DNA from: Phycisphaeraceae bacterium
GTDB taxonomy: Bacteria; Planctomycetota; Phycisphaerae; Phycisphaerales; Phycisphaeraceae
DNA length: 64,000 bases
Assembly (NCBI GenBank): GCA_963674705.1
Contig: OY771506.1
Coordinates: forward strand, 1,440,001 to 1,504,000
Direction: 5' to 3'
The translations under genes were made by a program, and so were the position numbers. Shown here in pieces: positions 1-64,000 of this stretch (position 1 is its first letter; each line of letters starts with the position of its first letter). The notes below the pieces were generated by a model. It searched no databases. It saw only the letters and a list, made by a program, of their open reading frames with translations, and was not told the DNA's origin.

Positions 1-28
1 CTTTTTTAACTGTTGAGGTAGCAAAAGA

Positions 29-639
29 ATGGCAGAGCAGAAAGCAACGAACATCACCTGGCACGAAGGCAAAGTGACGCCGGAAGAGCGCCAGAAAAAC
101 ATGGGCCAAAAAGGCTGCACCCTGTGGATGACCGGCCTGTCCGGCAGCGGTAAGTCCACTGTGGCAGTGGCTTTAGAGCAGGTTCTCATGCAGCGGGGCA
201 AGCACGCCTACCGTCTGGACGGCGACAACATCCGCATGGGCCTGAACAAGAACCTGGGCTTCAGTGCCGAGGACCGCGACGAGAACATCCGCCGGATCGG
301 CGAGGTAACCAAGCTCTTCGCCGATGCCGGGATCATCAGCATCACCAGCTTCATCAGCCCCTACCGTGCCGCCCGCGACATGGTCCGTGAACTGCACGAA
401 TCGGCCAACATCCCGTTCTGGAAGTCCACGTCGACTGTTCCCTGGAAGAGGCCGAGAAGCGTGACCCCAAGGGTCTGTACAAGAAGGCCCGCGCCGGCGA
501 AATCAAAGGCTTCACCGGTATCGACGACCCGTTCGAAGCGCCCGAGAAACCTGAAGTCGTCATCAAGACGCACGAACTGAGCATCGAAGAATCGGTTCAG
601 GCACTGTTGGACGCGCTGGCGGAACGTGGGTTGATCTAA
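29..639 (+). pseudogene. cysC: Adenylyl-sulfate (APS) kinase with an apparent 1-nt frameshift near 418
   Basis: Motifs [12 protein letters not shown] and [22 protein letters not shown]. The canonical C-terminus ([41 protein letters not shown]) continues in another frame after ~418 and ends at TAA 637-639. Confidence 0.9.
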
Positions 640-665
640 TATTTAACGCAGATACTTCCGGGTAT

Positions 666-744
666 GTCGGAGCAAGCTCCGACGCTAAACGGGGGGTGTT
701 GGCGTTACGTAAACGAACGTTTAGCGGGCGAGTTTACTCGCCCG
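666..744. repeat. REP pair upstream of RAYT-1
   Basis: GTCGGAGC-AA-GCTCCGAC-GCTAAACG (666-691) and the inverted-head copy CGTTTAGC-GGGCGAGT-TT-ACTCGCCCG (718-744). The second copy is followed by a T-run and may also terminate cysC. Confidence 0.85.
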
Positions 745-801
745 TTTTTTTGCGCCGTTTTTTTATTTACATATCCAACCGCGCCGGTTACGATCCATCG
801 C

Positions 802-1371
802 ATGGTCCGGGCATATCACCTGATTCTTTCCTGTTACGGGTTCTGGTTGCCGAACGATCCGCGGGGTTCGTGGTCTGATGAAGTTCGCCGCTACGAGTTG
901 TTGCGCTTCGGCCCGGCAACGAAAGTCAATACACGCCGATCGGTCGCGGGCATCCAACATGATTACACGCAGCGCGCTGCAGCAATATCGGCGCTGGTCC
1001 GACCACCGGTTCAATTCAACGGCAAACAGGCGCGGGCGGTTGCAAATGGTTTTGCGGATGTGTGTTCGGCAAACAGTTATCTCGTTTGTGCCTGTGCGGT
1101 CATGACGGACCATGTTCACATGGTGATTGCGCGTCATTCAGTGCACACATGCGAACAGATCGCGCGACGTTTAAAAGCAAAAGCCACGCAACGATTGAAC
1201 AAGGACGGCCTGGGGCTCGGTTATTCACCGTGGGCAAAGGGTGAATGGAAGGTATATCTGAACACGCCCGAAAGTATCGTGCGTGCGATCCGATACGTCG
1301 AGCGCAACCCGATCAAGGCGGGGTTCAAGGCGCAGCGCTGGAAGTTTGTGACGCCGTACGATGGTTTGTGA
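802..1371 (+). CDS. REP-associated tyrosine transposase (IS200/IS605 TnpA-like, HUH Y1), RAYT-1
   Basis: Motifs YHLILSCYGFWLPNDPRGS, HUH motif DHVHMV and catalytic Tyr in AIRYVERNP. Flanked by hairpin repeats. ATG 802 lies 7 nt after TACGAT. Confidence 0.85.
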   Translation: MVRAYHLILSCYGFWLPNDPRGSWSDEVRRYELLRFGPATKVNTRRSVAGIQHDYTQRAAAISALVRPPVQFNGKQARAVANGFADVCSANSYLVCACAVMTDHVHMVIARHSVHTCEQIARRLKAKATQRLNKDGLGLGYSPWAKGEWKVYLNTPESIVRAIRYVERNPIKAGFKAQRWKFVTPYDGL

Positions 1372-1389
1372 ATTTGTTATGTCGGATAT

Positions 1390-1478
1390 GTCGGAGCAAG
1401 CTCCGACGCTAAACGGGTGTGGTGGTGTGATAGGGTTAAATGAATCCAATCACTTTTAGCGTGCGAGCTTGCTCGCAC
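1390..1478. repeat. REP pair downstream of RAYT-1
   Basis: GTCGGAGCAAGCTCCGACGCTAAACG (1390-1415, identical to 666-691) and TTTAGC-GTGCGAGC-TT-GCTCGCAC (1455-1478). Confidence 0.85.
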
Positions 1479-1510
1479 ATCAATTTAACTCGCACAACAA
1501 TGTCCCCCCC

Positions 1511-2419
1511 CTATTCACTCGCAATATCGGGGTCTTGATAACCAACAGACGTATACCCCAGCAGCGCGTTGGCGGTGTCGTCCCAGGGGGCGCTGGGATC
1601 GGTGAGTTTGTCGATTTCGGGGTTGCTGTCCTGGTCTTTAGCAAAGAGGCGGTCGGCTTCGATGGCGGAGCCGGCACCGTATTTGGTATCGGTTACGCTT
1701 CCCTGTTCGAACAAAGCGCTGCCGTCACCGCGGCCGATGCTGCCGGCCCATTCTTCGTCATCTTCGGATGTGTGGATGCTGTAGATCTTGTCGAAGTTGT
1801 TGCCGATACGGCCGCCGGGGATGCGGGCACGGTCGGCGAGTAGCACGGCCTGTGTGTTGATCGATTGTTTCCACTCGCGAGCCCTGCCGGCTTGGTTCGG
1901 GCGGATCTTTTCTTCCATCCTGTTTGGTGAGTTGGCGTCGTCGTGTAGGTTGAGCATGGCGTAGGAGTAATTGGCGGAAGTGACCGGGCCGGTCATCCAA
2001 GGGGTTTTGGTTTCAGCGGGGCTGATGATGTAGTCGCCGGAGAAGTTGTTGTTATCCAGCATGATCCAGTAGCGCGCTTCAATAGTTGCTCCGTGGCCCG
2101 ATGCACCGGTATCCGAGGTAAATGGATCGCCGTTGTCGTAATGGATATAGCCCTTGCTATCGACGCCGGGCATATGTTCCTTGTTGCCGTTAGCGTAGGT
2201 AACCATGCCCTGACAAATGCCGCGGATCTGGGTGGTGTTTTTCATGAGTCGGTGTCCGCCCCCACGTGACTGATTCAGTACCGGCAGGACGATCGCCAGC
2301 ACGAGCAGTGCAAGGATGGCAGTTACGACAATGATCGCGATGAGTTTGGTCAGGCTTTTTGAGTTCAGTTGGACGTGTTCATCTGAAGAGGTTTCGTTTT
2401 GATTTGGTTGCGGGTCCAT
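1511..2419 (-). CDS. Pilin-like/DUF1559-like protein lacking the prepilin cleavage motif
   Basis: Hydrophobic helix ending LPVL, then KNTTQIRGICQGMVTYA. C-terminal H..GDG motif. Paralog of the adjacent gene, with GGAG upstream of ATG 2419. Confidence 0.7.
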   Translation of the reverse strand: MDPQPNQNETSSDEHVQLNSKSLTKLIAIIVVTAILALLVLAIVLPVLNQSRGGGHRLMKNTTQIRGICQGMVTYANGNKEHMPGVDSKGYIHYDNGDPFTSDTGASGHGATIEARYWIMLDNNNFSGDYIISPAETKTPWMTGPVTSANYSYAMLNLHDDANSPNRMEEKIRPNQAGRAREWKQSINTQAVLLADRARIPGGRIGNNFDKIYSIHTSEDDEEWAGSIGRGDGSALFEQGSVTDTKYGAGSAIEADRLFAKDQDSNPEIDKLTDPSAPWDDTANALLGYTSVGYQDPDIASE

Positions 2420-2443
2420 GTTCATGCTCCGGAATGTGGATGA

Positions 2444-3325
2444 TTAATCGCTTGCGATGTCGGGGTCTTCATAGCCGACGGAGGTATAACCGAGTAATGC
2501 GTTGGCAGTGTCGTCCCATGTGGCATTGGAGTCAGTGAGTTTGTCGATTTCGGGATCGCTGTCCTGGTCTTTAGCAAAGAGGCGATCGGCTTTGATGGCG
2601 GGGCCGTTGCCGTATTGGGTGTCGATAAAGTCTTCGGTGGCTGATTGAGCGCTTCCGTCGCCGAAGCCGATGTCGCCTATCCAATCCTTGTTCGGCTTTG
2701 TGTGGATGCTGTAGATACCTTCGTACCTATTGCTGATCCGTCCACCGGGGATGCGGGCGCGGGTCGAGAGGAGTACGGCTCTTGAGTTTATATCTTGTTT
2801 CCATGCACTGACCCGCCCGGTCTGGTCGGGGCGGGTTTGTTTGTCTGGCAAGGCGTTGCCATCGCTGTGGATGTTGAGCATGGCGTAGGAGTAGTTGGCG
2901 GAGGTGACTTCGCCGGTGGTCCAAGGGATTTTGGTTTCAGCGGGGCTGATGATGTAATCGCCGGAGAAGTTGTTGTTGTTGAGCATGAGCCAGAAACGAC
3001 CTTCGACGGTTCCGCCGTGGCTGGTTAACGGCATGCGGTCGTCGTTATCACCGTCGACATCGCGGATGAGGTAGCCGTTGCTATTGAGTCCGGGCAGGTA
3101 TTCGTTGTTACCACCGGCGTAGGTGAACATGCCCTGTGTGATACCTCGTGCCTGCGAAGTCGTTTTCATGCAACGAGCCGCTCTGCGTGCTGCGCCGAGC
3201 GCCGGCAGGAGGACACCGATGATGATCAGCAGCAGAATGGTGCTGCCGATGATGATTTTGGCGAGTTTGAATCGGCCCGGATTCGGATTAGCGGGTTGGT
3301 TTGCAGGTTGTGGCGGGATGTCCAT
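2444..3325 (-). CDS. Pilin-like/DUF1559-like protein lacking the prepilin cleavage motif
   Basis: [32 protein letters not shown] helix and C-terminal H..FGDG. GGAG upstream of ATG 3325. Confidence 0.75.
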   Translation of the reverse strand: MDIPPQPANQPANPNPGRFKLAKIIIGSTILLLIIIGVLLPALGAARRAARCMKTTSQARGITQGMFTYAGGNNEYLPGLNSNGYLIRDVDGDNDDRMPLTSHGGTVEGRFWLMLNNNNFSGDYIISPAETKIPWTTGEVTSANYSYAMLNIHSDGNALPDKQTRPDQTGRVSAWKQDINSRAVLLSTRARIPGGRISNRYEGIYSIHTKPNKDWIGDIGFGDGSAQSATEDFIDTQYGNGPAIKADRLFAKDQDSDPEIDKLTDSNATWDDTANALLGYTSVGYEDPDIASD

Positions 3326-3416
3326 CGCCGTGCTCCGGAAGTTCATGTGTCTACGCAATTATAGCACAGTGCATCCGAAACCGGTGTGATGCGTTGTGAA
3401 GTTTCAGCTCGGTCGG

Positions 3417-3450
3417 CCCTCACCCCGGCCCTCTCCCGCGGGGAGAGGGG
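3417..3450. repeat. REP-like hairpin CCCTCACCCCGGCCCTCTCCC-GCG-GGGAGAGGG
   Basis: 9-bp perfect stem (3429-3437/3441-3449) with a CCCTCACCCC head, intergenic. Confidence 0.6.
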
Positions 3451-3485
3451 GTGAATGCATGCTAATAGCGTCGCGCTGATTTTAA

Positions 3486-3512
3486 CTCTGCGGACTCCGC
3501 GTGCTCTGCGGT
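3486..3512. repeat. Degenerate nonamer tandem repeat (CTCTGCGGA CTCCGCGTG CTCTGCGGT)
   Basis: Three 9-nt units next to the stop codon of the upstream gene. Confidence 0.55.
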
Positions 3513-3515
3513 GAA

Positions 3516-4598
3516 TTACTTCCGTCCTGCACGTTCCATATCACGCAGGCGGATTTGTTCTTCATCCGCGGCTTTCTTTTCAGCGTTGCGTTCTCGCTCC
3601 AGTTCATCGTTGGGATCGAGTTTGGCTTGCCAGTCGTAGGGGACCATGGCCCAGGTGAGTTCGCCGCTGGGGTGGCATTCGAAGATGGTGTAGCCGGGGC
3701 CGCAGCCGTTGAAGTCGCCGGCCCACCAGGAGCCTGAAACGGCGGGGCTGGTCAAGTACCACACATCGTGCCAGCGGTATTCTTCGGGGCGGTGGGTGTG
3801 GCCTTGCAATAGCGCTTTGACACCGTGGCGTTCGAGGATTTTTTGGAGCTTGAGTGTGTCGCGGACGATGGCCCATGCGGGCATGCCTTCGGCCTTGGGA
3901 TCGCCTTGCTGCTGCGCGATGTTGCAGTATGCGGCGATGTGCGTGGTGACGATCTTCGGGCGATCGCCCGCCGAGCCCAGGTCATACGCGAGCCATTCGA
4001 GTTGTTCATCGCCGATGCGCGCTTCGTAGCTCGGGCCGGAGTCGGGGTTGGTCGGGTGGATGCAGTCGAGGACAGCGAAGTGCCAGCCCTTGTGGTCGAA
4101 GCTGTAGTACGGGCTTTCCCATTCGAGCTGGTCCATGATGTACTTCTTGCCGAAGTCGGGATCGGACGGCTCGACCTTGCGGCGGGAGTTCCAGCCGAGC
4201 ACATCGTGGTTACCCATGCAGTTGTAGTACGGGATGCCGAGCGAATCGGAGATCTCTTTGTAGAGACGGACCTGTTCGATGAATTTTGCTTTCTCGGTAT
4301 AGAGCCCGTCGAAGGCAAGGTCGCCGCCCATCTGCGCGAAGTCGACCTTGGGCGTGAGCGCTTTGACGGTTTCGATGCATTTGAGATAACCCTCGTCACC
4401 GTGGCGTCGTGTGGTGACGTGCATGTCGGTGAGATGCACGAAGCGGAAGCCCCCGGAAGTTGCGCCCCCTGAAGTACCGGCGGCCGATGTCTTACTGGCG
4501 GCGATTGTTTTGGAAGCGCAGCCCGGGATGGTCAGTGCCCCTGCGGCGAGTGCGGTGGTAGCGAGGAATTCACGGCGGTTGAGGGGGTTTGTGTTCAT
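3516..4598 (-). CDS. Tat-exported calcineurin-like metallophosphoesterase
   Basis: Twin-arginine signal NRREFL. Motifs TDMH, GGD, GNHD, H and GHTH. Confidence 0.9.
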   Translation of the reverse strand: MNTNPLNRREFLATTALAAGALTIPGCASKTIAASKTSAAGTSGGATSGGFRFVHLTDMHVTTRRHGDEGYLKCIETVKALTPKVDFAQMGGDLAFDGLYTEKAKFIEQVRLYKEISDSLGIPYYNCMGNHDVLGWNSRRKVEPSDPDFGKKYIMDQLEWESPYYSFDHKGWHFAVLDCIHPTNPDSGPSYEARIGDEQLEWLAYDLGSAGDRPKIVTTHIAAYCNIAQQQGDPKAEGMPAWAIVRDTLKLQKILERHGVKALLQGHTHRPEEYRWHDVWYLTSPAVSGSWWAGDFNGCGPGYTIFECHPSGELTWAMVPYDWQAKLDPNDELERERNAEKKAADEEQIRLRDMERAGRK

Positions 4599-4649
4599 GG
4601 GGCAGATTATATAACAGTTGCCCTATGGGGATGGGCGACCCGGTGAAGT

Positions 4650-4680
4650 AAAGATAGTATTTAGCCTAAATACTATCTTT
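4650..4680. promoter_or_regulatory. Perfect 15-bp AT-rich palindrome, candidate operator
   Basis: AAAGATAGTATTTAG-C-CTAAATACTATCTTT, upstream of the metallophosphoesterase -10 box (4606-4611). Confidence 0.5.
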
Positions 4681-4719
4681 GTGGTGGTTGGTGGTTGGTG
4701 GTTGGGTAGGAACTCCACG

Positions 4720-4757
4720 CCAACACCGGTCCTGAGCGAAGCGAAGGGGCGGGTATC
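4720..4757 (+). repeat. Dispersed hairpin element family A (CAACRCCGGTCCYGAGCGAAGCGAAGG..CGGGT), copy 1
   Basis: Further copies at 31717-31749 (minus) and 61581-61614. Preceded by (GGTGGTT)3 at 4683-4703. Confidence 0.8.
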
Positions 4758-4843
4758 TTTGTGGTTAGTGATCAAGGGTTGGCGTTGAGAAAACAGCCGC
4801 CGGCCCGCCCGCGGGGGGGATTATTGATGATTGAGCGGTTTTT

Positions 4844-4874
4844 ACCCGCGGCAGCTTCGCAGCCCGCGGCTTGG
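4844..4874 (+). repeat. Dispersed repeat family B (ACCCGCGGCAGCTTCGCAGCCYRCGGCTTG), copy 1
   Basis: Near-identical copies at 12667-12696 and 25524-25554. Confidence 0.85.
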
Positions 4875-4883
4875 TGAGGCTAT

Positions 4884-5063
4884 TTACCGGATGACGACCC
4901 AGTTCGCTAGAAGCAGGATCCAGGTGATTGCGCCGATCCCGCAGATCGTGTTGAAGGTCGTGTCGCCCAAGCGGCCGCCTACCAAGACCGCGAGCACGCC
5001 TAATGCGATCGTGTAGGTGATCAATAACAAGGCGCGGTGTGGATGGACGCGCGTGTGTTTCAT
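4884..5063 (-). CDS. Small two-helix membrane protein (59 aa)
   Basis: MKHTRVHPHR followed by two hydrophobic stretches. TATAAT lies 6 nt before the ATG. Confidence 0.6.
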   Translation of the reverse strand: MKHTRVHPHRALLLITYTIALGVLAVLVGGRLGDTTFNTICGIGAITWILLLANWVVIR

Positions 5064-5100
5064 TCGTGCATTATAGGGTGACGTACTCGACGTTGACAGG

Positions 5101-6564
5101 TCAGGCGGGCTCATCGAGGTGGTATTGCTTGATTTTTTTGTAGAGGGTGCTGCGGTTGATGTCGAGTTGTTTGGCGGTCTCTTGGCGGTTCCAGTCGTTG
5201 GCTTGCAGGGCGGCGAGGATGATGCGGCGTTCGGGTTCCTGGAGCGCATCGGCCAGGGGCATGGGGGTCCAGCCGTCGGCGAGCGCGGGGATTACTCCCC
5301 CACCCCCACCTTCAGAAGTTGAACTACGTGATCCACCAGCGCCGGCGGGCACCAGGCCCGGGTTCGTTGCGGCGATGATCGGTTCGGGCAGGTCGGTGAG
5401 TTCGATTTCGTTGTTCTTGCTGAGGACGACGGCACGTTCGACGGCGTTTTCCAGTTCGCGCACGTTGCCGGGCCAGGTGTAGTGGCGAAGGGCTTCGGTG
5501 ACTTCTTCGTTGAAGCGGCGCGAGCGGCCGAGTTCTTTGCAGTGTTTTTCGAGGAAGTGTGATGCCAATAGCGGTACGTCACCGAGGCGGTCGCGCAGCG
5601 GGGGCATGTTGACGTTGACGACGTTGATGCGGTAGTAGAGGTCTTCGCGGAAGTCGCCGGCCTGGACCATCGGTTCGAGCGATTGATTGGTCGCGAGCAC
5701 GAAGCGCACATCCACATGGATGGTTTTGTTTGAGCCGACGGCTTCGAAGGCTTTTTCCTGTAAGACGCGCAGGAGTTTGAGCTGCAGCGCGGGGGTGGCG
5801 GAGTTGATTTCGTCGATGAAGAGGGTCCCGCCGTCGGCCGCGAGGATCTTGCCGGGCTTGTCGTGATCGGCGCCGGTGAATGCGCCTTTGACGTGGCCGA
5901 ACAATTCGGATTCGAGTAGCGTCTCGGGAACCGAGCCGCAGGCGAAGGTGATGAACGGCCCGCCGGAACGCGGGCTCATCGTGTGGATAGCGCGACCGAT
6001 CAGGCTTTTACCTGTGCCGGACTCACCTGTGACAAGGACGGTGGTTTTGCTCTCGGCGACTGTTTCGATGAGATCGTAGATCTTCTGCATCTTGTAGTCG
6101 TTGCCGACGAGGTTGCCCATGCCAAAGCGTTCGGAGAGCTGGGTCTTGAGCGATTTGTTTTCGTGGACGAGTGTGTGCTGGTTGACGGCCTTGTTGACCG
6201 CGAGGCGCAGTTCATCATCGACGACGGGTTTGGTGAGATAATCGACCGCGCCAAGACGCACCGCTTCGACGGCCGAGTCGATCTTGCCGAAGCCGGTGAC
6301 GACGATGGGGACGATGGACTCATGGTTCTTGCGGACGTTTCTGATCAGCTCCATGCCGTCGCAACGGGGCATGTTCATATCGGCGATGAGGATGCCGAAG
6401 CCGTCGCCGTTGGGTGAGTGCGACTCATCGTCGAGGATGTTTATGGCTTCAACGCCGTCGCCGGCTGTTGCAGTGGCGTAGCCTTCCTTGCCGAGGAACT
6501 CGGCAAGGCTGTCGGCGACGATGGGGTCGTCATCTACGATGAGGATGCGTGTTTTTTCAGCCAT
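5101..6564 (-). CDS. Sigma-54-dependent response regulator (NtrC/AtoC family)
   Basis: Receiver domain (LIVDDD..DMNMP), AAA+ motifs GESGTGK, GAFTGA and WPGNVRELEN, and a Fis-type HTH. Confidence 0.95.
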   Translation of the reverse strand: MAEKTRILIVDDDPIVADSLAEFLGKEGYATATAGDGVEAINILDDESHSPNGDGFGILIADMNMPRCDGMELIRNVRKNHESIVPIVVTGFGKIDSAVEAVRLGAVDYLTKPVVDDELRLAVNKAVNQHTLVHENKSLKTQLSERFGMGNLVGNDYKMQKIYDLIETVAESKTTVLVTGESGTGKSLIGRAIHTMSPRSGGPFITFACGSVPETLLESELFGHVKGAFTGADHDKPGKILAADGGTLFIDEINSATPALQLKLLRVLQEKAFEAVGSNKTIHVDVRFVLATNQSLEPMVQAGDFREDLYYRINVVNVNMPPLRDRLGDVPLLASHFLEKHCKELGRSRRFNEEVTEALRHYTWPGNVRELENAVERAVVLSKNNEIELTDLPEPIIAATNPGLVPAGAGGSRSSTSEGGGGGVIPALADGWTPMPLADALQEPERRIILAALQANDWNRQETAKQLDINRSTLYKKIKQYHLDEPA

Positions 6565-6566
6565 GG

Positions 6567-7415
6567 TCAGTCGTTGGTTTGGGTGGTGTTTGATGTTGTT
6601 GCGTTTTTGTGTTGATGCAGGCTTGCTTCGGGGTATCGCATGACGAGAGAAGCGCCGCCTTCGGGTCTTGGGCGGAGTTCGAGTTTGCCTTGGAGGTTTT
6701 TAGCGACCTGTTGGCTGAGCGAGAGGCCGAAGCCGTGGCCGTCGGGCTTGCTGGTGTGGCCGATGCGGAGGTTGCCGGCGTCGTCGATCATGTCGGGGTC
6801 GATGCCCGGGCCGTCATCGTTGATGAGCAGCCAGACGGTGCCGGTCTCGAACCGGGCGATGATGTTGATGTGGTGTGGCGATGCGTCGGCAGGACTTGCG
6901 GGGCTTCCGAGGGCTTGCATATCCGCGATGGCTTCAATGCTGTTAAGGATCGCATTAGCGACAACGGGGAAGACGGGTCCGGCGGGCAGTGCAGCGGCGC
7001 GGGGGTCGACTTGCAGCGAAAGCTCGATGTTGTGATGCTCGGCCGACGGTTTGTGGATATCGACGATCTGCTCAAGCGTTTGGCCCAGCGTTTGGGATTG
7101 CGTAAACAGTTCGGTTGGCTGGGGCGCTGCTTTCATGAAGGCGCGGACAAGCGACGCCATCTGCCGCATGGCTTTGTCGGTGGTCTGCAATCTATTGAGT
7201 AGATCGTTGTTGTAGGCTTCGGCCTGGGGGGTGTTTTCGCTAAGGCTGTGGATCGCCAGGCCGATGTGCCGCATGGAGCCGTCCAACAGGTTGGCAAGCT
7301 CGTGCGCAAGCTGGGCGGCAGTGGCCGGCGACTGCGGCGCAGACTGTGCCTGCTTTGCAGTGTCTTGCGGGGGCATCACGGGATCGTTCGGGTTGTTGTT
7401 GTTTACAGACGACAT
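6567..7415 (-). CDS. Cytoplasmic histidine kinase without a sensor domain
   Basis: H-box LAHELANLL, N-box NAILNSIEA, G-boxes DDGPG and GHGFGL. No TM segment. Confidence 0.85.
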   Translation of the reverse strand: MSSVNNNNPNDPVMPPQDTAKQAQSAPQSPATAAQLAHELANLLDGSMRHIGLAIHSLSENTPQAEAYNNDLLNRLQTTDKAMRQMASLVRAFMKAAPQPTELFTQSQTLGQTLEQIVDIHKPSAEHHNIELSLQVDPRAAALPAGPVFPVVANAILNSIEAIADMQALGSPASPADASPHHINIIARFETGTVWLLINDDGPGIDPDMIDDAGNLRIGHTSKPDGHGFGLSLSQQVAKNLQGKLELRPRPEGGASLVMRYPEASLHQHKNATTSNTTQTND

Positions 7416-7551
7416 CCGGTATGGATATCGATCCGATAGCGTTGTGGATTAAGCACGACGTCGCGATCAGGCAACATTGTTCGGTGGTTGATGACGATGC
7501 GTACGGGCATCATCGGGTCGAAGCGAGAGCGTATAGAGATTATCGGTCATA

Positions 7552-8031
7552 TCAGGCTGCTTCGGCGCTTGATTCGGGATCTGCTTCGACTTTTTGCTCC
7601 GTCACGACTTTGACATCTGTTGAGTCTTCCGATTCGGTCTCTTGTTCGACGGTTGAAGGCTTTTCGGCGGGCTCATCTTCCGCGGCACACCATTTAGCGC
7701 CGGGCCAGTCGACGGGTTGATCTTCGGTGCCGTGATAGCTGAACTGGCATCGTCGCACACCCGCGCCGCACACTTTCATCAATGCCTTATCGAGCAGGTC
7801 GCTGGTGATTTGGGCGGGGTCATCGAGTTTGCTTAGGCAGACGTGCAGGTCGCAAGCCCCGCCGGGATTATGCACGCCGAGGACCGCCGCAATGATTTCA
7901 TGCTCATGTTGAGTGATGAGACTGATGTTCGGGTCGATGTCATTGGCCCGGATATCGAACCCAACGGACCTGGCGAACTCGGCCGCGGCTTCGATGCCTT
8001 CGGGGCGCAATTGTGAGACTTCGGTCGTCAT
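7552..8031 (-). CDS. Hypothetical protein, possible GNAT-like fold with acidic tail
   Basis: ORF with coding-like composition. LLDKALMKV..GVRRC resembles the GNAT C-terminal helix/strand. Confidence 0.5.
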   Translation of the reverse strand: MTTEVSQLRPEGIEAAAEFARSVGFDIRANDIDPNISLITQHEHEIIAAVLGVHNPGGACDLHVCLSKLDDPAQITSDLLDKALMKVCGAGVRRCQFSYHGTEDQPVDWPGAKWCAAEDEPAEKPSTVEQETESEDSTDVKVVTEQKVEADPESSAEAA

Positions 8032-8132
8032 GACGGTCTTCCCGGTGCGTGTCTGAAGCAGACACATTCACACCGGAGTTATCGGTTAGTGCGGGGGGTG
8101 GGTTTTGCACGGCTGGTGCGTCACATAAAACA

Positions 8133-8154
8133 CCCACGGATGGCGATCCGTGGG
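8133..8154. repeat. Hairpin CCCACGGAT-GGCG-ATCCGTGGG (family C relative), likely ileS terminator
   Basis: 9-bp stem followed by GTTTTAT on the minus strand, downstream of ileS. Confidence 0.6.
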
Positions 8155-8187
8155 CGTTAGGTGTTGGTACATGTTAAGTTGTGCGGA

Positions 8188-11022
8188 TTAGTCGAGCCCG
8201 AGCGCCTCGGCGTCACGGTCCGATAGTTGGCCGCCGTCGCTGCGCTGCTTGACGGTGCCGTCACGTTTCCAGGATCGTTCGCAGCGCGGCTCGTTGCGCA
8301 GGTCGTCGATTACGATCGTTTTTTCCTGGCCTTCGTGGACACGACTGATACCCAATAAATCAGCAGCATCGGTATGGTCTATATCAATCAACGAATGAGC
8401 AACATGTGTTTTGGGGATAGATATACCAAGATCTAGTGGATTGCTTACATCATGAGAAGATCGATAGCCTTCAATTTCACGAAGGACAATGTCTCTTACT
8501 TGCATGATGAGCCTCCAGTCGCATGCTCCTGCCGGGTCGTAAGCAATGCTACCGTAATCTTCAGCGAAGTCCTCTGGGAATTTATGTAAATGGATACATT
8601 CATTATCGCTTTTCCATAGAGATCTCCAGGCCTCATCTGCTGTATGTGGGAGCAAAGGCGCAAGTAATAGACAGAGGTCGTGGGTAATTTTGAACATTGC
8701 AGCTTGGCAGCGACGACGCCGTTTTGAATCCGGCTTATCGCAATAGAGACGATCCTTAACTGCAGTTAGGTAAGTGGCGCTCAATGTGTCATTGCAGAAA
8801 TTATAGAGAAGCTCGTGTGCTTTACGAAAATCAAAATTGTCATAATGCTTAGTAACCGAACAGCATAAGCTCCACAGTTCCTGAAGTATCCATCCCTCAA
8901 GTGTAGGTTTCTTATATTCAGGATCGCGTTTATAAGAACTTGGTGTGTAGTCATCGAGGTTACTTAAGAGGAAGCGGATGGTGTTTCGGACCTTGCGGTA
9001 CTCTTCGCCGGCCAGGCGGAAGTATTCGTTGTCGACCTTGATGTCGTTGTCGGTGTTCAGCGAACTGACCCACCATCGGCAGACATCTGCGCCGTAATCT
9101 TTTAACAGGTCATCGACCTCGAGCGTGTTGCCTAGGCTCTTGGACATCTTTTTGCCTTCGCGGTCGACCATGAAGCCATGGGTCAGCACGTTCTTGAACG
9201 GCGCTTTGCCGGTGACACCGAGGCTTGGTAGCAACGATAGCTGGAACCAGCCGCGGTGCTGGTCGGAGCCTTCGAGGTAGAGGTCGACGGGGTGCCAGTC
9301 GTTGCCGAAGCGTTGACGGATGACCGCGTTCCATGATGAGCCAGACTCGAACCAGACATCGAAGATGTCTTTGCTAGGCTTGAGGCTTGAGAGTTGAGGC
9401 TTGAGGTTTTTGAGCCAGGCGGGGGCGTCGGGATCGGCTTCGGGGTTGTAGTGTTGCAGCAATTCTTCGGGGGAAGCGAGGAACCATGCATCGCTGCCTT
9501 TTTCACGGAACAATTGTGCGACCGCGCGGACGCTCGCGGCGGTGAGCAGCGGTTCGCCTTCGACACCCTCTGGAGGATAGAACGCGGGGATCGGTAATCC
9601 CCATGCACGTTGTCTACTTAAGCACCAGTCCGGGCGCGAATCAAGCATGCCGCGCATGCGGTTTTTGCCCCACTCGGGGAAGAACTTGACATCGGTGGCG
9701 GTGACGTCGAGTGCGCGTTCACGCATGGATCCGTCACCGGAAACGCCATCAACTTCAAACGATTTGTTGACATCGACGAACCACTGTTCGGTTGCGCGGA
9801 AGATGACGGGGCTCTTGCCGCGCCAGTCGTGCGGGTAGCTGTGCATGAACTGTTCGGCGTGGAACAGGTGGCCGGACGCTTTGAGTTTTTCAACGACCAG
9901 GTCGTTGGCCTTCCAGACGCTGACGCCTTGCAGCCAGTCGGGCGCGGTATCGTCGAACGTGCCATCATCCTTGACGGGGCAGTAGATGTCGAGGCCTTCA
10001 CGTAAGCCTGTCTGGTAGTCTTCGACGCCGTGGCCCGGCGCGGTGTGGACGAGGCCCGTGCCGTCTTCGAGCGTGACGTAGTCGGCAGCGACGACTTTGC
10101 GTGTTCGCCCGTCATCTAAGAACGGGTGTTTGTATTCCATGCCGACGAGGTCGCTGCCCTTGTAGGTTTTGCTCGGCGCTGCGTCGGTCTTGAGGACTTT
10201 GTTGGCGAGTTCTACAGCGAGGATGACTTTTTGGCCGTCGACATCGTATTCGCCGTAGTCGTAACGTTCGTGGACAGCGACAGCGAGGTTGGCGGGCAGT
10301 GTCCAGGGCGTGGTGGTCCAGATCATCAAAACGGGGCCTGACCCCGTTTCCGGGTCGAACTTCACGAACACGCTCGTATCTTCACGGTCGTAGTATTCGA
10401 GCTCGGCTTCGGCCAGCGCGGTCTGGTTTTCGATGGACCAGTGCACGGGCTTGAGGCCGCGGTAGACGATGCCGCGAGCGACGAGGTCGGCGAAGACTTC
10501 GAGGACGGCCCCTTCGTAGCGCGGGTTCATCGTCAGGTACGGATCGGTGTACTCTGCGACGGTAAGCAGGCGCTGCATCTGACCCGACTGGAGCTTGACG
10601 AATTTTTCCGCATACGTCTTGCACTTTCTGCGGACCTGGATCGGCTCCATCTCGCGCGCTTTATCACCCAGCTCCTGCATGACCTTATGCTCGATGGGCA
10701 GGCCGTGGCAGTCCCAGCCGGGGACGTAGGGGACGTCGAAGCCGGCCATGGTCTTGGTGCGGACGACGAAGTCCTTGAGGACTTTGTTGAGCAGATGCCC
10801 GAGGTGGATGGACCCGTTGGCGTAGGGCGGGCCGTCGTGGAAGACATATTTTTCGCGGTCTTTGCCCTGCTCGCGGAGCTTCGTGTAGAGCCCGAGCTTA
10901 TCCCAGCGCTTCATGCTGGCCGGCTCGTTCTGGACGAGGTTGGCCTTCATGGGGAAGGCGGTCTTGGGCAGGTTCAGTGTCTTCTTGTAAGTCTTTTTGT
11001 CAGCTTGTTGTGCGTCGCTCAT
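8188..11022 (-). CDS. ileS: Isoleucine--tRNA ligase
   Basis: Motifs HDGPPYANG.IHLGH, GWDCHGLP, WTTTPWTLPAN, GTGLVH, EGSDQHRGWF and KMSKS. Confidence 0.98.
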   Translation of the reverse strand: MSDAQQADKKTYKKTLNLPKTAFPMKANLVQNEPASMKRWDKLGLYTKLREQGKDREKYVFHDGPPYANGSIHLGHLLNKVLKDFVVRTKTMAGFDVPYVPGWDCHGLPIEHKVMQELGDKAREMEPIQVRRKCKTYAEKFVKLQSGQMQRLLTVAEYTDPYLTMNPRYEGAVLEVFADLVARGIVYRGLKPVHWSIENQTALAEAELEYYDREDTSVFVKFDPETGSGPVLMIWTTTPWTLPANLAVAVHERYDYGEYDVDGQKVILAVELANKVLKTDAAPSKTYKGSDLVGMEYKHPFLDDGRTRKVVAADYVTLEDGTGLVHTAPGHGVEDYQTGLREGLDIYCPVKDDGTFDDTAPDWLQGVSVWKANDLVVEKLKASGHLFHAEQFMHSYPHDWRGKSPVIFRATEQWFVDVNKSFEVDGVSGDGSMRERALDVTATDVKFFPEWGKNRMRGMLDSRPDWCLSRQRAWGLPIPAFYPPEGVEGEPLLTAASVRAVAQLFREKGSDAWFLASPEELLQHYNPEADPDAPAWLKNLKPQLSSLKPSKDIFDVWFESGSSWNAVIRQRFGNDWHPVDLYLEGSDQHRGWFQLSLLPSLGVTGKAPFKNVLTHGFMVDREGKKMSKSLGNTLEVDDLLKDYGADVCRWWVSSLNTDNDIKVDNEYFRLAGEEYRKVRNTIRFLLSNLDDYTPSSYKRDPEYKKPTLEGWILQELWSLCCSVTKHYDNFDFRKAHELLYNFCNDTLSATYLTAVKDRLYCDKPDSKRRRRCQAAMFKITHDLCLLLAPLLPHTADEAWRSLWKSDNECIHLHKFPEDFAEDYGSIAYDPAGACDWRLIMQVRDIVLREIEGYRSSHDVSNPLDLGISIPKTHVAHSLIDIDHTDAADLLGISRVHEGQEKTIVIDDLRNEPRCERSWKRDGTVKQRSDGGQLSDRDAEALGLD

Positions 11023-11041
11023 GGCTGGTTCTCTGGGTAAT

Positions 11042-11068
11042 AAAAAAGCCCTGCTTGTGGGCAGGGCT
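11042..11068 (-). terminator. Intrinsic terminator in the ileS leader (attenuator)
   Basis: Minus strand AGCCCTGC-CCACAA-GCAGGGCT-TTTTT, about 20 nt before the ileS start. Confidence 0.85.
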
Positions 11069-11111
11069 CTTGGGAATTCCGGGGTTCCGGGGGGTGTGTG
11101 GATCGCCTGCC

Positions 11112-11174
11112 CTACCGTTTTACGGGAGAGTCGATAATTATCTCGGCGATGCTAATAAGCAATTCGGCGCTCAT
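11112..11174 (-). CDS. Ile-rich leader peptide MSAELLISIAEIIIDSPVKR
   Basis: 20 codons with 5 Ile, including consecutive ATA ATT ATC. TATAAT at 11190-11185. An antiterminator arm overlaps the stop codon. Confidence 0.8.
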   Translation of the reverse strand: MSAELLISIAEIIIDSPVKR

Positions 11175-11267
11175 TTCGTGGGGCATTATAGGGAGAGGAT
11201 CGGGTGTTGGGAAGTGAGGGTTTAGGCCCCTGGAAGTATTGTTCTAAATGGTGCAGTAGCACACGGG

Positions 11268-11298
11268 AGCCCACGTTCGTCGAACGTGGGCTTCGGGG
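11268..11298. repeat. Dispersed hairpin family C (AGCCCACGTT..AACGTGGGCTTCGG), copy 1
   Basis: Copies at 50249-50279 and 51187-51219. Confidence 0.8.
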
Positions 11299-12123
11299 TC
11301 AGGGGGTAGAGTCCTCACCATGAAGCCAATGGGGACCATTGAGCCAACCATTTTGAGCTTGCTCCAGGATGCTGCGGTAATAGTTGTTCAGGGTACTGGT
11401 GGTGTAGTCGTATTGATTGTGGTTCTGCACCGGGTAATCTGCGACGGCGGCGGCGAGGAATTGATCGGGATGGCAGTATCCCGTGTGATCCGATGAGCGG
11501 TGCGATTCGATCAGGTCTGGGTCGGACATCAATTGCCATGTGGTTGCAGGCGAGCCGTCGGGTGTTTGGTAGATGATTGATGCGATTGGGTCGACGGCCC
11601 CCCACTGCCCATTACGCCATGCTTCGATAATTGCGTGAGCGCTGTAGGCTTGCTTGAGGTTTGCCAGGTAGATTAGGCGGGCGGGTAAGCCTGCGACCTG
11701 ACATAACACACAGGCGACGCGTGCGATGTCGGTGCACCAATCGGTTCCGCGTTCGATGATCTGTTCTTCTGTTCCGCCGAATCGCATCGCATCTAGAGAA
11801 TCCTGCGAGTTTTGGATCACGGTTTGACAGAAGTTCACGATCCCGGCGATGTGTTGCTCCGGGTCTTGTGATGCGGTGCGTATCGAAGAGATATATGTCT
11901 CCAGTGTCGTGCGGGAGCCTGTTACATATGCTGAAGTCGAGGATATGGGAGTTTGATAAAACAGGTGTGCGGTTTGATCGCAGACGCGCACCATGTTTTC
12001 GGTGAGTACACGATCGACCGAGCCGGGGGCGTGGGTGTCCTGCTCCAACATGTGGCGGTACGCGGGGCCGAATTGATTGATCCCACGGTACGCTACGAAG
12101 CGGTCTTCATTGAACGCGGTCAC
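11299..12123 (-). CDS. Transglutaminase-like domain protein
   Basis: Cys-His-Asp-like motifs WCTDIAR..GLPAR, HAIIEAW and WGAVDP. Confidence 0.8.
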   Translation of the reverse strand: MTAFNEDRFVAYRGINQFGPAYRHMLEQDTHAPGSVDRVLTENMVRVCDQTAHLFYQTPISSTSAYVTGSRTTLETYISSIRTASQDPEQHIAGIVNFCQTVIQNSQDSLDAMRFGGTEEQIIERGTDWCTDIARVACVLCQVAGLPARLIYLANLKQAYSAHAIIEAWRNGQWGAVDPIASIIYQTPDGSPATTWQLMSDPDLIESHRSSDHTGYCHPDQFLAAAVADYPVQNHNQYDYTTSTLNNYYRSILEQAQNGWLNGPHWLHGEDSTP

Positions 12124-12638
12124 AGCAGGTCCTTCAAAGGTCTGCTGATCTGGTCGAACGCTTTAGCGGGGAGGTTGACGGTGTCCCACTTGGTGCTGCG
12201 GTGTTTCATGTGCTGGGTGTAGTCTTCTAATCGTACGGCGAGCACGGCGTACCAGCGCTGGTTGTATTCGAAGACTTCGTGGAACAGGGCGTCGGGCGGC
12301 TGGGCATCGCACCAGAAGAGGAAAGCGAACGTGGGGTCGAACCCGTCACCGAAGATGCCCTTCCATTTTTTCAGGCACTTGACATCATCGTTGGTGACCC
12401 AGTTCTGAAAAGACTTGCCGGTCTTGCCTGAATGTTTACGGCCCTTGACGTCGACGAGCAGGTTGTTGGCCGCTTCGGAGTAGACAACGAAGTCGAAGCT
12501 TTTGAGTTTGGCTTTGGTGCCGGTGAGCGATCCGGGCGCGAGGGCGCGTTTGGCTTCGTCGACGGCGACGTAAGGGATGGCGTTAGCACGCAGGTAGTGC
12601 TCGAACGCACGGTCGTAGTGGAACCGGCGGTTAGCCAT
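12120..12638 (-). CDS. HYExAFE family protein (PD-(D/E)xK-like)
   Basis: N-terminal HYDRAFEHYLR and SFDFVV..LLVDVKGR. Confidence 0.8.
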   Translation of the reverse strand: MANRRFHYDRAFEHYLRANAIPYVAVDEAKRALAPGSLTGTKAKLKSFDFVVYSEAANNLLVDVKGRKHSGKTGKSFQNWVTNDDVKCLKKWKGIFGDGFDPTFAFLFWCDAQPPDALFHEVFEYNQRWYAVLAVRLEDYTQHMKHRSTKWDTVNLPAKAFDQISRPLKDLL

Positions 12639-12666
12639 GGTGGTATTGTAAGGGATTGGGGGAGGG

Positions 12667-12696
12667 ACCCGCGGCAGCTTCGCAGCCTACGGCTTG
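12667..12696 (+). repeat. Repeat family B, copy 2
   Basis: ACCCGCGGCAGCTTCGCAGCCTACGGCTTG. Confidence 0.85.
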
Positions 12697-12783
12697 AAGA
12701 AACGGGAGGTAATTACTCCGTATATCTATCCAAGCTGCAGGCTGCGCCAGTTGCAGCGGGTTTATTTTATTTATGTAGTCTTA

Positions 12784-13347
12784 TCAATGTTGTCTGCGCA
12801 GCAGAGCGGGGATGGCGAGGCCAAACAGTGCAAGGCTGGCGGGTTCGGGGGTGATGACGCCTTCAAGCATCTCGCCGGCGGAAATGATTTTCCATGTGCC
12901 CATGGCGTCGTTGCTGACGGTGACCTGGGCGATCTGGATGTGGCCGTTGTAACCGGTGCTTGTGATGAACCATGAGACACTGATCTGTGGGCCTTCCAGG
13001 CTCTGCGGTCCGCCACCGAGATCGCCTGCGCCACCTGCGACGCTCGCACCCTCTGGCCCGATCCAGGTGTCATACAATTCCTCAGGCGGAGGCGGGAATA
13101 TGGCTAGCGGTTCAAAAACAAACCTGTTATCCGGGTATGGGTAGTTATACACATCACCCTGTGAGAGATCGACGACCATGCCGGCACTGGTCCAGTCTAC
13201 TGTGCCGCCGCCGTCCCAGAAGAACTGGTAAACCTTCCAGCCGGGGAAGTCGACGGGCTGGAACATGTCGACGCTGAGGCTGGCTTGCGTGGTGGCCGAT
13301 GTGAGTGTGACAGCAAGTAGCGTAGCGATTGTTTTACAGATGTTCAT
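12784..13347 (-). CDS. PEP-CTERM protein, single domain
   Basis: Signal peptide (TTQA-S), C-terminal TPEPASLALFGLAIPALLRRQH, GGAG SD. Confidence 0.85.
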   Translation of the reverse strand: MNICKTIATLLAVTLTSATTQASLSVDMFQPVDFPGWKVYQFFWDGGGTVDWTSAGMVVDLSQGDVYNYPYPDNRFVFEPLAIFPPPPEELYDTWIGPEGASVAGGAGDLGGGPQSLEGPQISVSWFITSTGYNGHIQIAQVTVSNDAMGTWKIISAGEMLEGVITPEPASLALFGLAIPALLRRQH

Positions 13348-13382
13348 GATGAATACTCCACGTTGAGAGATTATTTGTTTGG

Positions 13383-13937
13383 TTAACGACGGCGCAGCAT
13401 CGCGGGTACGGCTAAGCTGAACAGTGCAAGGGTTGCGGGTTCGGGGATGATGCCTTCGTAGATGACGCCGGCGGATTGGATCCGCCATGTGCCGATGGCG
13501 TCGTTGGTGACGGTGAAGTTACCGATCTTGATGTAGCCGATGTCGTCGGTGCGGGTGTTGAACCAACTGACATTGATATGCTGGTCAGTGAAAAACGGCT
13601 CCCATACGCCGAGATCAGTTGCACTGCCCGGGAGGCCGCCTGTAATGTCACCAATGATGCCGACGTAGGTATCGAACTCGAGCGTCGGGAAGATCGAGAT
13701 GAGTGCCGGGTTTGGCGGGCCGTCGCCCCCAAAAGGGTCCTGGTAGAACGTGCCTTGTGAGAGGTCAACGAGCAGGCCGGCGCTGGTCCAGTCCTCTGCG
13801 CTGTTCCAGTAGATGCCGTAGGCGGTGTAGCCGGGGAGGACGGCCGGTTGTGTCGGCACGACTTCGATGCTGGCTTGTGTCGTGGTGATAAGTAGTGAGG
13901 AAAGTGCTACTGCGGAGAAAAGTTTGGCCGGACCCAT
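13383..13937 (-). CDS. PEP-CTERM protein, single domain
   Basis: Signal peptide, IPEPATLALFSLAVPAMLRRR, GGAGG SD. Confidence 0.9.
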   Translation of the reverse strand: MGPAKLFSAVALSSLLITTTQASIEVVPTQPAVLPGYTAYGIYWNSAEDWTSAGLLVDLSQGTFYQDPFGGDGPPNPALISIFPTLEFDTYVGIIGDITGGLPGSATDLGVWEPFFTDQHINVSWFNTRTDDIGYIKIGNFTVTNDAIGTWRIQSAGVIYEGIIPEPATLALFSLAVPAMLRRR

Positions 13938-14138
13938 CTCGTGCCTCCTTTGCGATGTGAGTTGTGCGGTCCCAGAGCGGGCGTGCGAGGCCCTATATCA
14001 GGATACATAAAGGCTTTGAGAAAAGATAGGATGATTTGCGCGGAATTATTGAAAATGAGGGGGATGGGTGAAAGCGTAATCGTTTTTTATAAAGTGCACG
14101 GCCGGTGAACCGGCCTCGCCTGTGGGTGGATATAAAGA

Positions 14139-14171
14139 AATACCCTGCCATTGTGGGGATGGCAGGGTATT
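14139..14171 (-). terminator. Intrinsic terminator
   Basis: 13-bp stem AATACCCTGCCAT/ATGGCAGGGTATT followed by T-rich sequence on the minus strand. Confidence 0.7.
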
Positions 14172-14203
14172 GCAGGTGATTGAAGATTGAAGTTACAGAT
14201 TGA

Positions 14204-15352
14204 TCAGGTGCGGCGCTTGAACAGCAGTGCCGGGCCCGCGAGTGTGATCAACGCGAGGCTCGCGGGTTCGGGGGCGAGGACGACGCCATTAACTATATCA
14301 ACGCTCCATGACCGGCCTGCAGACGATAATGCGATTTTGCCGTTTGCGTCCTCGCTGAGCGTCAACATACCGATACGGACTATGCCTTTGTCGCTCGAAT
14401 CGGTATTGATCCATCCGACGCTGATATGCGGCGTCTCGAAGCTGAATGAACCACCCCCCAGTTCGTTTGCATTCGCTTCGATACCACCGGTACTGTCGTC
14501 TATCACACCTACATACGTGTCAAACTCCAGATCAGGATAGCTCTCGAACAGGAAGGATCTCGGAGCCGAATCAAATCCAAACGAATGATTGAAAAAATCA
14601 CCACTGGTTAAATCGACTCGCATTGTGGTTGAAGACCAATCCTGTATTCCATTGCCATTCCAGATAATTTCATTTGCCACATGCCCATCGGGCACATGTT
14701 CCGAAGAGACTATTCGTGTGGTTACCCCAATTTCATCTTTTGCGGGTGGCTCGGGTAACTGTGGGAATGGGCCCGGTTTCACATAGTCTGGCAGGACTGT
14801 AGGGGACGCTGATACACTGGCGAAAGCATCTAGGATCTGGCCGTTACTGATCGTAAAGTCCATGTAGACGCCCCTGGAATACATTCTTCCCGTGCCAACG
14901 GCATCGTCACTGAGAGTGATCATGCCGATACGTGTGAGTCCGGTGTTCGTGTAGTCGTAATTAAACCAGGACACGCTCAACTGAGGGGCGTTCATACTGA
15001 AGGAACCGCCACCGACGTCACCAGCACCCCCAATGATGGCAGCTGTGGCATCGCCTGTAATCCCGACGTGAGTGTCAAATTCTACCGTGGGGAACAGGTC
15101 AATCACGGGTTGGATATTTGGACCGTCGCTTCCGTACGGGTCCTGATAGAACGAGCCGACGGACAGATCTATACGCAGAGCAGCGCTAGGCCAATCCACG
15201 GTCCCGCCGCCATCCCAAATGATTTCGTTAGCGACGTAACCGGTGGGGACATTCGGGTCGGTGATGCCGTGAAGGCCGAACACCGCGGCATTTGCATTGG
15301 TGGCGACCGTAAAAACAGCGGCGACGGTCACCAACATGTTGACTATTTTCAT
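14204..15352 (-). CDS. PEP-CTERM protein with two tandem copies of the shared domain
   Basis: Signal peptide, internal repeat (VP.G.VANEIIW twice), Pro-rich linker, APEPASLAL..KRRT. Confidence 0.9.
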   Translation of the reverse strand: MKIVNMLVTVAAVFTVATNANAAVFGLHGITDPNVPTGYVANEIIWDGGGTVDWPSAALRIDLSVGSFYQDPYGSDGPNIQPVIDLFPTVEFDTHVGITGDATAAIIGGAGDVGGGSFSMNAPQLSVSWFNYDYTNTGLTRIGMITLSDDAVGTGRMYSRGVYMDFTISNGQILDAFASVSASPTVLPDYVKPGPFPQLPEPPAKDEIGVTTRIVSSEHVPDGHVANEIIWNGNGIQDWSSTTMRVDLTSGDFFNHSFGFDSAPRSFLFESYPDLEFDTYVGVIDDSTGGIEANANELGGGSFSFETPHISVGWINTDSSDKGIVRIGMLTLSEDANGKIALSSAGRSWSVDIVNGVVLAPEPASLALITLAGPALLFKRRT

Positions 15353-15449
15353 CTTTCTCTCCCTGTGAATTGGTTCCTTGGGAACCGCAAGTAATCAGGT
15401 TATTTCAAACACGGGCATGTGTGTCGTTACTGAACCGATGTTGTTCAGG

Positions 15450-16598
15450 TCAGCGACGTCGATTTAACAGCAGTGCCGGGCCGGTCAGTCCGAACAGCGC
15501 CAGGGCCGCGGGTTCGGGCATGACAATGACGCCGTTGACGATGGTGGTGCTCCATGAGGTACCCTGATAGTCGAAGGCGATCACACCGTTGGCATCTTCG
15601 CTGAATGTGAGCATGCCGATGCGTACGGTGCCGTCGTATTCATTACCCGAGGTGAACCAACCCGCGCTGACATGTGGTGCCTCCAGGCTGATGGAACCGC
15701 CATTCAGATATTCCGAGTCAGCGATCGCGCTGTTGCTGTCATTGATGACACCTAAGTAAGTATCGAATTCCAATCCCGGGAAGTTGTCGATCAATAGCGA
15801 ATTCGGCGGTGTATCAAAACCGAATTCGTGGTTGTAGACATCGCCGCTGGTCAGATCGACGCGCACGGTCGAGGAGTGCCAGGCTTCCCGGTTGTGGCCG
15901 TTCCAAATGACTTCATTGGCGACATAGCCTTCGGGGACGTCGGGTGAAGAAACAACATTGGTGCTGATGCCGACTTCGGATGGCGCCGGCGGGCCGGGCA
16001 GGACGGGGAACGGTCCGGGTTCGCGGTATTCCGGTGGGTCTACAATCCAACCACTGACGTTGGCAAACGTATCGGCAATGGCTCCGTTCGTGATAGAAAA
16101 TGTGAGTGTCGTCCCGCCGGGCGCCATTAAGGAGCCGGTGCCGGTTGCATCATCACTCATCGTGATCATGCCGATGCGGATATTCCCTGTGTTTGTATGA
16201 TTCGTGTTACCCCAGGTGACGCTCAATTGGGGCGCATCCATGCTAAGCGGGCCGCCCCCCAGGTCGCCGGCTCCGCCGGGGATGTACACGGTACTGTCTC
16301 CCTGGATGCCGACATGCGTATCAAATTCAACCTCCGGAAACAGATCAATTACTACCTGCGGGACGGTGTCATTCCCCCCGTAAGGATGCTGATAGAAGCT
16401 GCCGACCGACAGATCAATGCGTAGCGCATTGCCGGACCAGTCCTCGACACCGCCACCATCCCAGAAGATTTCATTAGCGACGTAGCCTTCGGGGACGTTG
16501 GGATCGGAGATGCTGTGGATACCGAGTACCGCGGCGCTCGCGCTGTTGGCGCAGGTAAACGCGGCGGCGCAAATCATAAGCGTGCTGGCTTTGAACAT
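15450..16598 (-). CDS. PEP-CTERM protein with two tandem copies of the shared domain
   Basis: Paralog of 14204-15352, same length (382 aa), MPEPAALAL..NRRR. Confidence 0.9.
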   Translation of the reverse strand: MFKASTLMICAAAFTCANSASAAVLGIHSISDPNVPEGYVANEIFWDGGGVEDWSGNALRIDLSVGSFYQHPYGGNDTVPQVVIDLFPEVEFDTHVGIQGDSTVYIPGGAGDLGGGPLSMDAPQLSVTWGNTNHTNTGNIRIGMITMSDDATGTGSLMAPGGTTLTFSITNGAIADTFANVSGWIVDPPEYREPGPFPVLPGPPAPSEVGISTNVVSSPDVPEGYVANEVIWNGHNREAWHSSTVRVDLTSGDVYNHEFGFDTPPNSLLIDNFPGLEFDTYLGVINDSNSAIADSEYLNGGSISLEAPHVSAGWFTSGNEYDGTVRIGMLTFSEDANGVIAFDYQGTSWSTTIVNGVIVMPEPAALALFGLTGPALLLNRRR

Positions 16599-16734
16599 TT
16601 TTTCTCTCCTCCTGAAGTGTTTCCTCGGAAAACCGGAACAACGGTCACATCATAAACAGATTGGCCGGTTTTGTTAAGCGCGAAGTGTTAAGAAGTCATA
16701 TATTTTGGGTGATGTCATGTGCGGGCGGGAGGAA

Positions 16735-17493
16735 TCAGCCGTTTACGTTCTGTCCCCACGCCCAATCATTGGGGCCGTTTGGGCTGTCGTATGGCCAGAA
16801 GTTTTCCAATTCTTTGCGCAGGGTCAACAGATCATCATCCACTTCGATGTCATCTGCGGGCCAGAGTTGTTTACAGATATCGCACGCCGCCTGGATTTTT
16901 GGCAGCCCAGCGCAGCGCTCGATCCATTGCTTTAAAGTCTCGGGCCAGAAGTAGCCGTCGCCGAAGATGTCCATCGCGATAAAGCCGACGCTGTAATGCG
17001 TGTCCCAGTCGAAGTCGGACAGAAGGATCGGCCTGACCGAAAGGGAGAGGTGAAACGGTGTGAATGTATTGGGATTTTCTTCACTCTCGGGTGCGATGAG
17101 TAGCGTTTCCACTTCCTCATCCAGCGTCCAGAACATGATGTCGGCGCGTTGGATGGATTGGTTACCGCCTTTGAATTGATTAAATAGGTCGTCGAACGAA
17201 TCCGCGTCGATGTCAACATCGTGATCGTGATTAATAACCCGACTGATCGTGGCGTATGGTTTATTGAAGCTCAACAGCCTTTTCCACCAAGGCGGCGAAA
17301 CGATTTGCATATCATCATCTGTTTTGTGACGCCGGTCGATGCGTTTGCCGTAGTCGACTTCAAAGGTGATCTCGCTTGATGGGTCGACGATGCCGGTGTC
17401 CTTGATGCGCTTAACCCAATCAAGAAGCTGATCGCCCGTTACGACGGGTGGCGGTCCCATTCGATAAAAACGAGCTTCAGACTGGGTGCTCAT
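16735..17493 (-). CDS. Hypothetical protein
   Basis: 252-aa ORF co-oriented downstream of hisS, no recognised motif. Confidence 0.65.
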   Translation of the reverse strand: MSTQSEARFYRMGPPPVVTGDQLLDWVKRIKDTGIVDPSSEITFEVDYGKRIDRRHKTDDDMQIVSPPWWKRLLSFNKPYATISRVINHDHDVDIDADSFDDLFNQFKGGNQSIQRADIMFWTLDEEVETLLIAPESEENPNTFTPFHLSLSVRPILLSDFDWDTHYSVGFIAMDIFGDGYFWPETLKQWIERCAGLPKIQAACDICKQLWPADDIEVDDDLLTLRKELENFWPYDSPNGPNDWAWGQNVNG

Positions 17494-17566
17494 AATGATA
17501 TATCCACCGTTAGATTTTTCGGATGCAAGCCAACGGGTTTATACCGGATTCAAACCTGTACGTCAC

Positions 17567-18847
17567 TCAGCCATGCCGCAGGGTTTTGGCAAGGTCTTCG
17601 GGATTGATCGCGGACTGTTCGCCGGAGCTGAGGTCTTTGAGTTGCAGGCCTTGATCTTCAACGATCACAACGAATCGTGCGTTGCTGGCGGCGGCTTCCT
17701 TGAGGAGTTTGCCGACGTTGCGGGTGGTTTTGTAGCTGAAGCGTGTGTGGGTGCCCTGCTGGCGGAGTGTGGTCGCCAGGCTGGGTACGCGTTTGGCGGC
17801 TTCGTCGCTTGCGGCGACGATGAACACATCCGGGGTTGCTTCGACGTTTTTCGGCATCAAGCCTTTATCTTGCATGACAAGCGAGATGACGACGTCGCCC
17901 ATGCCGAAGCCGACGGCGGGCGTGGGTGGGCCGTCAAAGAGTTCGATGAGTTTGTCGTATCGTCCGCCGCCTGCGACAGCGCGTTCAGCGCCGGAGACTT
18001 CGTGTACTTCGAAGACGGTGCCGGTGTAGTAGGCGAGACCGCGCACGATACCCAGGTCGTACTCGCACCATTCGGCGAGGCCGAACGCTTGCAGTTGCTC
18101 ATCGAGCGCGTGCAGGTCTTCGAGGCCCGTCTCCATACCGAGGCTTCGGCCCAGGTGGTCGATGTCGCCTGCGGGGTACTTGCGCCTGCACATCTGTTCG
18201 AGCCGATCGACCTTGAATTCATCGAGCCCGAGCTCGGTGGCTTCCTTGACGAAGTCTTCGTGCGGGATTTTTTCCCGGCGGTCGAGCAGCGCAAAGGCGT
18301 CCATCATGTTTTCGTCCGGCACACCGAGCCGTGCGAGCAGTTGCTTGACGACTTCACGGTGGCTGAGCTTGAACTTCAGGTGCGTTGGCTCGAGGCCGAC
18401 GGATTGGAAGAAGTCGACGGCGGTGGCGATGACTTCGGCATCCGCGCTGGCGTCGTCGACACCGAGCATGTCGATGTTCCACTGCCAATGCTCACGGACC
18501 CGGCCTCGCTGCGGACGTTCGGCGCGGCAGAGGTTGGGCGTGCAGAACCATTTGATCGGTTTGGGCAGGCTGTTTGCCTTGGCGGCGACCATGCGTGCGA
18601 GTGTTGGCGTGAACTCGGGACGGATCGCCAGTTCCCGGCCGCCGCGGTCTTCAAAGTGGAACAACTCCGAGACAATCCCGTCACCGCTTTTGGCTTTGTA
18701 GAGTTCGAGCGATTCGTAGATCGGGCCGTCGACCTGCTCGAACCCGTTTCTGATCGACACCTTCCGCCAGGCATCGATCAGGAAGTTGCGCCAAGCCATA
18801 TCAGCGGGGTAGAAGTCGCGAGTGCCTCGGGGGGATTGGTATTTCAT
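17567..18847 (-). CDS. hisS: Histidine--tRNA ligase
   Basis: Motifs PRGTRDF, RPEFT, RAERPQRGR.REH, RGLAYYTG and GGGRYD. Confidence 0.97.
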   Translation of the reverse strand: MKYQSPRGTRDFYPADMAWRNFLIDAWRKVSIRNGFEQVDGPIYESLELYKAKSGDGIVSELFHFEDRGGRELAIRPEFTPTLARMVAAKANSLPKPIKWFCTPNLCRAERPQRGRVREHWQWNIDMLGVDDASADAEVIATAVDFFQSVGLEPTHLKFKLSHREVVKQLLARLGVPDENMMDAFALLDRREKIPHEDFVKEATELGLDEFKVDRLEQMCRRKYPAGDIDHLGRSLGMETGLEDLHALDEQLQAFGLAEWCEYDLGIVRGLAYYTGTVFEVHEVSGAERAVAGGGRYDKLIELFDGPPTPAVGFGMGDVVISLVMQDKGLMPKNVEATPDVFIVAASDEAAKRVPSLATTLRQQGTHTRFSYKTTRNVGKLLKEAAASNARFVVIVEDQGLQLKDLSSGEQSAINPEDLAKTLRHG

Positions 18848-18852
18848 GTCAA

Positions 18853-18958
18853 GTAGGCTTGAGGCTTGAGGGATGAGTCTTGAGGTTCGGATTTCTAATT
18901 GTTTGTTGCGATTGTCGGGGACACATATCAGCGATTAGCGATTAAAAATTAGCAATTC
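18853..18958. repeat. Heptamer tandem repeats upstream of hisS
   Basis: AGGCTTG AGGCTTG AGGGATG AGTCTTG AGG, and AGCGATT AGCGATT AAAAATT AGCAATT. Confidence 0.7.
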
Positions 18959-18963
18959 AACTT

Positions 18964-19806
18964 TTACTTCGCCGCTACGATGTATGCGATCCAGCAGGGT
19001 TCGCTGCCGGCGTTTTCGGTGCGTGTCCAGTTGCCGTCGCCGTCGCCGTCATCATCCGTGCCTTCCCAGTAGACGTACGAGGCGCTGAAGCCGGCTTCGG
19101 CGAGCAGCTCGCGGACTTCGGGGATGGTCCAGAACCGCCAGTGGTATTCGAATGCTTTATCCAGCTTGCTGCCGTCCTTGAACTTGAAGTGGATGTAGTA
19201 GCTGGCTTCGTGGGTGATCGGGTTGTACCGGGCCTGTTCCCAGATGTATTTGAACGAGCCGATCTTGCGGACGTCGGTTTCGTCTTCGGTGATGCATTCG
19301 CCGCCGCCCATCATGTCCAGAACCATGAGGCCTTCCTCGGCCAGGTTCTTGTGGGCGATCTTGAAGTAGTTGACCAGCTCTTCGCGTGTCTTGAAGTACC
19401 AGAAAGAGAAGTTCTGGGCGGCGAGGATGTCGGCCGGGGGCGTGGTGTTGGAGCGGACATCGTCCTGGATGAGCGTAACACGTTGCTGCTCAGAGGGCTT
19501 GAGCTTAGCGAGGTTGTTAGCCTTACCCCAGTCCAGCGGTTCGGAGTCCAGATCGATGCCGAAGGCGGTGCGGCCGGGCTGTTTGACCCATTCGCAGCAG
19601 ACGGCGAAGGTGCCGCAGAAGTCCTCGCGGAGGACCTTGGGCTTGCGACCGAAGGCTTCGTTGAAGGCCTGGTCGAAGAACTCGATCTCGTGCTCGGGCT
19701 CCTGGACGGACTTCTGATACAGCTTGTACTTATCGGCCTTCTCGGCGAGGGTCTGTTTGGACTTGCCTTTACCCTTGCCCTTCTTTTTCGTGGCGGTCTT
19801 ACTCAT
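18964..19806 (-). CDS. Class I SAM-dependent methyltransferase
   Basis: LREDFCGT motif I, GIDLD and QDDV. Confidence 0.8.
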   Translation of the reverse strand: MSKTATKKKGKGKGKSKQTLAEKADKYKLYQKSVQEPEHEIEFFDQAFNEAFGRKPKVLREDFCGTFAVCCEWVKQPGRTAFGIDLDSEPLDWGKANNLAKLKPSEQQRVTLIQDDVRSNTTPPADILAAQNFSFWYFKTREELVNYFKIAHKNLAEEGLMVLDMMGGGECITEDETDVRKIGSFKYIWEQARYNPITHEASYYIHFKFKDGSKLDKAFEYHWRFWTIPEVRELLAEAGFSASYVYWEGTDDDGDGDGNWTRTENAGSEPCWIAYIVAAK

Positions 19807-19848
19807 GTGGGCATCATATAGACTTCAGCGGCGCGTACAATCATGGGC

Positions 19849-20502
19849 ATGAGGATCATCGCAGGCACCCATCGCGGCAGACGGCTCATCCCGCCTAAGG
19901 ACCAGAATACGACCCGCCCGATCACCGATCGCGTCAAGCAGAGCCTGTTCGACCGGTTATGGTCGATGGGCGTCCTGCCCCCGGAAGCGCCCCCGGAAGT
20001 GGACCCCGAGATGCCGGATGAGGCTGGTGGTGGGGATCAGCCGGAAAAGTTTCCGGGGGTGCCGGGGGCGGCACTGGATATTTTTTGCGGGACGGGGAGC
20101 CTGGGGCTGGAGGCCTTGTCCCGTGGGATTGAGCACTGCACGTTCGTGGATATGGATCGCGACGCGATCAGCCGGCTGAACAAGAACCTGACGGATACGG
20201 GTTTGGCCGACCGGGCCCGTGTGGTCAAAGGCAGCGCCTTGAGCCCGATCTGGCTGGGACAGGTTAAGGCAGGCACTATCAGCGTGATATTTCTGGATCC
20301 CCCCTACGCCATGGCCGAGGACGAAAAGGGCCGGTGTGATCTTGAACGTTTGATGACAGAACTGGCGCGCGTCGCGAGTGACGATTGCGTGCTGTCTTAT
20401 CGCACAAGCAAACACATCACCCCCCCACCGGCCGATGGCTGGAACGGGCCGACGAGTCATCACTATGGATCGATGGCGCTGCATTTTTATGAACGGGGGT
20501 AA
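19849..20502 (+). CDS. rsmD: RsmD family 16S rRNA m2G966 methyltransferase
   Basis: Motifs MRIIAG..RGR, RP.TDRVK, LDIFCGTGSLGLEALSRG and FLDPPY. Confidence 0.9.
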   Translation: MRIIAGTHRGRRLIPPKDQNTTRPITDRVKQSLFDRLWSMGVLPPEAPPEVDPEMPDEAGGGDQPEKFPGVPGAALDIFCGTGSLGLEALSRGIEHCTFVDMDRDAISRLNKNLTDTGLADRARVVKGSALSPIWLGQVKAGTISVIFLDPPYAMAEDEKGRCDLERLMTELARVASDDCVLSYRTSKHITPPPADGWNGPTSHHYGSMALHFYERG

Positions 20503-20512
20503 GGTGTAAAAC

Positions 20513-21211
20513 ATGACAGATTCCGATCTACCTACCGGATGGATGTGCTGCGTTCAGTGCATCTTCAAGCCGTGGCAGATAGCGAGGCTGTCGTTCAGGG
20601 TTGGTTTAGTGACAGCAGGCACCTGGGGCGCAATGGCCTTGGTATGGCATGTGACCACACTATTATTCCTCTTTAATGAGTGGTCCTATGATCGTGTAAA
20701 GGGGCGTACGTTACTGGGTACCCCATATGGGTTTCTTCAGGTAAGTTTCTGGGTCTCGATTTTCGTTATCTGTTTTTACGTCCTGCTGTTTATGCTGCCG
20801 GCTTTGTATATGAGGCGGGATAAACATCAAGCGGTCGTATTCGTGCATTCACTTTTAGGTATGTTGTTGCCGTTTACAGTATGGGCGGACCTGGCGGTTT
20901 TTGTTTTCTGGTCGACCCGGGGCGTTGATATTGGCAATAGTATTATCCGGCAGATAGGCGAATCTGTATTAGGCCAGATAATAACATCGTGTGTCTGGTT
21001 GCCGATCCTTGTAGTCTGTTGGGTGGCGTTGTTGGTATATGGGATGAGGTCGGCGGCTGCAATCGCTGCCAAACGGAATCAATCTGTCTGTGATTGTGGC
21101 TATGACCTGCGAGGCAGTATTGCGGGTGGGTCGAAGAAGTGCCCTGAATGTGGTGATGATATACCTGAACGCATGCTGGACAAGCCACCTTCAATCCACG
21201 TGGATAGTTGA
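20513..21211 (+). CDS. Multi-pass membrane protein with C-terminal zinc ribbon
   Basis: About four hydrophobic segments and CDCGYDLRG..CPECG. Confidence 0.75.
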   Translation: MTDSDLPTGWMCCVQCIFKPWQIARLSFRVGLVTAGTWGAMALVWHVTTLLFLFNEWSYDRVKGRTLLGTPYGFLQVSFWVSIFVICFYVLLFMLPALYMRRDKHQAVVFVHSLLGMLLPFTVWADLAVFVFWSTRGVDIGNSIIRQIGESVLGQIITSCVWLPILVVCWVALLVYGMRSAAAIAAKRNQSVCDCGYDLRGSIAGGSKKCPECGDDIPERMLDKPPSIHVDS

Positions 21212-21222
21212 CATTACGCGCC

Positions 21223-21894
21223 TCACCACCCCACTGCGCGCATGATCGTCTGGACTACTTCAACATACGCATTGGTAAACGCTTCCTGTCGGAAGAAGGT
21301 GGTTTCCATGCCGGGTTTGCCGATGAACGGGCGCAGGGTCCAGCCCATCTGGATGCCGACGAAGGCGTAGATGACCAGCCAGAGCCGGACCATGACGCGG
21401 TGGCGCGGGTTCTTTTTAATCAGTGGGCGGTAGAGGCGCAGCAGCACGAGTTGTGCGGTGATGCTCGCACAGCCGAACATGAACGCGTTGAAGAGCTTGG
21501 CGACTTCGTAGTCGGCGAAGGACAGGTACCACAGCGCGGTGAATGGTGCGAAGGAGGCAAGGATGACAGTGAGCGCCGCCTGCGTAGAGATCAATAAGCG
21601 GATGACTTGAGCGAAGTCGCTGCGCAGGCCCATGAGGGTGTTGATGACGAAGAAGCTCGGCAGGCTGAGCAGGAAGGTTGCCGCGAGCAGGACCGGGACC
21701 TTGGTTGCGGAGTAGAGGATCTGCTGGAAGCGGTCGGGCGTGATCCCGCCGAAGCTGCCCATGACGATGCCGTACGTTAAGCCGAAGACGATCATCCAGA
21801 GGATGATCTGCCGGTGTCTGGGTGCGCGCTCGAGCGAGAATTGCATCCGGGCGCGCAGCAGGTCGTCGATGTTGTTCAGAGCCTGGCGGGTCAA
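21223..21894 (-). CDS. Multi-pass membrane protein (QMGWTLRPFIG motif)
   Basis: About five TM segments, paralog of the upstream gene. Confidence 0.75.
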   Translation of the reverse strand: MTRQALNNIDDLLRARMQFSLERAPRHRQIILWMIVFGLTYGIVMGSFGGITPDRFQQILYSATKVPVLLAATFLLSLPSFFVINTLMGLRSDFAQVIRLLISTQAALTVILASFAPFTALWYLSFADYEVAKLFNAFMFGCASITAQLVLLRLYRPLIKKNPRHRVMVRLWLVIYAFVGIQMGWTLRPFIGKPGMETTFFRQEAFTNAYVEVVQTIMRAVGW

Positions 21895-21909
21895 CGGGGT
21901 TCGCCTTGT

Positions 21910-22743
21910 TTACATGCCGAACAGTTTGCCGATCGAATCGATGACATCGAGGAAGAAGTTGCTTTCCCGGGCGCGGAACCAGGTGAAAGGCATATCGGGC
22001 GAGCCGATGAAGGGCCGAAGCACCCAGCTCATCTGTGCGCCAACGAGCGAGAAGACGATGATCCAGATGCGGAAGACGGAGCGAGCTTTTTCCGTCGTGC
22101 CGTAGCCGACCTGATCCAGCGCGCTGGTGTTGTCATCCTCGTCCACTTCGATTAGTTCAACAGGAACGTCTTGGTCATTGGAGGTTTCTATTTTCGACGC
22201 GGGTGCGATGCCTTTGCGATCGACTTCGATCTGTGCCAGCACCAGCCGATGCAGCGTGCGCAGCAGGAAGGCGAGGCCAAGGAAGCCGGCAAGCGCCGCG
22301 ACCACGACGTTCAACAGCTTCATGAACGGGTAGCTGTCGGTGCTGACGCTGAAGAACACAACGATCGGCCCGAACGATGCAAGCACGGCCAGCATGACAC
22401 CAAGCATCGAGATCAGCAGGCGGATCACCGACAGTACGGAAAGGCGTGAGCCGACCAGCGCGTTGAAAACGTAGAGCGAAGGCAGCGTGATCAAGAGCGT
22501 GAGGAAAAAGAGCAGGGGCAGCTTCACCGCACTTGCGAGCATCTGCCAGTATGCATCCGCGCTTGCGCCGCCGGTGCGGATCATGGCGTAAGCACCCATG
22601 CAGATGCCGTAGGTTGCCCCGAGCAGGATGGTGATGACCGTCACCCCGCCGACAGGCGTTTCGATCTTGCCGTGCTTAAGCGCGGACATGCGTGTGGCGT
22701 CGCCGCGTAAGATCCCATCCAACTGCTTGATCCATCGAATCAT
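21910..22743 (-). CDS. Multi-pass membrane protein (QMSWVLRPFIG motif)
   Basis: About five TM segments. Shares K.P.L..TL...LPS..V.N.L.G and LRPFIG with the neighbour. Confidence 0.8.
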   Translation of the reverse strand: MIRWIKQLDGILRGDATRMSALKHGKIETPVGGVTVITILLGATYGICMGAYAMIRTGGASADAYWQMLASAVKLPLLFFLTLLITLPSLYVFNALVGSRLSVLSVIRLLISMLGVMLAVLASFGPIVVFFSVSTDSYPFMKLLNVVVAALAGFLGLAFLLRTLHRLVLAQIEVDRKGIAPASKIETSNDQDVPVELIEVDEDDNTSALDQVGYGTTEKARSVFRIWIIVFSLVGAQMSWVLRPFIGSPDMPFTWFRARESNFFLDVIDSIGKLFGM

Positions 22744-22881
22744 GACGTCGTCTCCAGAAGATGTGCCACCCCGCGAATACGAATGCGGTTAGAGGTGAGC
22801 CGGAAGTCGGGTTACATCATCACATACGTGGGGCTGGGATGCAATGGTTCGGCTTCGGGGTGAGAAATATCTATGAAGATT

Positions 22882-23019
22882 AGCCACGAGAAGGCACAGA
22901 ATTCACAAAAAGGGCTGTTGTTTGAAGCAAAGGCCACGCTCGATCTTACATGTCGTGAATAATCGAGCTAAAACTTATCGATGTGACATTAATCAGCCCT
23001 TTTGCGCCTTTTTGTGGCT
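22882..23019. repeat. Long imperfect inverted-repeat element
   Basis: AGCCACGAGAAGGCACAGAA matches the reverse complement of 23000-23019 at 16/20 positions. Inner IRs AAAAGGGCTG/CAGCCCTTTT and GCTCGAT/ATCGAGC. Confidence 0.55.
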
Positions 23020-23141
23020 CTACCTTGGCTCGATCATGTTTTTGTCTTTTAATCCACATCCCGCTACCATTGCCGTGGCTCCGATCAAAGCCCTGACCCT
23101 TATGGCTCACAAATAGCATCCGTGGGCTTCGAAGGGATAAG

Positions 23142-24659
23142 ATGTTTACCAATCTATCTGACAAGTTCGAGGGCGCGCTGCGCCGATTGTCCGGGCGGGG
23201 GAAGATCAGTGAATCCAATGTCCGTGAGGCGATGGAAGAGGTGCGGACCGCGCTGCTCGAGGCAGACGTGCATTATGAAGTCGTCGAGGACTTCACCGAA
23301 TCGGTCCTGAAGCAGGCGGTCGGCGAAGCGGTGCTCAGTTCGCTCAAGCCGGCACAGCAGATGATCAAAATTGTCAATGATGAACTGGTCCGCGTGCTGG
23401 GCGGTGAGGATGACGATACGGCGGCGGACCCGATGGCGCCGGAGCAGCCGCCGATCATGTACGTGCATCCCGGGCCGACCGTCATCATGATGGCTGGGTT
23501 GCAAGGTTCGGGTAAGACGACGACGTGCGGCAAGCTGGCGGGCTATTTAAAGAAGCGTGACAAGAATGTCATGCTATGTGCGGCCGACCTTCAGCGCCCC
23601 GCTGCTGTCAAGCAGTTGGAAGTTATCGCCAACCAGGTTCAGGAAGAAGCGCCGGGCTCGGGCAGCGTGCATTTTTATTCCGAGCCTGACAAGGTCGCGG
23701 AATACGGCAAGGCTGTCGGTGCTGCGGTCGCTGTTTGCCGAAACGCACTCAAGGCGGCGAGAGACACGGGCTGCGATGTGCTCGTACTCGATACCGCGGG
23801 ACGTTTGCACGTCAATGACGATCTGATGGGTGAACTTCGGCAGGTCAATACAGCGGTGCAGCCGCACCAGATCCTGCTTGTGATCGATGCGATGACAGGT
23901 CAGGACGCGGTCAACTCCGCCAAGGCGTTCAACGATCAGCTTGAACTGGACGGCGTGATCCTGACGAAGTTCGACTCGGACACGCGCGGCGGGGCCGCCC
24001 TTTCGGTTAAGCAGATCACCGGTAAGCCGATCAAGTTCATCGGCGTCGGCGAGAAGCTCGATGCACTCGAGGCGTTCCACCCCCACCGGATCGCGTCGCG
24101 CATCCTCGGCATGGGTGACGTCGTCAGCCTCGTCGAAAAAGCGCAGGAGCAGGTCAGCGAAGAAGAAGCCCTGGCCATGCAGGACAAGATCGCGCAGGGG
24201 AAGATGACGATGGACGACTTCCTCAAGCAGCTTCGCATGATGCGCCGCATGGGCTCAATGAAGTCGCTGCTTGGGATGCTTCCCGGTATCGGCAGCCAAC
24301 TGAAGGACATCAACCTCGACGACCGCGAAATAGATCGGACCGAAGCGATTATCCAGTCGATGACGTCGCAGGAGCGCAAGGACATCGATGTCCTGACCGC
24401 CAGCAGACGTCGGCGCGTCGCCAAGGGATCAGGCACGGACCAGGCAGCGGTGGGCAAGCTCGTTAAGGGTTTCGAGATGATCTCGAAAATGGGCAAGCAG
24501 ATGTCCGGCATGGGCGCGCTTGGCAAGCTCAAGGCCATGCGCGGCATGGACCCAGCGATGATGGGCGGCATGGGGGGCATGGGCGGCATGCCCAAGATGA
24601 AGGGCTCGACGAAGCAGCCCAAGCCGAAGTACAAGCAGCGGAAACGTAAGCGGCGGTAG
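23142..24659 (+). CDS. ffh: Signal recognition particle protein
   Basis: Motifs ALLEADV, GLQGSGKTT, DTAGR and TKFD, plus a Met-rich M domain. Confidence 0.98.
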   Translation: MFTNLSDKFEGALRRLSGRGKISESNVREAMEEVRTALLEADVHYEVVEDFTESVLKQAVGEAVLSSLKPAQQMIKIVNDELVRVLGGEDDDTAADPMAPEQPPIMYVHPGPTVIMMAGLQGSGKTTTCGKLAGYLKKRDKNVMLCAADLQRPAAVKQLEVIANQVQEEAPGSGSVHFYSEPDKVAEYGKAVGAAVAVCRNALKAARDTGCDVLVLDTAGRLHVNDDLMGELRQVNTAVQPHQILLVIDAMTGQDAVNSAKAFNDQLELDGVILTKFDSDTRGGAALSVKQITGKPIKFIGVGEKLDALEAFHPHRIASRILGMGDVVSLVEKAQEQVSEEEALAMQDKIAQGKMTMDDFLKQLRMMRRMGSMKSLLGMLPGIGSQLKDINLDDREIDRTEAIIQSMTSQERKDIDVLTASRRRRVAKGSGTDQAAVGKLVKGFEMISKMGKQMSGMGALGKLKAMRGMDPAMMGGMGGMGGMPKMKGSTKQPKPKYKQRKRKRR

Positions 24660-24669
24660 GAGTCAAAAC

Positions 24670-25257
24670 ATGTCCACCCAGACGGCGCAGACTGTGGTCT
24701 TAATCATCAGCATTGCCGCGGCGGTTGTTTGGCTTACAGCGGTGTGTTTGTGGTGGTTCACCCGGCGTCCGAAAAAGACGGAGCCTGTCAGCCGACGGCT
24801 GCCGGATAAGCAGGTGACGGAGGTGCGCGATTCACTTTCGCGTGCCGCAGCGTTGATGGTCCCGCCTTGTGAGTTGATCGGCGGCGATTCTGATGGGGCG
24901 ATGTTCCGTCTCATGCTGCCCGGCAAGCCGGAGATGCTTGTCGAGGTCGGATCGGATGATCGGGGGATTACGGTGGCGACGGCTGAACTGACCAGTCAGG
25001 AAGCGCCGCTCTGGTATCGATTGCTGATGCCGATCTGGCTGGGGCTGACTTTTGTGATTGGTGTGGTTGGGGTGTGGCTGATGCTGACGCTTGTCGTGCC
25101 GCACCAGGACCCGAACGTGCGTGGCCAGGCGATGCAGATGTTGCAGATAACGCACTTTATTTGGCCGCCATTCATGTTTTTGGCGATCCGTAAGGTCTTG
25201 CAATGGATAACGTTGAAGCAGCGGGATCGTTTTCTGACGACATTGGAACTGCTTTAA
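24670..25257 (+). CDS. Hypothetical membrane protein
   Basis: Three hydrophobic segments, GGAG SD right after the ffh stop. Confidence 0.7.
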   Translation: MSTQTAQTVVLIISIAAAVVWLTAVCLWWFTRRPKKTEPVSRRLPDKQVTEVRDSLSRAAALMVPPCELIGGDSDGAMFRLMLPGKPEMLVEVGSDDRGITVATAELTSQEAPLWYRLLMPIWLGLTFVIGVVGVWLMLTLVVPHQDPNVRGQAMQMLQITHFIWPPFMFLAIRKVLQWITLKQRDRFLTTLELL

Positions 25258-25346
25258 AAGCCAGTCTGTTCCCTGTGCATCCTGCTGTCATGCAACGGGA
25301 TTTTCGTTTTGTGTATTCACCGGGTATTTGCCAGGGGCGGGCACTT

Positions 25347-25375
25347 TTGATCCTTGCCGAATAAGCCGATATAGT
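25347..25375 (+). promoter_or_regulatory. Sigma70-type promoter of the valS leader
   Basis: TTGATC-17 nt-TATAGT, 6 nt before ATG 25382. Confidence 0.65.
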
Positions 25376-25381
25376 CATTTC

Positions 25382-25426
25382 ATGATGTATGTGACACGCC
25401 GAACCCGAAGCGTCGCCGTTATCTGA
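25382..25426 (+). CDS. Candidate Val-sensing leader peptide MMYVTRRTRSVAVI
   Basis: 14 codons with 3 Val, at the predicted +1 of the promoter, upstream of valS. Confidence 0.5.
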   Translation: MMYVTRRTRSVAVI

Positions 25427-25523
25427 GGGGACGACCCCCACTTTTCCCCGCCGTTCTCGGCACACGTTATCCTTATAGCTTCAAAATCAGGCCCGGAAGC
25501 CCTGTTGTTGCGGGGTGTATGCA

Positions 25524-25554
25524 ACCCGCGGCAGCTTCGCAGCCTACGGCTTGG
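25524..25554 (+). repeat. Repeat family B, copy 3 (within the valS leader)
   Basis: ACCCGCGGCAGCTTCGCAGCCTACGGCTTGG. Confidence 0.85.
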
Positions 25555-25615
25555 CCTGATGTGAATAGGAACGAACTCAGAGCTCCGCACTCATCCCTCA
25601 GCAATCGATAGACCC

Positions 25616-28600
25616 ATGCCTACCGAATCCCCCACGAACGAACTGGCTAAGCAGTACCGCCCTGAAGAGGTGGAGCGCGATGTCGCCAAGCGCTGGGACG
25701 AGGCCAAAGCCTTCGCCGCCTCCCCCCAAGACTCAAGCCGCAAGCCTAAAGCCTATTCAATCGTCATCCCCCCGCCGAACGTCACAGCAGCATTGCACAT
25801 GGGCCACGCTCTGAACAATACGCTGCAGGACATCCTCATCCGCTGGCACCGGATGCTCGGGGACAACACGCTCTGGATGCCCGGCACGGACCACGCCGGC
25901 ATCGCGACGCAGACCGTTGTCGATAAGCGGCTTCAAAACGAAGGCGAGCCCGCGCTCAAGGATTACAAGCAGCTCGAGGCTGAAGGTAAGGACGGACGCG
26001 AGCAGTTCATCGGGAAGGTGCAGGCGTGGAAAGATGAGTACGAAGCCGTCATCACAGGCCAGCTCAAGAGCATGGGCTGTTCTTGCGACTGGGACCGTCA
26101 GCGGTTCACGATGGACGATCAGTGCGCGAAAGCCGTGCGCGAAGCGTTCTTCCGCCTGTTTAAGGACGGTCTGATCTATCGCGGCAAGCGCCTGGTGAAC
26201 TGGGACCCGGCCACGCAGACGGCGCTCGCCGATGACGAAGTCGAAATGCAGGATGTGGATGGGCAGTTCTACTACATGAAGTACCCCGTCATCGATGATG
26301 AAGGCAAGCCGACCGGCGAATACGTCACCGTCGCCACGACGCGCCCTGAAACGATGCTCGGTGATACGGCCGTGGCGGTGAATCCGCGCGACACCGCGCG
26401 AGGCCAATTCATCGGCAAGCGCGTTGAGCTTCCTATTGTCGGCAGGCGCATCCCGATCGTGGGTGATGAATACGTCGTGATCCCCGACCCCGAATCCGAC
26501 GACTCAAAAGCGAGGATGGCAAGCGGCTTCCTGAAAGTTACCCCCGCACACGATCCGAACGACTGGGAGATCGGCCAAAGGCACGCGCTCGACGTCATCA
26601 ACGTCATGGCACCCGACGGCACGATCAGCCGGGACCACGGCTGGGACGACTTCGAAAACTGGCTGAACAGTTCGCACGCCGACAAGCAAACGCTTGACGC
26701 CCTGCTTGGTCAGTCGCGCGAACAGGCGCGCAAGACCGTGGTGAAGTGGTTCGAAGCCCGGGACCTCATGGCCGAGATCAAGCCCTACCGTCACGCGGTG
26801 GGCCACAGCTATCGTTCGCACGTGGCGATCGAACCTTACCTGAGCGACCAGTGGTACGTGAAGGTGACGGATGAACGCTTGCGTGGTGCGGCGATCGACG
26901 CGATGGCCCCCGACCAGCGCCAGCCGTTAGCCGATGCGTATGAGTTTGAACGCAAGCTGAGCCGGGAGCAGCTAGAGAACGACGGCGTCAAGCTGAACGT
27001 TCCGGGTGAAAAGGGCGCGACCTGGCAGAGCGAACTTCGCTTCTACCCCGAACGCTACGCCCGCACCTTCCAGAACTGGCACGAAAACCTCCGCGACTGG
27101 TGCATCTCACGACAACTGTGGTGGGGACATCGGATACCAGTGTGGTATGCAACTGCCACTGCCGGAGACAAAACACCAATTCCGATCGACTCAATGAAAC
27201 TGCCGGGCAAGGTTACTTTCAATTGTCTTACTGAAGAAGAAAACAACACGATAGTTGTACAAGCGATGGCTGGTCGTGATGCAACAGGGCCAACTTTTGC
27301 AATATGCGTGCCACCTGATTGTAGCGAGATTGAGAGGAAGCTTGAGGCTGTTGGCTTCACCCAAGACCCCGACGTCCTCGACACCTGGTTCTCTAGCGCC
27401 CTCTGGCCACTTTCCACCATGGGCTGGCCCGAAGACACGGCCGAACTACAGACGTGGAATCCAACGAACGTGCTTTGCACGGCGCGTGAGATCATCACGT
27501 TGTGGGTGTCGCGTATGGTGATGTTTAATACGTATCTGCACGGGAAGCTGCCGTTTAAGGATGTGTTTATCCATGCGATGATCCAGGACGGGCACGGGCA
27601 GAAGATGAGTAAGAGTCTCGGTAACGGCGTTGACCCGAACGACATTATTCATAGCCACGGCGCGGACGCGATGCGGTTCACGCTCACGAGCATGACGACG
27701 CAGACGCAGGATGTGCGTATGCCGGTGGACATGGTGTGTCCGCACACGGGTCAGATGTTTACGCCGAAGTTCGTGACCAGCGGATCGAGCCAGTCTCGCG
27801 TCGCGGCGCCGATTCAGGATTCGCCTTTTGCCAAGGGCAAGAAGATGACCTCCAGCTTCGGCGTGGCGTCGGGCCAGGTGAAGCCGACGGACGATGCGCC
27901 GCTTGCGCGCAACACCAGTGAGAAGTTCGACTACGGCCGCAACTTTTCTAATAAACTCTGGAACGCCACGCGTTTTGCGCTGAGCAAACTGGCGGAAGCG
28001 GAGAACACCGACGGCGGCGGCACAGGCGAGCAGCTCAGCCTGGCGGATCGGTGGATCCTCTCACGCACAGCCCGAACCATCGAAGCGGTGAACAAGTCTT
28101 TGGCGGAGTATGAGTTCCATAACTATGCCGGGCGTCTGTATCAGTTTGTGTGGAACGATGTGTGCGACTGGTACATCGAAGCGGTCAAGCCGACAATCAG
28201 CACGCCGCAGGGCGCACGTTCGCGTCAGGTGTTGGCGACGGTGTTGGATGTGTCGCTGCGTATGCTTCACCCGACGATGCCGTTCATCACCGAGCGTTTG
28301 TGGGAATCGCTCAGCGCGGTAGCGCCGAAACGCGGCGTGCGCGGACTCGACCCGAACGAAAATGACCTGTTGGTAACCGCCGACTGGCCGGTCGCGGACC
28401 GCGCGCTGGTTGACCTGCATGCGGAGGATATCTTCGAGAAACTGCGTACGCTGATAACGATGATCCGTGAAGTGCGGACAGTGAATAAGGTGCCGCCTCG
28501 CGAATGTGTTGAGGTATCGGTGAAGATCGCGCCGGACCTGGTCGGCGAGATCAGCCCGCGACAAAACATCGTCGAATCCCTGGCGAACGTGAAGCTGGTA

Positions 28601-28885
28601 GCGATCGGAGACACGATCGAGAAGCCTGCGGACGCGGCAGTGATCGTGCGGCCGATGGTTGAGGTGTACCTGCATAACCAGCTCGACGCCGAAGCCGAGA
28701 AGTCGCGCCTTACCAAACACCTCTCGGACGTGACGGGCCAGATTAAGAACCTGGAAGGCCGACTGAGCAACGAAAACTACACCAAGAAAGCCCCCGCCCA
28801 CCTGGTGCAGGAATCCCGCGACAAACTGACGGCCCTGAAGCGCGAGCTGGAAGCGGTCAAGAAACAGTTGGCGGAGTTGGGTTAG
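25616..28885 (+). CDS. valS: Valine--tRNA ligase
   Basis: Motifs PPPNVTAALHMGH, DHAGIATQ, ATTRPET, ISRQLWWGHRIP, DVLDTWFSS and KMSKS, plus a C-terminal coiled coil. Confidence 0.98.
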   Translation: MPTESPTNELAKQYRPEEVERDVAKRWDEAKAFAASPQDSSRKPKAYSIVIPPPNVTAALHMGHALNNTLQDILIRWHRMLGDNTLWMPGTDHAGIATQTVVDKRLQNEGEPALKDYKQLEAEGKDGREQFIGKVQAWKDEYEAVITGQLKSMGCSCDWDRQRFTMDDQCAKAVREAFFRLFKDGLIYRGKRLVNWDPATQTALADDEVEMQDVDGQFYYMKYPVIDDEGKPTGEYVTVATTRPETMLGDTAVAVNPRDTARGQFIGKRVELPIVGRRIPIVGDEYVVIPDPESDDSKARMASGFLKVTPAHDPNDWEIGQRHALDVINVMAPDGTISRDHGWDDFENWLNSSHADKQTLDALLGQSREQARKTVVKWFEARDLMAEIKPYRHAVGHSYRSHVAIEPYLSDQWYVKVTDERLRGAAIDAMAPDQRQPLADAYEFERKLSREQLENDGVKLNVPGEKGATWQSELRFYPERYARTFQNWHENLRDWCISRQLWWGHRIPVWYATATAGDKTPIPIDSMKLPGKVTFNCLTEEENNTIVVQAMAGRDATGPTFAICVPPDCSEIERKLEAVGFTQDPDVLDTWFSSALWPLSTMGWPEDTAELQTWNPTNVLCTAREIITLWVSRMVMFNTYLHGKLPFKDVFIHAMIQDGHGQKMSKSLGNGVDPNDIIHSHGADAMRFTLTSMTTQTQDVRMPVDMVCPHTGQMFTPKFVTSGSSQSRVAAPIQDSPFAKGKKMTSSFGVASGQVKPTDDAPLARNTSEKFDYGRNFSNKLWNATRFALSKLAEAENTDGGGTGEQLSLADRWILSRTARTIEAVNKSLAEYEFHNYAGRLYQFVWNDVCDWYIEAVKPTISTPQGARSRQVLATVLDVSLRMLHPTMPFITERLWESLSAVAPKRGVRGLDPNENDLLVTADWPVADRALVDLHAEDIFEKLRTLITMIREVRTVNKVPPRECVEVSVKIAPDLVGEISPRQNIVESLANVKLVAIGDTIEKPADAAVIVRPMVEVYLHNQLDAEAEKSRLTKHLSDVTGQIKNLEGRLSNENYTKKAPAHLVQESRDKLTALKRELEAVKKQLAELG

Positions 28886-28945
28886 AAGTTTGAAGTGAAT
28901 AACTGCCAATAACTTCAATAATTTAGTTGATGTGCGTAATACAAC

Positions 28946-29049
28946 CCCCACCAAAGCCCTGCGGGCGATGGTGGGGCATTTTAGAATCAAAAGCACACAT
29001 ATCAATGTAATACAAAGCCCGGTCATAGCCCGCAGGGCTTTGGCCGGGG
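28946..29049. repeat. REP pair (family D) downstream of RAYT-2
   Basis: CCCCACCAAAGCCCTGCGGGCGATGGTGGGG (28946-28976) and the inverted copy CAAAGCCCGGTCATAGCCCGCAGGGCTTTGGCCGGGG (29013-29049). Confidence 0.8.
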
Positions 29050-29062
29050 TTCTTCTTATAAA

Positions 29063-29602
29063 TCACCCACTTACATCCTCATCCGATTCATCCCTGAATC
29101 TCCACACCCACGCACCATGATCTACATGCTTAATGATGTAGTTGAATGTGTTGACCTGATGCGTCTGGTCTTTGATTGTTTTTACGCCGCAACCTTTGGC
29201 CCAGATCCGCCCGGGCATTTTGTCGCTTACAGCCCTTGAAGCGTGTCGTTTCATTTTGCCGACTTCACTGATCGTGTTTGCGGTTGGTAGTTCGATCAGC
29301 AAGTGAACATGCATGGGCGAAACACTCACAGCATTGATGCGATATGCGTACTGTTTGGCGCATGCGACAATTGCTTGCCCTACTTGTTTTAGTACCGGCT
29401 TGGGGATTATCACGGTGTGTGGTTGCAGCTTCTTGCTGTGTTTGAGCAGTTCTGCGTGTTCACCCGGTGGAGGTGGATGATGGTGGTCTCCTGAGGAATA
29501 GACTTTTGCATGTTTGGCACGGAAGCCGCGCGGATCACCGGGCAGCCATGATCCGTGTGTGCCGAAGGTGATGTGATACCAGCGTTTTCCCGGAGAAGGC
29601 AT
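29063..29602 (-). CDS. REP-associated tyrosine transposase (HUH Y1), RAYT-2
   Basis: Motifs WYHITFGTHGSWLPGDPRGF, HVHLL, IWAKG and NYI. TATCCT lies 6 nt before ATG 29602. Confidence 0.85.
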   Translation of the reverse strand: MPSPGKRWYHITFGTHGSWLPGDPRGFRAKHAKVYSSGDHHHPPPPGEHAELLKHSKKLQPHTVIIPKPVLKQVGQAIVACAKQYAYRINAVSVSPMHVHLLIELPTANTISEVGKMKRHASRAVSDKMPGRIWAKGCGVKTIKDQTHQVNTFNYIIKHVDHGAWVWRFRDESDEDVSG

Positions 29603-29641
29603 GGGGTGAGGATATCCGTGTCGTCGTGTCATGCCAACCAC

Positions 29642-29727
29642 CTCCGCCAAAGCCCTTCGGGCTATGACGGGGCTTTGGTGGTTATTTTCGGATCAAAGCC
29701 CGGTCATGGCCCGAAGGGCCTTGGCCG
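29642..29727. repeat. REP pair (family D) upstream of RAYT-2
   Basis: CTCCGCCAAAGCCCTTCGGGCTATGACGGGGCTTTG and CAAAGCCCGGTCATGGCCCGAAGGGCCTTGGCCG. Confidence 0.8.
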
Positions 29728-29754
29728 CCGTGGCTTCCACGGTAAGATGCTCCC

Positions 29755-30492
29755 ATGCCACGCTTCAAAGATCACGCAATCTGCATTCGTCACATCGACT
29801 GGTCGGAGTCCAGCCAGGTGGTGGTGCTATTAACGGCTGAGCATGGGAAGCTGCGCGGGCTGGCGAAGGGGTCGAAGCGGATGAGCCCTAGCAGTGTGCA
29901 GCGGTTTTCGGGGGGGATCGAGCTATTGACGCTGGGGCAGGTGGTGGCGGTGACGAAACCGAGCGCGGAGCTTGCGACGTTGACGGAGTGGGATTTGCAG
30001 GAGGATTACCACTACCTGCGAGGTGATTACCGGGCGCAGTGTTATGCGATGTATGCGGCCGACCTGTGTAACGCGATGCTGGCGGACGAGGATGTGCATC
30101 CCGGGGCGTTTGCAGCACTGACCGAGCTGCTTGAAGCGTTGCGCGATAAAGATCGACTCGGGGCGGCGCTATTGTGGTTTCAGTGGGCGCTATTATTGGA
30201 TTGCGGGTATCGGCCGGAGCTTGAGGTTGATGTGCGCAAGAGCGGTGAGCTTCCAAACAGCAAAGCGTACACGTTCGACCCGGTCGCGGGTGGCTTGACC
30301 ATCGAAAACGGCATCGCGGACTGGCGCGTGCGCAAGCAGACGGTGACGCTGTTGCGGAAGCTGTCGAACGGTGAAGTGATCGACGATGAGGAAGCGGACG
30401 CGATCGGACGGGCGAATAAGTTGCTATGCGTTTATGCGCGGGCGATCCTGGATCGTGAGTTGCCGACGATGGGGATTGTTTTGAAGGGTTGA
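29755..30492 (+). CDS. recO: DNA repair protein RecO
   Basis: N-terminal OB fold D.AIC.R..DWSESSQVV.LLT..HGK.RGLAKG and LL..GYRPEL. Confidence 0.9.
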   Translation: MPRFKDHAICIRHIDWSESSQVVVLLTAEHGKLRGLAKGSKRMSPSSVQRFSGGIELLTLGQVVAVTKPSAELATLTEWDLQEDYHYLRGDYRAQCYAMYAADLCNAMLADEDVHPGAFAALTELLEALRDKDRLGAALLWFQWALLLDCGYRPELEVDVRKSGELPNSKAYTFDPVAGGLTIENGIADWRVRKQTVTLLRKLSNGEVIDDEEADAIGRANKLLCVYARAILDRELPTMGIVLKG

Positions 30493-30570
30493 GGTTTGAG
30501 CGCTGAGTGCTGAGGTAAGAAGCAGCAGCGCCAAGCCGCAAGCGGCTTATTGCCTCACACCTCAAGCCTA
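30484..30570. repeat. Heptamer array, hairpin AAGCCGC-AA-GCGGCTT, and inverted heptamers
   Basis: AAGGGTT GAGGTTT GAGCGCT GAGTGCT GAGG, a hairpin at ~30533-30548, then GCCTCAC ACCTCAA GCCT. Confidence 0.6.
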
Positions 30571-30571
30571 C

Positions 30572-31075
30572 TTACGGTTCATATCGTTCGATGTAGAACA
30601 TGCTGTCGGCGGCTCTTGGGCCGATCATGTGCCAGCTCAGGGGGTATTTGGGTTTGATCTCGAGGTAGAGTTGATACAGGCGTTTGCCGATGGCGTGTTG
30701 CTGGTCGATATTTTTTTCGATGCGTGAGACATCGGTATTAGGGATGAACTGGCCGGTCGAATAGTTCCAGTTGGGATCGATGCGGACCATGAGGTGGCCC
30801 TCATCCCACTCGATGGGGTAGCCGTGGACGTGTCCCTCACCGGTGTTGGGGGTGTGGAACCAGTAGCAGAGGAAGCGGTCCTTGGTGACGGTGGAGGTAT
30901 CTTGCGTGCCGCCGATCAGGAGCTTGGCGTGGCTGACGCGGACGGGGACGACGCCCCATTTTTTCTTGGCGATCCAGGGTTTACGGGCCTGGACGTCGTA
31001 CAAGCCGACGTGGGCGTAGTCACAGCGGAGCTTGTCGGTGCAGTGCTGCTTGTTGATCTGGTGTTGGCCTGACAC
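30572..31075 (-). CDS. Hypothetical protein
   Basis: 167-aa ORF with host-like codon usage and a GTG start. Confidence 0.7.
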   Translation of the reverse strand: MSGQHQINKQHCTDKLRCDYAHVGLYDVQARKPWIAKKKWGVVPVRVSHAKLLIGGTQDTSTVTKDRFLCYWFHTPNTGEGHVHGYPIEWDEGHLMVRIDPNWNYSTGQFIPNTDVSRIEKNIDQQHAIGKRLYQLYLEIKPKYPLSWHMIGPRAADSMFYIERYEP

Positions 31076-31193
31076 GATTGCTGGCTCGTCGGTTTGGTGG
31101 CTGTGGCTCCGGGCCGTTATGTTATGTTGCCCGGCGGCTTATCGCACGCCCGGGATGATACGCAACAAGGCTACTGAGTCCAGACGGAGATAC

Positions 31194-31607
31194 ATGATGA
31201 GCGAAGCGACGGCGGCGGGTCCGATCGCCACAGGTGTGTTGGCGGAGAAGAGCCCGGAGAAGCTGGTACTGGCGGTCCCGGGGTCCGATTATCGTTTGCA
31301 CCTGGTGCCGGTCGGCACGATCGACGCCCAGGTGGATGAACGCGTCAGCGGGATTATCCGCGCCAAGGCCCGTCGGGTCGATGTGATCTCGGCCGGTGGA
31401 AGGTTCATCGAACCGGTATTCGGCAGACCCCGCCGTGTGCAGGGCAGGATCATCGACGGTGATCCCAAGGCCAACACGATCACCGTCCTGGCGGCCGTCC
31501 CCGTGACCGTCAGCCTGATGCCCCAACAACACACCGGCCAGTTTGCCCCCGGTCAGATGGTGAGTTTTGATGTTGAACCCGGCGCGACATTCAGCGTAGC
31601 TGAATGA
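31194..31607 (+). CDS. Hypothetical protein (beta-rich)
   Basis: GGAG SD before ATG 31194, motif GGRFIEPVFGRPRRVQG. Confidence 0.7.
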   Translation: MMSEATAAGPIATGVLAEKSPEKLVLAVPGSDYRLHLVPVGTIDAQVDERVSGIIRAKARRVDVISAGGRFIEPVFGRPRRVQGRIIDGDPKANTITVLAAVPVTVSLMPQQHTGQFAPGQMVSFDVEPGATFSVAE

Positions 31608-31653
31608 GAAAGCTGGAAAACGAGAAAACTGGAAAGCTGGAAATACGATCTTT

Positions 31654-31716
31654 CCGATACCCGATACCCGATACCCGATACCCGATACCCGATACCCGAT
31701 ACCCGATACCCGATAC
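31654..31716. repeat. Perfect heptamer microsatellite (CCGATAC)9
   Basis: Nine exact copies counted. Confidence 0.95.
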
Positions 31717-31790
31717 CCGGACCTTCGCTTCGCTCGGGACCGGCGTTGGTCAGAAGTTCTGACCAGACCCTAGACCCTAGACCCTAGACC
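31717..31790 (-). repeat. Family A element copy 2 plus (CTAGACC) heptamers
   Basis: Reverse complement reads CCAACGCCGGTCCCGAGCGAAGCGAAGGTCCGG. CCAGACC(CTAGACC)3 at 31763-31790. Confidence 0.8.
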
Positions 31791-31797
31791 CCACTCC

Positions 31798-32799
31798 ATG
31801 AAACAACGTCTACAACGTATTTTAATCACCGGCGGGGCCGGCTTTCTTGGTTCGCATCTTTGTGATCGCCTGGTCGCGCAAGGCCATGATGTGATCTGTC
31901 TGGATAACTTTTTTACCAGCCAGAAGCTGAACGTCATGCACCTGCTTGGCGAGCCGAACTTCGAATTGATCCGCCATGATGTGACGCACCCGATCTACCT
32001 TGAGGTTGATGAGGTATATAACCTGGCGTGTCCCGCGTCGCCGGTGCATTATCAGTACAACCCGATCAAGACAACGAAGGTCTCGGTCATGGGAGCGATC
32101 AACGTGCTTGGTATCGGCAAGCGGTGCAAAGCCAAGGTGTTCCAGGCCTCGACCAGCGAAGTCTACGGCGACCCGGACATCCACCCCCAACCCGAGAGCT
32201 ATCGCGGCAACGTGAATCCGATCGGCGTCCGCGCCTGTTACGACGAAGGCAAGCGCGTGGCGGAGACATTGTTCTTCGATTACCACCGATCCAACGGCGT
32301 AAACATCCGCGTCGTACGTATTTTCAACACGTATGGGCCGAGGATGCACCCGTATGACGGGCGCGTGGTGTCGAACTTTATCCTCCAGGCGCTGCGTGAT
32401 GAGGACATCACGCTGTATGGCGATGGGTCTCAGACACGTTCCTTCTGTTATGTGGATGATCTGGTTGAAGGCTTTATCCGGATGATGAACGGGCCGGACG
32501 ATTTTATTGGCCCGGTGAATCTGGGGAACCCGGATGAATTTACGATCAAGGAACTGGCGGAGATCGTGATCGAACTGACTGGCTCGAAGAGCAAGCTTAC
32601 GTATATGCCTTTACCCGCAGACGATCCGACGCAGCGTCAGCCTGACATCAGCCTGGCGAAAAAGAAGCTGGATTGGGAGCCGACGATCAAGCTGCGTGAC
32701 GGGCTCGCCAAGACGATCGAGTACTTCAGGTCCATCGACCTGAACAGCTTCCGTCAGCCGACGGATCACACGGCACATAAATCGTCGCAGACCGGTTAA
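31798..32799 (+). CDS. UDP-glucuronate decarboxylase family (extended SDR)
   Basis: Motifs [36 protein letters not shown] and [10 protein letters not shown]. Confidence 0.92.
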
Positions 32800-32909
32800 T
32801 TTCCGCATTTTGGTTTGAGTTGGCGACTCTGGTTCGCATGCCGCGTGCCGGAGCGGTTATCATGCCTGTTCTGCACATTCAGGTATTTATATAACAAGGC
32901 AGGTAGATA

Positions 32910-33725
32910 ATGGCTGTGAAAACTGAAATGTTCGATCTGACAGGCAAGGTCGCCTTGATCACCGGTGGCGCGAGCGGGCTTGGTAAACACATCGCTGCTG
33001 CGATGATTCAACACGGCGCGAAGGTGCTGGTAGGTTCGCGTACGCAAGCCAAGGTCGATGAAGCCGCGGAAGAACTCGACGCGATCGGCGATGCGACGGG
33101 CGAAGATGCTGTGGCGGCGGGGATCGCGCTGGATGTGACAAGCGATGCTTCGGTCGAACGTGCGGTGCGTAAAGCGGTTGACCTGTTTGGTGGATTGCAC
33201 ATCGTCGTGAACTCGGCCGGGCATCAGTTGAAGAAGCCGACGTTTGATCTGACGCCCGATGAATTCAACACCATGTTCGATACGCATGTGACCGGCAGTT
33301 TGCGCGTTGCACAGGCGGCGGGACATATCTTCCGTGAACAGCACGAGGGCTGCATCATCAACATCGCGTCGATCAGTAGCTACGTCGACCTGATCGAAGT
33401 TGCTGCTTATGCATCTGCCAAGAACGCGGTGCTTGGTCTGACACGTTCGCTTGCCAACGAGTGGGCGAAGTACGGTATCCGAACCAACGCGATCGCGCCG
33501 GGCTTCTTCCCGACGGACCTGAACCGCAAGATGATCGAAGGCACGGACCGTGGTCGGCGGATCATCGAGCATACACCCTTCGGCCGATTTGGTGACGGGC
33601 CGGAGCTTGCCGGCGCAGCGGTGTATCTGGCCTCTCCAGCCGGGCGATTCGTTAACGGGCATACCATCCTGGTGGATGGCGGTTACCTCGCCTGCGGGAT
33701 CGGGGACAGCAACGCCGATTGGTAA
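32910..33725 (+). CDS. SDR oxidoreductase (gluconate 5-dehydrogenase/KduD-like)
   Basis: Motifs TGGASGLG, YASAK, NAIAPGFF and VDGG. Confidence 0.88.
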   Translation: MAVKTEMFDLTGKVALITGGASGLGKHIAAAMIQHGAKVLVGSRTQAKVDEAAEELDAIGDATGEDAVAAGIALDVTSDASVERAVRKAVDLFGGLHIVVNSAGHQLKKPTFDLTPDEFNTMFDTHVTGSLRVAQAAGHIFREQHEGCIINIASISSYVDLIEVAAYASAKNAVLGLTRSLANEWAKYGIRTNAIAPGFFPTDLNRKMIEGTDRGRRIIEHTPFGRFGDGPELAGAAVYLASPAGRFVNGHTILVDGGYLACGIGDSNADW

Positions 33726-33793
33726 TCATCGGACACGGGTAGTTTTTTGGGGGGTATTTTGAGGCTGTTTTTACATAGCCAACCAAAAAATGC

Positions 33794-33822
33794 TTGCAGA
33801 CGGGCAAACAATCTCCTAACCT
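33794..33822 (+). promoter_or_regulatory. Sigma70-type promoter
   Basis: TTGCAG-17 nt-TAACCT preceded by an A-tract. Confidence 0.5.
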
Positions 33823-33908
33823 CAGGATTCTATTCTGGGCTCATAGGGTATATGGATATCGGCGCGCGTCGATTCAGGTCTGTGCCCTACTAATGAGGAG
33901 GCGATGAT

Positions 33909-35102
33909 ATGCGTCTAGCGACTTTGGCATTGATCGGCGGGATGGGTGTTCTGGGTTTTGCCGGCGGAGCACGGGCGATCGATATCGTGATCGACTACAC
34001 CTACGACACCAGTAACTTCTTTGGCTCTGGAAACCCGGATGGTGCGGCAGCCGGGCAGATGGCCAAAGATTCGCTTGAAGCCGCGGCAGATTATTTTTCC
34101 GAGATCCTGACGGATTCTTTTGATGCGATCAGCACGCCCAGCCCGTATCAGAGCCAATACTTTAATGGGCAAGTTATCTGGCAGTGGCAGGCAAACTTCT
34201 CGAATCCTTCTACCGGGTCGACGGTAACGCTTACCGACCCGACCATTGCGGAAGATCTGTACATCATTTACGCGGGCGCTCGCAGCATCGGCGGATCGAC
34301 ATTAGGCATCGGCGGGCCCGGCGGGTGGGCCTACAGCAGCAATCCCAGCGGCGGGTTTACGCAGGAAGAAATCAACGAGATCAACGACATCAGCGACGCT
34401 TTTTTCAGCTCGGTTGAAGATCGAGGGGAGGCGACCGGCTTCGCCAACTGGGGCGGGGCGATCACGTTTGATAACGATAGCAGCACGGATTGGTGGTATG
34501 ACCGGTCTGCTTCGCCGACCTACGGGACCAATGACTTCTACTCGGTCGCGGTCCACGAACTGGCACACGCACTTGGATTTGGTGCCAGTGATGATTGGGA
34601 CGATCTTGTCAGCGGCAGCACTTTCTACGGCTCGGTTTCTTTGGCTGAAAATGGCTCGTACCCCTTGCTATCAAGTGACCGCGCTCACTGGGCGGAAGAC
34701 ACGATGAGTACCGTTTTTGGCGGCAGCGATTCCCAGGAAGCGGCGATGGACCCCAATCTAACGCAAGGCGCACGCAAATTTTTTACTGCATTAGATGCCG
34801 CGGGTTTAGAGGATATCGGCTGGACGGTGGTCGAACCGGTTGTTCAGTTGGACGGCGACCTGAACAACGACGGCTTCGTAGGCCTGGACGATCTTGATAT
34901 CGTCCTCGGTGCGTGGAACCAGACTGTTCCGCCGGCGAATAGCGCAGCCGATCCATCAGGGGACGGTTTTGTCGGGCTCGATGACCTTGATATCGTTTTG
35001 AACAACTGGAACGCCGGGACGCCCCCGACAGTTGTTGTCCCCGAGCCTGCGACGATCGGTTTGCTCAGCCTGGCTTTGATGGCCGCGATGCGCCGTCGAT
35101 AA
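33909..35102 (+). CDS. Secreted zinc metalloprotease (matrixin-like) with dockerin-like repeat and PEP-CTERM
   Basis: Signal peptide, HELAHALG, Met-turn-like AAMDP, two DGFVGLDDLDIVL repeats, VPEP..RRR. Confidence 0.88.
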   Translation: MRLATLALIGGMGVLGFAGGARAIDIVIDYTYDTSNFFGSGNPDGAAAGQMAKDSLEAAADYFSEILTDSFDAISTPSPYQSQYFNGQVIWQWQANFSNPSTGSTVTLTDPTIAEDLYIIYAGARSIGGSTLGIGGPGGWAYSSNPSGGFTQEEINEINDISDAFFSSVEDRGEATGFANWGGAITFDNDSSTDWWYDRSASPTYGTNDFYSVAVHELAHALGFGASDDWDDLVSGSTFYGSVSLAENGSYPLLSSDRAHWAEDTMSTVFGGSDSQEAAMDPNLTQGARKFFTALDAAGLEDIGWTVVEPVVQLDGDLNNDGFVGLDDLDIVLGAWNQTVPPANSAADPSGDGFVGLDDLDIVLNNWNAGTPPTVVVPEPATIGLLSLALMAAMRRR

Positions 35103-35272
35103 GTACTCGGTTGTCTGAATATCACAACTTTGCCTATACCATGGGCAGCATAGTCGCGGATCCTGTCCGCGCGATTCCTACAGCCTGAATAATCATCAGA
35201 ATCCGCATGTACACCCGCGACGTCTGGTGCGGTAGGAATCACGCTATTTCGTTTGAAACACAGTAAAAACAC

Positions 35273-35301
35273 TTGTATTTAGGGTCTCACGGGCCTAACT
35301 T
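35273..35301 (+). promoter_or_regulatory. Sigma70-type promoter
   Basis: TTGTAT-17 nt-TAACTT preceded by an A-tract, parallel to 33794-33822. Confidence 0.5.
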
Positions 35302-35392
35302 CAAGGCATAAACTTAGACACAGACTGCGGCTTGTTCCCACCGAGACGTTTCCCGGCCGGGAAGTGCTGTTCGTAATGGTCGTGATCGAGAG

Positions 35393-36538
35393 ATGAATAT
35401 GAAACGGATTAGAAAAAGCCTGATCAGTATGCTGGTATTACTCGTCGTTGCCGGGCAGGTCTCGGCGATCGATATCGTGTTTGATTACTCGTTGGATACG
35501 AACAGCTTTTTCGATACGCAGGCCAAACGCGATGTCTTGGATGCGGCAGCGTCAGTCTTTGAGATATTTACGGATAACCTTGAAGCGATCGAGCCCGGTA
35601 CGGTCTACAACGCGGGAACACAGAACGAATTTTCAGATACCTGGGAAATGAAGTTCACGCATCCGTCCACGGGCGACAGCTACTCGGTAATAGACCTGAC
35701 GATCCCCGAAGATACGATCGTCGTCTATGTAGGAGCGCGTGACCTGGGAGGTTTGACGCTGGGCGAAGGCGGTCCGGGCGGTTATGACGTAAACGGCATC
35801 CAGTCGTTTGTGGATTCCGTTGAATCGCGTGGGCAGTCAGGCGCCCTATCAGCTTTACCTGATGATTTTGGGCCTTGGGGCGGTGCGATTGCATTCGATA
35901 TTGATAGTGAATGGCACTTCGGGACGGACACTACGCCCGGCTCCTCACAGACCGATTTTTACTCGGTGGCGGTGCATGAACTGGCGCACCTGTTGGGCTT
36001 CGGCACAGCGACGTCATTCGATTTGTTGGTCTCGGTAACGACCTTTATCGGCGCAGAAGCGACCGAAGTGTTTGGATCGAATCCGCCACTTAATTACGAT
36101 CAGGCCCACTGGCAGACCGGGACGACAAGCTTCGTGCCGGACGGCGGGCCGCAAGAGACATCGATGGACCCGGATATCGCGGACGGAGAGGTGAAGCTGT
36201 TCACGCTGCTGGATTATGCCGCGATGGCCGACATCGGCTGGGAAGTACCGCCTATGTCGGCTGAGGGTATTGAAGGTGATCTGAATTCTGACGGCTACGT
36301 AGGGCTGGACGATCTGGACCTGGTTCTGGGTAATTGGAACCAAAACGTCGCGCCGGGTGACCCGCTGTTGGGCGATCCGAGCGGTGACGGCTTCGTCGGC
36401 CTGGACGATCTGGACCTGATTCTGGGCAACTGGAATCAAGGCACGCCCCCCACCGCTTTGGTACCCGAACCCGGAACGCTCATATTCCTGGGATTAGGCG
36501 GCTGGGCGCTGCTGGTCCGGCGTCAATCGGCTGTGTGA
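35393..36538 (+). CDS. Secreted zinc metalloprotease paralog with dockerin-like repeat and PEP-CTERM
   Basis: HELAHLLG, TSMDP, two DG.VGLDDLD repeats, VPEP..RR. Confidence 0.88.
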   Translation: MNMKRIRKSLISMLVLLVVAGQVSAIDIVFDYSLDTNSFFDTQAKRDVLDAAASVFEIFTDNLEAIEPGTVYNAGTQNEFSDTWEMKFTHPSTGDSYSVIDLTIPEDTIVVYVGARDLGGLTLGEGGPGGYDVNGIQSFVDSVESRGQSGALSALPDDFGPWGGAIAFDIDSEWHFGTDTTPGSSQTDFYSVAVHELAHLLGFGTATSFDLLVSVTTFIGAEATEVFGSNPPLNYDQAHWQTGTTSFVPDGGPQETSMDPDIADGEVKLFTLLDYAAMADIGWEVPPMSAEGIEGDLNSDGYVGLDDLDLVLGNWNQNVAPGDPLLGDPSGDGFVGLDDLDLILGNWNQGTPPTALVPEPGTLIFLGLGGWALLVRRQSAV

Positions 36539-36777
36539 AAGTGGGATGAGCCCTGTTCATTGGGGCTTTTCCGGCTTGATCGGCATGCTATAATTCATGC
36601 CGATTAAGCGGTTTGTGCCGACTGTGGGGGGAATACGGGTGTGGGGCCCGGTTACGTTGAGATAATCGCTGGATCGATATGGCCCGACCGGTGGGGTCGG
36701 GTAGGCTTTCAATGTCACCGAGCCGTATCGGTGCGGGAGAACCCCGGAACGACCCGGGAATGCACCCGGAGGAATCC

Positions 36778-37818
36778 ATGTATCGCATCAATCAGTGCCT
36801 TGCCGTCGCTACCGCGGCGACGTTGTGTGTCTTTACCGCCAGCCAGGCCTCGGCCAGCACGATCGTGAAGATGCAGTTCAACCTGTCGCTGTCCTCTGAG
36901 CCGTACGACACGATCTACCTTGAGCTGTTCGACGACACGCCTGTGACCCAGGCGAACTTCCTGAACTACGTCAATGATGGCGATTACGACGGCGTGATCA
37001 TGCACAGACTCGTCGCCGGATTTGTTCTCCAAGGTGGTGGATTTGATCTGGACCTGAACGCGATCGAAAACGATGGCACGATTGTCAACGAATTCAACCG
37101 TTCAAACGTGCGCGGTACCCTGGCGATGGCAAAAGTCGGGAATGATCCAGACAGCGCTACCAACCAGTTCTTCTTTAACCTGGCGGACAATTCCGGAACC
37201 CCTCCACTTGGTCTTGATTATCAGAACGGCGGTTTTACCGTGTTCGCACGGGTGCTGGGCAACGGCATGACGCTGATCGATGCATTGGCGGGATTGCCAA
37301 CGATCAATCTGGGTTCACCATTCGATGAAATCCCGGTTTACCCCGGCACCAGCGGGAATATCCCGCTCTACATGGAGAGTGTGACGGTCACTGAATTGAA
37401 AATCGGCGACACCGACCTGAACGGCAGCGTGGATGGGGCCGATGCGGACTTGCTTGCTTCAACACTCACCGGCGGGACCGATGAACCGCAGTTTGATGTC
37501 GATCAAAACGGCACAATCAATCAAGCCGACCTCGACCTGCTCAATGCCCTGCTGATGGGTGATATCGATGGCGACGGTTTTGTGGGATTGTCTGACCTGG
37601 ACATCGTACTTGGGGCATGGAACCAGACCGTACCCGTTGCCGACGGGGACGGCGATGTGAACAACGATGGTTTTGTCGGCCTGGACGACCTCGACGCGGT
37701 GCTCAACGCCTGGAACGCCGGCACACAGCCCCCCCCGGCCGCAGGCACACCTGAGCCGGCCAGCGCGGCGCTGCTGGGTCTGCTGACGGCGGTCGCCGCC
37801 CTGCGTCGTCGCGGATAA
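36778..37818 (+). CDS. Cyclophilin-type peptidyl-prolyl isomerase with dockerin-like repeats and PEP-CTERM
   Basis: Motifs NFLNYV, HRLV.GFVLQGGG, RGTLAMAK, SATNQFFFN and FTVF. GGAGG SD. TPEP..RRRG. Confidence 0.9.
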   Translation: MYRINQCLAVATAATLCVFTASQASASTIVKMQFNLSLSSEPYDTIYLELFDDTPVTQANFLNYVNDGDYDGVIMHRLVAGFVLQGGGFDLDLNAIENDGTIVNEFNRSNVRGTLAMAKVGNDPDSATNQFFFNLADNSGTPPLGLDYQNGGFTVFARVLGNGMTLIDALAGLPTINLGSPFDEIPVYPGTSGNIPLYMESVTVTELKIGDTDLNGSVDGADADLLASTLTGGTDEPQFDVDQNGTINQADLDLLNALLMGDIDGDGFVGLSDLDIVLGAWNQTVPVADGDGDVNNDGFVGLDDLDAVLNAWNAGTQPPPAAGTPEPASAALLGLLTAVAALRRRG

Positions 37819-37892
37819 CCGACATCTTGATTCAAACTGAAGATCGGCATGAATCGGCTGCCTAGAATGGGTTTTCCATTCAGGAGCCTGTT

Positions 37893-38177
37893 ATGCCCGA
37901 TCCCCTGAACAACGAGCAGATCCAGAACGCCCTTGAGAAGCTGGCCGGCTGGACGCACGAGGATGATTCACTGGTGCGCGCTTATCAATTTGCCGACTTC
38001 AATGAAGCGCTTGGTTTCATCGTCCGTATCGGCTTGCTGGCGGAGCAGCACGGGCATCATCCCGAGCTTTTCAACGTCTACAACAAGGTCCGTATCGCGC
38101 TGAATACGCACGACGCCAGCGCCAAGGTGACACAGAAAGACATCGAACTCGCCAAGGCGATCCAGGGGTTGGATTAA
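37893..38177 (+). CDS. phhB: Pterin-4-alpha-carbinolamine dehydratase
   Basis: Motifs AE..GHHPE, YNKV.I.L.THD and T.KD..LA. Confidence 0.9.
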   Translation: MPDPLNNEQIQNALEKLAGWTHEDDSLVRAYQFADFNEALGFIVRIGLLAEQHGHHPELFNVYNKVRIALNTHDASAKVTQKDIELAKAIQGLD

Positions 38178-38250
38178 TCCCCGGTAAGTTTGGGGGGTTT
38201 AAGACCCCATGCATTCGCTTTAGCCACCGCCCCACCGTTATACTCCCGCC

Positions 38251-39315
38251 ATGAAACTACTCGAACAACTGGTCCTGACCCCCGGCGTCCCCGGCCGGGA
38301 ACACCGCGTCCGCATGCTGATCGAATCGCAGATCAAAGGACTCTTTGATGAAGTCCGTACCGATGTACTCGGCTCGCTGATCTGTGTGCGTAAACCAAGA
38401 CCCAAGCAGGGCGCGAAAGCAAAGAAAAATCCCGCGAAGATCATGATCGCGGCCCATATGGACCAGATCGGGTTCCTTGTCAGCCACATCGATGACAAGG
38501 GATTCCTTCGCATCAACCCCGTAGGCGGATTCGATCCTCGTAACTTGTTTGCCAGGCTCGTGACGGTTTGTCCGGACATCAAAGATGCGAAGAAAGACAT
38601 ACCCGGCGTCATGAACCCTGGCGGTAAACCCGTACACATCGCGACGCCGGAAGACCGCAAGAAAGTGCCGGAGCTGGACGAAATCACGATCGATCTGGGC
38701 ATGCCTGTTGATGAAGTGAAGAAGAAGGTCAAACTCGGCGACATGGTCGTGCTCAAAGCGCCGATCGAAAAGGTCGGCAACACGTACGTGTCCCAGTGCA
38801 TGGATAACCGCATCGCCTGCTGGATCGCGATCGAAGCGATGAAGAAGCTGGATAAAGCCAAGCACCACGATTGTGAAGTCTATTGCGTCTTCACCGTGCA
38901 GGAAGAGGTCGGCTTGCGCGGGGCCGGCACAGCAGCGTTCGGCATCACGCCCGACATCGGCATCGCCATCGATACCACGCTCTGCTGCGACACGCCCGGT
39001 GTGCCAAGCGAACTGCGCGTCAGTGAACAAGGCAAAGGCGCAGCGCTGAGTATCATGGACAGTGCTTCGATCGCCGACCTGGACTTACTCGAAGAGATGG
39101 AATCGGTCGCGAAGAAGAACAAGATCCCGCATCAGCGTTCGATCCTGCCGCGCGGCGGCACCGACGCCGGCACGATCCAGCGTTCAGCAGCGGGTGTCAG
39201 AACTTTCACGCTTTCGTGTCCGACCCGGTACATCCACACGATCACCGAAATGGTCCACGAAACCGAGATGAATGCCTGCCGCGACCTGTTAGCGGCCTAT
39301 CTGCAGCAAGCGTAA
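38251..39315 (+). CDS. M42 family metallo-aminopeptidase
   Basis: Motifs AAHMDQIG, MDNR, QEEVGLRGA, GGTDAG and RYIHT. Confidence 0.92.
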   Translation: MKLLEQLVLTPGVPGREHRVRMLIESQIKGLFDEVRTDVLGSLICVRKPRPKQGAKAKKNPAKIMIAAHMDQIGFLVSHIDDKGFLRINPVGGFDPRNLFARLVTVCPDIKDAKKDIPGVMNPGGKPVHIATPEDRKKVPELDEITIDLGMPVDEVKKKVKLGDMVVLKAPIEKVGNTYVSQCMDNRIACWIAIEAMKKLDKAKHHDCEVYCVFTVQEEVGLRGAGTAAFGITPDIGIAIDTTLCCDTPGVPSELRVSEQGKGAALSIMDSASIADLDLLEEMESVAKKNKIPHQRSILPRGGTDAGTIQRSAAGVRTFTLSCPTRYIHTITEMVHETEMNACRDLLAAYLQQA

Positions 39316-39381
39316 GGCCTGTAGGTGACTATTGTTAGGTTTTTATGGTGAAACCGCCCATTTGCCGTATACTGTTGCGGC

Positions 39382-39458
<77 letters not shown>

Positions 39459-39599
39459 TTAACTCATCCGTCCTCATCCGGTGTCATTTCCACCACTTGA
39501 GTTGTATCACGACCGCTATTGATTAGTCAAGGCTTTTCTCTGTTTATCATCTGTCTTCAGCCTATCCGTTACCCAGCCGTTACCGAACTGCAACACAGC

Positions 39600-40100
39600 C
39601 TAATTCACTTCACCATTCGTTTTAATGCCCATATCCATTTTTACATGCTGTTCTAATTCTTCGAGAGCATCTACGACAACTCTAACAATGGGTAGCAGTT
39701 GAAGAATGTTAATGGTCGCTCCGTTGATCTGAATTGTCTGTAATTCAGACAGCGATTCATCTTTCTTTGATTTCGGTTTTCCCAAATGCACACCACCAAG
39801 CACATGGGCACAGTGCCTGATCAGTTCTAATATGCTTACATACTCACCCTGATAATATATTACCTTGAATTGTAGGAATTCAGTTTTGTTCAGCTTGTCA
39901 ATCAGTTCATCCGGTTGTTTTGGGTCTGGGCATATACCCTCTAGCATACAGGCCATCGTGGATGGAGGAATATTTGCTTTCTCCAGACGCCGATTGACAA
40001 CTTCAACGCTATCATTACCAATTGAGAACGCTATTTTTAAACGATGTTTACGATTAACCACATCCACAAGACACTGACCATCAATTAATAGTTGTCGTAG
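39600..40100 (-). pseudogene. Low-GC hypothetical gene, 5'-truncated at the IS end
   Basis: The open frame LLRQLLIDG... starts at the IS boundary, and the listed start codon lies inside the IS inverted repeat. AT-rich. Confidence 0.7.
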
Positions 40101-40161
40101 TAAAGAGCTGGTCCCCAAATCTTGGACAGCCGGTTGGCCTGAATAAGGTGGGCCAACGGGT

Positions 40162-41042
40162 TTATGCCGCGGCCAGCGGCGGTCCGGTTATAGGTTTTCC
40201 ATCATACGCTTCGTCCGGCGTCCGTCCAGCGAGTGTCGAGTGCGGACGCTCGGTGTTGTAGAACCGCAGCCATTCATTGATCCCGGCGCGAGCTTCGCTG
40301 CCTCTGTCCCACGCGTGCAGGTACACGCATTCATACTTCAGGCTCCGCCACAGACGTTCGATGAACACGTTGTCCATCCATCGGCCTTTGCCGTCCATCG
40401 ATACCTTCGCGCCCGCGTTCTTCACCGCTTCGGTCCATTCCAGGCCGGTGAACTGGCTGCCCTGATCGGTGTTGATGATCTGCGGCGGGCCGTGCTTGCT
40501 CAGCGCTTCTTCCAACGCCTCGACGCAGAATGACGCTTCCATCGTGTTGCTCAATCGCCAGGCCAGCACCTTCCTGCTGTGCCAGTCCATGACCGCAACG
40601 AGGTACAAAAAGCCGCGTCGCATCGGGATGTATGTGATGTCGGCGCACCACACATGACCCGGCTGATCAATCTTCAGATTCCGCAGCAGGTACGGATACA
40701 CCTTGTTTTCAAGGCATTTGACGCTGGTCTTCGGGGCCTGGTAGATCGGCGTCAAACCCATCTGACGCATCAATCGACGCACACGCTTGCGGCCGACGTT
40801 GTAGCCAAGCCGACGCAACCAACGCATCATCTGCCGGCTGCCGTAGAACGGCGTGCACAGGAACTGTCGGTCGATCAGACGCATCAGCTTCAGGTTCAAC
40901 GGGCTCTCGCCTTTGCCTGAAAAGTAAAACGACGATCGGCTGATCGACACCAGCCCACACTGACGCACGATGCTCAGCTCGGGGTGCTTGGGTTCGACCA
41001 TGTCGCAGCGGCGGCCGTGGCTCAAAGCCCCAACCCTTTTTT
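40162..41042 (-). CDS. IS3 transposase OrfB (DDE), reached by -1 frameshift
   Basis: Motifs WCADITYI, NTDQGSQF, DNVFIERLWRSLKYE and YNTERPHS. Slippery A AAA AAG at ~41042-41036. Confidence 0.93.
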
Positions 41043-41306
41043 TAAAAAGTCCTTCTCGATGGTCAGCTCGCCGATCTTCGCGTGCAGCTCTTTGATCTGC
41101 TCGTCGGATGCCTGCGGGTCCTTGCCGCCGCCACGGGCAAAAAGCTGGGCCGCCTCCTGTGCCAGCAGCTTCTTCCACCCGCCGATCATGTTCGGATGCA
41201 CGTCGTACTTCTTGGCGATCTCCGCCACCGTCAACTCGCCACGCAGCGCCTCCAGCGCCACCTTCGCCTTGAATTCAGCCGTAAATCGTCGTCGCTTGCT
41301 CATCAA
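41022..41306 (-). CDS. IS3 transposase OrfA (HTH)
   Basis: RRRFTAEFKAKVALEAL..AEIAKKYDVHPN..WKK and a leucine zipper ending DFLKK. Confidence 0.93.
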   Translation of the reverse strand: MMSKRRRFTAEFKAKVALEALRGELTVAEIAKKYDVHPNMIGGWKKLLAQEAAQLFARGGGKDPQASDEQIKELHAKIGELTIEKDFLKKGLGL

Positions 41307-41405
41307 GTAAGTCCTTTCAAATCTGCAGACCAGCCCACTTTAACCGGCTGTCCAAGATTTGGGGACCAGCTCTACATGCTTACATCGATGGTTTGAACAC
41401 GACAT

Positions 41406-41443
41406 AAAAAACCCGGCCGAAGCCCTTGGGGGCATGACCGGGC
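41406..41443 (-). terminator. Terminator resembling REP family D
   Basis: Minus strand GCCCGGTCATGCCCCCAAGGGCTTCGGCCGGG followed by TTTTTT. Confidence 0.7.
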
Positions 41444-41464
41444 TGTGAAAGTTAATGGGTGTGA

Positions 41465-42592
41465 TCACACCACCGCGGCTTCCTTGAGCGTCAGGTTCGC
41501 GCCGTAGGTGCCGGGCTCGAAGACGTGGACCTTGTTCATGTCCACGTACATCTTGACCTGTGATTCTTCATTAAGCGGCTCGGCCTTGAGTCGGGCGACG
41601 AGGCGTTGGTCCTGGCTGGTCGTGGCGTAGACGTCCATCGTGCTGCCGAGGGGTTCGACCACGCCGATACTCACATTGACGGTCTGATCATCGCGATTCG
41701 CGCCATCCGTCGGACGAAGGAACAGGCCCTCCGGGCGGATGCCGATGGCGGCTTCCTGGCCGACGCGACCCTGACAGAGTTGGGCCTGGTCATCGTCGAG
41801 TTTGATCCTGATGCCGCCGCCTTCGAAGACCACGCCGCCGTCGGCGCTAACCAGCGAACCTTCAAGGAAGTTCATCGGCGGGGTGCCGACGAAGCTGGCG
41901 ACGAAGCGGTTGACCGGATAGTTGTAGACGTTCAGCGGGGTGTCGCACTGCTGGATCAGGCCATCACTCATCACCACGACGCGGTCGCCGAGTGTCATGG
42001 CTTCTTCCTGATCGTGTGTGACGTAGATCGTCGTAGTCTGCAGGCGATGGTGCAGACGTTTCAGTTCGGCGCGGGTTTCGACACGCAGCTTGGCGTCGAG
42101 GTTGGACAGCGGTTCGTCGAAGAGGAAGCACGCTGGGTCGCGAACGATGGCACGCCCTACCGCGACGCGCTGACGTTGACCGCCGGATAACGCCTTTGGC
42201 TTACGGTCGAGCAGCTTGGTGATGCCGAGGATCTCCGCGGCATGGCGGACCTTCTGGTCAATCTCAGCCTTCGGCACTTTGCGAAGCTTCAAACCGAACG
42301 CCATGTTCTTGTACACGGTCATGTGCGGGTACAAAGCGTAGTTCTGGAAAACCATCGCGATGTCGCGATCCTTGGGCGGGACATCGTTGACGACGCGGTC
42401 ACCGATTCGGATCGTGCCTTCGGAGATTTCTTCCAGGCCGGCGACCATGCGCAGCGTGGTGCTCTTGCCGCAACCGGACGGGCCGACGAGGACGATGAAT
42501 TCCTTGTCCTGAATATGCAGGGTGATGTTGTCGACGGCACGGACGTCGCCGGGATAAATCTTCACCACGTTATCGATCAGGACTTCGGCCAT
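41465..42592 (-). CDS. Carbohydrate ABC transporter ATPase (MalK/MsmX/UgpC family), without adjacent permeases
   Basis: Motifs [38 protein letters not shown] and VTHDQ, plus an OB tail. Confidence 0.95.
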
Positions 42593-42783
42593 GAATGACA
42601 CCTCGCAAGGGGTTGCAAACTACACACACGATCTTGTCGTGCGCACCAAGTGTTCGGCAGCATGAAGCCACCAATAGGGCTAGTCGGACTATTCTACCGG
42701 AAAATGCCCGTAATGTGGAGGGTAAACCCGCCTGATTGTGTTGTAACAGCGATACACGGTTAAGACGGGCGGTCTGGGTAAGG

Positions 42784-43596
42784 TTATCCACGACGTCTTA
42801 ACAGCCAGCCCACCATACTGGAAGCCATTATGCATGTGGTCGGCTCAGGGATCACCACGGGAGCCGTCAAGTCGGCCTGCTTGTTCCAGTCATCGAGCAC
42901 GGCGTCAAGATCACCCAGCCCGATGTGCCCGTCAGCATTGACGTCGGGGCCCATGAAGGGAACGCATGTTTGGTCGAATGATCCCAGCACCATATCCAAG
43001 TCTGCCAGGCCAACGTAACCATCGCCGTTGATGTCTCCCATCAAAGGGATGTCCGCGTAGGCATCGAGCTGGAAGTTGAACATGTCACAACAACCGGGAT
43101 TGTTTTCACCAAGCAGATGCAGTTGTTTGTTTTCGACCGTAACACTGACCTGCATCGGCTGACCTCCGCCGTCCACGCCTGTAAAGAGCAGGCCCGGGTG
43201 CTCATCCGGCGGGAACACGAACGAACCCTCAAGTCCGGTCAGGTTCAACAGGCTGTCCAGGTCGGCACCTGCCATCCAATTCGGGGGCCCCAGCAATCCA
43301 GGAGGGCTTGTCAGGATGGCATCGACTTCTGCGAACTGGACGAACGGCACCAAGGCAAAACCATGCTCGGGATCATCGACTTGTTCCATGCCCAGCGCGA
43401 TGCCGAAGTTTCCATCAATGCTATAGGTATCATGAATCCCGGCGATACCTCCGGTGACAGTGAATGTGCTGGTATCCGTATCGAAGGTGAACGTACGCAG
43501 GATAATCGGTGGGATGGCGATTGCTTGTGAAGCGGCAGTAAAGAACAGCGTGCAGACGACAAGCCACCGTAAGCAATGTGAAGGGGTAATTGACAT
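42784..43596 (-). CDS. Secreted protein with dockerin-like repeat and PEP-CTERM
   Basis: Signal peptide, GDINGDGYVGLADLD and DVNADGHIGLGDLD, IPEP..RRRG. Confidence 0.85.
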   Translation of the reverse strand: MSITPSHCLRWLVVCTLFFTAASQAIAIPPIILRTFTFDTDTSTFTVTGGIAGIHDTYSIDGNFGIALGMEQVDDPEHGFALVPFVQFAEVDAILTSPPGLLGPPNWMAGADLDSLLNLTGLEGSFVFPPDEHPGLLFTGVDGGGQPMQVSVTVENKQLHLLGENNPGCCDMFNFQLDAYADIPLMGDINGDGYVGLADLDMVLGSFDQTCVPFMGPDVNADGHIGLGDLDAVLDDWNKQADLTAPVVIPEPTTCIMASSMVGWLLRRRG

Positions 43597-43718
43597 CGGG
43601 GGCTCCTCCTGAGAATTGGTTTGCGGAGAAGAACACCTAAAAGATAGTCGATTGAAGGGATCGGTCTCAAGAAAAACAGCAAGAAAAGTTGTTTTTCAAC
43701 CGGTTGAAAGCTGAAATG

Positions 43719-43751
43719 AAAACGGCCGCTCACCTTGAGGCAAGCGGCCGT
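43719..43751 (-). terminator. Intrinsic terminator
   Basis: ACGGCCGCT/AGCGGCCGT stem followed by T-rich sequence on the minus strand. Confidence 0.7.
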
Positions 43752-43782
43752 GTGTAGTTGTATTTAGTGCTGACGCGGTAAC

Positions 43783-45648
43783 TTAGCGACGACGGATCAT
43801 CGCCAGGCCACCGAGACCGAGCAGCGCCATGGTGGCGGGTTCGGGCACGACGGAAGCGGGCGGGGTGCCTTCGTTCCAGTGGTTCAGCACGGTGTCAAGG
43901 TCTTCCAGGCCGACGTAGCCGTCGCCGGACGGATCGCCCTGAAGCTTATCGCCCGCGGTTACGTTCTGGTTCCAGTTCTGCAGAACGATATCCAGGTCAT
44001 CGAGGCCGACGAAGCCGTCACCATTGAGGTCGCCTTCGAGGACGGTTGTGCCACCGACGTTGGGATAGAACACGCCGTTGATGGTGAAGCCATCAGACGA
44101 GGTGACCGCGACGCTGTCGCCACCTGGGCTGAAGACGTAAGCGAGTTCAGCGGTGTTGCTGGTGACGTAGACGTTACCAGCCAGGTCCATCGCGACCGGG
44201 ACACGCAGGCCGGCGCCGGTGTCGCCGACAGCAATTGCACCGAGCATGATGTCCTGCGGGGTGTAGTCGCCGTTGAATGCCAGACCGGCATCGGTCAGGT
44301 CAAGGACCGGAACGCCGCTGGCATCGAGTTCGATGGCGATCACTTCAGCCGGGCCAAAGAAGTCATTGACACCGCTGGTCGTCGTGGTGCCGGCAAAGCT
44401 GCGGCTCAGGACGATGAAGCTGCCGTCGGGCGAGACGACCGCGTCGGTGGTGGCACGGAAGATGTCCTGGATGCCGTCGAAGTTTTCGACCAGCAGGTCG
44501 TCTTCGGCGCCGTCGAGGTTGTTATCCAGTGAGAACTGGCGTGAGTTGAAGAGGATGGTGCTGAAGTCGCCATCGAAGATCAACAGGCCGGTCTCGTTAC
44601 CGTCGTTACGACGCTGTGTGACGATCCAATTGTCATGCACTTCGTCGTAAGTGAGGTCACTGTCGACGCCCGGGACGTCCGGGAAGAGGATACGGCTGCC
44701 GTCGGAGTTGGTGCCGTTGCCGTTGGGGCCGATCAGGCTGATATCAACTTCGAGCACAGCGCTGCCGCTGTAGCCAGTGGCGCCGGGGTCCGAACCGATG
44801 TCGTAGCGCCAGATGTGCTGGACACTGCCGGCGGCGGTGTTCGGGTCGGTGGATTCCAGGTCTTCATCGATGGTCCAGAGGGTCAGGTCGCCGCCACCGA
44901 GTGAGCCGGTGATGACGGGTGTGCTGACGATGGAGCCGTGGTTCTGGCCGACGATCGGCGGGGTGCCGCCGGGGCTGGCCAGCAGGACGTTACCGGTGGT
45001 GACGGAGGCGTCGGTGATGTACATGCCGCCGTTGGCGTCGGACCAGTCGCTGATGTACAGGGCGTCATCAACACCAACCTGGATGCGGAACGGCGAACTG
45101 CTGGTGCCGGCGAAGTAGCTGCCGAGACCGGCTTGCCGTGCGGCGGAGGTATCGTTGGGGTCGGTGATGCCGTTGATGTCGGTGCCGTCGGCGTTGAAGA
45201 CATAGATGCCGTCACCGAGGGTGCGGCCGGCAGCCGTGCTGATTTCAGCCCGGTGCGAGACGTAGTACTGGCCGAAGCTGGCGCTGCCGGGGTTCATGTT
45301 CACAGCGATGCCGTTGGCACGCTCGAATCCCATCATCGCGTTACCGAGGCTGACGCTGGTTTCATAATAACCGGCGGCTTCGCTGTTGGTGACTTCGATG
45401 CTGTAGGTGCTGAAGCCGGTCATATCGAATGACTTGGCGCCGGCGGCTTCATTGTTGAGGGTGATCGTGTTGCCACCGTCACGGGTGATGACGACCGAGT
45501 CGGCCTCTTCGTTGAGAACCCAACTGACGGTGTTGCCGGACTGCGAAACCTGCGCCGCGTAGGGCACAGCCAGAGCAGTACTGCTCACCGTCACGATAGC
45601 CGCCGAAGCGACACACGCGAGCAGAGCCTTAGTGGAATAGCGAATCAT
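43783..45648 (-). CDS. Large secreted PEP-CTERM protein (possible beta-propeller) with dockerin-like repeat
   Basis: Signal peptide, blade-like segments (D.ALYISDW, D.AGNVYV), dockerin-like pair, VPEPATMALLGLGGLAMIRRR, strong SD. Confidence 0.88.
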   Translation of the reverse strand: MIRYSTKALLACVASAAIVTVSSTALAVPYAAQVSQSGNTVSWVLNEEADSVVITRDGGNTITLNNEAAGAKSFDMTGFSTYSIEVTNSEAAGYYETSVSLGNAMMGFERANGIAVNMNPGSASFGQYYVSHRAEISTAAGRTLGDGIYVFNADGTDINGITDPNDTSAARQAGLGSYFAGTSSSPFRIQVGVDDALYISDWSDANGGMYITDASVTTGNVLLASPGGTPPIVGQNHGSIVSTPVITGSLGGGDLTLWTIDEDLESTDPNTAAGSVQHIWRYDIGSDPGATGYSGSAVLEVDISLIGPNGNGTNSDGSRILFPDVPGVDSDLTYDEVHDNWIVTQRRNDGNETGLLIFDGDFSTILFNSRQFSLDNNLDGAEDDLLVENFDGIQDIFRATTDAVVSPDGSFIVLSRSFAGTTTTSGVNDFFGPAEVIAIELDASGVPVLDLTDAGLAFNGDYTPQDIMLGAIAVGDTGAGLRVPVAMDLAGNVYVTSNTAELAYVFSPGGDSVAVTSSDGFTINGVFYPNVGGTTVLEGDLNGDGFVGLDDLDIVLQNWNQNVTAGDKLQGDPSGDGYVGLEDLDTVLNHWNEGTPPASVVPEPATMALLGLGGLAMIRRR

Positions 45649-46050
45649 GTTTTCCTTCTCCTAATTGAGGAATAAAAAAACGGTTGTAGTCGAACGCTTG
45701 TCCCCCCGATCGTCCCGGACAACCCAAACACAGCTTGTCCTGGTATATCTAAAACGGTCATAGGTACGGCCATAGTAAAGCACTCTGTTACCGTGCCACG
45801 CCGTAGAGCATTTAAAATACTTACTGCCTCATCCTTCCCGTCGCCCGTCCTGGTTGAGATGATCTCTCATCCTAAACTTCTTTGCATCGCTCTAGACAGG
45901 TACCACCAGCGATGCAGACACAAGCCAAACCAATAATATTCTACCTCCATCCTTCACTTATTCACAGCCTAATTATGCAAGATTCCAGCATATCAATCAT
46001 TTTCTAACTTACCCAACCCGATTTACTTAATCAATGTGAAATTGGGGGGT

Positions 46051-46947
46051 TTATTGTTCCCCAGCGATGATTGGAGCTTGGCCGGCCGGGTCCCAGATGC
46101 GGCCGTATTCAAAGACACGAGTGGGTTTGACCCGGAAGCCAGCATCAAAGCGATAAATCTCTTCCTCGGACTTTTTACGTACTTCAGCGTGGCCGTCGCC
46201 AAACCCGAAGGTTGCTCCATCGCTGTGATACCACTTGGTTTTGTCCGCACCACCCGCACTATTGTTTCCGCCAGGAAGATCGCTGAAGAGATTTTCAAAA
46301 AAACCATCATTCACACCAATATTCGATAATCCACCAGGCAAGTTAGCGTCTTCTGCTGGACCACCCTCATCGACAATGAAAATAAAGTTAGAGGGCCGTA
46401 CGATTTTATCTGATTGTGGATATCTGGCAGTACCAACAGTGGTTGCGCCGTCTTTGATGGTTACTTGTTCAGACGGCTCCATGGATGTTATGGCTGCCCA
46501 TGATGGTTGATTTGGATTACGCCGAACATAGCGATAAAGATGGTTGCTTATGGTGTAACTCAAGCCGCTACTAAGATGTGAATACTCGTCCTCTGGACAA
46601 CTAAAGACGCCATAGTCCGGCGTATAATCCCAAATGCTGCCATCCGCCAGATCCACGGTCCCTTCGGGTAATTGAAGACTGTTGCATGGGATCCAGGCCC
46701 CCATGTGTTCATTTTTTATGTCGCTGTAAGCTAACGTAGCCCATCCGGGCCACCATCCCTGGTGATCCGTACCATATGCAACGAATGCAGTTGTTAAGTT
46801 CTTCATGTTGGCTTGGCACACGATCGCACGAGCCGACCGGCGCGCGGCACCAAGCGCCGGCAGCAAAATGCCGACCAGCAGTGCGATGATCGAAATCACC
46901 ACCAGTAGTTCGATCAGGGTAAACGCTTTCTTTTTACTAGCAATCAT
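46051..46947 (-). CDS. Prepilin-type N-terminal cleavage / DUF1559-type protein
   Basis: [25 protein letters not shown] and C-terminal HSDGATFGFGDGH. Confidence 0.9.
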   Translation of the reverse strand: MIASKKKAFTLIELLVVISIIALLVGILLPALGAARRSARAIVCQANMKNLTTAFVAYGTDHQGWWPGWATLAYSDIKNEHMGAWIPCNSLQLPEGTVDLADGSIWDYTPDYGVFSCPEDEYSHLSSGLSYTISNHLYRYVRRNPNQPSWAAITSMEPSEQVTIKDGATTVGTARYPQSDKIVRPSNFIFIVDEGGPAEDANLPGGLSNIGVNDGFFENLFSDLPGGNNSAGGADKTKWYHSDGATFGFGDGHAEVRKKSEEEIYRFDAGFRVKPTRVFEYGRIWDPAGQAPIIAGEQ

Positions 46948-47012
46948 CGTTCTCATCCTGGTGTTACTTTGTTTTTTAATACAAGCCCGCCAATGTTTAT
47001 ATAGCGATGTGA

Positions 47013-47942
47013 TTATCTGAGGTCCCATTTGTTATTGTCTGGATCAGCATCATAGTCCGTCAACTCGTCCTGCCCATAGGGATTTTCGGGATCGGCGATT
47101 GCGAAGCTATCACCGTGGCCATCGGCCCAGGCGACGTTGATCGAAGAGTTGTGTCGCGGATCGGGGAAGCCCGTGTGGTTGGTCTTGGTTGGGTAGATGT
47201 AGCCCGGGTAGACGTAGCTCATGCCGATCTTGATGTCGATGCCCCTGCCGGCAAGCGTCGTCTCGACTTTGTAGTTGCGTGAATCGGTCAGGGCGATGGT
47301 TTCGGAGGGATTGTCGACGTCGGCGGTGTTCGCGGTTGAACTGAAGACATGCCAATCGGGATGTGCGCTGTTCATGGTTGCGATCAGCGTGCGACTGCTT
47401 TGCGCCCGTGCCGCCGCATCGTTTTTCATCCCCCTGCCGTAACCGGAGCCGAGGTAGTAGACGTTGTAGCCGTACTCGCCAAAGTTCCAGCCTCGCCATG
47501 CGGTGTCACCGGGCGTTTGGCCGGCGGTCATCTGGGTGAAGTCGGAATGGGCGCGGACGCTCTCGGGAACGGGGATCGAATCGAGCGACGGGCAGTCAAA
47601 ACCGAGCGGCCCGGGCAGGTAGCCATCATCGACAAACTTGGCGGTCCACCATGCGCCCGGTTCGCCATTGGAGCCCACCGGTGCTTCCAAAAGACTCTGG
47701 GCATAGTTCACCGGCGCCAGGCTCCATCCGCCGCCGAAGATATAAATCGGGTAGTAGTCCTTGTTATCCGCGGTGTAGGCAATGATCGCGACGCCGGTTT
47801 GCCGGACGTTACTGAGGCAGACTGCTTTCTGGGCACTTTTGCGTGCGGCCCCCAAGGCCGGAAGCAGGATGCCAACGAGCAAAGCGATGATCGAAATCAC
47901 CACCAACAACTCGATCAATGTAAACGCTTTGGTTTTATGCAC
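47013..47942 (-). CDS. Prepilin-type N-terminal cleavage / DUF1559-type protein
   Basis: AFTLIELL.. and [17 protein letters not shown] start with AGGA upstream. Confidence 0.9.
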
Positions 47943-48014
47943 GGCTAAGTCCTGGTTTTCAGTTGCCTGACTGTTGCCTACCACAAGCCTGCCTAATATC
48001 AATCCAACCCCTGC

Positions 48015-48911
48015 TTATCGCAGGTCCCACTTATTATCAAGAGGATACCTCAGCGAGTCGGTCAGTTCGTCCGGACCGTAAGGGTCTTCTTCGTCTGCCA
48101 CAGCGAAGCTGTCGCCGTGGCCGTCGGACCAGTACACATTGACCGATGAGTTGTGCCGCGGATCGGCGAAGCCCCATTGCTTCGTTTTGTTCGGCGGATC
48201 GGATGCGGGGAACAGGTAACTCACACCGATCTGAATTTCAGCGCGGCCTTCCATCGATGTCTGCAACGCATAGTTGCGAGAATCTGACAAGCCGATGGTC
48301 TGCGACGCATTGTTCAGGTCCGACGAGCGAGCGGAACGTTTGTAGTCCTCGGTAATAAATGCCGTGATGGTTGGGGTGTCCTTTTTACGTAATCCCAGAC
48401 CCGAGCCGAGGAAGTACGCGTTGTAGCCATATTCTGCGAACTGCCAGCCCTCCCATGCGGTGTCGCCATCGACTTCACCAGCGGTGCATTCAGCAAAGTC
48501 GCGATGCATGTTTGCATTGGTGTTTGGGATTGGGATGGTATCCATGGTTGGGCAGTCAAACGCCAGCGGACCGGGCAGATAGTCGCTTTCCACAAGCTTG
48601 GCGGTCCACCAGGCGCCCGGGCCACTTGCATCGCTTGGGGCCTGCATCGCCCTTTGCGCATATCGATATGGCGCCATATCCCAATTATCGCTGAAGATGT
48701 ACAGCGGGAAGAAGTCATCGTTGTCGGTGCTGTATGAAACCAGTGCGATGCCTGTTTGTCGGACGTTACTCAGGCACACAGCCTTCTGGGCGCTCTGTCG
48801 TGCGGCGCTCAGCGCGGGCAGGAGGATGCCGACGAGCAGCGCGATGATGGAGATCACCACGAGCAGTTCGATCAGGGTGAAGCCGGGAACGCCGACCTTG
48901 GAACGTTTCAT
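48015..48911 (-). CDS. Prepilin-type N-terminal cleavage / DUF1559-type protein
   Basis: GFTLIELL.. and [14 protein letters not shown]. Close paralog of 47013-47942. Confidence 0.9.
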
Positions 48912-49259
48912 CAAATTACCTTTCACGCACTTCAAAAACATAAAAAAGATTCAACGCGAATACGAGAGCCGTAAGGCTCCAGGCTGGCTGATCGTGATAG
49001 CTGCCCTGCCGGCGTGGCGTGTGCCGAAGCGGTTTTTGCTCTCAGCATGCCCATGCCCGGGCCAAAATGAACTCGCCCTTCCAGGTAGTTCGGCCCTCTC
49101 ATCCAAAATGACCCACCATACGCTTTACGACCGACACACAAGCCAAAAGAAAAGAACAAAAGCTAAACGGCCGTTGATAATAATATAATATCCCTTTGCG
49201 CTCTCAATGCAACCCCCGACCGGGCGCTTTGTGCCGGAGAATACAGGAATAAAATCACA

Positions 49260-49844
49260 TCATTTACGCATCAAAAGAGCGAGATATTCCATATTTCCGC
49301 CCTTGCCGCCACGGATAGGCGACGAGATGTGGTGGGTCGACATAAAACCCATGTCTTCCAGCTTTTGAAGAATCTGCTCTGTCACGTGTAAAGCCTGATC
49401 GTCGTTCAGCTTCCCCTTACGCCTGCCGCCCATGGCATCGGCGGTCGCTTCGTAGTGAGGCTTGATCAGGCTGATGATCCTGGCATTTGGCGAATCACTC
49501 AGCCAGCGTGCTGCGGCCGGGATGGCGCGGTGTTGCGGGGTCCAGCCAAGGTCCACCGTGACCAGCTCGCAAGGGGCTAAGGGCTCTGTGTGCAAGGCGT
49601 TAGACCGCTCCAGAACGGTGACCCGCTCGTCCTGACGCAGCTTCCAGGCCAGTTCCCCATAAGCGGTGTCCACCGCGTAGACGTGCTTGGCGCCGTGTTG
49701 AAGCAGGCAATCTGTAAAGCCACCCGTCGAACAGCCCAAATCCGCACAGATCAGGCCCGTGGGATCGATCTGGAAAGCCTCCAAAGCGGTGTGGAGCTTT
49801 AAGCCGGCCCTGGATACGTACTTAGGAGTGTCTTGGTCGGGCAT
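49260..49844 (-). CDS. tlyA: TlyA-family RNA methyltransferase without the S4 domain
   Basis: Motifs YVSRAGLKL, DLGCSTGGFTDCLLQHGA, LIKPHYE and SPIRG.GGNMEYL. Confidence 0.85.
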   Translation of the reverse strand: MPDQDTPKYVSRAGLKLHTALEAFQIDPTGLICADLGCSTGGFTDCLLQHGAKHVYAVDTAYGELAWKLRQDERVTVLERSNALHTEPLAPCELVTVDLGWTPQHRAIPAAARWLSDSPNARIISLIKPHYEATADAMGGRRKGKLNDDQALHVTEQILQKLEDMGFMSTHHISSPIRGGKGGNMEYLALLMRK

Positions 49845-49965
49845 GATTCGGGTAATACATGGTAACGTTTTGTGGGAGGAAATATTCTTGCGGAAATTGT
49901 CGGATTATGCAGGCTATATTCATATTAACGCTTGATTTTTCGGGTTTAAGTTTTATTATGAATAT

Positions 49966-50217
49966 GCAGTAAGTCCCGAACAGGGACGAGGTGCGTTCGC
50001 CTTAAGTAGCCGTATAGGGCTCTGGCGGGCCATCAACATCGTGAGGAGGAGAACCCGAAATCTCCCTCCTTGCAATTTGCATGGGTGTTCGTTGTAATAC
50101 CCTGCGGATGTTGTGGTTAAAGCATCTCAGGTATATTTGATCCCAAGACATCCTACGGAGGGATGCTTGAACGCTGAGACGACCCGTTCCCGCTAAGGGG
50201 GCGGGTCGTGTTTTTTT
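49966..50217 (+). ncRNA. Candidate structured non-coding RNA of unassigned family
   Basis: Promoter TTGATT-16 nt-TATTAT (49932-49959), a long closing stem, three internal hairpins and a terminator at 50179-50217. Confidence 0.65.
50179..50217 (+). terminator. Intrinsic terminator
   Basis: ACGACCCG..CGGGTCGT stem followed by GTTTTTTT. Confidence 0.8.
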
Positions 50218-50248
50218 GCACATGATCTTTTGTATTGATTGATAAGAA

Positions 50249-50279
50249 GAAGCCCACGTTTTGAAAACGTGGGCTTCGG
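50249..50279. repeat. Hairpin family C, copy 2
   Basis: GAAGCCCACGTTTT-G-AAAACGTGGGCTTC, downstream of iscA. Confidence 0.8.
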
Positions 50280-50305
50280 TGTATTTTGAATGTTTATTGT
50301 CTGGA

Positions 50306-50638
50306 TCAGGCCTGGAAGCTGCTGCCGCAGCCGCAGGTGGTGGTAGCGTTGGGGTTGTTAAACACAAAGCCCCGTCCCATGATCTCGTCTTTGAAGTCGA
50401 TCGTCGTGCCGTTGAGGTACAGGTAGCTCTTGGGGTCGCAGACGATCTTGATTTCGTGCTGATCAAAGGTCTCGTCGGTATCGCGGTGCTGTTCGGTGAG
50501 GTCCAGCAGGTAGCTGAAGCCTGAGCAGCCCCCGCCCTTGACGCCGACGCGCAGGCGGACGTTTTCCGCATCGAGTTCCTGCTGCTGGATGATGGTCTTG
50601 ATCTCACGAGCAGCGGTTTCGGTGAGGGTGATTGCCAT
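50306..50638 (-). CDS. iscA: A-type Fe-S cluster carrier (IscA/HesB)
   Basis: Motifs GVKGGGCSGFSY and NPNA..TCGCGSSF. Confidence 0.93.
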   Translation of the reverse strand: MAITLTETAAREIKTIIQQQELDAENVRLRVGVKGGGCSGFSYLLDLTEQHRDTDETFDQHEIKIVCDPKSYLYLNGTTIDFKDEIMGRGFVFNNPNATTTCGCGSSFQA

Positions 50639-50732
50639 GGTGTGGTACTCCAAAAATCGTGCCGGGCGATGCCGCCGGGTTGCTGTTGATAAGCGGTGTA
50701 TTGTAGGCAACAAATCCAAAGAATGTTCGGAC

Positions 50733-51137
50733 TTAATGGTCGTGATCGTGGTCCAGTCCGTTCTTTTCCTGGTAGTCATGGATCGCGCTTTTAATCGCGT
50801 CCTCAGCCAGGACCGAGCAGTGGATCTTCACCGGCGGCAGGCTCAGTTCCTGCACGATCTCGGTGTTCTTGATCGCCAGGGCTTCCGCAATCGTTCTGCC
50901 CTTCACCCACTCGGTGGCAAGGCTCGAGCTGGCGATCGCCGAGCCACAGCCGAAGGTCTTGAACTTGGCGTCGGTGATTTTGCCGGTTTTTTCATCGACC
51001 TGGATCTGCAGCTTCATCACGTCGCCGCACTCGGGCGCGCCGACGATACCGGTGCCGACATTTTTGGCGTTCTTGTCGAGACTGCCGACGTTGCGTGGCT
51101 GTTCGTAGTGGCTTAGGACTTTGTCACTGTAGGCCAT
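50733..51137 (-). CDS. iscU: Fe-S scaffold protein IscU
   Basis: Motifs GAPECGDVM, FKTFGCGSAIASS and LPPVKIHCS. Confidence 0.97.
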   Translation of the reverse strand: MAYSDKVLSHYEQPRNVGSLDKNAKNVGTGIVGAPECGDVMKLQIQVDEKTGKITDAKFKTFGCGSAIASSSLATEWVKGRTIAEALAIKNTEIVQELSLPPVKIHCSVLAEDAIKSAIHDYQEKNGLDHDHDH

Positions 51138-51186
51138 GGGGTACTCCGTTTAGTTTTATACTGTGTGTGATTATTTGTTTTCAGGC

Positions 51187-51219
51187 AAGCCCCACGTTCG
51201 ACGAACGTGGGCTTCGGGG
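51187..51219. repeat. Hairpin family C, copy 3 (between iscS and iscU)
   Basis: CCCACGTTCG-A-CGAACGTGGGCTTCGGGG. Confidence 0.8.
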
Positions 51220-51247
51220 TTTGTATTGTTCGAGACTCCACACTAAC

Positions 51248-52468
51248 TCAGTGTGCGCCCCATTCGATCTTGCTGATGTCGATGCCTTCGAGCACCATCT
51301 CGTAGAGCGGGCTGAGCTCCAATAGCTTCTTCACTGCGGTGACGACCTTGTCGACGGTGTAGTCGACTTCTTCTTCGGTCGTGAATCGTCCCAGGCCGAA
51401 GCGGATCGAGCTGTGTGCGATTTCATCACCGAGCCCAAGCGCCTTGAGCACGTAGCTGGGTTCAAGCGATGCGCTGGTGCAGGCCGAACCGGAGCTGACC
51501 GCGATCTCTTTGATCGCCATCATCATGCTTTCACCTTCGACATAGGGGAAGCTGATGTTCGTTGTGTGCGGCAGTCGGCGCTGCTTGTTGCCATTGACGA
51601 CTGCATGTTCGAGCTGACTGACGATTCCGTTTTCAAGGCGGTCGCGCAGCGAGGACAGCCGCTTGGTTTCTGCTTCCATTTCCTGGTTGCAGATTTCGCA
51701 GGCTTTACCCAGGCCGACGATGCCTGTGACGTTGAGCGTGCCGGACCGCATGCCGCGTTCATGCCCCCCACCGTCGATGATGGGCGTCAGGCGGACGCGT
51801 GGCTTACGGCGGCGGACGTAGAGGAAACCCGCGCCCTTGGGCCCGTAGATTTTATGAGCCGAACCCGAAAGCAGATCGACGCCGGCGGCATTGACATCCA
51901 CAGGGATCTTGCCGACCGCTTGCGTCCCGTCGGTGTGCAGCAGCACGCCTTTTTCCTTGCAGATTTTGCCGATCTCCGGCAGTTCATTGATCGTGCCAAG
52001 CTCGTTGTTGGCCCACATGATCGAGACAAGGATCGTGTCGTCACGGATCGCTTCCGCAACCTGCTCAGCATAAATGATGCCGTCCGACTTCGGCTCAAGC
52101 CAGGTCACGTCATAACCCAGCTTCGCAAGGCGCTTGCAAGGATCGAGCGTGGCTTTGTGCTCGTGCACAGCAGTAATGATGTGCTTGCCCTTATCCTTAT
52201 ACATGTCAGCGGCGCCCTTGATCGCCAGGTTGTTGGATTCGGTGCTGCCGCTGGTCCAGATGATCTCTTTCGGGTCGGCGCCGATCAGGTCGGCGACCTG
52301 TTTGCGTGCAAGCTTTACGCCGTCTTCTGCTTCCCAGCCGAACTGGTGGTTACGGCTGGCGGCGTTGCCGAACTTCTCGGTGAAGTAAGGCAGCATCGCT
52401 TCAAGAACGCGCGGGTCCATCGGAGTGGTCGCGTTGTGGTCCATGTAGATTGGCAACTTCAGTGCCAT
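51248..52468 (-). CDS. iscS: Cysteine desulfurase IscS
   Basis: Motifs [23 protein letters not shown] and SSGSACTS. Confidence 0.97.
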
Positions 52469-52488
52469 GTGTTCGACTCCTTAGAGAA

Positions 52489-53019
52489 TCAGGCCGTTTG
52501 TCTCGGCTCGGTGTAGGGTGATTCAATTTTGTTGCGGCAGGCACAACCTCTGCCAGCAACCTTGTCTGATGAACCTGTAACCCCGGCCGGCTCCATCTTG
52601 TCTTCGTACAGGTCCTGCAGTGTCATGTCCGCCAGGAACTGATTGATCCTTTGGTGCAGCGATCGGACGGTGCCTCGGATCGGGCAGTTGGCGGACAACT
52701 CGCATCCTTGGCCCAGGACCGGCAAACGATCGGCACATTGTGTTAACCGGATCGGCCCTTCCAGTGCGGTGATTACCTCCAACAATGACAACTGGGCCGG
52801 TTCGGTCGCCAAACTATACCCACCTCGCGGTCCGCGTGTGGAAGCCAGTATCTTCGCCTGAACCAGTTCCTTCAGGATGTTCATCAACAATGGCAACGGC
52901 AACCCAAAAGTTTCGGCGATCCGTTTGGCGCTGACAGGATTGTCGCCTTGGGTTTGTTGCTCAACCAGGTACGACAGTGCTATCAGGGCGTAATCGGTTT
53001 TTCGAGTCAGTGCTAGCAT
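52489..53019 (-). CDS. Rrf2-family regulator (IscR-like)
   Basis: Motifs TDYALIAL and S.RG.RGGY.L, with three Cys (C..C....C). First gene of the isc operon. Confidence 0.9.
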   Translation of the reverse strand: MLALTRKTDYALIALSYLVEQQTQGDNPVSAKRIAETFGLPLPLLMNILKELVQAKILASTRGPRGGYSLATEPAQLSLLEVITALEGPIRLTQCADRLPVLGQGCELSANCPIRGTVRSLHQRINQFLADMTLQDLYEDKMEPAGVTGSSDKVAGRGCACRNKIESPYTEPRQTA

Positions 53020-53102
53020 AAGGTATTCCTGACAAGCCGCCTTGTGTGTATTCATGTATCCGAAATTGATAACGGATATCAATTAGGGCTAATGTTGCCC
53101 GA

Positions 53103-53131
53103 ATATTAGTATCGGATTGGTGCTGAATCAA
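53103..53131 (-). promoter_or_regulatory. isc promoter with overlapping imperfect palindrome
   Basis: Minus strand TTGATT-17 nt-TAATAT. The spacer holds TCAGCACCAATCCGATACTAA. Confidence 0.6.
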
Positions 53132-53459
53132 ATCTAATTAGAACTGTTCAAATGTCTGGGTAAAAATTACCCAATTAAATATGATAAAATATTTATATAA
53201 GTTGCCCATTAACCTGAACTTGGGTAAGGCTGGATCGAGAAAGTCACAGCAATCAAATTTTCAGATCGAGAGTTCAATCGATGAGATAATGTCTGGGCTG
53301 ATTTCGCTTATGCTGCCCAACTTCCAAGAGTCTTGGTACAGAGGTGCGAAACAGCCTTTTTTACCTTATAAAGGTCTGTCCAGTAAGGATTCGGCCTCTA
53401 CTGGGCCTGGGTCATAAGGCCCCGGCAATACCTTCAACCACTGGATCGGGAAGCAATCC

Positions 53460-54077
53460 ATGGATCGTTACAAGTGTGTTCTGTTGTTTGGCGCTCCGGG
53501 CTCGGGTAAAGGAACCCAAGGCAAAATCCTGGGCATGATACCGGGCTTTTACCACTGTGCCTGCGGGGATGTGTTCCGTAACCTCGATATCCATAGTGAA
53601 CTGGGCAAGGTCTTTTATGATTACAGCTCACGTGGCGAACTGGTCCCCGATGAGGTGACCGTCAAGATGTGGGCAGAAAACATCCACGCCCATGCGACGA
53701 TCGGGCAATACAAACCGCACGACGATCTATTAGTGTTGGACGGCATCCCGCGAACACTCGAACAGGCCAAGATCATGGAAGAGCACATCGAGGTGCTGAA
53801 GGTGATCCACCTGTCTTGTAGCGATGAGGCAAAGATGACCGAACGGCTCCGACGCCGTGCGCTCAAGTCCAACCGCCACGACGATGCGGACGTCAAAGTG
53901 ATCCGCAACCGCTGGGAAGTTTACGAACGCGAAACCGCTCCGGTCCTGCAGTATTACGCGAAAGACATCATTGCAGATGTCGACGCGATCGGCTCCCCCG
54001 CCCAGGTGCTGCACGATGTGCTGGACGTGGTCGTCCCGGCCCAGGAAGCCCACTTTGCGGCTTTCGCCGGTGGATGA
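53460..54077 (+). CDS. Adenylate kinase family protein (short LID)
   Basis: Motifs LFGAPGSGKGTQ, GDVFR, GELVPD, LDGIPRT and R.DD. Confidence 0.88.
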   Translation: MDRYKCVLLFGAPGSGKGTQGKILGMIPGFYHCACGDVFRNLDIHSELGKVFYDYSSRGELVPDEVTVKMWAENIHAHATIGQYKPHDDLLVLDGIPRTLEQAKIMEEHIEVLKVIHLSCSDEAKMTERLRRRALKSNRHDDADVKVIRNRWEVYERETAPVLQYYAKDIIADVDAIGSPAQVLHDVLDVVVPAQEAHFAAFAGG

Positions 54078-54185
54078 TTTGTATCTGAATATTAGCGTAT
54101 CGGGTATTGTGGTATAAGGCATCGATCAAGTGAACGATGCTTCGCGCAGGTGTTCTGCGCGTGCAGGGCAAGCAGAAGTAGCACG

Positions 54186-55073
54186 ATGCAAACACACCTG
54201 AAACTGGAACAACTCAACGAGAAGCATGGCATTGTCGGCGCCCTACGATTTGATACCGGCCGGGGAGGCTTGGTACGGGCGGAGGTCGATACCGACTTAT
54301 GCAAAGCTGCCATCTATCTGCACGGCGCGCACGTCAGTGAGTTTGCCCCGGTAGGGACTCAACCCGTTCTGTTTATGAGTGCGTCTTCCAACTTCGAATC
54401 GGGCAAGCCGATCAGGGGCGGCGTTCCTGTCTGCTTCCCGTGGTTCGGGCCATACGCAAGCGATCCATCCAAACCGTCGCACGGCCCAGTCCGTCTGACG
54501 GAATGGCAAGTGTTACGCACAGCTGTAGACGAAGGCGCCGTGGCGATTGAGTTGGAGGCGCAAGTCGAATCCCTCGTCATCCGGCACACAGTCAGCTTCG
54601 GGCAGGATCTGACGATGAAACTGTCTGTCCACAATACATTGCAAACCTATGCGTCGTTCGAGTCGGCATTGCATACATACCTGGCCGTTTCGGATGTCCG
54701 GCACATCCGGATCGAAGGGTTGGAAGGCGCAGCCTACCTTGACTCGATCGATGAGGATCGACTGAAGCACCAGGACGGCAACCCGATTACATTCAGTACC
54801 GAGACGGATCGGCTCTATGTCGATACCGATGCGACCTGCGTTTTATTTGATCCGGGGTTGGGGAGGAGGATTAAGGTCAGCAAGAGCGGATCGCGATCTA
54901 CGGTTGTGTGGAATCCGTGGATCGACAAAGCCGCACGGCTCGAGGACATGGGTGATGATGAATGGCCGGGGATGGTCTGTATCGAAACGGCTAACGCCGG
55001 CCCGAACGCCGTCAAACTCGCGACAGGAAAAACTCACCAGATGACTGCGACCATCAGCGTTACAGAACTGTGA
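54186..55073 (+). CDS. D-hexose-6-phosphate mutarotase (YeaD-like)
   Basis: Motifs IRGGVPVCFPWFG, HG, ALHTY, VVWNPW and VCIE. Confidence 0.92.
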   Translation: MQTHLKLEQLNEKHGIVGALRFDTGRGGLVRAEVDTDLCKAAIYLHGAHVSEFAPVGTQPVLFMSASSNFESGKPIRGGVPVCFPWFGPYASDPSKPSHGPVRLTEWQVLRTAVDEGAVAIELEAQVESLVIRHTVSFGQDLTMKLSVHNTLQTYASFESALHTYLAVSDVRHIRIEGLEGAAYLDSIDEDRLKHQDGNPITFSTETDRLYVDTDATCVLFDPGLGRRIKVSKSGSRSTVVWNPWIDKAARLEDMGDDEWPGMVCIETANAGPNAVKLATGKTHQMTATISVTEL

Positions 55074-55101
55074 TGTAACACCGCGGCAAAAAACGACGGT
55101 G

Positions 55102-57081
55102 TTATTGACGTTCCAGTGTTTTTTGGCCTTCCTTGTCTTCGACTACACCGGGGGCTTCGGTTTCCGCCTGTTCGTCTGCTAAGCCTTCCGGCATCGGGAA
55201 GAGTTCGTCAACCACTTCACCGTACCCACGATTCATTTCACGCTCCTGGTCTTTGACCGCTTGAATGAATCGGGGGTAACTGTCACGTCGGAAGTTGGGA
55301 TAGGAGTTGCGATATACCTGCGCCCGTTCGATCAAGTCGAAGTTGGGTGAACGCATGTACTTGACGTACGTGTCCATGAATAACTGTTCGAAGTTGTCCC
55401 AATCGATCAGCCGGCCGGAGCCACTTGGCGCGATCGGGTTGGCGTACTTGCGGTCTTTCATCAGTTCATCATTGATCTTGTTGGCGATCTCGATCTGCCG
55501 GCTGAATGTACGATAATCCGCCCGCGCCAGGCCTTCCCGCAACGACTTGATAATCAACGATTCCAAGAGCGGACGTGCGACCTGATCGGTCATCTGCCAA
55601 TCGGCCTTGATCTCCGTGACAATCAGGTCACGCAGCGGGACGCTGTATTTACTCTGGTTTGTAAACGGACTGATGTTGTACGGTTTTTGGCCGTAGAGGT
55701 CTCGCAGTTGTTTGTAATACGCCTGTGCTTTATCCAGGTCCCCATATAGATAAGAATAGAGCACCGCACGCAGCAGGAAGTTCTCATGACCCTGTTCGAA
55801 GCTCTGCGTGTTACCCGTGCCGGCCCAGTCGATGTTCATCTGCCGTTCGTTGGCTTCGGTCATGGCCTTGCCATAGGCGTCGATGAATCGCGGGTCAGGC
55901 ACGGTGTCCTGACGCATCGTCATAGGATTGAAGTTGATGGTCCCGGAGTTCATCAGCATCTGAAGCCCGTGGATCACTTGCCTGTCGGTGTTCAGCACAT
56001 CGATCTTGGTCTTGTCGCGTAGCTCACCGGCCTTCTCGACACCGGTCGCGCCCCAGTAGATCGCATGGCTGGCGGCATGACGCCAATCCATCGGCCCGAA
56101 CTTCTCCATCAGGGCGTACATCCGCTGCGGCTCCATGTGATAGTCCTCTATGAGGACACGCGCCCGCATGAACGCCACCACCTGACGCAACCCTTCCTGG
56201 TATTTAGGATCGCCCATCATGTCATACAGCTTCCGACCTCGTTCATCCAGCAACGGACCGTCCGGCCCAACCAACTCGCGTGGATCGGCGTACGGGCTGT
56301 ACATCAGGATCCGCCCGAACGTACGCAGGCATTGCTGGTCGATGTTAAACCCGAACTCACGGAGCTTCGCGACAACTTCACGTGTCCCAGGATGATCCTT
56401 GTACAGCAGGGTAAAGGGGTCTTGAGGCGTGGTGCCTTCGACCTCTTTGGGGAAGTACTTTTCTGCGGCCTCAGCGATGGGTTTGAAACGCTCTAACGCA
56501 ACCTCTGTTGTCGCACCTTCGGTTGGGTTACCCAGCAGTTCCTGCCACTCCTGCGCGAGTTTGGCTTTGTAGTACTGGTTCATATCGTCGGCGCGTTGGC
56601 CGATCTTGTGGAAGAACGTCCAGCCAAGCTGACGGTAGATCGCGATATTGTTCGGGTTATAGACGATCCCCTCATCGCGCAGCAGCTTGATGCCTTTATT
56701 GACCCAGTCCCAGCGTTCCTCAGGCGTGTGCGTGATGACGGAGATGTTGTAGGCCATGTTCCAGCTTTGGAAGACCCAGACCTGGCCGAAACGGGGCTGC
56801 AGTGTGGTGATCCATCCCGCGGTGGTGTTGGCTTCGAAGAGTTTGCCTTCGTTCTTGAGTTTTTCCGCGCGGTACCAGAGGAAGTCCACAATGATCCCGC
56901 GGAAGGTGCCCATGGCCGCAGCGAGGATGACGTACTTGGGTGCATCGGTGTAGCGTGTTTCCTGCACGATATCCAGGTCAACACGTTGCTGGTTGATCGG
57001 TTTGACCATTAACGATGAGCCAACCACGCACAACAGGGTGATACCAATTGCAACAAGTTGTACCCAGCGTCCGGGTTTCAT
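55102..57081 (-). CDS. Large membrane-anchored helical protein of unknown function
   Basis: N-terminal TM and motifs FRG..VD.LW.RA, LQPRF..VW.F.SWNMAYNISV and GI..NP. ATGA overlap with the upstream permease. Confidence 0.8.
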   Translation of the reverse strand: MKPGRWVQLVAIGITLLCVVGSSLMVKPINQQRVDLDIVQETRYTDAPKYVILAAAMGTFRGIIVDFLWYRAEKLKNEGKLFEANTTAGWITTLQPRFGQVWVFQSWNMAYNISVITHTPEERWDWVNKGIKLLRDEGIVYNPNNIAIYRQLGWTFFHKIGQRADDMNQYYKAKLAQEWQELLGNPTEGATTEVALERFKPIAEAAEKYFPKEVEGTTPQDPFTLLYKDHPGTREVVAKLREFGFNIDQQCLRTFGRILMYSPYADPRELVGPDGPLLDERGRKLYDMMGDPKYQEGLRQVVAFMRARVLIEDYHMEPQRMYALMEKFGPMDWRHAASHAIYWGATGVEKAGELRDKTKIDVLNTDRQVIHGLQMLMNSGTINFNPMTMRQDTVPDPRFIDAYGKAMTEANERQMNIDWAGTGNTQSFEQGHENFLLRAVLYSYLYGDLDKAQAYYKQLRDLYGQKPYNISPFTNQSKYSVPLRDLIVTEIKADWQMTDQVARPLLESLIIKSLREGLARADYRTFSRQIEIANKINDELMKDRKYANPIAPSGSGRLIDWDNFEQLFMDTYVKYMRSPNFDLIERAQVYRNSYPNFRRDSYPRFIQAVKDQEREMNRGYGEVVDELFPMPEGLADEQAETEAPGVVEDKEGQKTLERQ

Positions 57082-58916
57082 ACGGTGACCCTCGCCAATT
57101 CCTTGCCGCGGAAGATGATCCAACCGATAAAGCCCGTCAGACCCGTCCAGACCAGGCCCGCCCACGTGATGGCTCGGATGAGCATCTCGGTCGGGACAAT
57201 CCGCCCGTCAGAAACTAATGGCGCTGCGTTCAGTTCACCAAACGACGGCGCTACAAGCAGGAATCCGGAACCGATCAGCTTGATGATCATCTTGAACAGG
57301 TCGTAGTACTCGCCTTCGCTAATCAGGCTCAATGCCTTATCAATGATCCACATGATCTTGGCCCACAACGGCAGAGCATCGCTGGGGAAGGCCGCGTAAT
57401 ACTTCAAGGATTCGGCGATGTATGCGTTGCCTGCTGCCGTACAGTAGATCAACAGGCAAACCAGCGACGCCACGGGGAAACCCAGGTACGAACCCGCAGC
57501 CAATCCGAGCATCGCCAGGAACATCAGCCGCAACCAGATGATGCCGAACGACCGGATCAGGTTCGCCTCGAAGTCGCCCACACGATAGAGCACTTCAAGG
57601 CCGTCCTTGGGATTGAAGCTGAGCGCCGGTTGTTGCATGTTGCCGATCGCCGGGTTGGATATCTCAACATCCATCGTGCCGTTTTCATCGATCACCGCGG
57701 GATTGATGTCCAGCACGTGGAAGTTGTTCTCCGCCAGTTTCAAAAGACCGGCATCGGTGGTGATGCCCGGTTGGTAGAACGGTCGGCCGTTGATTCGCAG
57801 ACCAAGGAAACAGAAGCCTTCAAACGATTGCCCGGCAAGTTTGGGCTTAAAGCGTAATTGAAGCGGCTGCGAGTATTTTTTTGCGTCATTGAGCCCGGTG
57901 AACCGGTAGACCATGCTGGAACGATTGGGGATCGTAAACCAGCGCAGCATGACCTTTTGCTGGATGTCTGCGCGATCCATTGGGAGAACGACATCCGATG
58001 GGTCACCCGGGTTGCCGTATCGCTCAGGATCTTCATCGCGTAAACGTTCGAGCATGTCGTTGTACATGCTCTGAAGTGCGGCGGGCTCCGGTGGGATGGG
58101 CTCCAGGGCCTTGCGTGCGACAAGCACCTGGCTCTGAACCGCCAGCCGATCCGCATCGTCACGTGCCGGTTGCGCTTCGAGCAGCTTGGTGAACGCGTAA
58201 ATACCGGCACAGGCCACCGACAGCAGCAGCAGGTTCAACAGCGTGATCCCCAGCCACTTGCCCAGCAGGTACTCGCCTCGATGCAAAGGCTTGGTCAGCG
58301 TGATGTATATCTGCTTCTGCTTCTGCTCGCGTGTAATGGTCGCGATCGCCAGGAAGATCGTCATCAAACTCAGCAGGCCTGATGTCGCCATGAGCGACCA
58401 TGTCAGGAACGAGGTGATGCGGTACTTCAGGAAGTCTTCCTGGTCGATGGCGAATGGAAAGATCGCGATCAGCAGCGCCACCCCGATGATGAAGACGAGC
58501 GCGATCTTCATGCGGATGGCTTCATCGATGAGTGTACGTGCCACGCCGAAGATACCGATACTCGGCGAAAGCAACAGGCGTATCAGCCAGAGGCCCGCGT
58601 AAAAGATCATCGCCATCGCATATACGCCGGCAAGCGCGATGACCATATCTGTCGAGCCAAATGCCCAGCAGATCAGCATGAGGATTTGCATCGCGGCGGT
58701 AGCGATCAGGATCAATCCAAACCGGCGTACCCAGGGGACCGAACGCCAGACAATCAGGCCGTAGATAATCCACGCGTTGGCAAGAATGCCACCGATACGA
58801 CCAACCGTATTGCCGGCGATCCACGAGCCCTGTAATCGCAGCAAGATCGTAAGCCCCGTGCTCAAACCGAGCAGGGCCAGCAACACGATCAGCCACATCT
58901 TCCAGCTTTTGCGCAT
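57078..58916 (-). CDS. ABC-2-type transporter permease with a large extracytoplasmic domain
   Basis: Multiple TM segments and the E.K.KQIY..LTKP..R.EYLLGK.LG motif. Confidence 0.85.
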   Translation of the reverse strand: MRKSWKMWLIVLLALLGLSTGLTILLRLQGSWIAGNTVGRIGGILANAWIIYGLIVWRSVPWVRRFGLILIATAAMQILMLICWAFGSTDMVIALAGVYAMAMIFYAGLWLIRLLLSPSIGIFGVARTLIDEAIRMKIALVFIIGVALLIAIFPFAIDQEDFLKYRITSFLTWSLMATSGLLSLMTIFLAIATITREQKQKQIYITLTKPLHRGEYLLGKWLGITLLNLLLLSVACAGIYAFTKLLEAQPARDDADRLAVQSQVLVARKALEPIPPEPAALQSMYNDMLERLRDEDPERYGNPGDPSDVVLPMDRADIQQKVMLRWFTIPNRSSMVYRFTGLNDAKKYSQPLQLRFKPKLAGQSFEGFCFLGLRINGRPFYQPGITTDAGLLKLAENNFHVLDINPAVIDENGTMDVEISNPAIGNMQQPALSFNPKDGLEVLYRVGDFEANLIRSFGIIWLRLMFLAMLGLAAGSYLGFPVASLVCLLIYCTAAGNAYIAESLKYYAAFPSDALPLWAKIMWIIDKALSLISEGEYYDLFKMIIKLIGSGFLLVAPSFGELNAAPLVSDGRIVPTEMLIRAITWAGLVWTGLTGFIGWIIFRGKELARVTV

Positions 58917-58939
58917 GGTTCTCGCGTTGGGGGCAGGCG

Positions 58940-60178
58940 TTAGCCTTTGGTTTTGTTGTCCCCGTCCTTCTTTTGGATCAATGAATCAATCAGGCTCGTG
59001 TCGGCCTGCTGTTGGGGTTCCGGTTCTGGTTGCGCGGTTTTGCTTCCACTGGCAGGCTGACCACTGGTGGTGAGTGAGTCGATGACCTGCTCGGAGTGGT
59101 GGCGCGTTTCGTTCGCGGCGTGCTCCGCATCGGATGGGTGCTGTGGGCTCGCCGGGGCAGATCCTTTGCGCACCAGTTGATCGATAACAGCCTCGCCTTC
59201 GGTTTGTGAGGCATCGTCCTCACCGGAGAGGAACGAAGCGATCTTGCCGCCGGATTGTGCGCCGCTGGTTGCGATACCCGCTGCCTGTGCTTCTGCGACG
59301 ATGTTCAGGAAGAAAGTTTCCAGTTTCTGGCGCGGCCGACTCACGCTTGTGTCACAGATACCCTGCTGCTCGAGCATCGCGATGATACGCTCTTCAACTT
59401 CAGGCGTCATCGTAGGCGTGCTGATCAGTGTGCGGTCGTGTTCTTCCAGCAGTTCGTCGATCTGACCGTACCGGCGGACCTTCCCGCCATACATGATCGC
59501 AACACGGTCGGTGACATCTTCCACATCTGCCAGTAGGTGCGAGCAGAGCAGGATCGTCTTGCCGCGCTCGGCCAGGCTCTTGATCACGCGCTTCACGTCC
59601 GCGGTGGCGATCGGGTCCATGCCCGATGTCGGTTCATCGAGGATCAGCAGGTCCGGGTCGTTAATCAGCGCCTGGGCCAGGCCGACCTTCCGCTGCATAC
59701 CCTTGGAGTACTCCCCCACCGGTCGTCGGGCGACGTGCTGCAAGCCGACCATTTCCAAGAGCGTATCGATGCGCCCTTTGCGGATGGTGCGCTTCTGGTG
59801 AAACAGCTTGCCGTAGTATTCGAGTGTCTCGTAGGCATTGAGGAACGGGTAGAGGTACGATTCTTCGGGCAGGTATCCGATGCGTTGTTTGTTTTTAACA
59901 TCGCGTGGGTGTCGCCCGAAGACAGCGATACGCCCCGCCGTCGGATGCAGCAGGCCGAGGATGAGTTTGATGGTCGTGCTCTTACCCGAGCCGTTGGGAC
60001 CGAGCAGGCCGAACACTTCACCGCCGTAGATATCGAGATCGATTTCGTTGACCGCCTTAACGCGGTTGCGCAGCCAGAAGTCCTTGAAGACCTTGGTCAA
60101 GCCGACACACTTGACGATCGTGTTTCCAAGCGACTTATCGATGCTGTCGGCGGCAGGTTGTGCGGGTGCTTGCGTCAT
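58940..60178 (-). CDS. ABC transporter ATP-binding protein
   Basis: Motifs GPNGSGKST, YSKGMQRK, LILDEPTSG and SH, plus a low-complexity C-terminal tail. Confidence 0.95.
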   Translation of the reverse strand: MTQAPAQPAADSIDKSLGNTIVKCVGLTKVFKDFWLRNRVKAVNEIDLDIYGGEVFGLLGPNGSGKSTTIKLILGLLHPTAGRIAVFGRHPRDVKNKQRIGYLPEESYLYPFLNAYETLEYYGKLFHQKRTIRKGRIDTLLEMVGLQHVARRPVGEYSKGMQRKVGLAQALINDPDLLILDEPTSGMDPIATADVKRVIKSLAERGKTILLCSHLLADVEDVTDRVAIMYGGKVRRYGQIDELLEEHDRTLISTPTMTPEVEERIIAMLEQQGICDTSVSRPRQKLETFFLNIVAEAQAAGIATSGAQSGGKIASFLSGEDDASQTEGEAVIDQLVRKGSAPASPQHPSDAEHAANETRHHSEQVIDSLTTSGQPASGSKTAQPEPEPQQQADTSLIDSLIQKKDGDNKTKG

Positions 60179-60217
60179 GGTGATCTCGGATGAACTTATC
60201 TACAACTCATCTTAGGC

Positions 60218-61534
60218 CTACAGACCAGATTTTTCCTGGAGCTTCTGAATGCGTTCCTGTTCACGCTTACGAGATATCTCAGGATCGGTGTTGATTTCGA
60301 GGTAGAGTTGGCCGCCGTTGTTGTACATGGTTTCGACGTCGGCGGAGAAAATCTCCTCGCGTGCCTGCTCGCTTTCGCGGCTGATGAAAAGCTTGGGAGC
60401 TTCACGATACTTGCTGAGCAATTGCACGAAGCTGTTGGCCTCGCTCTTGATGCGTTCTACGGTTTCGGTGCGGTAGGTGTTGGCTTCGCTGATCAGCCGT
60501 GCCGCTTCGCCGCCGATCTGTGCCCCACCGTACTCAGCGGGCAGGCGCAGTTCATCAAACGCGGTGTCGATGACCTGCGCGAGCTGCTCTGCCTTATCAG
60601 TTTGGCCGGCGGACTGGGCCAGTTCGTATTCCTGCACCAGCTTGAACAACGCTTCGTGCGCCTCGCCCGCGGTCTCGTTCAGCAGGCTTGTCCGTTCCTG
60701 ACGCGCGGCGCTGATCTTCTGACCACGTTCACTCTCGGCATTGGTGACCAGGGCGTATGCCGGCTTCACGACCAGCGGCGCTTCGTTACCCTTGATATTC
60801 ACCTTCGTGATTTTGATGCCGGAGTCCATACTGTCGAGGACTTCCTGCATCCGATTTGCGATCTTCGCCCGGCTCAATTGCGACTTAATAAAATCATCGG
60901 CGCTGATCTGAGCTGTCGCGTAGACGACCCCCTGCTCCGCGACGCTTTCAACCAGTTTGTTGGCCTGTGAGAAGTCGTTGGGTTTGGGCATGCCAACGTT
61001 TTCGATGAACGCGATCACGTCGTGGATTTCGTAATACACCTCAAAACGACCGTGCACGATGTTGGCGTCACTGGTGATTAGCGAACCGTCTTTTTCCGGA
61101 TTCAATGGCCCGCCACGCGGGTTACCGGCGCTGTCGGTTGCATTGGTCTCATACCAGAAGGCTTTGTAGATACGGATGTCCTGCTCGGTGGTCGGGACCG
61201 CGATCTTTTCTTCGACCGGGTAGGGCCAACCCAGGTGCCAGCCTTGTTCGTAAACCTTGCCTTCGCCTGCGCCCACTATCTCACCGAACCGAAGCCGGAC
61301 CACTTTCTGCTGAGGTTCAACGATGAAGATGCCCGTGCACAGATACGCGATAAGCATCAGGAACATGATCGTTTTAAGGATCATGAAGCTGACGCGCATG
61401 GCGTCGGCCAGCGACTTCTGCGCGGGGTCCGAAGGCTCGAACGGCTCATGGTCATGATGGTGGTGGTGGTGGTGGCCGTGCTCACAGCCATCATCATGCG
61501 AGTGGATGAACGGGTTTTTTATTTTCTCAGCCAT
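60218..61534 (-). CDS. SPFH/HflK-like protein with His-rich N-terminus
   Basis: HSHDDGCEHGHHHHHHDH, a TM segment, V.LRFG, GWH.GWPYP and a coiled-coil region. Confidence 0.85.
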   Translation of the reverse strand: MAEKIKNPFIHSHDDGCEHGHHHHHHHDHEPFEPSDPAQKSLADAMRVSFMILKTIMFLMLIAYLCTGIFIVEPQQKVVRLRFGEIVGAGEGKVYEQGWHLGWPYPVEEKIAVPTTEQDIRIYKAFWYETNATDSAGNPRGGPLNPEKDGSLITSDANIVHGRFEVYYEIHDVIAFIENVGMPKPNDFSQANKLVESVAEQGVVYATAQISADDFIKSQLSRAKIANRMQEVLDSMDSGIKITKVNIKGNEAPLVVKPAYALVTNAESERGQKISAARQERTSLLNETAGEAHEALFKLVQEYELAQSAGQTDKAEQLAQVIDTAFDELRLPAEYGGAQIGGEAARLISEANTYRTETVERIKSEANSFVQLLSKYREAPKLFISRESEQAREEIFSADVETMYNNGGQLYLEINTDPEISRKREQERIQKLQEKSGL

Positions 61535-61580
61535 AGGTGATGTCTAAGGTCTGGTGTGTCGGGGCTTGTCTGTCTGCACA

Positions 61581-61614
61581 CAACGCCGGTCCTGAGCGAA
61601 GCGAAGGGCCGGGT
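61581..61614 (+). repeat. Family A element copy 3
   Basis: CAACGCCGGTCCTGAGCGAAGCGAAGGGCCGGGT with degenerate GGTCT-containing flanks. Confidence 0.8.
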
Positions 61615-61630
61615 GGTCTGGGGTTTATCT

Positions 61631-62581
61631 TTACTCTCGATTCAAGTCGGTGCTTTCACCGTTAAGCGGGCTCAGGAACCAGAGCTTGTTGGCGTCGAGG
61701 ATGAACGTCGTGTTGTTGGATAGCATTTCCTTGAGCGCATCGATCTGACGCTGGAAGATGGCAAAGTCCTGATCTTCACGGAAGGCGCTGAAGTACTGCG
61801 CGGCTTCGCGGTTACCTTCATCACGGATCGCCTGGGCACGACGCTCGGCAAAGGCGAGGATTCGCTTCTTCGCAGCTTCGGCCTGGGCCTTGATCTTGTT
61901 CGCTTCAGCGTTACCTTCCGAACGCGCCTTCTCGGCAAGCTGCTCACGGGTCTTGGTCATGCGGTCGAAGACCTTCTGCGTTGTCGCTTCAGGCAGAATG
62001 ATCCGGCGGATGCCGACCTGCTCCAGCTTGATGCCGTAGCCCGGCTGGATCGCACTGAGCTTGCCGCGCAGGAAGTCCAGACCCTCTTGCTCTATGTTCT
62101 CAAGCTTGACCTGATCGGGATTGGGATTCACCAACTGATCGAAGCGGTACTTCGAGACCACTTCGTTCAATTCACCCATCATGGAGATCAGTTGATCTTC
62201 CGCTTCCTTCTCGGTTTCAAGCCGCAGGAAGAACGCGTACGGGTCTTCGATACGCCACGCCAGGTACATCTTGACGGTGACCGAATACCCGTCGGCGGTC
62301 TGGATCTCGGTTAGCTGATCTTCCAGCAACTGGATCTTCTTGGAGTAAACGCGGACTTTCTGGATCGGCGTAGGCCATTTGAAGCCGTAACCGGGTTCCA
62401 GGATCAGGCTGCCGGGGTTGTCCGGATCGATGTTGCCGTCGGCGTCACGCTGCGGCTCCACGACCTTGTCCCAAGTGGTTCGGACCGCGACCTGGTCGTA
62501 ACGGACCTGGAACATGACCATGTAGACCAGCAGCACGGTGGCAACAGCCAGAGCTACGAGGAAGATGAGTTTGTTTTTCAT
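61631..62581 (-). CDS. SPFH/HflC-like protein
   Basis: N-terminal TM and motifs PG..FKWP, WRIEDP, VFDRM...R...A...RSEG and IR.EG..EAA. Confidence 0.88.
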   Translation of the reverse strand: MKNKLIFLVALAVATVLLVYMVMFQVRYDQVAVRTTWDKVVEPQRDADGNIDPDNPGSLILEPGYGFKWPTPIQKVRVYSKKIQLLEDQLTEIQTADGYSVTVKMYLAWRIEDPYAFFLRLETEKEAEDQLISMMGELNEVVSKYRFDQLVNPNPDQVKLENIEQEGLDFLRGKLSAIQPGYGIKLEQVGIRRIILPEATTQKVFDRMTKTREQLAEKARSEGNAEANKIKAQAEAAKKRILAFAERRAQAIRDEGNREAAQYFSAFREDQDFAIFQRQIDALKEMLSNNTTFILDANKLWFLSPLNGESTDLNRE

Positions 62582-62623
62582 TGCAGATGCGTCTCCAACA
62601 ATCGTTGGTGTGTTCTATGGATG

Positions 62624-64000
62624 CTACTTTTGCTGTGCTTCGATCCCCAGGCCCTCGAGGCCGGAGGTGGTGGTTTGAGCATTGATACGGATGATTGGCG
62701 GCAGTTCCTGCTCGCCGACGATGACGAATTTACGACGATCCTTAAGCGTTTCTTTGAGCGTGTTGAGGTATTCCCGGGCCATGTAGTATTTGGGTGCTTG
62801 CTGATACGCGTCATAGCGTGAAGCGGTCCTCATCGCACGAGCTCGTTCGCCCAGAGCGTATTCCCAACGATAAGCGCGGGCCTCATAAATCAACTTCGCC
62901 GCCTCACCACCCGCCTCGTCCAGCAAACGTTCGATCTCGGTCTTTTTCACCAGAACCTGATCCGCGATCTTGTCGGCCTCGGCCTGATCGTAGTTGTCGC
63001 CCAGTCGCATCGCCTCGAGTGATTGCTGCAACGTAACAACCCCCTGGATGGCTTCATCGATCAGTAGCGCCTTTTCCTTGGAGCCCGCGATTTCCGCAAG
63101 CTCCGAGACCGCTACACGCTGCGCCTCCTGGATCATGGTCTGTTTTTCCTGGCGGGCATCGATCTGCTCGTGGAACTTCGCCGCCACATCACCTTCACGC
63201 GGCGGGTGCACCGCGTTCAGACCCACGTAAACGACTTCGATACCGAGATTGAGTCCGTCGGCATCCGCCTGGATCTGCCCCTGCAGCACTTCAGATGCAT
63301 CGATGCGCGCCGTCGTGAGCAACTCATCAATATCATGCGTGGCAAAGTACTGGTTGAATCGGCGTTCAGACAAGGATTCAAGCAACCGAACCGGATGCTT
63401 CGGATCGTCCAACGCCATCTTGCTGTAGTCCAGCAGACCATCTTCCGCGATGCGGTACTTGACGATGCCCAGCCCGCCGGCCAGTTCACCGGCAACGGTT
63501 TCGGTTTGTTGCTGAGCGTTCTGATCGGTCGCGTTGTCGACCAGTTGCGTCGGCGCGGTCACCATGTACTGCTCTTGTTCGCCGGTGTGTTGCGTGGTCC
63601 AGAGGATCGGGACATCTCGGTTGAAGCTATCGGCTGACGAGCCGACATTGATCTCGTGGACGCGAGAGGCGTCGAACTTATATGCCAGACCCAACGGCCA
63701 AGGCATCTTCCAGTGCAGGCCCGGACCGACAACGCTGCTGTCTGTCAGATGCCCCCAGCGTGTGATGACGGCTTTCTGGTGTGGCTCCACCAGCACCGCC
63801 GAACTGAGCAGGAACAGCACGATAATGCCGACAACGATCAACGGCGTGACGGCCTTGGCCAGCAGGCGGTAGAACCAGCTATCCGACACCTCGAAGCCGA
63901 ACTGGTAGTTGATCGCTTCGCCGATGATCTTGCCGAGAGATTCGTAGTGGGTCAGCCAGCCAAGGATGCGGCTGTCGAACGCCGCACGCGGGCGCTGGCC
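62624..64000 (-). CDS. SPFH/HflK-like protein with N-terminal membrane extension (5' end outside the window)
   Basis: The frame is open to the window edge (RAAFDSR..INYQFGFEVSDSWFY). Motifs GPGLHWKMPWP and VHPP. Confidence 0.85.
   Translation of the reverse strand, partial: GQRPRAAFDSRILGWLTHYESLGKIIGEAINYQFGFEVSDSWFYRLLAKAVTPLIVVGIIVLFLLSSAVLVEPHQKAVITRWGHLTDSSVVGPGLHWKMPWPLGLAYKFDASRVHEINVGSSADSFNRDVPILWTTQHTGEQEQYMVTAPTQLVDNATDQNAQQQTETVAGELAGGLGIVKYRIAEDGLLDYSKMALDDPKHPVRLLESLSERRFNQYFATHDIDELLTTARIDASEVLQGQIQADADGLNLGIEVVYVGLNAVHPPREGDVAAKFHEQIDARQEKQTMIQEAQRVAVSELAEIAGSKEKALLIDEAIQGVVTLQQSLEAMRLGDNYDQAEADKIADQVLVKKTEIERLLDEAGGEAAKLIYEARAYRWEYALGERARAMRTASRYDAYQQAPKYYMAREYLNTLKETLKDRRKFVIVGEQELPPIIRINAQTTTSGLEGLGIEAQQK

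Follow-up and report, generated by a model that had tools for sequence, protein, structure and literature searches.

A predicted ribosome-mediated isoleucine attenuator upstream of ileS, with a second copy before cimA, in Phycisphaerae

The window, a 64,000-nt stretch of a Phycisphaeraceae genome, carries ileS on its minus strand (Table 1). The ileS product reaches 826 bits against TIGR00392 (cut-off, 621) and scores far under both cut-offs of the MupA and MupB models, and the nearest relatives of the gene carry the label Phycisphaeraceae. Between ileS and its upstream neighbor lies a leader made up of two promoter-like hexamers, a short, unannotated upstream open reading frame (uORF), and a hairpin followed by a T tract. 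Past the upstream gene, a near-perfect palindrome occupies positions 11268-11292; its half-motif has 91 matches genome-wide, and the palindrome is therefore likely a REP-like repeat.

An initial annotation of this DNA had proposed a TATAAT box and a 20-codon uORF with five isoleucine codons, three of them consecutive, and all of these can be read directly on the minus strand. The Ile codons are, in order, ATT, ATC, ATA, ATT, and ATC, the consecutive ones being the last three. The TTCCCA and TATAAT hexamers are separated by a 17-nt spacer and together match the consensus at 10 of 12 positions; one promoter-like site was seen against 0.5 expected in shuffled sequences, which taken alone is weak support. 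A 24-codon form of the uORF, beginning at an ATG inside the −10 box, was rejected, since its start would precede the likely transcription start.

The hairpin, AGCCCTGC-CCACAA-GCAGGGCT, spans positions 11068-11047, 43 nt past the TAG, and then runs into the T tract. The terminator and its five T residues thus stand as first described; of the CCTGCCC that had been placed within the 5' arm, only CCTGC lies there, the last two C residues being loop bases. The leader RNA folds with a z score of −3.3 relative to shuffled sequences, and RNAfold places the terminator in the minimum-energy structure, though a simple terminator scanner made no call at this leader. Four strands can be assigned to the RNA, and strands 2 and 3 are separated by a C-rich spacer. 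Folding predicts two pairings for strand 1, one of ATCGCC (11150-11145) with GGCGAT (11107-11102) and one of CTCTCCCG (11130-11123) with the region of the stop codon.

Table 1. Features of the ileS leader in the window, and the position of the second predicted attenuator
Feature	Position	Strand	Remarks
-35-like hexamer TTCCCA	11208..11213	-	consensus match only
-10 hexamer TATAAT	11185..11190	-	10 nt upstream of the uORF ATG
Leader uORF MSAELLISIAEIIIDSPVKR + TAG, 20 codons	11112..11174	-	ATG at 11174, stop at 11114-11112
Two further uORF Ile codons	11156-11154 and 11150-11148	-	read in sequence
Ile-Ile-Ile control codons ATA ATT ATC	11133..11141	-	read in sequence
Strand 1 (predicted protector/pause helix 1:2)	11123..11150	-	folding; column-wise pairing only partly conserved
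Strand 2, predicted antiterminator strand GGTAGGGC	11109..11116	-	runs from the final sense codon over the stop codon; conserved in alignment
Alternative register GGGCAGG	11106..11112	-	possible in this genome, not conserved
Strand 3, terminator 5' arm	11060..11068	-	CCCTGCC at 11066-11060; can pair with either strand 2 or strand 4
Strand 4, terminator 3' arm GCAGGGCT	11047..11054	-	folding and alignment
T tract (T5) of intrinsic terminator	11042..11046	-	read in sequence
ileS, isoleucine-tRNA ligase, 944 aa	8188..11022	-	TIGR00392; about 20 nt downstream of T5
Second Ile attenuator, predicted (L308)	G000:C1:3853108-3853240	-	before cimA

We collected 30 ileS loci from 41 related genomes and 80 from a species collection, yielding 96 distinct upstream regions; counts over these loci are counts over kin and are not independent. 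A leader of this kind was found at 46 of the 96 loci, a conservation that supports the attenuation logic put forward in the initial annotation, and was absent from the other 50, so that the leader is dispensable. All 10 genus genomes with a recovered ileS start carry it, as do cultured strains (records L044 and L049). At least three Ile codons occur in 43 of the 46 leader uORFs. Five of the 46 are without a terminator or Ile run (L025, L026, L030, L092, and, less clearly, L089, which has one Ile). A picker for Ile-rich uORFs, calling for at least three Ile within 8 codons, near the stop, at 60 to 330 nt upstream, fired at 43 of the 96 ileS loci (45%) versus 80 of 2,405 long ORFs of this genome (3.3%). 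When the picker was set to each of twelve other residues, the excesses at these loci were much smaller, the largest being that for Leu (23% versus 11%). A set of 40 ileS loci representing other orders within the class contained five Ile-type uORFs (L142, L145, L162, L163, and L171) and two more doubtful ones; three of the five have a terminator and an antiterminator.

The leader peptides vary widely in sequence, for example MQPQITPIAEIMIISTAH, MKHAQLIITIIISNPDQR, and MKPLTAAISIRIGITTPH, while Ile persists. Isoleucine makes up 203 of their 798 residues (25%; genome, 5.7%), a figure that is partly circular because the 46 leaders were picked on Ile content, and Val (1.3%) and Leu (5.5%) are each under the genome rate. 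The Ile codons comprise 110 ATT, 79 ATC, and 14 ATA, so that ATT is enriched in the leaders (54% of Ile codons versus 14% genome-wide). The ATA codon, singled out in the initial annotation, is not conserved and occurs at about the genome rate; ATA-specific sensing was therefore rejected, all three Ile codons being used. An Arg residue ends 37 of the 46 peptides because the RNA core dictates it.

A TAnnnT hexamer stands 5 to 13 nt upstream of the uORF start in 42 of the 46 leaders, which suggests leaderless initiation, and the 5' end of the transcript likely coincides with the uORF start or lies only a few nucleotides from it. The same placement of a −10 element close to the start is found at many genes of this genome, and among the leader-free ileS loci, 17 of 50 have TAnnnT 4 to 13 nt before ileS itself. 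Shine-Dalgarno-like words precede the uORF in 3 of 46 cases and ileS in 4 of 46; since they are rare before ileS too, their absence before the uORF says little.

A common RNA core was recognized in 37 leaders, and all 37 have a U-tailed hairpin (at least five T in 8 nt). In an alignment of 36 sequences, GGUAGGG, which lies over the stop codon, can pair with CCCUGCC in 35 to 36 of the 36 sequences at each of seven core positions, and on this alignment GGUAGGG:CCCUGCC is the conserved register of the predicted antiterminator. A different register, GGGCAGG:CCUGCCC, had been proposed at the outset. GGGCAGG (11112-11106) does overlap the final base of the stop codon, as claimed, and its pairing is energetically possible in this genome; nonetheless, this is not the conserved register, as it pairs in only 11/36 and 16/36 sequences at two positions (failing in 25/36 and 20/36). 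One relative (L067) uses the GGGCAGG register.

The initial annotation had called for Ile-rich uORFs and covarying stems in relatives. The former are conserved; formal covariation is weak, with two pairs showing a double change and a score reached by 26 of 500 shuffles, because the antiterminator core is nearly invariant in the family-level alignment. The pairing is kept with other letters in divergent leaders, in which strands 2 and 3 read CUGAGCAGGG:CCCUGCUCA (L011), GAGGCG:CGCCUC (L021, L023, and L029), or GCCUUAGGGCC:GGCCCUGAGGC (L145); L057, L142, and L171 are further cases. Moreover, strands 3 and 4 are altered together in two cimA leaders. These divergent leaders and paired changes appear to be better support for a switch than the formal covariation is.

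Counted from the end of the last Ile codon, strand 2 begins 16 nt on in 25 of the 37 core leaders and 13 to 22 nt on in 33 of them. A ribosome covers about 12 nt beyond its codon (PMC4833913), and the 16-nt gap fits this footprint. In folds of the 37 leaders that stop short of strand 3, strand 2 was base-paired to the coding region (median, 0.84). At equilibrium with no ribosome, 30 of the 37 leaders formed the antiterminator on naked nascent RNA, where it out-competes helix 1:2, the predicted protector that would bring about termination when the uORF is not translated. Equilibrium folding does not separate the state stalled at Ile from the state with no ribosome. With a ribosome at the stop codon, the antiterminator formed in 0 of 37, an outcome that follows from the masking itself. 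For the leader in the window, the folding model prefers the GGGCAGG register on unmasked nascent RNA (0.95) and the conserved register with a ribosome on the Ile run (0.71). Once the transcript is complete, the free fold exceeds the antiterminator fold in stability by a median of 1.7 kcal/mol, so that read-through would need kinetic trapping. The folding models thus suggest that the switch, if real, is kinetic.

A second copy of the module precedes cimA (citramalate synthase), the product of which scores above the TIGR00977 cut-off. The uORF, MNEAAAIIIEIIKTSPR, starts 458 nt upstream of cimA on the minus strand (G000:C1:3853219), and about 350 nt with repeat-like hairpins lie between this leader (L308) and the gene. 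Across the 5.5 Mb of this genome, a relaxed pattern of the RNA core matches just twice, at the ileS leader and at the cimA leader. As a noncircular test, we searched metagenomes with a DNA pattern of the RNA core alone, containing no Ile codons and no gene information. It gave 38 matches, namely 7 before ileS, 23 before cimA-like genes (an assignment for which 8 of the 23 were checked against NCBIfam, with TIGR00977 as the best family, on partial proteins), 1 before an acetolactate synthase gene, 3 before other genes, and 4 without a readable downstream gene. Among the 30 matches before ileS or cimA-like genes, an in-frame uORF has at least three Ile codons in 27 and two in 2; no uORF under the length limit was listed for the remaining one. 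At the acetolactate synthase locus (L197, a metagenome contig), the same RNA core carries a uORF with a Val run instead. On another metagenome contig (L198), the core stands before a gene without assigned function and has an Ile/Val uORF.

A covariance model (R1) built solely from 36 ileS leaders gave 48 strong full-length matches (at least 41.8 bits; next match, 31.3) in 35 of the 101 genomes that represent the order. Each of the 48 precedes either cimA (34) or ileS (14); some of the ileS matches are training sequences, and the cimA matches are not. By genome, 21 have a match before cimA only, 13 before both genes, and 1 before ileS only. The uORF has at least three Ile codons at 45 of the 48. 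In a phylum sample of 150 genomes, strong matches occurred in only four genomes, all from the order to which the window belongs, and none of 23 weak matches inspected precedes ileS or cimA, two of them being thrS leaders. R1 misses divergent leaders (0/11 in family f4 and 0/2 in family f6), and its range in the phylum is therefore a lower bound. The similarity between ileS and cimA leaders is 0.35 to 0.38 in all four comparison classes (13 genomes), favoring no direction of duplication. Thus, the leader does precede ileS, as the initial annotation stated, but it is not ileS specific. Since the same module stands before cimA here and in many relatives, a single signal would govern isoleucine synthesis and isoleucine charging alike, and the ribosome likely serves as an isoleucine gauge for both genes.

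Altogether, the leader combines a uORF of cognate codons, an intrinsic terminator, an antiterminator that would exclude the terminator, and a fitting spacing, which are the marks of a classical attenuator. The ileS leader is real and well conserved and is very likely a working attenuator, and we hold with considerable confidence that it senses Ile-tRNA by ribosome-mediated transcription attenuation before ileS. RNA polymerase would initiate a few nucleotides before the uORF AUG, and a ribosome would load on the leaderless, or nearly leaderless, 5' end. The early transcript is predicted to fold helix 1:2, possibly pausing the polymerase. When Ile-tRNA is ample, the ribosome would reach the UAG and cover GGUAGGG, leaving CCCUGCC to pair with the 3' arm; this pairing of strands 3 and 4 would stop transcription at the U tract, some 20 nt short of the ileS start codon. 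Under a shortage of Ile-tRNA, the ribosome would stall on the Ile run, covering about 12 nt beyond it and blocking strand 1. Strand 2, 16 nt downstream, would then be free to capture CCCUGCC before the 3' arm exists, so that the polymerase would continue into ileS and ileS transcription would rise when charged tRNA-Ile is short.

The same sensing could in principle be coupled to a different output, the level being set either by Rho, through the C-rich spacer, or by regulation of ileS translation. Rho is encoded in this genome, the spacer between strands 2 and 3 is rich in C, mycobacterial leaderless poly-Cys uORFs act on translation (10.1101/834739), and ileS leaders of other families, as well as the valS leader, keep a uORF and a stop-proximal GC hairpin without a U-tailed terminator. 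The retention of the U-tailed hairpin in all core leaders and of the complement between strands 2 and 3 nonetheless makes such an output improbable at the loci analyzed here, and the distance from hairpin to gene start, which ranges from 14 to 347 nt, speaks against occlusion of the start site. A nonspecific role, as a general sensor of translation rate or antibiotic stalling or as a constitutive damper of ileS, would make the Ile codons a by-product of AU-rich RNA. We consider this even more improbable: all three Ile codons occur in frame, the module stands almost exclusively before two isoleucine genes, and the Val run before acetolactate synthase in L197 indicates that codon identity tracks the regulated pathway, even if the ATT bias is what an AU-rich constraint would yield and the C-terminal Arg is set by the RNA core.

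Least probable of all is action in trans, whether by the terminated RNA or by the peptide, or binding of the leader by IleRS or uncharged tRNA in a T-box-like or tRNA-mimicking fashion. A terminated RNA would be a stable species of 130 nt, and ileS is under T-box control in Firmicutes and Actinobacteria (PMC1262725 and PMC2494555). Against this, the ileS leader has no Rfam match (best E value, 0.3), 20 other leader loci give only miRNA-like hairpins, and the T-box model RF00230 found none in all 31 genomes searched, a search in which the positive control matched in 5 of 14 genomes. Furthermore, the leader peptide has no Pfam family match and no sequence conservation beyond Ile, the open frame and the spacing being what is conserved, and the leader matches none of the curated Leu, Thr, His, Trp, and Phe leader models of Rfam and Pfam. 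Ribosome-mediated attenuation through the intrinsic terminator therefore remains the reading that we prefer.

Known attenuators offer close parallels. In Escherichia coli, pheM-pheST has an attenuator with a Phe leader peptide before an aminoacyl-tRNA synthetase gene. The ileS leader shares with it the cognate-codon leader peptide, antiterminator, and terminator before a synthetase gene; unlike pheM-pheST, it would sense Ile, its uORF is likely leaderless, its antiterminator strand spans the stop codon, its host belongs to the Planctomycetota, and the module is reused before a biosynthetic gene. The enterobacterial ilvL/ivbL and thrL leaders are multivalent (Ile/Val/Leu or Thr/Ile). They too place Ile control codons before branched-chain pathway genes, whereas the ileS and cimA leaders are dominated by Ile, with Val and Leu under genome rates. 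The widest survey of attenuation, that of Lopatovskaya et al. in 2010, reportedly has a gene list with neither ileS nor Planctomycetes.

Seliverstov et al. (2005, PMC1262725) name the pheST attenuator, list Streptomyces leuS and trpS as candidate classical attenuators, and assign ileS to translation-level T-boxes. The Streptomyces candidates resemble the ileS leader in their predicted ribosome-mediated control of a synthetase gene through leader peptide, antiterminator, and terminator, but no Ile-only leader appears in the available text of that paper. The mycobacterial leaderless poly-Cys sORF attenuators, or "Cys ribulon," control access to the ribosome-binding site (Canestrari et al., 10.1101/834739); leaderless uORFs, a single cognate amino acid, and coordination of several loci are common to both systems, whereas the ileS and cimA leaders likely act through an intrinsic terminator. 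With the ileS T-box (PMC2494555 and 10.1101/2022.02.09.479832), the leader shares the gene, the presumed signal of tRNA-Ile charging, and a terminator/antiterminator output; the T-box binds tRNA directly, whereas the ileS leader has a conserved open frame instead of a T-box match.

The available text of Wels (2008, PMC2494555) describes ileS T-boxes and none in the one planctomycete that it covers. The terms ileS, cimA, and Planctomyc do not occur in the main text of Naville and Gautheret (2010) or in the main text and one supplement of Brewer (2021), and in the accessible part of Korolev (2016, PMC4833913), Planctomycetes appear only in distance statistics. Of two papers on IleRS (one being 10.1101/2022.02.09.479832), the text available mentions the T-box only or nothing on regulation, and that of a paper on mycobacterial ilvB1 attenuation does not cover ileS. 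In the literature searched, we found no report of a leader-peptide attenuator that controls ileS or cimA, nor of one in any member of the Planctomycetota; such leaders could be listed in the PMC2965389 supplements or in the PMC4833913 tables of gene pairs. As far as this literature goes, the mechanism would be a textbook one, and its Ile-only, likely leaderless form common to ileS and cimA in Phycisphaerae would be new. If true, this would show how planctomycetes, with no T-boxes in the genomes searched, match amino acid synthesis and tRNA charging to demand, and would place ileS, a textbook T-box gene, under ribosome-read control. It would also support the view that isoleucine synthesis is regulated at cimA as its entry step, in a genome with a threonine ammonia-lyase gene as well, and would provide a leaderless single-amino-acid attenuator amenable to mupirocin tests in cultured strains.

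We also scanned the genome for the combination of a −10 box, a uORF, and a terminator, which returned 58 candidates, the leaders of thrS, leuA, and the DAHP synthase gene among them. thrS has a Thr-run leader with a terminator (G000:C1:704291, minus strand, L111), present at 13 of 23 related loci, the peptide of which is sub-threshold against Pfam Leader_Thr (E value, 0.016). A Leu leader precedes leuA (G000:C1:2716422, plus strand, L112; 14 of 16 related loci) and has an 11-bp antiterminator over the stop codon, a design akin to that of the Ile module. The DAHP synthase gene has a 23-codon leader rich in Phe, Tyr, and Trp with a terminator (G000:C1:3551583, plus strand, L114), and that for acetolactate synthase has a 32-codon leader rich in Leu, Ile, and Val (G000:C1:385388, plus strand, L278) with no U-tailed terminator. 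The presence of these cognate leaders in the same genome speaks for the attenuator reading at ileS. Within 350 nt upstream of 15 synthetase genes, a cognate uORF was seen for ileS, thrS, valS, and weakly trpS and for none of the other 11; these blanks are not proof of absence, because the cimA leader, at 458 nt, was missed at this distance. A loose scan for uORFs with amino acid runs, with 210 of 1,005 candidates listed, was too noisy for evidence and provides leads only.

Other leaders have no U-tailed terminator. In the window, valS (25616) is preceded by a 14-codon uORF (25382-25426, plus strand) that ends S-V-A-V-I-stop. Downstream of it come the hairpin GGGG-ACGA-CCCC, a stretch rich in C, and TATCCT, a conserved word, with no U tract; this leader occurs at 13 of the 24 related valS loci and, within the genus, at 11 of 11. 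At ileS, one f2 genus and both f6 loci have a uORF ending like R-I-T/M/I-x-P, a GC hairpin at the stop, and no U tract. It is possible, and we offer this only tentatively, that Phycisphaerae run an isoleucine "ribulon," one duplicated leaderless switch before cimA and ileS, together with a second, terminator-less class of synthetase leaders (that of valS in the genus and, in other families, that of ileS). Leaders of this second class would combine a uORF with one to three cognate codons at its end, a GC hairpin located at the stop codon, and a −10-like box farther downstream, and would act in a way not yet described, for example through Rho-dependent termination or by controlling a tandem promoter.

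Several observations concern other loci. The ileS leaders L025, L026, L030, L125 to L128, L162, and L163 have one to four Ile codons and a stop-region GC hairpin with no intrinsic terminator, and in one genus a second −10-like box, TACCAT, lies downstream of a terminator-less ileS leader. In family f8, four ileS leaders (L166 to L169) have a conserved terminator-like hairpin with an upstream complement, and neither an Ile uORF nor an Rfam match was found in them; a T-box reading, including that of f8 leaders with a TGGNAC word, was rejected, there being no match to RF00230 or elsewhere in Rfam. A 25-codon uORF with a −10 box, a terminator, and a possible antiterminator precedes a gene for a SAM-dependent methyltransferase (G000:C1:3480338, plus strand, L113), and what is presumably a SAM-riboswitch-like leader with a terminator precedes a gene for a PLP-dependent enzyme (G000:C1, about 3636600-3636800, plus strand). 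A tRNA-Ile gene called with the anticodon UAU, unusual for bacteria, lies in a tRNA cluster (G000:C1:632367-632438, minus strand; L280:168-239). Finally, four tandem paralogous ORFs with PEP-CTERM-like tails occupy positions 12784-16598 of the window on the minus strand.
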